Virus record (IMG/VR): IMGVR_UViG_3300036770_003903
Coordinates: 1-36,702 of that record
Source of the DNA: a virus
Lineage: Duplodnaviria > Caudoviricetes
DNA length: 36,702 bases
Strand: one strand, 5' to 3'
Shown here: positions 1 to 36,702 of the stretch, piece by piece
How positions within the stretch are numbered: the first letter of the stretch is position 1
Layout of the letters: every line of letters starts with the position of its first letter
The notes under the pieces: generated by a model
The model's input: the letters and a program-made list of their open reading frames with translations, nothing else
Database searches by the model: none
Told to the model about the DNA's origin: nothing
Program-made: the position numbers and the translations under genes

Positions 1-212
1 TAGCCATAAGTTGGCTTGACTGCGTCAAGAGGCAATGATGCCCTGCGAATCAAGCAGTTCCAAGGGTGTGCGCGAAATGTCGCAGCACGCGTGTCGTTGT
101 ACAGCCTGTTGGCCGTAGAGGCTGCTTTAGTAGGATCAGACAGCGAGTTGATTGGATCAACTCCAAGCAATGTCAGGGCCCTGTTTACAACCTCAATATC
201 TGATGCAGCCAT
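1..212 (-). CDS. Tail tubular protein A / head-tail adaptor (T7 gp11-like), 3' end outside the window
   Basis: Not in the ORF track because it has no stop in the window. ATG at 212 follows an AGGAGG RBS and reads MAASDIEVVNRALTLLGVDPINSL...RAHPWNCLIRRASL, a typical gp11-like N-terminus. It lies directly after the capsid genes. Confidence 0.75.
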   Translation of the reverse strand, partial: MAASDIEVVNRALTLLGVDPINSLSDPTKAASTANRLYNDTRAATFRAHPWNCLIRRASLPLDAVKPTYG

Positions 213-225
213 CTCGTCCTCCTAA

Positions 226-264
226 GAAAAACGGGGAACCAAGCCAAGTGGCTCGATCCCCCGC
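226..264 (-). terminator. Rho-independent terminator after the capsid genes
   Basis: Minus strand reads GCGGGGGATCGAGCCA-CT-TGGCTTGGTTCCCCGT-TTTT: a long GC-rich stem plus U tract, just after the stop at 283. Confidence 0.8.
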
Positions 265-282
265 TTAGCCACTCTACTAATC

Positions 283-735
283 TTAGTCGATTGAGTAGAG
301 CACGTAGCCGTTCAACGTAGCGCCGTCAGGGATCGTGCCACCGGTAACGGTTGCTTGAACAGTCAGACCAGTCTTGCTGGACAGCTTGCTCGTAGCAAAC
401 GAAGTGACAGTGCCTGCGGTAGCCACAGACGTAGACGCCATGAAAGCGTCGTCATCAGCAGCAACAGCCGTGTTGGACAGGTCGGTATACCCAGTATGAC
501 CAACTTTGATCACGCGAGATGCGCCAAATGCTGAGCTAGTAATCGCCACACCAAGGATGCGGGTCGTACCACCAGGCAGTTTGCACAAGGTCACGGTATC
601 GCCGTCGGCGCCTGCGCCAGATTGAGTGAAGTCAAAAGCACGAACGCGAGCGCGGCCGTGCTCATCGCACACATCATTCATGGTTGCAGGGACTGTCTGG
701 GTGTTAGCGTACTGAGTGCTATTTTGATTTGCCAT
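283..735 (-). CDS. Capsid-associated (decoration / minor capsid) protein
   Basis: 150 aa, beta-rich and Thr/Ala/Gly-rich, with an AGGAG RBS. It is co-transcribed directly after the major capsid gene and before the terminator. Confidence 0.6.
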   Translation of the reverse strand: MANQNSTQYANTQTVPATMNDVCDEHGRARVRAFDFTQSGAGADGDTVTLCKLPGGTTRILGVAITSSAFGASRVIKVGHTGYTDLSNTAVAADDDAFMASTSVATAGTVTSFATSKLSSKTGLTVQATVTGGTIPDGATLNGYVLYSID

Positions 736-746
736 GACAGTTCTCC

Positions 747-1631
747 TTATTCAGCGCAAATGATTTCGACTACTTTCTCTTCTTCCATACGGGTTGCGCC
801 GAAGGAAGCAGAGACGTAGACTTGAGTGGAGTTGCGCTTGTCGCGACGAGGACCGATGTCGGTAACGATGTCTTGACCAACGGCGAGCAGCAGGCCGGAC
901 TGAGCCCAGCATACGCAACGACGATAGCTAGAAGCGTTAGTGTTCACCAGTTCAGTGCGAACAAACTCAAAGCCCATGAACGAGTTGAGTTCACCAGCAA
1001 CCAGGGCACGAACCGTGTTGTAGTCGGCGCTAGTTACTTCGGTTGTACGCAACAGGTCATTCATCTGCTGAGCAGTCATAGCAATATAACGGCGCTCAGT
1101 AGGATCAACCTCGTTCTCGTCCAAAATTTGCTTAGCACGACGCAACTTACCGATAGTCATACCGGAGTTAGTAGCCGAACCAGACTCAACGTAGTTCACA
1201 GCAACTTGCTGCGAAGCAGGGAAAGTCACGGTAGACGTACCAGTCTTGCCAGTGTAAGCGGTGCCAAAGGCGGCATCAAGAATGACTTGGTCCATCTTAC
1301 GACCTAGCGCATAAGCAGCGTTTTGAGCGTAAGGTGAAGTTGGGTCAATCAGCATGCGCAGACGATCAGGACGATCGATCAGATCGGCCCAGTCGAAATC
1401 GCGCATAGAAACACGGCGACGATCATGCGGAACATTGATCAGCGGGGTGTCTTGGTGGCGGCCAGTTACCTCTTGAGCTTCAGTAGATCCAATGCGGTCG
1501 TAGAAGTCAAACTCAGCATTTTGAGTTTCACTGCGTACGAGGGCGCGCAAACGAGATCCCTTCTGCTGTACGAGGTGCTCAACGTTGGCACGGTACTGTT
1601 GTACAAATGCCGTCGTAATTTGAATGGACAT
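747..1631 (-). CDS. Major capsid protein
   Basis: 294 aa. Motifs MSIQITTAFVQQY...QQKGSRLR, DWADLID, ALGRKMD.VI and FGATRMEEEKVVEI match a widespread podovirus capsid family. Strong GAGGAGG RBS. Confidence 0.9.
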   Translation of the reverse strand: MSIQITTAFVQQYRANVEHLVQQKGSRLRALVRSETQNAEFDFYDRIGSTEAQEVTGRHQDTPLINVPHDRRRVSMRDFDWADLIDRPDRLRMLIDPTSPYAQNAAYALGRKMDQVILDAAFGTAYTGKTGTSTVTFPASQQVAVNYVESGSATNSGMTIGKLRRAKQILDENEVDPTERRYIAMTAQQMNDLLRTTEVTSADYNTVRALVAGELNSFMGFEFVRTELVNTNASSYRRCVCWAQSGLLLAVGQDIVTDIGPRRDKRNSTQVYVSASFGATRMEEEKVVEIICAE

Positions 1632-1679
1632 GATGTCCTCCTCATTCAGTTAAAGTGAAAAAAACGTTGCTTGCTCGCA

Positions 1680-1789
1680 GAGGCTGCCCACAATCGGACC
1701 CCCACAGTTCCCTTAAGGCTAGGCGTTGCCCACGGACCCTTGCGGGTTCCCCGTTAGTAGGATAATACAGCAAAAACCGGAAAAATAAA
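1680..1789 (-). promoter_or_regulatory. Putative sigma70 promoter and structured 5' leader of the capsid gene
   Basis: TTTATT-N16-TATTAT (1789-1762), followed by hairpins CGGGGAACCC-GCAA-GGGTCCG and GGGGGTCCG-ATTG-TGGGCAGCCTC. Confidence 0.5.
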
Positions 1790-2128
1790 CTAGCCTAAAC
1801 GGCGTCCTTTTGCCAATTGCTCGTTATCCTTCACCATGGTTGTACCCATGTTGATGATGTCGGCGGATTGCCGATTAGTCTTTTGGAGACGATCGGTCAA
1901 TCCTTCGACGTCTTTCGTTTTCTGCTTACTCATCTTGAGTCGCTCAGCCAGGATTTCGGACATAGTCTTCTGAACTTCCGAAGGCAGCGAAGCAGACTTC
2001 GTTGCTTTTTCAATCAGTCGTTCAGCTTCAACGTTCTTTGAAGGAGTATTTTCTACGTTCGTCATGTCTTTTAACATTTCATCCGAACCGTAACCTGTCT
2101 TCATTTTCCTGGCTAGTAAGCTCATCAC
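1790..2128 (-). CDS. Hypothetical protein (helical, Lys/Glu-rich)
   Basis: 112 aa ORF whose start overlaps the scaffold stop by 4 nt; it fills the gap in the head operon. Confidence 0.6.
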   Translation of the reverse strand: MMSLLARKMKTGYGSDEMLKDMTNVENTPSKNVEAERLIEKATKSASLPSEVQKTMSEILAERLKMSKQKTKDVEGLTDRLQKTNRQSADIINMGTTMVKDNEQLAKGRRLG

Positions 2129-2973
2129 ATGGCCTCGTCTGGGTAAGCAAAGCTAAAGAGTTTCTGCATTTTTTCGACGGCTTCAGCATGGCCAGTTGAA
2201 CCAGGAGTCATGTATGACTTCATGAAGTCCTGATCTCGCTGCATGCGAGCAATCTCTTGACGTGCAGTATCGGGAGTCAAGGTAAAGCTATTGGCCTGGC
2301 CTTGAGTTGCTAGGGATTCTTGCATCTGCATACCAATCTTGGCAAACATCTTGACAAACATCGGATGGTCTCCGAGACCGGTCTGATCCAGCCACTGAAC
2401 CAGCTCGTTACCGCCAAAGGTTTCAACGGCCCGAACGGCTAGGTCAACGCGCTCGTCAAAAGCCTTGCCAAATTCACGGCGGATGTCGTTAACCCATTGC
2501 TCTTTTTGAGCTGCGGTCTGCTGCTGTTGCGACTGGACAGTCTGGCCAACAAAGCCCATGTAGTCCTTAAATAGGCTATCAGCTTGCTTCTGAGTCAGAC
2601 CTGCTTTGTGGAAGAACTTTTTGAAGTCATCCAGGGCTGCGGGATTAAAATCCAGGCCTTCAGGAACGAGACTTTGATAGTCTAGTTTGTACTGACCGTC
2701 TCCCGGGCGTCCTAGACGCTCGTAGAACATGTCCCATTCAGTTTGGTCTGCCGTTTCGCCAGGGATAGCAATCTTGTCTTTACCGATCATTCGCTGGGCG
2801 TGCACGTAAGACTTGGCCAAACCGTTCAAGTCTTTAATGTCGGCCAGAGTGGGATCAGCTCGCAGTGTATCATCTAAACTAGCTCGCCAATCCATAGAAC
2901 CGGCAGAGCTGCCCCCAACGTCACCAGCACCTGCGCCGGCGTCGCCCATGGACCCTCCGTTCATATCACTCAT
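2125..2973 (-). CDS. Capsid assembly scaffolding protein
   Basis: 282 aa, with motifs LAKSYVHAQRMIG, FYERLGRP and GLGDHP.FVKMFAKIG. It lies between portal and capsid. Confidence 0.75.
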   Translation of the reverse strand: MSDMNGGSMGDAGAGAGDVGGSSAGSMDWRASLDDTLRADPTLADIKDLNGLAKSYVHAQRMIGKDKIAIPGETADQTEWDMFYERLGRPGDGQYKLDYQSLVPEGLDFNPAALDDFKKFFHKAGLTQKQADSLFKDYMGFVGQTVQSQQQQTAAQKEQWVNDIRREFGKAFDERVDLAVRAVETFGGNELVQWLDQTGLGDHPMFVKMFAKIGMQMQESLATQGQANSFTLTPDTARQEIARMQRDQDFMKSYMTPGSTGHAEAVEKMQKLFSFAYPDEAM

Positions 2974-3220
2974 TTGTATTTCCTTCTAAACGTTGAAGAA
3001 GCTCTCGCGGATCACGTTCAATGAACCGCAAGATACTAAGCACTAGACGGCGTTGACCTTCACGGTGCGCCGTTTCGTGCGGATCACCAGACACATACGA
3101 CGTGTCGAACACAAAGCCTACGCGGCAAAGATGCTCGAGCACTCTTTCTCCGTCTGGGGAGGAGAAAACTTTTTTGTAAGAGTCGTGTAGCTCTACGATA
3201 TGCGGGGGCTTTGCCGTCAT
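2966..3220 (-). CDS. Conserved small phage protein (Bbp19-like)
   Basis: 84 aa, YKKVFSSPDGERVLEHL...TAHREGQRRLVLSI, typical of the gene following the portal in this phage group. Confidence 0.75.
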   Translation of the reverse strand: MTAKPPHIVELHDSYKKVFSSPDGERVLEHLCRVGFVFDTSYVSGDPHETAHREGQRRLVLSILRFIERDPRELLQRLEGNTNE

Positions 3221-4878
3221 GCTGGCTCAACTCCTTGTTCAGTTGGCGGTGCATTACCTGTACCAGGCATAGTTGCTGCAGCATTTGCAGCATCCTTAGC
3301 AGTGGCGGCCAGTTCGCGACCTTTGGCAACTTCTTGCATATCTTGCTGCTGTTGAGCACGACCCTCACGAATCTGCTTGACCTCGTCTTCATTGAGCAAT
3401 GTATCAGCTGGAGCATCAAGCAAGCCGTGAACCCAACGAGTAGCTCCGTCAGCATTCAGGTTGTCAAAGATCTCTGGCTTGACATTGGCCAATGGAACCA
3501 GGGTTTCAAGCATGCGAGTGAAGTTAAACAACTGTTGAGTTTTCTGTGCACGAGCAACTGGAGACACGTAGTCAATGCGCAACCGGCGTCCTTGCTGCAA
3601 GCTCTGAGGAGCAGGAGGCAGCATCTTGCGACGGTTCATGATGTTGAACACGCGATCGATCAGTGGTCCAAGGAACTCAAACTGCAGGCGACCAACCATA
3701 GGACCCATGAGACGCATCCGCTCTTCTTGACGCTGGATAACCTCAGTAGCCGTCATGGTAGGACCTTCACGCATCTGCATCCAATCAACGTGGAACGTTT
3801 TAAGGATATGCTCGCGTCGGGAATCAATGAACTCAAGGCCAATGTCTGGACGAACACCTTCGACAAGAGGCTTAACCATGTCTTGGGTACCAGAACGGTA
3901 GTAGTTCAAGCCACCTGGGATCGTGCGCAATGGCAGCATAAAGCCATCGTCAGGAACAAGCAATGGGGGATCAGTAGCTTTTTGAGCCGCTTTGATCACA
4001 GTCTTGCTCATCTCGTTAACCATCTTGATGTCAGGCAAACAAGTCATGGCCGGTGAACGACCATATACTTCACCCGCAGTCTTGGTCCAACGAGGCACCA
4101 TGTATGGAAACTCGTTAAAGCCGCCAACGTTGAGGACTAGTTTCTCTTCTTCGAGAATGTAAGCGCTCATGTATGGCATGTTGACAGCAAGCTTGCTGTC
4201 AGGATTGAACGTGTCCCGGGGTTCTACTGCGTGAACGCAAGTGAATTCCTTGTGAGGATCCTTGTACACGTTCTCGATAAACTTTTCAGGCAGCACGTCT
4301 TTGTACATCTGCAATAGCTGACGACCTGTGTGCTTGTACTGTCGATAGAGAGTATCGACTACGCCTTCAGAGTTTTCAGCCACGTAGCACTCGGCCAGGT
4401 GGTAGGTTTTGAAGATGACTTGCTTACCAGGTCTGTCTTCAACGTACATGACACCGGTACCGTAGGCCCCAAGGTCTAGATACAGCTCATGAACCATTGA
4501 GCCAAAGTTTGAATCAGGCGCGTGGAAGACTTCATTAAACATGATCTGCACGACTTCTTGCAGCCATGCTTTGGTCATGTCATCTGGTTTGCCATTCTCT
4601 AGAGTCAAGCTAAACCAGGTCTCTGATGGAGCAGTCAGATAGCCATGAAGACCCGCAGCCAATTGTTCATTAGCTAAGGGAGCCGTCGAGTCGTACACCT
4701 TGTCATAACGAGTACGATCGCCTTGGCTACGTGTCGTGTTGAAGTCGCCACGACGCGGGTTCACAAAATCAGTACAGTCTTGCCAGAGGTTTTCCCATGG
4801 AGACCGTATCTGCTTCAGCTTGCCAAGACGATCAAGCGTCGTTTGAATCAGGCGCTTGCTGTCTTGATTGTCTGCCAT
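3217..4878 (-). CDS. Portal / head-to-tail connector protein
   Basis: 553 aa, with motifs YDSTA..A...LAAGL, DLGAYGTG, PRW.K..GEVYGRSP and MTATEV..RQEE..R.MGP (T7 gp8/BPP-1-type portal). Confidence 0.93.
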   Translation of the reverse strand: MADNQDSKRLIQTTLDRLGKLKQIRSPWENLWQDCTDFVNPRRGDFNTTRSQGDRTRYDKVYDSTAPLANEQLAAGLHGYLTAPSETWFSLTLENGKPDDMTKAWLQEVVQIMFNEVFHAPDSNFGSMVHELYLDLGAYGTGVMYVEDRPGKQVIFKTYHLAECYVAENSEGVVDTLYRQYKHTGRQLLQMYKDVLPEKFIENVYKDPHKEFTCVHAVEPRDTFNPDSKLAVNMPYMSAYILEEEKLVLNVGGFNEFPYMVPRWTKTAGEVYGRSPAMTCLPDIKMVNEMSKTVIKAAQKATDPPLLVPDDGFMLPLRTIPGGLNYYRSGTQDMVKPLVEGVRPDIGLEFIDSRREHILKTFHVDWMQMREGPTMTATEVIQRQEERMRLMGPMVGRLQFEFLGPLIDRVFNIMNRRKMLPPAPQSLQQGRRLRIDYVSPVARAQKTQQLFNFTRMLETLVPLANVKPEIFDNLNADGATRWVHGLLDAPADTLLNEDEVKQIREGRAQQQQDMQEVAKGRELAATAKDAANAAATMPGTGNAPPTEQGVEPA

Positions 4879-4879
4879 G

Positions 4880-5125
4880 TTAGCCGCCTAGTTTGCCAAC
4901 TGCGCCGAGGAGCTTCTTCTTCTGAAGTTTTTCCATACCAACAGAAACGCCTTGGGCGCCAGTCAGCATAGTGCCTTCACGTCCTTTAGCTTCGCCTTCA
5001 ACCTTACGTTGCTGATCAACTGCTTCTTTAACGTCAGTGGCTTTAGGAGCTTCGGGAGTCGGTGCTGGGGCAGGGCCACCGCCACCAGATAGACCAAGAG
5101 TTTTTCCAATAAATCCGCCGCACAT
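4880..5125 (-). CDS. Small virion-associated protein
   Basis: 81 aa: MCGG start, Pro/Ala linker, GR.GT.LTG and KKLLG end. Typical of the small gene preceding the portal. Confidence 0.65.
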   Translation of the reverse strand: MCGGFIGKTLGLSGGGGPAPAPTPEAPKATDVKEAVDQQRKVEGEAKGREGTMLTGAQGVSVGMEKLQKKKLLGAVGKLGG

Positions 5126-5127
5126 AA

Positions 5128-5583
5128 CTATCTCCTTTTCTTAAAAAGGTTACCAACCACTTCGTAACCCAGGAGATGGTACAGCTGAGCTGTTCTCTCT
5201 GGGGCCACTTGCGTTGACGTTGCCGGGCAAATTTCCTTTGCTCCGTGTTCAAACGCCCAGTCCTCAAAGGCTTGGACAAGTTTGATTGCTGCAATGCCAC
5301 CGCGTCGTTTTGGGTCCACAAACAAAGCAAGATCGACAGCCATCCGATCTTGACTGAAATAATACTCCGTAAGTAATCCGGCGTACATCCCGATTATAGT
5401 GCCGTCTTTTTCGGCAACGTAAAGAAAATATTCGTCTGGTTGGGCAATCATCTGGTTCACCAGATGAGCCACCTTCTCGGGATCATACTTACAGACCTGC
5501 GGGTAATGCGACTCGTTGAAGATACCGGCAGACAGCTCGAGGACTCGAGGCACGTCAAGACTTGTTGCTGGCCGGATGATCAT
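5128..5583 (-). CDS. GNAT-family acetyltransferase
   Basis: IIRPAT..D start, acetyl-CoA motif LFVDPKRRGG and C-terminal LYHLLGY. Confidence 0.8.
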   Translation of the reverse strand: MIIRPATSLDVPRVLELSAGIFNESHYPQVCKYDPEKVAHLVNQMIAQPDEYFLYVAEKDGTIIGMYAGLLTEYYFSQDRMAVDLALFVDPKRRGGIAAIKLVQAFEDWAFEHGAKEICPATSTQVAPERTAQLYHLLGYEVVGNLFKKRR

Positions 5584-6875
5584 AGGATCCGATACTCCAT
5601 ATCTGCCATGCGCGGCAGCTTCTTAGCATTCATGTCGAGCTGGTCTCGAATGCCTACACACATATATCGGAAAGCATCGGCTGGGTGACTGGTCCAGTCG
5701 TGCAGTGGCCGATCTCGGAAGACCTTGTTCTTTTCGTCAAAGTCTTTTCTGTACTGGCGCAAAGACTCAATGAGGTGGCTGCACTTCTTTTCGTCAAACC
5801 AGCACTTGGGCAAGGTCGTACGGACGGCTTCAATACCGTCATCGATCCTAAGGTTCGGTACCACTCGGAATCGGATGCCAAGTTCTCGGGCAACTTCAAG
5901 TCGAGACTTACCGCTGCCAAGCTCACGAACTTGAATATCGTGCGGGGCCAAATGTTCTCCATAGACATACTCTTTTTCTCTGATCACTTTGGCGTAATGC
6001 GCGATACCTTCGCCACTGTTCTCGTAGTAGTCGATGATTCGAATCTCTTGGCCATGCTTCTGATAAAAAACTATTGCAGTAGAGTCTGAGACTCCAAGGT
6101 CCCAAGCGGTGTGGACCTCTAGACGCGGTTCATACGGGAGACTCGTAAGTCGACCGTCGGCGAGGAGTTTAGCCATTGCGTTACCGTAATAGCTACCGAC
6201 GAGCGGCGCGTCAAAACTGCAATAGAACTCTTGCTGGATCATTTCTTCTGGCATGCCGGCGTTGCGTTCTTCTTCAACGGCGTCGGCTGAAATGGCCCTA
6301 GTATCTTCGACACTTAAAGTTTGTTGGAACCACTTTTCGTTTCGTCTGGCCATGTTGAGAAGGTCATATCCATGGTTTCGACCTCGAGCGGTATAAATAA
6401 ATAATGCCCATCCGCCATTCTCTGCCAAGATGGGACGAATGTAATCCCATGCACGGGGATCTTGGAGGGAGTATTCAGAGAAGACGACTCCAACGGGATT
6501 GGCACCGACCAATCGGTCCACGTTGTCGGTACCCACCACCTGATAGATTGAGCCATTCTTCAAAGTCAACCGCATCTCGGTGTTGTTGACTGCCTCCCAC
6601 ATCTCTTTGGGAAAATGCTCAATGAACTTGCGGCCATCACGAGTCATCCCGTCCCAAGCAATTTTGCGACCTTGGTTGTATGTCGGAAACAAGTGCCAGT
6701 ACAAACCGGGCCTCGTCAGGGCTGAGACCGCGCACCAGTTCACAGACAGCAAGTCCTTGCCGGCACGACGGTGCCAAACGGCAACTGCTCGCTTGCCGCC
6801 ATCTTCTAAGAATTTCCAAAGAGGAAATTGATAAGGCCTGGGCGCCCAATCAAGAGGTACCGTTATCTCCGCCAT
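5580..6875 (-). CDS. terL: Terminase large subunit
   Basis: Walker A HRRAGKD, Walker B-like VVFSEY, TARGRNH, and nuclease motifs WDLG.SD and HD..SHPADAFRY. Confidence 0.95.
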   Translation of the reverse strand: MAEITVPLDWAPRPYQFPLWKFLEDGGKRAVAVWHRRAGKDLLSVNWCAVSALTRPGLYWHLFPTYNQGRKIAWDGMTRDGRKFIEHFPKEMWEAVNNTEMRLTLKNGSIYQVVGTDNVDRLVGANPVGVVFSEYSLQDPRAWDYIRPILAENGGWALFIYTARGRNHGYDLLNMARRNEKWFQQTLSVEDTRAISADAVEEERNAGMPEEMIQQEFYCSFDAPLVGSYYGNAMAKLLADGRLTSLPYEPRLEVHTAWDLGVSDSTAIVFYQKHGQEIRIIDYYENSGEGIAHYAKVIREKEYVYGEHLAPHDIQVRELGSGKSRLEVARELGIRFRVVPNLRIDDGIEAVRTTLPKCWFDEKKCSHLIESLRQYRKDFDEKNKVFRDRPLHDWTSHPADAFRYMCVGIRDQLDMNAKKLPRMADMEYRIL

Positions 6876-7164
6876 CAGCGTCCTTTGCTACGTCGCTAAA
6901 CCGTACGACATTGATGTTGAATGAACCACTGCCTTCGATTTCCATCTCGACAGCTTTGCGCTTGGGAGCCACATACTGCGCCAGCTCTTTAAAAGCTTGG
7001 AACTTCAACTCTTGGCTCGCCGTTGGATCAGCAGCAATTGTTGCCATCCCTTCAATAGGATCGCAATCCAGAGCTGCTAGCTTCTCTTCAATCTCCTGGG
7101 TCCGCTTGTTCTTTGAACCAGGCGGACGGCCGGCGCCTTCGCGCTTACCACCTAAACTTGCCAT
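6850..7164 (-). CDS. terS: Terminase small subunit
   Basis: Likely start is ATG 7164 after GGAGG. Motifs GGKREGAGRPPGSKNK and ELAQYVAPKRKAVE; the gene overlaps the terL start. Confidence 0.8.
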   Translation of the reverse strand: MASLGGKREGAGRPPGSKNKRTQEIEEKLAALDCDPIEGMATIAADPTASQELKFQAFKELAQYVAPKRKAVEMEIEGSGSFNINVVRFSDVAKDADGGDNGTS

Positions 7165-7247
7165 TTGGGGACCTCCTTTGAGGCAGATAATATACGAACT
7201 TCTGAGTATTGTACATAGTCCCCTGACAAAGTCCCTGGGATCATGGA

Positions 7248-7318
7248 TTATTGGCATATTGTATTGATTGACATTCTCTGCAATTTTCACTTGCACACAC
7301 AAATTTTTTCCCTATACT
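7248..7318 (+). repeat. Copy 1 of an approximately 70-bp element (inverted copy at 8811-8881); contains TTGCAC-N16-TATACT
   Basis: TTATTGGCATATTGTATTGATTG (7248-7270) matches the reverse complement of 8859-8881 at 22/23 nt. Both copies have a T-tract-C(C/T)CTATACTA block at the same offset. Confidence 0.7.
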
Positions 7319-7737
7319 ATGACCAATAACACGGATTTTTGCCGATTTAGCTTGAAATGCCCCCGCAGAACCACTGACTTGGCGCGAATAGGCGCGCGAC
7401 GCAGATCCGCCCGTACCAGGCCCCAGTCCCGGAAACAGCTAACAGCCGGCAAAAATCATGCTTATCTATATAGATCCATGGTTCTTGGACCACGAAACAT
7501 GGCGAATTAACGGAAATAAGCAGGAAAAGTAGCAGGAATCAGGGCAAACGGACCGAGTTCGATGGTAGAATGGAGAGAAATGAGAGGGAATGAGTAGGAA
7601 AAATGGTGATTTTTTATCAATGGTAGAAAGTAGTCAGGAAGAGTCTGCAACTGCAAGCAGCAAGACTATTTCGGACACGGAAGAAAAAGAGAAAGAAGAA
7701 AGTTCGCGAGTTCCAACAAATTATTGGATCGAAAAAG

Positions 7738-7767
7738 TTGCGCAATAAATGGAAAGACTGGTATAAT
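7738..7767 (+). promoter_or_regulatory. Early sigma70-type promoter
   Basis: TTGCGC-N18-TATAAT with an extended -10 TG, upstream of the first plus-strand ORF. Confidence 0.65.
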
Positions 7768-7845
7768 TACTAGTGAACTTGTTCGGACTTTTATGGTCTA
7801 ATAAAAGCACGGGTAAAAATCCGGAACTTAGAAAGGAGAATTTTT

Positions 7846-8064
7846 ATGATCACAATCGATCTATCTGGTCCACAAGGAAATGCATTCTGGCTGATTGGTT
7901 ACGGTAAGCAGTTGGGAAAAGAACTTGGAAGATCACGAGAAGAAATAAATAATCTTGCCAATGAAATGCTCAGTGGGAACTACAAGCAATTGCTTGAGAT
8001 TTTCACGCGTGAATTTGGTGAGTATGTTGAACTGAAAGGAGAACATGATGGCTCAAGTGAATAA
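7846..8064 (+). CDS. Early hypothetical protein
   Basis: 72 aa, IDLSGPQGNAF.L motif of a common small phage family; AGAAAGGAG RBS. Confidence 0.75.
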   Translation: MITIDLSGPQGNAFWLIGYGKQLGKELGRSREEINNLANEMLSGNYKQLLEIFTREFGEYVELKGEHDGSSE

Positions 8065-8302
8065 GGTATCAATCAACAGAAGTGAAGCGATCCAACAGAT
8101 TGCAGATTTAATTGCGGAAGATATTTCCGGGCACAGTCGTGGAACGATCGCTTCTATGGTTGCGGATCTTTTGATCAACGGTCATCAAGGCTACAAGAAC
8201 ATGCTCAATCTCGAACTGATCCAAGAACTAGAGGGTTCGGTATTTTACGGGCAAGATGTGGAAATCACAGTGGTGAACGATTTGGAGGTGGGAAAATGGT
8301 AA
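8045..8302 (+). CDS. Early hypothetical protein
   Basis: 85 aa with an AAAGGAG RBS, in a chain of overlapping genes. Confidence 0.65.
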   Translation: MMAQVNKVSINRSEAIQQIADLIAEDISGHSRGTIASMVADLLINGHQGYKNMLNLELIQELEGSVFYGQDVEITVVNDLEVGKW

Positions 8303-8619
8303 CAGAATTCGAAGTGATGAAGAAAGAAGAAAGGTGGGAGGAATTCAATGGAGGCAGCTTAAAAGGTTTCGTCAAAGCGGAATTCCGAGATCTTTGCCTT
8401 GCTTTTGGTCCTCCGACTTACGGGCCATTCGATATGTGTGGCGACAAAGTCACGTGCGAATGGAAGATCCGAACATCGGATGGTCTAATCGTGACAATCT
8501 ACGATTGGAAGATGGGAGATACTCCTCTTGACGAATACAATTGGCACGTTGGTGGACACGATTTCAAGGCAGTCGATTGGCTGCAAGAACAGGGACTTAA
8601 CGCTTGGAGGTACGCATGA
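8296..8619 (+). CDS. Early hypothetical protein
   Basis: 107 aa with a GGAGG RBS; GSLKG...FGPP...DKVTCEW...TIYDWK...WHVGG looks like a conserved family pattern. Confidence 0.75.
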   Translation: MVTEFEVMKKEERWEEFNGGSLKGFVKAEFRDLCLAFGPPTYGPFDMCGDKVTCEWKIRTSDGLIVTIYDWKMGDTPLDEYNWHVGGHDFKAVDWLQEQGLNAWRYA

Positions 8620-8828
8620 AGATCGAAGCAAAAACAGGGGTTGTTGGGGTAACCATTCATCTGTCCGCAGAGGAAGCAGGTTTGTTGTTGAACTGCATGG
8701 ATATTAGTCTTGACTTTCTTCACGAGGACATCAATGAGGCAGCAGGACAAGGGATCACCGTTGACGACTACAACAAGCTTTGTACTCTCAGAGACAGTAT
8801 TGCCTCTATTAGTATAGAGAAAAAATAA
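8616..8828 (+). CDS. Early hypothetical protein
   Basis: ATG at 8616 after GGAGG, with an ATGA overlap of the previous stop. Confidence 0.6.
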   Translation: MKIEAKTGVVGVTIHLSAEEAGLLLNCMDISLDFLHEDINEAAGQGITVDDYNKLCTLRDSIASISIEKK

Positions 8829-8881
8829 AATTTTGCGTTGAATTTATGTCCCCTTGGCCAATCAATACAATAGGCCAATAA
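8811..8881 (-). repeat. Copy 2 (inverted) of the approximately 70-bp element; overlaps a long hairpin at 8838-8898
   Basis: See 7248-7318. GTTGAATTTATG...CATAAATTCAAC arms enclose an inner TTGGCC/GGCCAA stem. Confidence 0.65.
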
Positions 8882-8952
8882 AGGTCATAAATTCAACTAT
8901 ATAGAAGTCCGAAAAGTTATTAACAAAATGCGCCAATAATCCGATCGGACAG

Positions 8953-8981
8953 TTTACATGGTTCTTGGTCCATGTTACGAT
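8953..8981 (+). promoter_or_regulatory. sigma70-type promoter with an operator-like palindrome across the spacer
   Basis: TTTACA-N17-TACGAT, with CATGG-N8-CCATG at 8957-8974. Confidence 0.65.
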
Positions 8982-9017
8982 GTTTATCCGCAGTTTTGCG
9001 GACATAAAGGAGAAAGT

Positions 9018-9218
9018 ATGAAAGTTCATGAATTGATCGAGATCTTACAAGATCACAGTCCCAATGACGAAGTTCAGTTGGCCATTGAGCCCTCTCGTCC
9101 GTTCCATAGTCCTCTTCGTGGGGTAGTCAAGCCATCTGCCGGATCGCCCGTTTTCTTGCTTGAAGACTACGGTTCGCAGCCCTTGAACATCGATGTCTGG
9201 AGGTTGCTCGATGAGTAA
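9018..9218 (+). CDS. Early hypothetical protein
   Basis: ATG at 9018 after AAAGGAG; the MKVHELIEILQ start is typical of small phage ORFs. Confidence 0.7.
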   Translation: MKVHELIEILQDHSPNDEVQLAIEPSRPFHSPLRGVVKPSAGSPVFLLEDYGSQPLNIDVWRLLDE

Positions 9219-9732
9219 TATCGAACTTTGCACCAGTATCGAAGAGCTCAAGAAGTATTCCATGCAAGACTTGTCTTCGTTGTATTCGAAGATCGTCAAA
9301 GCTCATTGTCCAAAATTCAGTGATAAGACTGCTGCAGCCAAGAGGATTCTTCCCTTGCTCGAGCAAAAAAGATCTGAATCCAAGTTGACCATTGTTCCTG
9401 TGCCCGAGCTCTCGTTCGTGTTCAGTCCTGATGGTGGAGCCATTGTTTCAGGCAAGCGTAAGCGTGGTCGTCCGGCTCATCAGCTTGACAAGCGGATCTA
9501 TCACTTCAATTTCGAGCGATTCTATGATCGCGAGCGAGAGTTCGCGCCACAAGCAAAGCAGATCCTTCGTGCTTTGTCTGCAAAGAATTTGACTTCGATC
9601 AGTGAAGCCGAATTGATTCCTCTTGTCTCTGTCAAAACAAAGCAAGATCCTTGGCGCATTTTCCAGTATTATCGTCCGAAGATGATCAGTCGCGGTGTTC
9701 TAAGGATCGAAAATGCGTCGCAATCTGTCTGA
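9211..9732 (+). CDS. Putative DNA-binding early protein (AT-hook-like KRKRGRP plus a C-terminal domain shared with 10860-11090)
   Basis: ATG at 9211 after GGAGG; basic protein whose C-terminal half aligns by eye to the 76-aa ORF. Confidence 0.65.
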   Translation: MSNIELCTSIEELKKYSMQDLSSLYSKIVKAHCPKFSDKTAAAKRILPLLEQKRSESKLTIVPVPELSFVFSPDGGAIVSGKRKRGRPAHQLDKRIYHFNFERFYDREREFAPQAKQILRALSAKNLTSISEAELIPLVSVKTKQDPWRIFQYYRPKMISRGVLRIENASQSV

Positions 9733-9829
9733 TTTAGAAGCTTTGCTGCTTATGATCGCCATTCCTGCTGCCGTTGTAATAGTACTAGTGCTATTATTCC
9801 TGCTTCGGGCGATCATTTTCCGTGTATGA
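9713..9829 (+). CDS. Small single-pass membrane protein (38 aa)
   Basis: Below the ORF-track cutoff. Reads MRRNLSDLEALLLMIAIPAAVVIVLVLLFLLRAIIFRV, has AAGGA upstream and fills the intergenic gap. Confidence 0.5.
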   Translation: MRRNLSDLEALLLMIAIPAAVVIVLVLLFLLRAIIFRV

Positions 9830-9860
9830 TAGCCATTCAACCTCTAGAAAGGAGAATCAC

Positions 9861-10844
9861 ATGGCACATTTAGTCGAAACCATGGCTTACGCCAACGAAA
9901 CCCCCTGGCATGGTCTGGGAGTCCAAGTCGCTGATGCTTTAACACCAGCAGAAATGGTCAATGCTGCCGGTCTTGATTGGACCGTTAGCCGTCGATCAAT
10001 GTTTACCACTCAGACGCCTGAGTTCAATGCTGCCGAAGCTACCCTCAAGACTGACGAATGGGGTGTTTTGGTCCGCGATTCGGACAACAAGATCCTAGGT
10101 CCTTGTGGCCGTAATTACATTCCGATGCAAAATGCGGACGTTTTCACCTTCTTCGACAAGTTTGTCAAGGCAGGTCACATGAAAATGGAAACCGCAGGCT
10201 CCCTTGACGGAGGCCGTCAGATCTGGGGCCTTGCGTCGATCCAAAAGGGCTTTGCTTTGCCAGGCCACGACGAAGTTAACGGATACTTGCTGCTCAATCA
10301 GCCGCACGTCTGGGGCAAGTCCTTGACGATCATGTTCACGCCAATCCGAGTCGTCTGCAATAACACCTTGACCATGGCTCTTCAAAAGGGCAGCGAAATC
10401 GGTCGTTTCAGCATGCCGCACGTTCGCGAATGGGGCACAGAGGTCATCGAGAAGGCCGAAACTGCATTGGGCATAGCAACACATCAACTCGATGCTTTCA
10501 AGGTCACCGCGGAGCTTCTGGCAAGAACCAGGTATGCCGAGAAACAGGTTACCAAGTACATTGCCGACCTTTTCAATCCTGCGCTAGTAGCCGAAAACGA
10601 CGAAATTACGCGAGACATGTTCACACGATCTGCGGACGAAGTCTATAATTGCATTCACACGCAGCCAGGAGCCGAACTGTCCGAAGGTACGTGGTGGACT
10701 GCTCTTAACGCAGTAACCTACTTCGTTGACCATAAGGCAGGTCGCAATCGCGATTCAGCTCTGACGTCTGCATGGTTCGGGCCGCGGGCCGCACTTAAGC
10801 GGAAAGCCCTTAACTTAGCTGTCGAGTACGCGCAGGCAGCTTAA
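9861..10844 (+). CDS. DUF932-family phage/plasmid protein
   Basis: Motifs MAH.VETMAY...PWHGLG, AGLDW.V, ETAGSL.GGR.IW and TPIRVVCNNTL; ATG 9861 after AGAAAGGAG. Confidence 0.88.
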   Translation: MAHLVETMAYANETPWHGLGVQVADALTPAEMVNAAGLDWTVSRRSMFTTQTPEFNAAEATLKTDEWGVLVRDSDNKILGPCGRNYIPMQNADVFTFFDKFVKAGHMKMETAGSLDGGRQIWGLASIQKGFALPGHDEVNGYLLLNQPHVWGKSLTIMFTPIRVVCNNTLTMALQKGSEIGRFSMPHVREWGTEVIEKAETALGIATHQLDAFKVTAELLARTRYAEKQVTKYIADLFNPALVAENDEITRDMFTRSADEVYNCIHTQPGAELSEGTWWTALNAVTYFVDHKAGRNRDSALTSAWFGPRAALKRKALNLAVEYAQAA

Positions 10845-10859
10845 CAGGAGAAAACCAGC

Positions 10860-11090
10860 ATGGTCACTTATCGCTTTATTTCTAACCCAGATCAACCCCT
10901 GGCGAAACAAGCGAAGGCCATTCTGGCGATTATCGCTGATGCTGGCGAAATTGGAAAGCAAGAACTGCTGACCTTGATCGGCCAGCGGATCGAAAAAACT
11001 CGCCAGAAGCCTCAACGTCTGTTGTCCTATTATCAGGGCAGCTTGATTAAAACAGGGGCTATCGAAGCAATCCGTTCCGTGGTACGATGA
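10860..11090 (+). CDS. Small basic protein, paralogue of the 9211-9732 C-terminus (possible winged helix)
   Basis: 76 aa with an AGGAG RBS; shares the pattern QAK.IL...EL...KT.Q.P.R...YY....I..G. Confidence 0.7.
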   Translation: MVTYRFISNPDQPLAKQAKAILAIIADAGEIGKQELLTLIGQRIEKTRQKPQRLLSYYQGSLIKTGAIEAIRSVVR

Positions 11091-11127
11091 TCACGGAGTC
11101 GTTCCGAGGCCGACTTTAAACGCCTCG
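11080..11127 (+). promoter_or_regulatory. Extended -10 promoter followed by an H-type pseudoknot leader
   Basis: TGG-TACGAT (11080-11088), then GAGTCG/CGACTT and CGAGGC/GCCTCG interleaved stems. Confidence 0.55.
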
Positions 11128-11150
11128 ACCCACCCTAGAAAGGAAATAGC

Positions 11151-11993
11151 ATGGCTAACGAAAGAGGTAAGAGTATCGATAAGACATTCCTGTCAATCGA
11201 TAATGCGGAAGAACGCGGATTTTTGCACCGCGACTACATTGCCCATTGTCTCAGATGGACGCACGTAGTCAAGTGGCTGCATCAGGCAGGTCGTTACAAA
11301 ACGGCCCGAATCCTTGATGTTGGTTGCGGCAAAGAAATGCCTTTGGCAAAGTTGATGCACTCATCACGCCTTGGCCCATCTTTCTATGCAGCAGCAGACG
11401 TAAGCAAGCTTGAAATGCCTGCCCAATTTGCCAAGTCTACATGGAAACCAAGCCAACTACTGAGCGAGTGTGATGCAGCAACTCTGAAGGTCGAGGAAAT
11501 GGAACAGCGTCCGAATACGATCGTCTGTTTTGAAGTCGTCGAACACATTGAACCAGAACACTGCCGTCGAATGCTGGCCAACTTTGGTCAATTGCTCGAA
11601 GACGATGGTACTGCCTTCATTTCAACACCTTGCTATGACGCAGATGTTGGTGCAGCAGCTAACCACGTCAACGAAATGACCTACGAAGCTTTTGGCGCTT
11701 TGCTCGAAGACATCGGTTGGCGTGTTGAAGGTCACTGGGGCACATTTGCCTCGATGCGTGACTATAAAGACGAATTGCCACCCGCCCATAAGGAGGTATT
11801 CGATGCCATGCGCGAATACTACGACAGCAACTATCTTGCGACAATCTTTGCTCCTCTGTATCCTAACCGTAGCCGCAACTGCCTATGGCAGCTCAAGTGG
11901 AACCCGGCAGGTCCCAGAATGTTCAAAGACTTGCGCGACGTCGAAGGACGCTGGGGTAGTTCTGACAAATGGCAAGAACTACTGGGCAGCTAG
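11151..11993 (+). CDS. Class I SAM-dependent methyltransferase (small-molecule/UbiG-like motifs)
   Basis: Motif I ILDVGCG, plus VCFEVVEHI, GTAFISTP and NHVNE. No DPPY/NPPY or C5-MTase motif arrangement. Confidence 0.85.
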   Translation: MANERGKSIDKTFLSIDNAEERGFLHRDYIAHCLRWTHVVKWLHQAGRYKTARILDVGCGKEMPLAKLMHSSRLGPSFYAAADVSKLEMPAQFAKSTWKPSQLLSECDAATLKVEEMEQRPNTIVCFEVVEHIEPEHCRRMLANFGQLLEDDGTAFISTPCYDADVGAAANHVNEMTYEAFGALLEDIGWRVEGHWGTFASMRDYKDELPPAHKEVFDAMREYYDSNYLATIFAPLYPNRSRNCLWQLKWNPAGPRMFKDLRDVEGRWGSSDKWQELLGS

Positions 11994-12020
11994 ATCAGCA
12001 GCTAAGTTTGGGTTAGTAAT

Positions 12021-12050
12021 GCTGGCGGTCGTAATGGCCGCCGGCTTTGT
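12021..12050 (+). terminator. GC-rich hairpin; possible weak terminator or processing site
   Basis: GCTGGCGGTC-GTAAT-GGCCGCCGGC-TTTGT, with only a short U tract. Confidence 0.4.
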
Positions 12051-12071
12051 CAGTTATAGAGAGGATAGCAA

Positions 12072-12428
12072 ATGTGGCAAGACATAAAAGCGTTTCATGA
12101 GAAGTTTGGTTTGGCTTATGACGGACCACCTCGTGATCTACCAAAAGACTTGGCGAGTTTTCGCCTTGGATTCATTTTTGAGGAACTAGATGAACTCATC
12201 ATTGCTGAAAATAAAGCCGATCAGCTCGACGCGCTGGTGGACCTTGTCTACGTGGTCATGGGCACTGCTTATTTACAAGGCTTTGACTTCAAAGAAGCGT
12301 GGGACCGCGTCCATAAGGCAAACATGGCGAAGATTCGTGGTGCTTCGAAACGTTCGGAAGGCTATGACGTCATCAAACCAGAAGGGTGGACTGCGCCGGA
12401 CCTACGAGATTTAGCAGGAGAAGCATGA
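12072..12428 (+). CDS. MazG-like (all-alpha) NTP pyrophosphohydrolase
   Basis: Motifs FHEKFG, EELDEL, DALVDLVYV..G, VHKANMAK and KPEGW..PDL. Confidence 0.88.
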   Translation: MWQDIKAFHEKFGLAYDGPPRDLPKDLASFRLGFIFEELDELIIAENKADQLDALVDLVYVVMGTAYLQGFDFKEAWDRVHKANMAKIRGASKRSEGYDVIKPEGWTAPDLRDLAGEA

Positions 12429-12961
12429 TGATCTTTGTACTTGAAGGTCCTGATGCCGTTGGCAAAACAACCTTGGCTCAACACATGCAGCAAGAGCTTG
12501 GTGCAGAGTATTTGCACTTGAGTTATCGCTGGCCAGACCACATGTTTGAGTATCACCATGCAGCTATTCGATGGGCTATTCGTAAAAGCCACAAGAAACC
12601 AGTCATCATTGACAGGTGGTGGCCAAGTGAAGCCTTGTATGCTGCTGAATATCGTGGCGGCAGCAAATGGCCTTGGATCAATCATGCATTAGATGCCATT
12701 GCACAACAAAACAACGTGCTCTACATCTACTGTTTGCCTGAAGATCTTGAATCCTATGCCAAGCGATTCGATCAAGTCAAGCAAGAACGCGAAGAAATGT
12801 ACGACAACACTGTCGGCGTTGCTAAACGTTACCTTGATCTATGGGAAATCTACAAAGCGCGCAGAGATCACATGAGGTATTCCATTGAAACCTATGGAAA
12901 AAACCTTTCTGCGTTTACAAAACTAGCTATGCAAAGGATTACCAAAAATGGCCTCAGTTGA
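12425..12961 (+). CDS. P-loop dNMP kinase (thymidylate-kinase-like)
   Basis: VLEGPDAVGKTT Walker A and IIDRWWPSE..Y; ATG at 12425 overlaps the previous stop. Confidence 0.85.
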   Translation: MMIFVLEGPDAVGKTTLAQHMQQELGAEYLHLSYRWPDHMFEYHHAAIRWAIRKSHKKPVIIDRWWPSEALYAAEYRGGSKWPWINHALDAIAQQNNVLYIYCLPEDLESYAKRFDQVKQEREEMYDNTVGVAKRYLDLWEIYKARRDHMRYSIETYGKNLSAFTKLAMQRITKNGLS

Positions 12962-13697
12962 TACAGAGTGGCTCAAGACAATTGAGCAGTGCATGCGATG
13001 GGGGCAAATCGTGTCTCCACGCGGCAAGAAGATCAAAGAACTTCTTGGTTATCAGACATCGATAAGCATGGAGTTTCCTATCTTGTCAATTCAAGAACGC
13101 AAGCTTGGCTACAAGTTCATGGCAGCTGAAGCAGCTTGGATCTTGAGTGGCGATAACCGAGTCAAGACAATTGCTCCATACAGCAAAGCTATCAGCAACT
13201 TCAGTGATGATGGCTACTTCTACCACGGTGCTTACGGGCCCATGATCCGCGATCAATTGCACTATGTGATTGACGCCTTGAACAGCGATCCTGATACAAG
13301 GCAAGCGGTTTTGACCATTTGGCGTCCAAACCCAAGGCCCAGTAAGGACATTCCATGCACGGTGTCGATTCAGTTCTTGATTCGTAATGGCATGCTGCAT
13401 GTAGTAGATACCATGCGCAGTTCAGATCTGTGGCTTGGTTGGCCTTATGACGTGTTCAACTTCAGTATGCTAGCTCGCTACGTGATCTGTCATTTGAAGG
13501 ATAAACCGTTCCTTGGTTTGTTGCTATTGCAAGCTGGCAGCATGCACATTTATGAAGATCAATGGTCAGCAGCTGAAGAGTTGCTAACAAGTGCTACGCC
13601 AACTGAGGTACCCAATATTCCTTGGTTCGAGCATGGCGATGATTTAGTTGATTGGTTATGGGAGCAGGCAAATGGCAAAGGCATTTTGGAGAGCTGA
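12948..13697 (+). CDS. Thymidylate-synthase-family enzyme, dCMP-type (dCMP hydroxymethylase-like)
   Basis: Motifs RQAV, DIPC137T, MRSSDLWLGWPYD168 and GSMHIY. Asp lies 31 residues after the catalytic Cys, where ThyA has Asn. Confidence 0.85.
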   Translation: MASVDTEWLKTIEQCMRWGQIVSPRGKKIKELLGYQTSISMEFPILSIQERKLGYKFMAAEAAWILSGDNRVKTIAPYSKAISNFSDDGYFYHGAYGPMIRDQLHYVIDALNSDPDTRQAVLTIWRPNPRPSKDIPCTVSIQFLIRNGMLHVVDTMRSSDLWLGWPYDVFNFSMLARYVICHLKDKPFLGLLLLQAGSMHIYEDQWSAAEELLTSATPTEVPNIPWFEHGDDLVDWLWEQANGKGILES

Positions 13698-14280
13698 GCG
13701 AGATGAATATTTCCTGGCTATGGCTGCACTTGTCTCACTTCGTGCGACGTGTAGGCGACGTCGTGTCGGCTGTGTACTTGTGGACGTACATCGCCATGTG
13801 CTTGCTACTGGTTATAACGGTGTCGCTCGTGGCAGGCCTCATTGTCTTGATGAACCATGTAGTGGTGCTGATCTCCCTTCAGGTATGGGGTTGGATCAAT
13901 GCCAGGCTATCCATGCCGAGCAAAACGCCATGCTCCAGTGCCGAGACACACAAGCAATCGACACGGCATACATCACGGTAAGTCCTTGCGTGACTTGCGT
14001 TAAGCTGCTTATGAACACCGGCTGCAAAAGAATAGTGTTTATTGAGAACTACACGCAGCTTGCTGCAAGAGATATATGGACAGGAGAATGGATTCACTAT
14101 GGACCAGTTGACAATGTTTATGCCCAACTCAAAATGGCGGCCGCCAACGGAGTTCCCAAATTTGACGAACGTCAAGAGGATCTCTTTGGACTGCGAAACG
14201 AGAGATCCAAACTTGATGGAGAGAGGGCCAGGAGGAGTACGCTACGACGGGAATGTTGTGGGGGTGAGTCTTGCGACTGA
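13672..14280 (+). CDS. dCMP deaminase family protein
   Basis: Motifs ATC.RRRVGCVLV, TGYNG, HAEQNA and SPCVTC (zinc deaminase). The C-terminal tail overlaps polA. Confidence 0.9.
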   Translation: MAKAFWRAERDEYFLAMAALVSLRATCRRRRVGCVLVDVHRHVLATGYNGVARGRPHCLDEPCSGADLPSGMGLDQCQAIHAEQNAMLQCRDTQAIDTAYITVSPCVTCVKLLMNTGCKRIVFIENYTQLAARDIWTGEWIHYGPVDNVYAQLKMAAANGVPKFDERQEDLFGLRNERSKLDGERARRSTLRRECCGGESCD

Positions 14281-15973
14281 GGACCAGGCTTGGTATTTTC
14301 CTTTTGCCCATGGTGGTGGCGATAACCTTGACAAGCAGCAGGTACTTCGATTCCTTGAAGACGTGCTTGGCAAAGATACGGAGAAAATAGGTGCAAATCT
14401 CATATACGATCTCGAATGGCTTCGCGCAGAGGGCATTCAAGTCAATGGTCAGATCCGCGACATCCAAATCGCGGAGCCTCTTATTGACGAGAACCAGTCT
14501 AGCTACAGCCTTTCGGCGCTTGCTAAGAAGTACCTTGGCGAAGACAAAGATGAAACGCTTCTCAAACAAGCCGCTCATTCTATGGGAGTCGACCCAAAGT
14601 CAGGACTTTGGAAACTGCCGGCCAGGTTCGTTGGTCCCTATGCAGAAGCCGATGCTGCCTTACCTCTCAAGATCTACGACTTGCAACGGAAAATCCTTGA
14701 ACAAGAAGACTTGTGGGACATCTTCCAACTCGAGTCAGACCTTGTGCCAATCATGCTTGACATGCGGTTCAAAGGAGTTCGAGTCGATGTCGACAAAGCC
14801 GAAGAGTTAAATGAACAAGGGTTGAAAGACGAAGTCAGGCTGCTTGCTGAGCTCAAAGATCTTGTTGGCTACGAAATCGATCCATGGTCTGGTGAAGACT
14901 TGAGTCGGGCTTTCAAAGACAAAGAGATCTGGTTTCCTGAAACAGCTAAAGGCAATCCATCATTCACTGGCGATTGGCTTGCTAATCACGAGATGCCTTT
15001 GCCGCAAAAGCTTGCTGAATACCGTAAGCTTAGCAAGATGCGTCGTGACTTTATTGAAGGCATGATTCTCAAGATGAGTCATTCAGGACGAATCCATTGT
15101 CAGTTCCATGCTTTACGCAGAGATGCTGATGGTACTCGTTCAGGACGATTTAGCAGCTCAATGCCTAACTTGCAGCAAGTTCCTGCTCGTGACGAGTATT
15201 GGGGTCCATTGATTCGTGGTCTGTTCTTGCCTGATGAAGGCACTGAATGGGCTAGTTGTGACTATAGCCAGCAAGAACCTAGGATCTTGGTGCATTACGC
15301 AGATTTGCTTGGGCTTAAAGGCAGTGATGAAGCAGTTAGAACTTACGCTGAATCAGCTGATACTGACTTCCATCAAATGGTTGCAGACATGGCAGGCATC
15401 AAGCGTAAGCAAGCTAAGACAGTAAACCTTGGCATGTTCTACGGCATGGGCATCTACAAACTCAGTCAAGAGTTAGGTCTTCCACAAGAAGAAGCCAAGC
15501 CATTGTTTGAGCAGTACCATGCACGAGTTCCTTTTGTTAGGCAACTCAGTCAACGTTGTACTCAATCAGCCACGCAAAAAGGTTGGATCAAGACTTTGCT
15601 AGGTCGCAAAAGACACTTTGATCTTTGGGAACCGGCTGATAGTCAAAACACTTGGCCAAACAGGGAAACACCGCTGCCATTGCAGCATGCCGAGAAAATT
15701 TGGAAAGGGCGCCCATTACGTAGGTCTATGACGCACAAAGCTTTGAATGCTCTTATTCAAGGTGGAGCCGCTGATATGACTAAAAAAGCAATGGTCGATT
15801 TGTACAAAGCAGGAGAAGTCGCACACATTCAGGTTCACGACGAACTTTGTTTCAGTGTGCGCAATCGGGCTCATGGTGAACGAATCAAAGACATCATGGA
15901 GCATTGTGTTAAGATAGCTGTGCCGATCAAAGTCGATCTTGAAATGGGACCGACTTGGGGCGACAGCAAATAA
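14099..15973 (+). CDS. polA: Family A DNA polymerase with 3'-5' exonuclease
   Basis: ExoI LDCET, YAEAD, SGRFSS..PNLQQ, motif A DYSQQEPR, motif B KTVNLGMFYG and motif C VHDE. Confidence 0.95.
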   Translation: MDQLTMFMPNSKWRPPTEFPNLTNVKRISLDCETRDPNLMERGPGGVRYDGNVVGVSLATEDQAWYFPFAHGGGDNLDKQQVLRFLEDVLGKDTEKIGANLIYDLEWLRAEGIQVNGQIRDIQIAEPLIDENQSSYSLSALAKKYLGEDKDETLLKQAAHSMGVDPKSGLWKLPARFVGPYAEADAALPLKIYDLQRKILEQEDLWDIFQLESDLVPIMLDMRFKGVRVDVDKAEELNEQGLKDEVRLLAELKDLVGYEIDPWSGEDLSRAFKDKEIWFPETAKGNPSFTGDWLANHEMPLPQKLAEYRKLSKMRRDFIEGMILKMSHSGRIHCQFHALRRDADGTRSGRFSSSMPNLQQVPARDEYWGPLIRGLFLPDEGTEWASCDYSQQEPRILVHYADLLGLKGSDEAVRTYAESADTDFHQMVADMAGIKRKQAKTVNLGMFYGMGIYKLSQELGLPQEEAKPLFEQYHARVPFVRQLSQRCTQSATQKGWIKTLLGRKRHFDLWEPADSQNTWPNRETPLPLQHAEKIWKGRPLRRSMTHKALNALIQGGAADMTKKAMVDLYKAGEVAHIQVHDELCFSVRNRAHGERIKDIMEHCVKIAVPIKVDLEMGPTWGDSK

Positions 15974-15984
15974 AGGAGAAAGCT

Positions 15985-16356
15985 ATGTGGGTATTTACTC
16001 GCTCAGGATTGCTGAGCATTGTTGAACATATACCAAACCCAAGGTATCTGCAGGTCCGGGCAAGACAGTCGCACCACATTACCGATAATTTTCCAGGTAC
16101 CGTGCCGCTGTACACGCCAAACGCCGACTATCATTGGCGAGTCGTTTTACTTCGCGACGACGTGGCCGAGCAACTCGATAGGCTAGTCATGGACATTGAC
16201 TATCCGAACTTTAAAGACGCAGCAAATGCCGAATTAGACGACATCTACCTACGCATTTGGGCAACGGGTACTTTACTTGGAGAAACCAAATATGCGCGAA
16301 TCACAACTGTGGGCCTTAATCAAAGTGAATCTTCCTGGACACACGACCAGGATTGA
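15985..16356 (+). CDS. Conserved hypothetical protein
   Basis: MWVFT..G..SIV...VRAR...DY.WR...IDYPNFK pattern; AAGGAG RBS. Confidence 0.75.
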   Translation: MWVFTRSGLLSIVEHIPNPRYLQVRARQSHHITDNFPGTVPLYTPNADYHWRVVLLRDDVAEQLDRLVMDIDYPNFKDAANAELDDIYLRIWATGTLLGETKYARITTVGLNQSESSWTHDQD

Positions 16357-16714
16357 AAACTCCGCAGGTGCTGGTCAGCCAGACGTTAACTGCTGCTACC
16401 AAGGATCAGAAGCTTGGGTTGAATTAAAAATGGCCAAGGGAAACTATTGGCATTTTCGCCGCAGTCAACTTGCGTGGGCAGCTCAGCGCTGCTCACAAGG
16501 AGGACGAGCCCTAGTTCTTGGTCGAGCAGGGGACACGCTTTACTTATTTCCGATGCAAGTACTTGTAGACCTGCACGACGTTTTTGAACCAGCGGGAACA
16601 GAGCTGCGCATCAAGATTGCCGCAATAAAAACGGCTAAGAAATTTCCCAAGCCGTTTAATTGGTGTGAAATCATCCGCGCTATTTATTTTGAAAATGAAA
16701 GTTATTGGCAATAA
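16292..16714 (+). CDS. PD-(D/E)xK nuclease (VRR-NUC / Holliday junction resolvase-like)
   Basis: Motifs MRESQLW, RIEN...G.PD and WVELK...Q.AW. Confidence 0.75.
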   Translation: MRESQLWALIKVNLPGHTTRIENSAGAGQPDVNCCYQGSEAWVELKMAKGNYWHFRRSQLAWAAQRCSQGGRALVLGRAGDTLYLFPMQVLVDLHDVFEPAGTELRIKIAAIKTAKKFPKPFNWCEIIRAIYFENESYWQ

Positions 16715-16725
16715 CATGATACGAT
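16701..16725 (+). promoter_or_regulatory. Palindrome plus extended -10 upstream of the replication genes
   Basis: GTTATTG-G-CAATAAC (16701-16715), followed by TGA-TACGAT. Confidence 0.45.
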
Positions 16726-16747
16726 CAACACCAAGAAAGGAGAAATC

Positions 16748-17068
16748 ATGACCGTGTACGTGGTTCAAGAACCGCGAGGAATCAACCTAATGCCTGCCGA
16801 GCAGTATGGCGAGCTTAAAGTCTTGTTGCCGCCTGGCAACGTAGCTTACTCGACCGGACCCACGGTTAGCAGACTGAAACGAGGACTTGCAACATTCACT
16901 GACCAGGATTACTTATTGATGGTTGGAGATCCTTCAGCCATCGCCGTCGCAGGAGCAGTTGCTGCATCGATCAACCATGGTCGCATGAAGCTACTTAAAT
17001 GGGACAGGCAAGAGATGAGATACTACGTGGTTGAATTTGACATCATGAGGAGAAGCGATGACTACTGA
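16748..17068 (+). CDS. Conserved hypothetical protein
   Basis: 106 aa, VYVVQE...A..YGEL...DYLL.VGDP...LLKWDR; AGAAAGGAG RBS. Confidence 0.75.
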   Translation: MTVYVVQEPRGINLMPAEQYGELKVLLPPGNVAYSTGPTVSRLKRGLATFTDQDYLLMVGDPSAIAVAGAVAASINHGRMKLLKWDRQEMRYYVVEFDIMRRSDDY

Positions 17069-17585
17069 CGTAACCCCAGGCGACGACAGCCTTAAAGTCG
17101 TAGCAGAACTGGCTAACCGCCAACTGCAACTTGAGAAAGAGATCGAAGATCTTGAGACTCAGCTCAAAGAAAAGAATGAAGCATTGCAGCAGGTGCAGGA
17201 AAAAGACTTGCCTGAAGCAATGACTGAATGCGGCATTAGCGAATTCAAGCTTGTTGATGGCAGCAAGGTAACGGTCAAGCCGTACTATCAAGCCAGTCCA
17301 CCCAAAGAGCGCTATGAAGAAGCAATGCAGTGGCTACGTGACAATGGTCATGGAGACTTGATCAAGAATGACGTGACAGTTTCTTTTGGCAAAGGTGAAG
17401 ATGAGCGTGCTGTAGACTTCAAGACCTTCTTGAAAGACAATGGTACTTCATACACCGACAAGACCGGAGTTCATGCTATGACGTTCAAAGCGTTTGTGCG
17501 TGAACAGGTAGAGACAGGAAAGAACTTGCCCTTCGACCTGTTAGGCGTTTACATTGGGCAAAAAGCATCCATCAAGAAAGGATAA
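17058..17585 (+). CDS. Conserved replication-module protein (coiled-coil N-terminus)
   Basis: 175 aa with LPEAM...G, WLRDNGHGDLIKN and VH..T.KAFVRE. Confidence 0.75.
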   Translation: MTTDVTPGDDSLKVVAELANRQLQLEKEIEDLETQLKEKNEALQQVQEKDLPEAMTECGISEFKLVDGSKVTVKPYYQASPPKERYEEAMQWLRDNGHGDLIKNDVTVSFGKGEDERAVDFKTFLKDNGTSYTDKTGVHAMTFKAFVREQVETGKNLPFDLLGVYIGQKASIKKG

Positions 17586-17590
17586 CTGAA

Positions 17591-18340
17591 ATGGCAAAAA
17601 ACGAAGTAGCTGAGAAGAAGCAGGGTGGCGCCCTCGCAGTGATTGACTTTGCAGCAGACGCTGGCATGGGCATGGAGAATATGACTAGCCAAGATATGGC
17701 TATTCCATTCTTCAACATCTTGCAGAAATTGTCGCCTCAACTCGACACTCTGCCGGACGCTAAGGCTGGTATGATTTTTAACACAGTCACTGAAGAAGTG
17801 TTCAAGGATATTGTCGTGATTCCTTGTGCGTATAAGCGTGAGTTTGTTGAGTGGCGTCCTCGTGAACAGGGCGGCGGTTTGGTAGGTCAGCATCAAGTTA
17901 CGTCCTCTGTCGTAACCGAAGCTAAGTCAGTCAATGGTAAGCTAACCACTTCTGCTGGCAACATCTTGGTCGAAACTGCGTATCACTTCGTGATCCGTGT
18001 TGAGCTTGACACCGGAGTTATGGAGCCAGGTCTGATTACCATGAGCAGCACTCAGTTGAAGAAGAATCGCCGTTGGAATAGCTTAATGAACAACCTCAAG
18101 GTTCAAGGCCCTAACGGTATGGTAACTCCTGCACGCTTTAGTCACATGTACAAGCTTGGTTCTGTTGCAGAACAGAACGACAAAGGCGCATGGTCAGGCT
18201 GGACTATCGATATGGTAGGTCCTGTCACTGAACCAGGCCTTTATCAAGCAGCACGAGACTTTGCCCAGCAGGTCATGGCAGGTGCAGTGAAGACTGCAGC
18301 ACCTGAAGCAGACCATACCGACGGACCAGCGCCATTTTAA
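17591..18340 (+). CDS. Putative ssDNA-binding protein
   Basis: 249 aa with IPF..ILQ.LSPQ and M.STQLKK.RRWN; SSB-like acidic/PF tail (DGPAPF); upstream of the primase. Confidence 0.6.
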   Translation: MAKNEVAEKKQGGALAVIDFAADAGMGMENMTSQDMAIPFFNILQKLSPQLDTLPDAKAGMIFNTVTEEVFKDIVVIPCAYKREFVEWRPREQGGGLVGQHQVTSSVVTEAKSVNGKLTTSAGNILVETAYHFVIRVELDTGVMEPGLITMSSTQLKKNRRWNSLMNNLKVQGPNGMVTPARFSHMYKLGSVAEQNDKGAWSGWTIDMVGPVTEPGLYQAARDFAQQVMAGAVKTAAPEADHTDGPAPF

Positions 18341-18347
18341 TTGAGGG

Positions 18348-18378
18348 GCCCGGGGTTCGCAGCCCCGGGTTTTTATTG
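18348..18378 (+). terminator. Rho-independent terminator
   Basis: GCCCGGGG-TTCGCAG-CCCCGGGT-TTTTATT just after the stop at 18340. Confidence 0.75.
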
Positions 18379-18379
18379 C

Positions 18380-19867
18380 ATGCTAGTAGAAAATTTCATG
18401 GAGATTTTCGAGGGCTTGCCAAGAGCTCATGGTACCTATGTCATCAAAGGTAGTCGGCAAGACAACAAGTTGACAGGTAAGGCCACGACTATTCGTGAGC
18501 CGGTTACCAAAGAGTTATGGCAACAGCACCTCGAAGGTAAACAAGGGCTTGGCGTTATTCCTATTAACGACGAGTCCATGTGTAAGTTTGGTGCTATCGA
18601 CATCGATACTTATGATGGCAGCATTGACTTGCCTAAGATCAATGCGGCTATTCAGGAACTGAAGGTCCCTTTGTTTCCTTGCGCCAGTAAGTCTGGCGGG
18701 ATCCACCTATACCTATTCACTAGTGAGTGGGTTGAGGCTGGTCTTATTCAGCAAAAACTTAAAGACCTTGCTGCCTATATGGGATATGGCGGCTGCGAGA
18801 TTTTCCCCAAGCAAACCAAGATCCTTGCAGACCGCGGCGACATTGGTCAATGGATCAACATGCCTTACTTCGGCGATACTCGTTGGTGCCAAGGCATGAA
18901 CCATGAAGCGTTCATTGAACGAGTCATGGCCAATCGTTTTACTGCAAAGCAGTTAGAAGATTTGAACATCAAGGTCAAGTCAGACTTTGAAGACGGTCCT
19001 CCATGCTTGCAGCATCTGGCAACCAAAGGTTTTCCTCAAGGTACCAGGAACAACGGCTTGTTTAACATCGCCGTGTATTGTCGTAAGAAGAGCCCTGATT
19101 CGTGGGAATCAGATCTCGAAGGGTTTAACGTACAACTAATGGATCCACCATTAGCATCATCGGAGGTTCAAGGTGTTATCAAGTCGGCAAAGAGAAAAGA
19201 TTACCAATACACTTGTAGTAAGCCTCCTATCGCTCCTTACTGCAATGCTGCTGTTTGTAAGCTGCGCAAGTTTGGGATTGGTCCTAGTAGCGATATGCCT
19301 GCTGTTCACAGCCTCACAAAGTTTGACACTAACCCTCCCATTTGGTTCTTGGATATTGACGGTGGTGGTCGGCTGGAATTAGAGACCGACGATCTACACA
19401 ACCAACGTCGTTTCCAGCGCAAGTGTATGGAGCGGTTGAATGTGCTGCCAGCCAAGATGAATGACATTGCTTGGACCAAGCTCATCAATCACTTGCTTGA
19501 GAACCTGACAGTCATTGAAGCACCACCAGATGCTTCTCCTGTCGGCCAGCTGTTTGAGCACATCGAACGGTTCTGTAATGGACGAGTCCAGGCCAAGACT
19601 AAAGATGAATTGCTGCTTGGCAAACCTTGGACAGATGAAGGTCGTCACTATTTCAGGATGGCAGACTTGATGGCTTACCTTGATAGGCAGCACTTCAAGG
19701 AATACAAGGTCCACCAAGTAACTTCAATCTTGCGAGAGAACGGAGCTGAACACCACTTCTTTAACATCAAGGGCAAAGGCACAAACTTGTGGGCAGTCCA
19801 AGAGTTTGAGAAGCACGATGGCAGTTTCGATACTCCTGATGTTGGCGAAACAGGAGACGTGTTTTGA
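18380..19867 (+). CDS. AEP-type primase / primase-polymerase with PriCT-like domain
   Basis: Motifs FGAIDID, SKSGGIHLYLF, INMPY and GPPCLQ...G.RNNGLF. Confidence 0.8.
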   Translation: MLVENFMEIFEGLPRAHGTYVIKGSRQDNKLTGKATTIREPVTKELWQQHLEGKQGLGVIPINDESMCKFGAIDIDTYDGSIDLPKINAAIQELKVPLFPCASKSGGIHLYLFTSEWVEAGLIQQKLKDLAAYMGYGGCEIFPKQTKILADRGDIGQWINMPYFGDTRWCQGMNHEAFIERVMANRFTAKQLEDLNIKVKSDFEDGPPCLQHLATKGFPQGTRNNGLFNIAVYCRKKSPDSWESDLEGFNVQLMDPPLASSEVQGVIKSAKRKDYQYTCSKPPIAPYCNAAVCKLRKFGIGPSSDMPAVHSLTKFDTNPPIWFLDIDGGGRLELETDDLHNQRRFQRKCMERLNVLPAKMNDIAWTKLINHLLENLTVIEAPPDASPVGQLFEHIERFCNGRVQAKTKDELLLGKPWTDEGRHYFRMADLMAYLDRQHFKEYKVHQVTSILRENGAEHHFFNIKGKGTNLWAVQEFEKHDGSFDTPDVGETGDVF

Positions 19868-21324
19868 CCTGGACAATCATCTATGGTCCACCAGGTACTG
19901 GCAAAACAACTGCTGGTATGCGGTTCATTGAAGAGCGTATTGAAAAGGGCATTGATCCTAGTCGCATTGGCTACATAGCTTTCACCAAGAAAGCAGCCAG
20001 TGAGGCTAGGAGTCGTGCTGCCCAGCGTTTTGGTTTCACCAAAGACGATATGCCGTACTTCAGGACCATCCATAGTTTAGCATTCAAACAGCTTGGCATG
20101 AAGCCTACAGCCATGATGCAGCGTCCTAACTATATAGAGCTGGGCGAGAAGCTAGGGATTGAGGTCAGTGGTTATTCAAACACGGAAGATGGTTTGCTGC
20201 AAGGTATGCCTTTGGGCGACCGGTATTTCTTCTTGGACAACCTAGCCAGGATTACTAGGCAGCCATTGAGAAAGATCTACGAAGAGTCTGGCGACGATCA
20301 GATTGACTGGTACGAACTGGACCGGGTTTCACGGACCTTGATGCAGTACAAGAAGGTTCATGGTCTACAGGACTTCACTGATTTGCTAGAAAACTGGCTG
20401 CAATCGGGAGCTGTACCAAAACTCGACGCAGTCTTTGTTGACGAAGCCCAGGACTTATCGGCTTTGCAATGGGACTTTGTTGAAAAACTAACAATGAACG
20501 TAAAGGATAGATATGTCGCAGGAGACGACGATCAAGCTATTTATAGATGGGCAGGGGCTGACGTCGACAGGCTCATCAATCTGGAAGGACATCGAATCGT
20601 ACTTGACCAGTCCTACCGTGTGCCAAGACAAGTGCATTCACTGGCGAATTCGATCACTCAGCGTATCCAGAAGCGCGTACCCAAGAAGTTCAAACCAGCT
20701 GAACATCAAGGCAGTGTTAATTGGCACTTTGATCCGCACGACATTGACCTAAGTAAAGGCCAGTGGTTGCTGCTAGCGCGAAACAGTTACCTGCTCAAGC
20801 AGTTTGAAGACATCTGTCTAACAGAGGGGTATCCGTTCGAAAGTATGAAAAGGTCTCCCCTCGAGAGCGAAAGTCTCAAGGCCATAATAGCATGGACTAG
20901 GCTTTGTCGCGGTGAACAGATCGATGGAGACGCACTAAGATTAGTCTATCGGTTCATGGGTATTAGAAAGAGAACCGATAAAGAAAGAAAATACACGCTT
21001 CAAAACCTGAACCTTGAACCAGGGATCTGGCACGAAAGGCTCACTCGAATTCCTGCTGCCGAACGTGAGTTCTATCTCGCAGCTCGTCGACAGGGTGAGA
21101 CCTTAACCGGAGAACCAAGGATCAAGATCAACACCATTCATGGCGTAAAGGGTGGTGAAGCGGACAACGTGCTGCTGCTAACTGACATGGCTTCAAGGTC
21201 GCATAAGTATATGCAGCAGTGGCCAGATGACGAAGCTCGGGTGTTTTACGTTGGAGTCACTCGAACTAAGCAAAACTTACACCTTGTACAACCGCAAACC
21301 AGCTTGTTTTACGAGATCGGATAA
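19864..21324 (+). CDS. UvrD/Rep-like SF1 helicase
   Basis: Motifs GPPGTGKT, VDEAQD, GDDDQAIY, QSYRVP, TIHGVKGGE and YVGVTR. Confidence 0.92.
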   Translation: MTWTIIYGPPGTGKTTAGMRFIEERIEKGIDPSRIGYIAFTKKAASEARSRAAQRFGFTKDDMPYFRTIHSLAFKQLGMKPTAMMQRPNYIELGEKLGIEVSGYSNTEDGLLQGMPLGDRYFFLDNLARITRQPLRKIYEESGDDQIDWYELDRVSRTLMQYKKVHGLQDFTDLLENWLQSGAVPKLDAVFVDEAQDLSALQWDFVEKLTMNVKDRYVAGDDDQAIYRWAGADVDRLINLEGHRIVLDQSYRVPRQVHSLANSITQRIQKRVPKKFKPAEHQGSVNWHFDPHDIDLSKGQWLLLARNSYLLKQFEDICLTEGYPFESMKRSPLESESLKAIIAWTRLCRGEQIDGDALRLVYRFMGIRKRTDKERKYTLQNLNLEPGIWHERLTRIPAAEREFYLAARRQGETLTGEPRIKINTIHGVKGGEADNVLLLTDMASRSHKYMQQWPDDEARVFYVGVTRTKQNLHLVQPQTSLFYEIG

Positions 21325-21354
21325 CTAGGAATCACCGAGAGAACGGGAAAAATC

Positions 21355-22803
21355 ATGGACCATAGTAACACTTATCCCTTTAAGACGCAGCCCTATGCTC
21401 ATCAGAGAGAAGCCTGGGCCATGTCCAACAAGAAAGACGAATTCGCTCTGTTCATGGAGATGGGAACCGGCAAAACTAAGGTAGCGATCGATACCTTAGC
21501 CTATCTGTACGACACCGGTCGGATTACTGCCGCATTAGTTGTGGCGCCCAAGGGTGTTTATATGAACTGGGTAACCAAGGAAATACCCACTCACTTGCCA
21601 GATCATATTGTTTGCCGCATAGCTAGCTGGCATCCTAATCCCAGGAAGGCAGAACAAGAGCAGCTTGACCTAATCATGAAGCCATCAGACGATTTCAGAA
21701 TCCTGGTCATGAACGTTGAAGCCTTTTCCACGGACCGTGGCACTAAGTTTGCTAGCCTTTTTCTAGACGTGGCCGGTCGTAGCTGCATGATTGTTGACGA
21801 ATCAACTACGATCAAGAACATCTCGGCTCAGCGAACTAAAAACGTGATCAAGGTAGGAACCAAGGCAGCTTACCGTAGGATCTTGACAGGCGAACCAGTG
21901 ACCCGTAGTCCACTGGACATCTACAGTCAAGCCCAGTTCCTGAACCCGCATCTGCTAGGTTTCAGTAGCTACTACACTTTTCGGAATCGATACGCTGTTA
22001 TGGTCGACATCAAGGCCGGAACCAGAAGCTTTAAAAAGATCGTGGGCTACAACCGGCTCGACGAACTCACAAACAGTCTCAAAAGCTTTTCGTTCAGGGT
22101 TAAGAAAAGCGATTGTCTTGACTTGCCCCCGAAGGTCTATCAGTACCGCTTTGTCGAGCTGACCAAAGAACAGGAGAAGCTTTACAACCAGGTCAAGGAG
22201 ACGGCGATCGCGTTCCTCGAAGGCAAAGCGCTCACGGTCGATAACGTCTTGACTGAGATTCTCAGGCTGCATCAAATTACCTGTGGCCATTTCAAGAGTG
22301 ACGACGGTTCAGTAGTAGAGGTGCCAAGCAATCGCCTGTCCGAACTTATGGACTTGCTTGAAGAAGCGTCTGACAAGGTTATCATCTGGGCTACCTATGT
22401 TGCTGACATCGAACGCATTGTAAAAAAGCTCAGCGACGTCTATGGACCAGAGTCCGTAGTTAGTTACTATGGCGCCACGTCAACTGACGACAGAACCGAT
22501 GCTGTTAAGCGTTTCCAAGAGGACAAGGGCACGCGGTTCTTTGTGGGCAATCCGTCCACTGGCGGTATGGGCATCACGCTTACTGCTGCAGATACCGTGG
22601 TCTATTACTCGAACAGTTACAACCTTGAACACCGAATCCAGTCTGAAGATCGTGCCCACCGTATTGGGCAGACCAAGTCAGTGAACTACGTAGACTTAGT
22701 CGTACCCAAAACGATTGACGAGAAGATCATCAAAGCACTGAGAGCAAAGAAGAACATTGCCGCACAAGTGCTTGGTGAAGACCTTACTTCCTGGCTTTCT
22801 TAA
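21355..22803 (+). CDS. SNF2-type SF2 helicase
   Basis: Motifs MEMGTGKT, VDES, LTGEP and QSEDRAHRIGQ. Confidence 0.92.
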   Translation: MDHSNTYPFKTQPYAHQREAWAMSNKKDEFALFMEMGTGKTKVAIDTLAYLYDTGRITAALVVAPKGVYMNWVTKEIPTHLPDHIVCRIASWHPNPRKAEQEQLDLIMKPSDDFRILVMNVEAFSTDRGTKFASLFLDVAGRSCMIVDESTTIKNISAQRTKNVIKVGTKAAYRRILTGEPVTRSPLDIYSQAQFLNPHLLGFSSYYTFRNRYAVMVDIKAGTRSFKKIVGYNRLDELTNSLKSFSFRVKKSDCLDLPPKVYQYRFVELTKEQEKLYNQVKETAIAFLEGKALTVDNVLTEILRLHQITCGHFKSDDGSVVEVPSNRLSELMDLLEEASDKVIIWATYVADIERIVKKLSDVYGPESVVSYYGATSTDDRTDAVKRFQEDKGTRFFVGNPSTGGMGITLTAADTVVYYSNSYNLEHRIQSEDRAHRIGQTKSVNYVDLVVPKTIDEKIIKALRAKKNIAAQVLGEDLTSWLS

Positions 22804-23264
22804 GCAACCAGACCGGGCAAGTAAACCGTCTTGCCGTTCTGTTTAGTAGCGGTCAAGGCTTGCTTCTTCAAGTTGCTTGGATCGTAGCTTACGTGGACCC
22901 AGCCAGAATCAGGGATGCCGGGAGTATAGAACTCTAGGATGCACTGAGTAAAAAGCAAGTTGTCCACGATCCATTGAGCTAGGTCTGCATTTGGTACGCC
23001 AGGGATTTCAATGTCTGCGGCCATACCTTTGCAGTGGTCGCTTGTCTTGCTGCCGCCAACCTTGGCATTGACTTCAGGGTGGCGAAAGCCAGAGTTAACC
23101 TTGACGCCTTTGCCATAGTGGTCACGCACTGGCTGCAACACGTTCTGAGCCAGGGCCAGTAGGTTGTCTACCTCTGTTTGACCAGGAGTATTGTCCATGT
23201 CGTGGCGAAGAGCAGTCTCAGACTTGATTAGTTCTTCAAGAGTAAAGTTTGCGGTTAGATTCAT
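22800..23264 (-). CDS. Endolysin, peptidase M15A family
   Basis: Motifs NFTLEEL, SGFR...N..VGG...S.H..G.AADI and WVHVSY. Confidence 0.9.
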   Translation of the reverse strand: MNLTANFTLEELIKSETALRHDMDNTPGQTEVDNLLALAQNVLQPVRDHYGKGVKVNSGFRHPEVNAKVGGSKTSDHCKGMAADIEIPGVPNADLAQWIVDNLLFTQCILEFYTPGIPDSGWVHVSYDPSNLKKQALTATKQNGKTVYLPGLVA

Positions 23265-23758
23265 TTGATTAGTCCTTTAATTTTTTCGTCCTTCTCTTTG
23301 CTGCCAGAGCTAGAACCAAAATAGTACGACAACACTTGCGTTGCCGCACTGGTTAAGAAGCCAAGAGCAAAGATGATGATATTTTCCTGGCTTTCAGGGA
23401 AGTCTACAAAGAACACAAGGGCAGTCATGATCATCGCCCCAGCCACCGTGCCCAAGGCTAGCAGCGACGTGATGTTCTTAGTGATGAAGTGCGCATCAGA
23501 CTTGACCACTTCCATCTCGCGTTTGCGAGCAGAATCACGGTCCGCGTTCTGCAGTTCTAGTTCTTTAAGATCTAGTTCCTTAAGCTTGATGGCAGCATCT
23601 GGGTTTGCTTGCAGATGCTTAGTCACGGCTTCAACAGAATCCTCGACGCCGAACTGCTTGGCAATCATAGAAACCACAGCCCCACCGGCAGGACCGGTAA
23701 GAGCCGTAGCAACAGTAGGAGCTGCCGTCTTAACTAAGTCAATAAGGGTATCAAGCAT
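23261..23758 (-). CDS. Holin-like membrane protein
   Basis: APTVATAL.GP.GG, DRDSAR.RE, two TM helices and YYFGSS end; adjacent to the endolysin. Confidence 0.7.
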   Translation of the reverse strand: MLDTLIDLVKTAAPTVATALTGPAGGAVVSMIAKQFGVEDSVEAVTKHLQANPDAAIKLKELDLKELELQNADRDSARKREMEVVKSDAHFITKNITSLLALGTVAGAMIMTALVFFVDFPESQENIIIFALGFLTSAATQVLSYYFGSSSGSKEKDEKIKGLIK

Positions 23759-24047
23759 CTATTTTCTCCTGATCATCTGTAATTTTCTTGGCATACGCAG
23801 CAGCTGCCTTACGCCCAGAGATACCGCCAAGAGTACCAACGCCCATGAATGCAATTGCCTTTAAGATCTCAAGGAACACCGCGTCGATTGGAGCAAGAAC
23901 CGCGGACTGCTCTTCAAAAGCCACTGCATAGAGAATTCCAAAAGCAATCAGCATGACCATGATCGTGATTGATCGAACAACAAAAGCCCAAACGCGGACT
24001 TCGATCTCGTCAGGGGTTAGTCCTTCGTAACTGTGCTTGCCAATCAT
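23751..24047 (-). CDS. Small two-TM membrane protein (holin/antiholin candidate)
   Basis: 98 aa with two hydrophobic helices; GGAGG RBS. Confidence 0.6.
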   Translation of the reverse strand: MIGKHSYEGLTPDEIEVRVWAFVVRSITIMVMLIAFGILYAVAFEEQSAVLAPIDAVFLEILKAIAFMGVGTLGGISGRKAAAAYAKKITDDQEKIDA

Positions 24048-24048
24048 A

Positions 24049-24498
24049 TTACCTCCCTAGTGGATTAGTAGTTGCGCGTTTAAGCGAGTTCATCTCGTTC
24101 CTCAGTGCAGCTGAAGTAGATTCCATTTCCTGCTTGATGCCAAGCAATCTTGAGTTAGTTTCCCTGGACGTCGATTCAGCCAGGACTTTTGCTTCTGTAG
24201 CAACAACAGAAACCGTTGCAACTTTTTCTGTCAGCTTGTTCGTGCTATCGCTCAAGGTCAGAAATCGATCTTTGAACCCGTTGTTTTCAATTTCAAGCTT
24301 CTGCATCTTAGACAGGAGTTCCGTATCGTCATAGGGCTTGTAGCCCTCAACAGACTCAATCGCTGCCATAGCCCGATTGTAGAGGGTTACTCCATAGTAT
24401 CCCCCCGAACCTAGAGCGCTGATCGCCGCTAATAGCCCTGTGACCATCATCGTTGGCGATAAGGTCAAGGAAAAAGTCTTGCTGTCTTCTGTACTCAT
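24049..24498 (-). CDS. Membrane-anchored coiled-coil protein (i-spanin-like topology)
   Basis: N-terminal TM segment followed by about 100 aa of heptad-like helix ending TTNPLGR. Confidence 0.6.
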   Translation of the reverse strand: MSTEDSKTFSLTLSPTMMVTGLLAAISALGSGGYYGVTLYNRAMAAIESVEGYKPYDDTELLSKMQKLEIENNGFKDRFLTLSDSTNKLTEKVATVSVVATEAKVLAESTSRETNSRLLGIKQEMESTSAALRNEMNSLKRATTNPLGR

Positions 24499-25204
24499 CT
24501 GGAACCCCCATGCTCATGTCTAATCCAGGCGGTAAAATCTGCGGTTTTAATCCAGTAGAAATTACCCCCATAGTTTCAAGTCTTTGAACCAGCTTTAATC
24601 CTGTTCCAAGACCCTTAGGAGCGGCTGATTCCGTTTTTGGTTGTGGTGCTTCTGCTGCCAAAGTACTTTGCACTGGCGCAGACATTAGAGATTGTACAGC
24701 TTGTTGTTCGACAGGCGTAACTGTTTGCACTGGCAGAGTAGGCGCAGGCGGAGGAGCAATGACACTGACAGGACTGGCTGGGTTTACTGGGCTAGTGATG
24801 GCTGGTGGATTTGCCGTGCAAGTGTCCGAATATAGCTGCCAACCTTGAACGGTTATTCTGCCGTCAGTACAGGTAACGGTCTCTTGCTTGTACTTCTTTG
24901 TCCCAGAGTAGTTAGCCTGGCAGCTTTCTGTTTTCTCTACAAAAGTCGAAGAGCAAGTCACTGGTACAGGGGCAGGTGCTCTGTATCCAGAACAAAAGAG
25001 ACTTTGCCAGTTTGTGTCGTAAGCGCCCGGAGCGCAGGCCCAGCAATCGGCATTTGCTGTGCAGTACGACTGGCCTTGCTGGTTAGTTGTGTATGGAGTT
25101 GTGCAATAGCAGCTTTGAGCCCAAGCGTTATTCTGGCTTAGGAGCGCTAGGCAAAACAAAGCTATCGCCATACAGGCGCTTAAACCGCTTTGAATCTGTC
25201 TCAT
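24356..25204 (-). CDS. Exported Cys-rich protein (start uncertain: 25204 or 25171)
   Basis: Signal-peptide-like AIALFCLALLSQNNAWA, about 10 Cys in two clusters and a Pro-rich linker. Confidence 0.6.
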   Translation of the reverse strand: MRQIQSGLSACMAIALFCLALLSQNNAWAQSCYCTTPYTTNQQGQSYCTANADCWACAPGAYDTNWQSLFCSGYRAPAPVPVTCSSTFVEKTESCQANYSGTKKYKQETVTCTDGRITVQGWQLYSDTCTANPPAITSPVNPASPVSVIAPPPAPTLPVQTVTPVEQQAVQSLMSAPVQSTLAAEAPQPKTESAAPKGLGTGLKLVQRLETMGVISTGLKPQILPPGLDMSMGVPDEYRRQQDFFLDLIANDDGHRAISGDQRSRFGGILWSNPLQSGYGSD

Positions 25205-25592
25205 ACCAAGCCTTTCTCGCAGCATCACCAATTGATCCACCGATTGGGCATGGAGAACCGCTCATTTCCATTGCGTCCCAGACCCGTTCGTCTTGGCAAA
25301 GAATTGCCACAGCCGTAACTTTAAGGCCTAAGTCGTTAAGGACTTTTGACAGCTTGATTCGTTCGCAATTCTTGTCACTAATTACGCTGCCACCAGAAAA
25401 TCCAATGACAGTAGAAGACACGGCCCCTGAAACAGGGATCGCGCAGACGTCTTGAGAAAAAGCGCTCATACTAGGGGCAATCGCGCTAGGTACCGGTTGC
25501 CCTTTGTAGTTGATTGTTGTGTCTTGCGCCATCGCCACAGCGGCTAGTCCACCAAGTAAAAGACCTACGGCAAATAGCGCAAGACGTTTCAT
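25128..25592 (-). CDS. Exported Cys-containing conserved phage protein
   Basis: Signal peptide MKRLALF...AMA; SAIAP...DVC, NCERIKLSK, LCQD.RV and SPCPI. Confidence 0.7.
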   Translation of the reverse strand: MKRLALFAVGLLLGGLAAVAMAQDTTINYKGQPVPSAIAPSMSAFSQDVCAIPVSGAVSSTVIGFSGGSVISDKNCERIKLSKVLNDLGLKVTAVAILCQDERVWDAMEMSGSPCPIGGSIGDAARKAWYETDSKRFKRLYGDSFVLPSAPKPE

Positions 25593-25777
25593 AGCTTTAA
25601 CAGGGCCAAGATGACGCCAAAGGCGCTAATGATCAGGGTGCCGGCAGTGGCAATCAGGATATTCTCAATGCGTTTCAGTCTAGCGTTGCTAGACCGAAAC
25701 TGCAACTCAATATTCAGATACCGTTCTGCACAAACTTTCTCGTGTTCCGAGATTCTTGCTGCCATCAACTCGTCCAT
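25589..25777 (-). CDS. Small coiled-coil plus C-terminal TM protein (XhlA-like / lysis-associated)
   Basis: HE.VCAERY...RLKRIE followed by a hydrophobic tail. Confidence 0.65.
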   Translation of the reverse strand: MDELMAARISEHEKVCAERYLNIELQFRSSNARLKRIENILIATAGTLIISAFGVILALLKL

Positions 25778-25785
25778 GGTACACC

Positions 25786-26148
25786 TTATTCAAACAGAGC
25801 ATCAATTTCAGATTGCTTAACGGCAACAATAGCTGCAATGTCGTCAAGAACCGTGGCATCACGCAAGCGATTAGCTTGCAGTTCATCGTCAACACTATAC
25901 TTGGCGCGAATAGTCTTGGGAATCGAGGCTCGAATCATCTGAGCCCGTGGACTATTAGTCTTGCACCAAGTAATATCTTCAGCTTCACCCTCAACCCATT
26001 GACCTTCTTGAGCTGCGTTAAACACGGCCAAGCAAGCCTCGTCCATTGACGCATACGTCACGTCATCTTTGATGCCGTGCCAAATGGGCGCGTTACCGAA
26101 CCCTGATTGGGGATGCACGTACTCCCCTGTGAATTTGTAGAGTTTCAT
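25786..26148 (-). CDS. Putative tail fibre assembly/chaperone protein
   Basis: 120 aa directly after the fibre gene; IRAKYS.DDE motif; AGGAGG RBS. Confidence 0.55.
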   Translation of the reverse strand: MKLYKFTGEYVHPQSGFGNAPIWHGIKDDVTYASMDEACLAVFNAAQEGQWVEGEAEDITWCKTNSPRAQMIRASIPKTIRAKYSVDDELQANRLRDATVLDDIAAIVAVKQSEIDALFE

Positions 26149-26157
26149 GCTTCCTCC

Positions 26158-28122
26158 TTATGGGTTCATAACCATGTATCGACCACACCAGCCGTTATCG
26201 ATACTGAATTGGGATTCGCCGTTGTTGCCGTGATACAAGACGCGACCATCAGACAGCAAAAGATACTGAGATGTATCTGAGCCGTAAGGATAGCAGGCGT
26301 GATAAAAGTCAACAACAGTTCCGCCAGTCAAGCTTGTATTGCCGTCTTCGCTGGACCAAGGACCTGGCAGCAAAACCGGGCGCTGATAAGCAAAAGCTCC
26401 ATTGTCTGTCCTATACGAACCAAAGTTAACACCGTAACCCATTTGGTAATGGCGGCCAGTTGAATCAATTACTTGCCAACCAGTACTTGATTCACCGTAA
26501 ATATACGGAATAATTTTAACAATGTTGTCTCTTGGAAAAGCACGATCACTATTTGTGGTAATGCCGCCAATATAAGAAAAGTTACGGTTTCTCGTTGTGT
26601 CGCACAAAGTTCCTGGGCGAGTTGGCGTAGAGTTTTCAGTGGTTGTGTTATCACCGTACTGATAGTTACCGTTATAGCCCCAGCACCATAACAGACCATT
26701 AGGCGTGTCAGGAGTGCCACCAATTGCTGCAACAGTTTTATACTCAGAAGTGCCGTTAAGGTGGAATTCACTGAACGTAATGGAGCCGCAGCGGGTGTAA
26801 GCAGACTGGTTAGTCTTGTTGCCATTGCCAAGGTTACCGTTGTTGTTATAACCGGTGCCGTACAACTCGCCATTGTTCTTCATGTAATAAGAACAGCCGT
26901 AGTAGATCCAACCACCTGAGTAGTGAGAACCAACGTGGACTTCAATGTCATAAACACTAGTTGCTCCAGAGATTGTTTGAGGAGCAGTGTAAGCCGTCGT
27001 GTTACCAGTACCAAGTTGACCTTGGGCATTCCAACCCCAAGTATACAGCTGACCAGAAGAATCTACGGCCATAACCATACGAGGTCTTGCATGAATCATG
27101 CGAACGTCGCTGATTGAGCTAACAAGCTGAGGCGTAGTCTGAGGCGAGGTTGTGTTGCCAATGCCGCATTCGCCGTTGCCGTTGAAACCCCAAGTCCAGA
27201 GACGATAGCTGCTGTCAATTGCAAAACAAGTGATGGAGTCTGCTTCACCACCATTCAGTTCCATAGAGGAAGTGAAACCAATAATTTTACAAGACAAGCC
27301 GCCAACAGAAGCATCTGGCCCTAGGTAAGGGACTTTGGTCCAGCTATACACGTCAGTTGTATGGCCCGCCCCTGCTAAACCTTGGTTGTTGTAACCCATA
27401 AAGAATAGGTCACCATCCTTAGTCAAAGCCATAACTGCGCCAGAAGCATTTAATTTATGGATCTGGACAAAATGGTCGCCTGAGCGCATAAGACCAAATT
27501 CACCGCTAAACGACATAAATGCGGTCAAGTCTGAGTGATTGTGGCTGTGTGCGTATTTGCCAGTAATACCGTATTCAGTTGTTCCCCTGGCCATGTATTC
27601 AAACTTATCGTTCAAGAAGCAAGATTGAACCTGACGAGTGTAGCCGCCACGACTATGGGTTCTGGGTCCAAGGCGCGGGTTTGGCAAACCGCTAGCAATA
27701 CGCAAGTTGTTTGTTGCCGGGTCACCGAGCCAAGGTTCATTGCCCGTACCTACAAGATTTGGGGCAGCCCGCCAAGCTCGAGTTGTATTGACATAAATAG
27801 AGTTACCTTGGAAACCTGATTGAGGAGCCCAAGCTACTCCGGAGGCAGTAGCTGTCAAAACAGTGCCGTTTGCTCCAATGCCAAACCGCACAGGATTAGT
27901 TCCATTGTGCGTAGCAAGATCGCCAAGGGTTGTCAAGATGTTAACGCCTTCGACCATCACGTCCCAGTAGGTCGTGTTGGTAGGTGCGTTGCCGGTCGAG
28001 GCTAGTTTACAAATGTAGACGTTGCTGTTGTAACTAACGACGTCGTCGGGTTCATAGGCCGTGGCGCCTGAATAGGCGGCTTTCCACGTGAACTTAATTT
28101 TTCCCAGGTCAAGGGTTGCCAT
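26158..28122 (-). CDS. Tail fibre / receptor-binding protein with RCC1/BLIP-II-like repeats
   Basis: N-terminus LDLGKIKFTW..AY....Y..DDVV.Y, then repeated LxxWGxNxxGxLGxG units. Confidence 0.8.
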   Translation of the reverse strand: MATLDLGKIKFTWKAAYSGATAYEPDDVVSYNSNVYICKLASTGNAPTNTTYWDVMVEGVNILTTLGDLATHNGTNPVRFGIGANGTVLTATASGVAWAPQSGFQGNSIYVNTTRAWRAAPNLVGTGNEPWLGDPATNNLRIASGLPNPRLGPRTHSRGGYTRQVQSCFLNDKFEYMARGTTEYGITGKYAHSHNHSDLTAFMSFSGEFGLMRSGDHFVQIHKLNASGAVMALTKDGDLFFMGYNNQGLAGAGHTTDVYSWTKVPYLGPDASVGGLSCKIIGFTSSMELNGGEADSITCFAIDSSYRLWTWGFNGNGECGIGNTTSPQTTPQLVSSISDVRMIHARPRMVMAVDSSGQLYTWGWNAQGQLGTGNTTAYTAPQTISGATSVYDIEVHVGSHYSGGWIYYGCSYYMKNNGELYGTGYNNNGNLGNGNKTNQSAYTRCGSITFSEFHLNGTSEYKTVAAIGGTPDTPNGLLWCWGYNGNYQYGDNTTTENSTPTRPGTLCDTTRNRNFSYIGGITTNSDRAFPRDNIVKIIPYIYGESSTGWQVIDSTGRHYQMGYGVNFGSYRTDNGAFAYQRPVLLPGPWSSEDGNTSLTGGTVVDFYHACYPYGSDTSQYLLLSDGRVLYHGNNGESQFSIDNGWCGRYMVMNP

Positions 28123-28131
28123 GGCTTCTCC

Positions 28132-29019
28132 TTAAGGTAGCGTGCAAATCAGGTGGCCGTTGTTGTTGATGGAGAACACATTACCCGACGCACCTAGGAA
28201 ACTGTCCTCATAATCGCTTTGTACAAAAGATGCAGACTCGCCAATCACTGAACGATCTAAGATCAATGAACCGCTGCTCTTTCTAAATCCATAGAACGTA
28301 GAGTTATCTTGAGGCGGGGCAATTGTCTCGTATCCAGACAAGTCTGACTTGATACGAATAAATTTAAGTTCATCACCAGAAACAAAAGCCGGTAGACCAG
28401 CGGCGGCAAGTGTTGCTGATGCAGAAGCCGCAGCTGAAGTTGCGCTTGCGGCAGCAGTGCTGGCTGTCAAAGCTGAAGCGGCAGCAGCCGAAGCGTTACT
28501 TTGTGCGTTTGCAATGTCGTCTGTAGACGGACCCATTGCAACTTTGGTTCCTGTTGCATCAACAACCAAAGCTTTGTTTGCTTGAAACTCGTCAACACGG
28601 ATACCGGTTACCGTACTGGTTTCAACGACTTGCAGAGAGCGGTCAAGCTGTTCTTGCAGCTGAGTTGCAATGATTGTTAATTTGTCTAGCGCAGATTCGT
28701 GAGTTTCAGCGGGGAAAGGATCGCCTTCCACATAGTCAACTTGCTGCACAATTGGAGTGCCGCGCAAGATCACAATCTTGAACCCTGAAGCAAGGTTCGT
28801 GTTCAGAATAACAGTAGCAAACTTGGTTGATGCGTTAATTGAGACCGTGTAATCGTAGGTTCCTGCACCACCGCGTGTTTGTAGAGTCTGGACGTTTGCT
28901 GTGTTGACAGTATAAACCTTCAGATCGTCAAGGCCTTGCACCGTGGCGTTGAAGTAAAACGTGTTCGTGGCACCAGTGCCAACTTGAACTACGCGTTTAA
29001 TTTCGGTTTGTACTGTCAT
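28132..29019 (-). CDS. Tail fibre anchor protein (T7 gp17 N-terminus-like)
   Basis: G.G....F.F, YTV, I.R.TP..Q and FPAETHE.ALDKLT...QQL motifs, plus an Ala/Ser-rich stalk. Confidence 0.8.
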   Translation of the reverse strand: MTVQTEIKRVVQVGTGATNTFYFNATVQGLDDLKVYTVNTANVQTLQTRGGAGTYDYTVSINASTKFATVILNTNLASGFKIVILRGTPIVQQVDYVEGDPFPAETHESALDKLTIIATQLQEQLDRSLQVVETSTVTGIRVDEFQANKALVVDATGTKVAMGPSTDDIANAQSNASAAAASALTASTAAASATSAAASASATLAAAGLPAFVSGDELKFIRIKSDLSGYETIAPPQDNSTFYGFRKSSGSLILDRSVIGESASFVQSDYEDSFLGASGNVFSINNNGHLICTLP

Positions 29020-31535
29020 TGTCCTATACTCCCAAGGCTACCCCCGTACGGAACTTGCTGGCTTGGAGGAATAAAAAACTGCTGGTCATTTTCCCGCATT
29101 ATACGGCTTTCCATCCGACGAAGATACCCTGGATTGGCCATTTCTTGCAACTCGTACAAAATCAAGTAGTCCAAGGCTTGTCTAGTATAAAACAAATTGA
29201 TGAACGGAGTATTGTTGATGACCATCCGCATTGCATTTGCGGACACATCTTCACCAGTACGGATGCGGGTAAAAATCTCGGCTAAGTCATCTACTTGACC
29301 GAAGGTCGGACCTGCCAGGGTTGACAAGAATGAGCGGCCATAACGGCTATATTCCCCAAAAAGGAAGTCGCCGTAAATACCCAAGCCTCCGCCCTGGCTC
29401 ATAGCAGCAAACATTAGTTTCGAATCTTTTTCGAGGTCCCCAGTAAACTGACGCGGCTCCTTGCCTTTGAGTACGTCTTTGGCTACCATCGAAGCATATC
29501 CGAACAGGGTAGTTGTTGCAATGATATGGGCCAATCCCATAATATCCGTTTTCCCGTTGGCTGCCCCATGAACTTCGCGACCTAGAGATCGGCGAATTAC
29601 CGTAATTGGGAACGACTTAAACTGCATGATCAGGCGGATAGCTTCACCTTCTACCGTACCGACCTCAGTTCCCTGATTGAGCATGGCTCGTTCAGCTGCT
29701 CCTGGTTGCGGCACAGCAAAGTCTGCCCGGTCCATGAAGTACGTATCCAGGCGGCTGATCAACTCATCGCGCGTCGTGGCTATCTCTCGGGCCGTAGGTT
29801 CCTTCCCGTTTTTAGTCTTAAGGTAATCACTGATCACTGCGTCGTCAAGGTCATCTAGACCCTCTGAGACCATGTATTGTTGACCGTCTTCACCTTTCCT
29901 AACTGCATGCTTACGATAGATTTCCCATTCGGCTTCGCCAATCTGGTACTGTCTAAGCACGTTTGTTAGACGACCGTCGAGTTTACCCCAAGACATCTTG
30001 GCATTGTTGGCCAGGTTTGTACTCATAACCAAAGCCGCGCCCGTTCTGTTTGTGTCGTTCCACCAGCTCATCAAGTTAAGCTTAAAGAACCGTTGCTGCA
30101 ATTTAGACAAGGTTCCAGGCAAGCTATCTTGGCTACCAAAACGAGAGGCAACTTCACCCACCATGCCGTCAAATCCAATACCAAGCAAGCGGGCTAGTTC
30201 TCGACGCTCAGCATCTCCCCGACCCTTAAAAACGCCAGCCAAAGTTTCGCCCCAAGCATTTAGCAAAGGCAATCCTTGATGTCGAAGTTCAGCTGCCTGC
30301 TGAGGTACGTCAGTAATAGACGACAAGAATGCCCCACCAAGCTTAGCCATGTTTTGTACGGCTCGAGTAACGGCGCCAACTTTGGCTAGGCTAACGTTGC
30401 CAGGAATTCTAGTGGTGCCGTCAATCTCTTTGAGCTGGTTCATCAAAGACTTACTAGACAAAGCTTCAATAATCTTTGGATTGTCTCGATGCTTCATCTT
30501 AAGCTCGGTCACAATCTTATCAAACATGGCAACAGGGTTTGTACCCAGGCCCTCCATGATTGCCGTATTCCTGGCCATGTGCTCAAGGCTGCCAATCACG
30601 GCTTCGCTTAGACTTTGAGTACCAAACCTGTCGTTGTAAGCCATGAATGAATCAGCGTCTTTAAAATGCAAGATTCGTTCCTGACTCATCTTCTTAGCTA
30701 GGTTAGCAGGTCCTTTAAAGCCTTGCAAGAAGTTGCTTTCATTGCTGCCCTTGAATCGCTTATGCAGACCAGAGGATAGACCAAGGTAAGCGCCTTCTAA
30801 AAACTTTTGAGGATCTTCTCCACGGAACGTGGTCTCAGGGTCAAGCTTATCAATGATGAAGTCTCGCCAAGCCTCAAATCCAGTTTGTCGAAGTTTGACT
30901 TGGTCGTGCGTCTGACGGAACATGTAGCCAGGACGAGGCTGAATATAAGCACCCGCCCGGTTAGCTCTTTCAATTGCGGTCATCTGATACTTGTGAATGA
31001 CTGCCGCAATCTTTTGGGCTGTTGGATTGTTGCTGATGCCAGGTTGACCGTTAGGCTTGATCTCAAACAGTTCACGAGCAATATCGTCATCCATGTGGCC
31101 GTCTGAAAAGTGAACAAGCAAATCGTCTTTCTCAAGATCATTGATCAAGCGACCAAGATACTTGTGCATCAAAGCCTTACCCTGCGCATCAATGCTTAGT
31201 TTTGAACCAACCTTGCTCTTGACTGAACCAACCATAAGAGCAGACACGCCTTCGGCTGGATTGTCAAAGGCTGCAATTGAGTTGTAGGCTGCAGCCGCAA
31301 CTTTGGCGTTGATCAAGGAGTTGCGTTTTTCAAGAGCAGCTGCCAAGATCGAGTCATCGAGGCGTTGTTTCAAGTGGGCCGCAATGGTAGCATCTAAATT
31401 ATCTGGCTGCAAAGCTTTCTTTTTCTGCGTCAGAAAGTCATCAATCTCAGACAGCAATTGAGTGGCTTGATCATCACTGATCTTGCCTTCACCGGCTGCT
31501 TTCTTGATAACGTTCAAACAATCTTGTAGTGCCAT
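29016..31535 (-). CDS. Internal virion (ejection) protein
   Basis: 839 aa, helical, with RILHFKDA, QFKSFP, GGLGIYGDFLF and PGYLRRME motifs; lies immediately upstream of the fibre genes. Confidence 0.75.
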   Translation of the reverse strand: MALQDCLNVIKKAAGEGKISDDQATQLLSEIDDFLTQKKKALQPDNLDATIAAHLKQRLDDSILAAALEKRNSLINAKVAAAAYNSIAAFDNPAEGVSALMVGSVKSKVGSKLSIDAQGKALMHKYLGRLINDLEKDDLLVHFSDGHMDDDIARELFEIKPNGQPGISNNPTAQKIAAVIHKYQMTAIERANRAGAYIQPRPGYMFRQTHDQVKLRQTGFEAWRDFIIDKLDPETTFRGEDPQKFLEGAYLGLSSGLHKRFKGSNESNFLQGFKGPANLAKKMSQERILHFKDADSFMAYNDRFGTQSLSEAVIGSLEHMARNTAIMEGLGTNPVAMFDKIVTELKMKHRDNPKIIEALSSKSLMNQLKEIDGTTRIPGNVSLAKVGAVTRAVQNMAKLGGAFLSSITDVPQQAAELRHQGLPLLNAWGETLAGVFKGRGDAERRELARLLGIGFDGMVGEVASRFGSQDSLPGTLSKLQQRFFKLNLMSWWNDTNRTGAALVMSTNLANNAKMSWGKLDGRLTNVLRQYQIGEAEWEIYRKHAVRKGEDGQQYMVSEGLDDLDDAVISDYLKTKNGKEPTAREIATTRDELISRLDTYFMDRADFAVPQPGAAERAMLNQGTEVGTVEGEAIRLIMQFKSFPITVIRRSLGREVHGAANGKTDIMGLAHIIATTTLFGYASMVAKDVLKGKEPRQFTGDLEKDSKLMFAAMSQGGGLGIYGDFLFGEYSRYGRSFLSTLAGPTFGQVDDLAEIFTRIRTGEDVSANAMRMVINNTPFINLFYTRQALDYLILYELQEMANPGYLRRMESRIMRENDQQFFIPPSQQVPYGGSLGSIGQ

Positions 31536-31537
31536 GA

Positions 31538-34500
31538 TTACCCCTTAGTCAAGCAAACGGCTGCGGCTTGTGCTGCCTTATACAGGGCTTGAGCGTCCCC
31601 TTCGGCTTTAGTTGCGGCTTCAGCTGCTAGTTTCAATTCTGCGTTAATTGCGTTGGCAAACTCAGGATCCACGTTTGCAAGTTGAGCATCAAGAGACTGC
31701 TGCAACTCTTCAAGTTCCTTGGCGACAAAGCTCATTGGATCTGCTTTATTTTTCAATGTATCACCAACTGCGTCAATTGGCTCGCCAAGAATTGGATCGG
31801 GATCTGCCGCGTTGCTTCCACGCTCTTTGTATGCCTTAGCAATCTTCAGCATCTGCGCGTCAGTTTGTTCTATTGGTTTTGCAGAGTTAGGGTCGACAAC
31901 TTCAAGTACAAGTGAAGGTTGACCGCCATCTCCTTTTGGGGGTAAAACTTTTTTAATCCTAAGTACAGTATTTCTTGGAAGAATGGCCTCGGATTCAATT
32001 GCGACATTAGACAAAACTCCTGGCATTAAAGCCTTCATGCCTGGGGGAACTAAAATTTTTGCAATTACTTCGTATTTTGAATCATTAAATCCTTTGGCGG
32101 TTTGGTATGTAAAAGAAGAACTAGTAAATCCAGGGAAATTAACTAACTCACCTTCAAGGACTTTAAGTAAATTATAGGTGTAATCTCCGCCTACAAATGT
32201 CGGTTTGCTTCCAGTCCAAGTAAACGTTTTCAATCCTAATTTTTGAAGCGAATCATTAAAGGTAGTTACCCAAATCCCGCCTCGATTAACTTCTATTCCT
32301 TCTGATAGTGGATCAATTTTTGAAAAAGCCGAATCAAGTAATTCCGTTGCCTTTTGTACGTCTGGGTCTAGAGGAGTTCCTTTGTTACTGTTTTTCCATA
32401 ATTGATCATTAAGTTTTTGATAAAAAGATCCCGTATAACCAACCAGTACACTCAGTTCGTCCTTTGACAACTTACTTTCTAATTCTTTTCGGTACTTGGC
32501 CATGTAGTCCAAAGCATTTGAGGTGCCGGTTGCTTTAAAAATATTTTTTTCTTCTTTAGCAACTTCTTGCGCCACTTTTTTATATGCATCTTCTAAATCG
32601 TATCTGCGATAAGTTAATTTTTCTTTAATGGTTTCGGCAATGTTTTTGTCCATGCCGTGCAACACCGCGGTATCCAAGAGTTTGTAGATTTCGTCCATGG
32701 GAACCCGCAAAATACGGCGGACGGCTTCTTCCATCATTCCAATTGGAATTGCTGAGTCATTAAAAACTTTAGTTGCCGTTGGATTTTTACTGTTACTAAC
32801 AAGAGTTTTAAACTCGGTAATCTCGTCACTAAAATTATTTCCTTTAGGACTTCCTTGTGCTCGATAAAACAAAGCCCCACCGGCATCAATGCGGATAACT
32901 TCACCGTTTGGCAACTGCATCATGTTCCAGTTAGGTGCGTTGCCAACGACGTCCCAGTTACTAAGATATGCATCAATGACAAAGTGCCTAGTAAATTCAA
33001 GCTTTACTTCTGGCGGTAACTTATTAAAGTCATCTGGGCCTATTGTCTTGGCATTGGGATGAAGCAAGTCAGACGAGATACCAATAGTCTTGCCGCCTTC
33101 AGCAGTCACAATAGAAGTTTTAGTAAATGGAACACCAAACCAACGATACAGAGTAGACGCTACCCACTCGTTCATAGCGAGGTTTGGTTCCATGAACTTG
33201 ACGTAAGAGACTGAACCGTCTTTTTTGTCTGAATAGAAACCGCCTTTGTTTGTACCTTTTTGCTCGCCAATTTGCTTGAGCTGAGTTACGTCAGTAGTTT
33301 CGTCGTAGCCGCCAAAGTTTGCATACTTGTCTGCACCAACTTCAAGAAAGTTACCGAGATCTACGTGAGAAGCAGCAGCAATTGCTTCTTTTCCTTGCGG
33401 GTTTAAGTCAGTAAATACTTGATCAGCAGGATCTTGAGAGAACATGTTTTTCATCATGTCCTCTGGACCAAACATTACGTGGTGCTGGTTCTGAGCGGGA
33501 TCAAAAGCAACATTCCCAATCTCAAAGACGTGGGTCATGTTGTTGGCACTAGTCAGCTTATACGTGCCCTTGTAACCTAGGTTTGCGCCTTCTTCAGTGG
33601 CTTTTAAACCGTGTATGGCCAGTAGATCTTTGAGATTGTCCACAATCTTCGACATGTCGATCTGGTTGCCGTCCTTAGCAAAGCCTGGAGAAGTCAACAA
33701 GCTCAAAGGACCACGAGCAGTTTTGCGTACAACCATGACATTGCCATCGGCCATGCGCACATAGAAAGCAATATTGTTGCCCATGCCTTGAGAGATGGCT
33801 TCACTAACGGCTTCAAAGAATTTGTCGTTCTTCAAAGCAGTAACAATTTGTTGTGCAGTAATTTTAGACGTAGGACCAGTAGCTTGATCCATTAAAGCAA
33901 GACTTGTCTCAACGTCTTTTGCAGGGCCAAACTCTTTAACAGGGCTTGCAGCCGCAGCCAATTCAGGATCAGTTACTTTGCCAACCACACCTCCTGGAGG
34001 ATCTGTTGGATTAACTCTTGGCAAAACTTCTGGAGGACCACCGTTCATGTTTAAAGTAACGGGACTTGCAGGACCTGCCCCGTGGGCGGCAATATGGGCA
34101 ACTTCTACGTCTTTGCCATTAGCCAGTTGCTTGATTGAAGTATCTAGAGCAGTCTTATGGCTTTTTGCCCGTATGGCTTTAAAAGCATCGGCTGCTTTGC
34201 CTCCCGCCGCAAACAAACCACCACCTGCAACTGTACCAAATGTGATATTCATCAACGAGTCGTACATGTCGTAGTCGGCTTTTTCTTGTGTCTTGGCAGA
34301 ATAAATAAGCGGCTCAACACCAAGAGATCCTACAAAACCGGCCTCAGCGCCTCTTGCAAACCGAGACAAACTCTTGTAGCCAGACTCAGCCAACTTAGCA
34401 TATCTTGCTTGGCCAACAAGGGGAATAAAGCCGATGGCCAGTCCAACGGGATCTACAATTGCAGCACCCATCTCCAAGCCAAAAGCAATCCCGTTATCGA

Positions 34501-35029
34501 CAAAGCCCTGAGCTCGATCAAGGGTACTGTTTAGACGAACTTCTTCAAGTTTGCGTTTGTGCTGGATAGACGCCACTAAGCTACTGACAGGTTTGTCCCA
34601 GGACAAATGACCTGGAATACCGTACTTAGTATTGGCCTCGTCAGGTTGCATCATTGTGGGCCGCTCAGTCAGCCCAAACTCCTCAAGAGTTGGACGCTGT
34701 CTTGCCCCCATGCTTGAACCACCACGACCGGCATAAGCACGGCCATACTTCTTGCGTAACTCATCGTCTGAGAACTGAGTAATCTCTTCGGCTCGGCGAA
34801 TCTCTCGCATACGAGAGAGTGAGTCAAGACCTGTTTCTTGCCAACCTTTGTCTAAGGCCGCTCCGGCCACTTGACCAGTGGTCGAACGCAACTCATCAAA
34901 CCCAAAGTTGGTAAACCAACGGGGCGGTGCAGACGCGTTGAAGTTCAAGCTGATGTTCTGAGCCTTTTCAGTGAAAGGCTCTAGATCAAGCAAGTCTTCA
35001 GTGTCTGGAGTAATTTTGAGCTTAGCCAT
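31538..35029 (-). CDS. Internal virion protein with inserted kinase-like and ADP-ribosyltransferase domains
   Basis: The N-terminal ~300 aa resemble ejection proteins (DP..LA..FIP..G, hydrophobic Gly/Ala helices). Kinase motifs GTNKGGFY, YVK, NE and NWD..RID. ART motifs YTG, NRG, FTSSS and ESEAILPR. Confidence 0.75.
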   Translation of the reverse strand: MAKLKITPDTEDLLDLEPFTEKAQNISLNFNASAPPRWFTNFGFDELRSTTGQVAGAALDKGWQETGLDSLSRMREIRRAEEITQFSDDELRKKYGRAYAGRGGSSMGARQRPTLEEFGLTERPTMMQPDEANTKYGIPGHLSWDKPVSSLVASIQHKRKLEEVRLNSTLDRAQGFVDNGIAFGLEMGAAIVDPVGLAIGFIPLVGQARYAKLAESGYKSLSRFARGAEAGFVGSLGVEPLIYSAKTQEKADYDMYDSLMNITFGTVAGGGLFAAGGKAADAFKAIRAKSHKTALDTSIKQLANGKDVEVAHIAAHGAGPASPVTLNMNGGPPEVLPRVNPTDPPGGVVGKVTDPELAAAASPVKEFGPAKDVETSLALMDQATGPTSKITAQQIVTALKNDKFFEAVSEAISQGMGNNIAFYVRMADGNVMVVRKTARGPLSLLTSPGFAKDGNQIDMSKIVDNLKDLLAIHGLKATEEGANLGYKGTYKLTSANNMTHVFEIGNVAFDPAQNQHHVMFGPEDMMKNMFSQDPADQVFTDLNPQGKEAIAAASHVDLGNFLEVGADKYANFGGYDETTDVTQLKQIGEQKGTNKGGFYSDKKDGSVSYVKFMEPNLAMNEWVASTLYRWFGVPFTKTSIVTAEGGKTIGISSDLLHPNAKTIGPDDFNKLPPEVKLEFTRHFVIDAYLSNWDVVGNAPNWNMMQLPNGEVIRIDAGGALFYRAQGSPKGNNFSDEITEFKTLVSNSKNPTATKVFNDSAIPIGMMEEAVRRILRVPMDEIYKLLDTAVLHGMDKNIAETIKEKLTYRRYDLEDAYKKVAQEVAKEEKNIFKATGTSNALDYMAKYRKELESKLSKDELSVLVGYTGSFYQKLNDQLWKNSNKGTPLDPDVQKATELLDSAFSKIDPLSEGIEVNRGGIWVTTFNDSLQKLGLKTFTWTGSKPTFVGGDYTYNLLKVLEGELVNFPGFTSSSFTYQTAKGFNDSKYEVIAKILVPPGMKALMPGVLSNVAIESEAILPRNTVLRIKKVLPPKGDGGQPSLVLEVVDPNSAKPIEQTDAQMLKIAKAYKERGSNAADPDPILGEPIDAVGDTLKNKADPMSFVAKELEELQQSLDAQLANVDPEFANAINAELKLAAEAATKAEGDAQALYKAAQAAAVCLTKG

Positions 35030-36702
35030 TAGTTGTAGATCCCAAAGCCTGGTGAACGACCGAAGCCAGGACGCTTAGATTTTGGATCTGGCGCCTTGCT
35101 TAGCTCTGTAAAGGAAATCTCGGCACGACCCCCGTCAGTCGTTGGAACAGGGATAGCGCCAGAAGAAGTGTTGAGCATCAGCATCAAGCCGGTGCCGGAA
35201 TCGTTGGTGGCCCAGTAGGCGTCTTTTGACAAGGTGGTAATGTACTGCTCGCTCATCCAAGCTGGCTGCTGAGCAAGACCTGGGTCTCGAGTACCGGGCA
35301 CGGCCAGTTTAAAACGTTGCGCAAGCATCTTTGGATCGCGCTTGATCAAATCTGCGTTTGCATGAATGTGCTGGGTATTGTAGGAATTCATTTCCCCAGG
35401 CTTAGACAGGGGAATAAAGTAGGTTCCGCCTGTTATATCCATGCTAGACATGACTTCTTTAAAGGCTTTCTTCAAAGCATCTTGAGCGTGCATACTGCCA
35501 CCGCTTGTCACAATGTCAAGAGCAGCCATACGAGTTGCAATTGTTTTCAAACCCGTATAGGCGGACAAGCGTTCAGACATGCCTCCGGTCAAAGCTCTAC
35601 TATACTGCTGGCCAATAACGGCTGATTGCGATTCGAGGTCTGCAAAGGATTGGCCAGTACTTGTTAGCGTGCCAAGAGAATCTTTAAGCTGCTTTGGATC
35701 TGCCTTTAGAGCAGCAACTACGCGCGACTCGGCAGGAGTGCCCATGACTCGAGCTGCAAACATGTACTCAGAAGGCAAGGCGTTTGGCCCGGTTGTCAAC
35801 TGCTTCCAAATGATGTTGAACTGGCCTTGGTATCGACCGTCTTTGCCAGCGTAACGTTCTTTCAAAGATTGCAGCGTGGCTACAACGGTAGCATTACTGG
35901 CCCCTTGAATATGACTAATCTCTTTTGCTCGTTGGCCATCTGACAGTAAAGCAATCTCGTAGTCAGGCACGCCTGCACGCAATTGCAAAGCAACCATAGT
36001 TTCTCTGGCTCCAGCAATATCTCCACTGTTCATCTTAGAAGCAACAGTAGGATGAGTTTGCCAGTAACCACCGGGGTCTGACTTACGTTGTTGCAGCCAG
36101 GTATTCAGGGTCTGCTGAACACCAAGTTGAATCTTGGCTTCATCAGCCGCCCCAGCGCCAGACGGCTTAAGTTGCGCAAATCGATTTGCAATTTCGTTTT
36201 CAGGCAGCCATTTCAGTTGAGCAGCCGTGTTGTAAGTCGTCTGAGCAATGTTGATTTCACGCCAAGCTTTGTCGGCCATCACAACAGCTCGTTCATTTTT
36301 CTTGCCTTCTCCTAAAGGATCGGCAACAGCCATGACTGCGTTGTATACGGCTTGCTTGCTAGAAAATTGAGCTAGACCTTTTCCAGAAGCTTGGATAGAC
36401 GCTACGTGGTCATCAAGTTGAGTTTCAAGTTTGTAGATTTCAACGGCGCTTGTAGCTTCAGCTGCATTCTTTGCGTTGCGCAGCAAACGGTTGTATTGAT
36501 CACCAGTCAAACCATGGAACTTCATGGCTTTCTCGTCTTTGCCCATGGCCTTCAGGGATTGATAGGAGGCCTTAGGGTTGTCGGTAATCATCGCCTCATA
36601 GGCTGATTCAGTCAACTCGCCAATGCGGTCCTTCATTGCCGCAATAAATTTAGGACGCACAACTCCGTTGTACCCCTCAATCTCCTTAGTTTTTGGATCA
36701 TC
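35029..36702 (-). CDS. Internal virion protein, 5' end outside the window
   Basis: The frame stays open from 36702 (DDPKTKEIEG...) to 35029; Ala/Gln-rich and helical; in the virion core module. Confidence 0.65.
   Translation of the reverse strand, partial: DDPKTKEIEGYNGVVRPKFIAAMKDRIGELTESAYEAMITDNPKASYQSLKAMGKDEKAMKFHGLTGDQYNRLLRNAKNAAEATSAVEIYKLETQLDDHVASIQASGKGLAQFSSKQAVYNAVMAVADPLGEGKKNERAVVMADKAWREINIAQTTYNTAAQLKWLPENEIANRFAQLKPSGAGAADEAKIQLGVQQTLNTWLQQRKSDPGGYWQTHPTVASKMNSGDIAGARETMVALQLRAGVPDYEIALLSDGQRAKEISHIQGASNATVVATLQSLKERYAGKDGRYQGQFNIIWKQLTTGPNALPSEYMFAARVMGTPAESRVVAALKADPKQLKDSLGTLTSTGQSFADLESQSAVIGQQYSRALTGGMSERLSAYTGLKTIATRMAALDIVTSGGSMHAQDALKKAFKEVMSSMDITGGTYFIPLSKPGEMNSYNTQHIHANADLIKRDPKMLAQRFKLAVPGTRDPGLAQQPAWMSEQYITTLSKDAYWATNDSGTGLMLMLNTSSGAIPVPTTDGGRAEISFTELSKAPDPKSKRPGFGRSPGFGIYN

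What the first reader, a model, noticed from the sequence alone, without database searches (positions are those of the whole stretch)
11151..14280. Candidate new DNA base-modification pathway: dCMP-type TS homologue, kinase, dNTPase and deaminase led by a small-molecule SAM methyltransferase
Seen: five co-oriented, mostly overlapping genes run directly into polA: SAM methyltransferase, MazG-like pyrophosphohydrolase, dNMP kinase, thymidylate-synthase homologue and dCMP deaminase. Known: this matches the functional set T4 uses to replace C with 5hmC (gp42 hydroxymethylase, gp1 kinase, gp56 dCTPase, Cd deaminase), after which glucosyltransferases cap the hydroxyl. No glycosyltransferase is visible in this window. 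The extra enzyme is instead a class I methyltransferase with O-/small-molecule-type motifs (LDVGCG, FEVVEH, ISTP) and no DNA-MTase catalytic motif. Inference: the phage makes a C5-modified dCMP (5-hydroxymethyl or 5-hydroxy) that the MTase methylates, before or after replication. The product could be 5-methoxymethylcytosine or 5-methoxycytosine, or an N4-methylated derivative, acting as an anti-restriction/anti-CRISPR base. I know of no characterised phage pathway of this kind, but cannot exclude one.
Basis: partly seen in the sequence, partly recalled or inferred. Interest (0 to 1): 0.9.

Follow-up and report, generated by a model that had tools for sequence, protein, structure and literature searches.

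The report
Phage hydroxymethylcytosine cassette with HEN1-like methyltransferase
An uncultured podovirus carries five genes predicted to swap the cytosine in its DNA for 5-hydroxymethylcytosine, and its HEN1-like methyltransferase, which travels with such genes in many unrelated phages including the cultured AXL3, likely caps that hydroxyl to give 5-methoxymethylcytosine, a DNA base not found in the papers searched.

Summary
The five genes are real and intact. The thymidylate-synthase homologue has Asp at E. coli ThyA positions 143, 169 and 177, the published signature of a dCMP hydroxymethylase. That argues against a methylase or hydroxylase, so 5-methoxycytosine is unlikely. The methyltransferase keeps the five conserved HEN1 active-site residues, so its 'small-molecule' motifs do not exclude a nucleic-acid substrate. 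Of 180 distinct family members, 161 have a TS homologue nearby. All 159 readable ones are hydroxymethylase-type, spread over divergent clades, one close to T4 gp42. In sister cassettes the same gene slot holds a carbamoyltransferase (a family shown to cap 5hmC) or a glycosyltransferase-like gene. Cultured phage AXL3 has the same cassette, and its DNA is cut only by A/T-site enzymes. Best reading: pre-replicative hmC plus O-methylation to 5-methoxymethylcytosine (about 0.55). No chemistry is shown. Whether methylation happens on the nucleotide or on DNA is open. Exclusion of glycosyltransferases is not absolute, since distant members are fused to GT-like or C5-methylase-like domains. The scan had already noted this cassette on seven other genomes. 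New variant of a known kind, testable on AXL3 DNA.

The parts
11151..11993 (+). Class I SAM methyltransferase of a phage family with a HEN1-type active site (R35, E128, E131, H132, H172); predicted 5hmC O-methyltransferase
   Evidence: PF13489; family profile best PDB hits HEN1 1e-13 and bacterial Hen1; AF2 model pLDDT 92.6; VIA-align ChlM Z18.7, CmoM entry 4htf Z18.2, HEN1 Z17.0, ToxA-like Z17.0; residues kept in 255-257 of 258 sequences
12072..12428 (+). MazG-like (DR2231-type) dNTP pyrophosphohydrolase; predicted to remove dCTP and/or dUTP
   Evidence: PF01503, phrog_671, DR2231 E 1.5e-8
12425..12961 (+). P-loop dNMP kinase, 178 aa; predicted to phosphorylate hm-dCMP; lacks the C-terminal UDG-like domain that most relatives carry
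   Evidence: phrog_761; relatives ~330 aa; extra domain matches a Pfam-UDG protein, hhalign prob 94.5; short form bridged in an independent contig
12948..13697 (+). Thymidylate-synthase homologue with dCMP-hydroxymethylase signature (D134, C137, D160, D168 = ThyA 143, 146, 169, 177)
   Evidence: PF00303; best PDB hit CMP 5-hydroxymethylase E 9e-25; residues; diagnostic positions from PMC13326640
13672..14280 (+). dCMP deaminase; predicted to turn surplus dCMP into dUMP for host thymidylate synthesis; 3' tail overlaps polA
   Evidence: PF00383, phrog_174; start read from sequence
14099..15973 (+). Family A DNA polymerase directly downstream; would incorporate the modified dCTP
   Evidence: PF00476 and PF01612; below the DpoZ cut-off, 330 of 500 bits
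10860..11090 (+). Small winged-helix-like protein just upstream, conserved there in this clade; role in the pathway not shown (context only)
   Evidence: within 1.5 kb upstream of the MTase in 120 loci, not de-duplicated; paralogue of the 9193-9732 C-terminus, hhalign prob 99.5; Atlas structure neighbours PadR/PriA

Best explanation
The cassette is predicted to replace cytosine in the phage DNA with 5-hydroxymethylcytosine before replication, and the HEN1-like methyltransferase likely O-methylates that hydroxyl to give 5-methoxymethylcytosine. Steps: TS homologue, dCMP + methylene-THF + water to hm-dCMP (inferred from residues shown here). The kinase plus host NDK give hm-dCTP (inferred). The PPase destroys dCTP/dUTP and the deaminase sends the surplus dCMP to dUMP and then dTMP through host ThyA (inferred, as in T4). 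polA incorporates the base. The MTase, using SAM and probably a divalent metal held by E128/E131/H132/H172, methylates the 5-CH2OH (inferred). I lean slightly (about 55:45) to action on DNA after replication rather than on the nucleotide. The cap would shield the genome from type II restriction and from 5hmC-recognising nucleases.
For: TS residues D143/C146/D169/D177 match the published hydroxymethylase signature (PMC13326640 passages and section 28); best PDB hit is CMP 5-hydroxymethylase. Of 180 MTase clusters (95% identity, 304 MTase-anchored loci, window included), 161 have a TS in the fetched DNA: 158 D/D/D, 1 E/D/D, 2 with the motif cut off. These TS genes fall into 15 clusters at 45% identity. 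One clade matches T4 dCMP hydroxymethylase at E 2e-68 and lies 10 nt from the MTase (L045). MTase and TS reassort: L019 has MTase 73% / TS 27% identity to the window, AXL3 has 31% / 50%, which points to a shared product rather than mere linkage. Among 60 TS-anchored clusters the upstream slot holds the MTase in 47, a carbamoyltransferase in 2 and a GT-like gene in 1; a phage carbamoyltransferase is shown to cap 5hmC in DNA and hm-dCTP (PMC8670742 section 12). HEN1 R701/E796/E799/H800 align to R35/E128/E131/H132, and H172 aligns to the Hen1 HxxEW histidine; all five are kept in 255-257 of 258 sequences. AXL3 has the same cassette, no GT in its annotation or in 14 of its proteins scanned, and its DNA was cut by only 2 of 37 enzymes, both with A/T-only sites (PMC7504290 passages). 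Some relatives carry a separate ThyX or Asn-type TS, so the Asp enzyme is not their dTMP source.
Against: No activity or nucleoside analysis exists for any member. Plain 5hmC or 5mC could also explain AXL3's restriction resistance. Structural neighbours do not fix the chemistry: O- and N-methyltransferases lie within 2 Z units, and Foldseek's top hits are generic small-molecule MTases. The same TS clade works without the MTase in T7-like pelagiphages HTVC119P/200P and in 13 of 60 TS-anchored clusters (4 of them too short to judge). 19 of 180 MTase clusters had no TS in the fetched DNA: 14 were cut within 2 kb; whole-record checks found a TS for 3 of the other 5 and none in the remaining fragments. 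Distant members are fused to C5-methylase-like (92 of 112) or GT-like (16 of 112) domains, so in those the MTase might act on a carboxyl or a sugar instead. The standalone protein is acidic (pI 5.7) with no DNA-binding domain. In MetaGPA, Methyltransf_23 is only nominally enriched in modified contigs (27 vs 1436, p 0.006, corrected p 1).
Confidence: 0.55

Rival explanations
1. The DNA carries plain 5hmC and the methyltransferase does something else in the same programme, for example HEN1-like methylation of RNA or DNA ends, or methylation of a protein or pool metabolite.
For: HEN1 is the best sequence-profile match. The TS + kinase pair occurs without any recognised capping gene in pelagiphages. 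No product has been measured.
Against: 159 of 159 readable TS partners are hydroxymethylase-type across divergent clades. No Pnkp/RNA-ligase partner appeared among the neighbour families scanned. The MTase shares a slot with known or likely hmC-capping enzymes.
Confidence: 0.2
2. The MTase acts on hmC or a derivative but gives another product: N4-methyl-5hmC (isobaric), another SAM-derived alkyl group, or, in the fused subfamilies, a methyl ester or methylated sugar.
For: N-methyltransferases score almost as well in the fold search. CmoM, a tRNA carboxyl methyltransferase, is a top structural neighbour. The fused C5-methylase-like domains show Arg in motif X, recalling CmoX R350 (PMC12783734 section 13); the equivalence was not aligned.
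Against: The HEN1-type residue set favours O-methylation. N4-methyl beside a C5 substituent hinders Watson-Crick pairing (recalled). The window has no C5-like, GT-like or carbamoyltransferase gene, and no CmoA-like neighbour was seen.
Confidence: 0.15
3. The TS homologue makes 5-methyl-dCMP (Xp12-like) or 5-hydroxy-dCMP, the latter methylated to 5-methoxycytosine.
For: The 143/169 rules are correlations (PMC13326640). The window's TS clade is only distantly related to any assayed enzyme (best solved hit E 9e-25).
Against: D143 argues against a methylase and D169 against a hydroxylase. No DHFR appeared among the scanned neighbours. A near-T4 hydroxymethylase pairs with the same MTase family.
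Confidence: 0.07
4. The genes only supply dTTP (deaminase, TS, kinase), as the AXL3 authors proposed, and the DNA is unmodified.
For: The PPase resembles DR2231, recalled as a dUTPase. The AXL3 and PW916 papers read the cluster as thymidylate synthesis.
Against: Asp177 switches ThyA to dCMP (PMC8670742). AXL3 has a separate ThyX, and its DNA resists all 35 enzymes with C/G in their sites.
Confidence: 0.03

Closest known systems
T4 hmC / glucosyl-hmC pathway (gp42, gp1, gp56, Cd, alpha/beta-GT)
   Same: Same four pre-replicative functions; TS signature D143/D169/D177; one MTase-linked TS clade matches T4 dCMP hydroxymethylase at E 2e-68
   Different: Podovirus with polA; DR2231-type PPase; the window's TS is MilA-like in sequence; no GT detected; a SAM MTase occupies the capping slot
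5-carbamoyloxymethylcytosine pathway (MetaGPA, PMC8670742)
   Same: TS + PRA-PH PPase + dCMP deaminase + one capping transferase; carbamoyltransferases sit in the MTase's slot in L181 and L225
   Different: The capping group would be methyl from SAM, not carbamoyl; never seen together with the MTase in 180 clusters (two-sequence profile, low sensitivity)
HEN1 / bacterial Hen1 RNA 2'-O-methyltransferases
   Same: Best family-profile matches; R701/E796/E799/H800/H860 equivalents conserved; Z 17.0, rmsd 2.8 over 187 residues
   Different: No dsRNA-binding or ligase-activating domain, no Pnkp partner seen, far below the Hen1 cut-off (18.6 of 340 bits); the gene context is DNA precursor synthesis
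CmoM (tRNA cmo5U methyltransferase) and phage CmoX/CmoY
   Same: CmoM O-methylates a C5 side chain of a pyrimidine in a nucleic acid and is a top fold match; phages are known to repurpose tRNA-modifying enzymes for DNA (PMC12783734)
   Different: CmoM makes an ester on a carboxyl; no CmoA/CmoX genes in the window
5-hydroxycytosine pathways of RB69, DLP3 and RL38JI (PMC13326640)
   Same: TS homologue acting on dCMP, then capped
   Different: Those have D169N; this one keeps D169

Membership tests
dCMP hydroxymethylase (T4 gp42 / MilA type) | Catalytic Cys146 and Asp at 177 (dCMP specificity) | tested here: met
   C137, D168
dCMP hydroxymethylase (T4 gp42 / MilA type) | Acidic residue at 143 and Asp kept at 169 | tested here: met
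   D134, D160; rule from PMC13326640
dCMP hydroxymethylase (T4 gp42 / MilA type) | Forms hm-dCMP from dCMP and methylene-THF | not testable with these tools
   needs an enzyme assay
T4 glucosyl-hmC system | DNA glucosyltransferase | tested here: inconclusive
   none detected in the window or in two near-complete relatives, but divergent GTs escape Pfam (the GT-like domain found here has no Pfam GT hit)
5-hydroxy-dCMP synthase | D169N | tested here: not met
   D160 retained; all 159 readable partners keep D169
dCMP methylase (5mC, Xp12 type) | Hydrophobic residue at 143 | tested here: not met
   D134
Canonical thymidylate synthase ThyA | Asn177 and family score | tested here: not met
   Asp168; all NCBIfam TS scores below cut-off
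HEN1 / Hen1 | Active-site R701, E796, E799, H800, H860 | tested here: met
   R35, E128, E131, H132, H172; the H860 match runs through bacterial Hen1; the metal role is recalled
HEN1 / Hen1 | Full-length family score and RNA-binding or Pnkp-partner architecture | tested here: not met
   TIGR04074 18.6 of 340 bits; single-domain model; no Pnkp among scanned neighbours; partner feature recalled
HEN1 / Hen1 | Methylates the 2'-OH of a 3'-terminal ribose | not testable with these tools
   needs an assay
DNA methyltransferases (C5, N4, N6) | PC or (D/N/S)PP(Y/F/W) catalytic motif and family hit | tested here: not met
   no such motif in the 280-aa sequence; no PF00145 or PF01555 hit
UbiG | Family score above cut-off | tested here: not met
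   TIGR01983 34 of 102.95 bits
dCTPase (gp56 role) | Hydrolyses dCTP but not hm-dCTP | not testable with these tools
   fold family DR2231 / PRA-PH only

The most novel reading that the evidence does not exclude
A HEN1-type, metal-assisted O-methyltransferase has been repurposed by a widespread, mostly uncultured phage family to write 5-methoxymethylcytosine in place of C across the genome: a new DNA base, the smallest neutral cap on 5hmC, and a swappable module alongside sugar and carbamoyl caps. The enzyme would be the first 5hmC O-methyltransferase, and virions of AXL3 and PW916 already in laboratory collections would contain the base.
Probability: 0.5. Interest if true: 0.85.

Novelty: new variant of a known kind. 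Interest (0 to 1): 0.7.

Why it matters
It would add a new base to DNA and a new chemistry (methyl ether) to the hmC caps known so far (sugars, carbamoyl). It would explain the unexplained C/G-site restriction resistance of phage AXL3. It would define a large virus-associated enzyme family (324 clusters at 50% identity with E <= 1e-30) that is now mis-annotated as UbiG or 'capping protein'. A 5hmC-specific methyltransferase could also serve as a reagent for labelling 5hmC with SAM analogues. One LC-MS run on a cultured phage decides it.

Tried and rejected
Literature: no paper in the library names the base or enzyme. Searches for methoxymethylcytosine / 5-methoxycytosine and variants gave 0; '5-methoxymethyl' + cytosine + DNA gave 3 listings unrelated by title and abstract, not opened; Axeltriavirus / 5hmC O-methyltransferase phrases gave 0; broader searches gave only known pathways. 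A 2013 computational survey of DNA-modifying systems and a 2021 review were not held. Subscription journals, bioRxiv supplements and the supplements of PMC13326640 were not seen and may mention this family. Single-sequence phmmer of the MTase against the PDB found nothing below E 0.07; only family profiles reach HEN1. No DNA methyltransferase was listed among the top fold matches, which does not exclude the family by itself. A single-sequence fold of the GT-like protein failed (pLDDT 32), so 'GT-like' rests on an Atlas lead (score 0.96, PF13524 in 20% of that cluster). The helical linker domain in the fused proteins is not detectably related to the window's upstream small protein (hhalign prob < 1). 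Palindrome counts: the window shows little avoidance (6-mers 1072 observed vs 1110 expected; pelagiphages about 0.85), which is too weak to use. Promoter and terminator scans were at chance level (12 vs 10.5; 10 vs 9.9). No RNA holder was listed among sequencing runs. Cellular genomes: 4 loci among 185,579 species, all short or phage-like MAG contigs (pattern-limited). The L309 MAG holds an Asn-type TS on another contig. The metagenome-contig collection was not surveyed. No complex prediction was run, since binding is not claimed and TS partners are interchangeable. Neighbour scans covered only loci up to L310: 73 of 76 recurring families and 145 of 221 singleton ORFs. They gave three GT hits 3.7-8.7 kb from the MTase (L227, L268, L277), a UDP-glucose dehydrogenase plus epimerase beside L055, and no DHFR or carbamoyltransferase.
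Full report
Observation. The window is a 36,702-nt virus record of podovirus type: capsid, head-tail connector and terminase on the left, internal-virion and tail genes on the right, and a + strand replication arm. Pfam, PHROGs and NCBIfam agree on each fold. Four of five junctions overlap. A contig from a different study covers 11788-14600 without gaps. No glycosyltransferase was detected in the window. The ~3.5 kb missing from it holds tail, internal-virion and acetyltransferase genes in two relatives that are 98-100% complete.

The TS homologue. PMC13326640 (I read the abstract, introduction, search passages and section 28) gives three diagnostic positions in E. coli ThyA numbering: Asp177 for dCMP, an acidic residue at 143 for a non-methyl product, and Asn169 for hydroxylases. 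The window protein has D134, C137, D160 and D168, the hydroxymethylase pattern. Its best solved relative is CMP 5-hydroxymethylase (E 9e-25), ahead of all thymidylate synthases. The rule is a correlation, and this clade has not been assayed.

The methyltransferase family. It is large: 1,357 proteins at E <= 0.001 among 2,461 candidates, and 324 representatives at E <= 1e-30 in the 50%-identity library. It is nearly confined to viruses. A pattern scan of 185,579 prokaryote genomes gave 4 loci, all MAG contigs. Among 50,697 GenBank phage records only 5 hold it, with three different queries: AXL3 (twice), PW916 and two Manatee Spring genomes. All four genomes have the order MTase-PPase-kinase-TS-deaminase, in both podo- and siphoviruses. 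The AF2 model is confident (pLDDT 92.6) and shows a single class I domain. VIA-align ranks ChlM (Z 18.7, rmsd 2.9, 188 aligned), entry 4htf (CmoM by my recall; Z 18.2, 4.6, 212), HEN1 (17.0, 2.8, 187) and a toxoflavin N-methyltransferase (17.0) close together, so the fold alone does not give the chemistry. A diverse family profile ranks HEN1 first (1e-13), then bacterial Hen1 and UbiG. In that alignment R35, E128, E131 and H132 fall on HEN1 R701, E796, E799 and H800 (one constant 8-residue offset), and H172 falls on the Hen1 HxxEW histidine. PMC1397878 (passages) lists these as HEN1's conserved active-site residues, notes that the E796 glutamate is rare in small-molecule enzymes, and places HEN1 in the UbiG-like branch. 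The five residues are kept in 255-257 of 258 distinct family sequences. That they bind a divalent metal which activates a hydroxyl is recalled from the HEN1 structure literature.

Co-occurrence. I pooled 304 loci fetched with MTase queries (each scan kept its best 80, and TS-anchored loci were left out), giving 180 clusters at 95% identity. 161 have a TS in the fetched DNA: 158 D/D/D, 1 E/D/D and 2 with the motif cut off. Of the 19 without, 14 end within 2 kb of the MTase. For the other five, whole-record searches found a TS in three: two clear D/D/D and one Asp-type read by eye across an insertion. The other two are fragments 12% and 44% complete. The partners are diverse (15 clusters at 45% identity) and gene order varies. 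One clade matches T4 dCMP hydroxymethylase at E 2e-68 and sits 10 nt from an MTase 50% identical to the window's. MTase and TS identities to the window are uncoupled (73%/27% in L019, 31%/50% in AXL3), so the link follows the hydroxymethylase function rather than ancestry or a specific protein pair. In the reverse survey (80 TS-anchored loci, 60 clusters, all D/D/D), 47 carry the MTase, 2 a carbamoyltransferase in the same slot, 1 a GT-like gene, 1 a PLP enzyme with two unknowns, 3 (T7-like) only kinase + TS, 2 nothing recognised, and 4 were too short. This set is biased toward close relatives. A phage carbamoyltransferase is shown to cap 5hmC in DNA and on hm-dCTP (PMC8670742, passages and section 12). 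The slot therefore behaves as an exchangeable hmC-capping position.

Cultured evidence. AXL3 DNA was cut by 2 of 37 restriction enzymes, both with A/T-only sites; the authors read the cluster as thymidylate synthesis and left the modification open (PMC7504290 passages). AXL3 has a separate ThyX and no annotated GT. The PW916 paper (passages) did no restriction test. This shows modification at C or G sites but not which base.

Results against a simple picture. A search for longer forms listed 120 of 132 hits; 112 hold the full MTase domain, 92 fused to a C5-cytosine-methylase-like domain and 16 to a domain that the Atlas places near viral glycosyltransferases. The three C5-MTase fusions seen in context still lie beside D/D/D TS genes, and C5-like or GT-like genes also occur in TS cassettes without the MTase. 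Among MTase-anchored clusters, C5-like genes occur in 12 of 180 and GT-like in 1 of 180. Exclusion of glycosyltransferases is thus the rule near the window's clade but not absolute, and in fused subfamilies the acceptor may differ. These fusions to DNA-acting folds favour post-replicative action. Single fusions to the PPase (P0251) and the kinase (L255), and the acidic surface (pI 5.7; family median 6.1), favour a free nucleotide. The timing is unresolved. The PPase resembles DR2231, so dCTP removal is inferred from context. MetaGPA shows only nominal enrichment of Methyltransf_23.

Mechanism and verdict. A pre-replicative hmC pathway is about 0.9 likely; an MTase cap giving 5-methoxymethylcytosine about 0.55. 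It works like the T4 and carbamoyl-hmC systems and has a HEN1-type active site, but it is not a member of the HEN1, UbiG or DNA-MTase families by the tests listed. No paper in the searched library describes the base or enzyme; two relevant overviews and several supplements could not be seen. The scan noted this cassette on seven other genomes, with the same reading; those notes are not independent support, and my reading was on record before I opened them. New variant of a known kind; interest 0.7, because a candidate new DNA base can be tested at once in a cultured phage.

Noticed in passing
P0260, P0270-P0380; L323, L358, L363 (fused); L138:10867-11901, L326, L332, L371, L383 (adjacent); L328-L330, L392, L393, L397 (no MTase in the fetched DNA): A C5-cytosine-methylase-like family with altered motifs (ESV in motif VI, mostly Arg in motif X) sits inside hmC cassettes, often fused to this MTase. 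Its reaction is unknown; it may act on hmC in DNA.
   Followed up: partly
P0276, P0282, P0289, P0290, P0294, P0303; L223:1167-2174, L327:11158-12276, L328:5722-6801: A ~340-aa domain without a Pfam GT hit, placed near viral glycosyltransferases by the Atlas, is fused to the MTase or stands in its slot.
   Followed up: partly
L220:5754-9001: An Asp-type TS cassette in which a PLP-dependent enzyme and two unknown proteins replace the MTase; possibly an amino-acid-type hypermodification of cytosine.
   Followed up: no
window 12425-12961 vs L010:9428-10429, AXL3 gp29: Most relatives' kinases carry a C-terminal UDG-superfamily-like domain (72 of 180 clusters); the window has lost it. A similar-looking domain precedes the MTase in P0135 (by eye).
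   Followed up: partly
MH598806.1 and MH598801.1 (HTVC119P, HTVC200P), gp15-16 and gp13-14: Cultured integrase-bearing T7-like pelagiphages carry kinase + D/D/D TS with no recognised PPase, deaminase or capping gene; they may contain plain or partial 5hmC.
   Followed up: partly
L300:11320-12138: An ORF with a SAM-synthetase N-terminal Pfam hit lies right after the MTase (family seen in 2 clusters), which would fit heavy SAM use.
   Followed up: no
L055:2972-4752: UDP-glucose dehydrogenase and an epimerase follow the TS-MTase-deaminase trio in the T4-like clade.
   Followed up: no
window 31538-35029 (-): A 1163-aa internal virion protein with an Alt-like ADP-ribosyltransferase domain near its C-terminus.
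   Followed up: no
window 9193-9732 and 10860-11090: Two paralogous winged-helix-like proteins flank a DUF932 gene upstream of the cassette.
   Followed up: partly
window 26158-28122 (-): A tail-fibre-like protein with RCC1 repeats.
   Followed up: no
window 14099-14280: The last ~60 codons of the deaminase overlap polA in another frame; some relatives end earlier (L032), so the tail is probably dispensable.
   Followed up: partly
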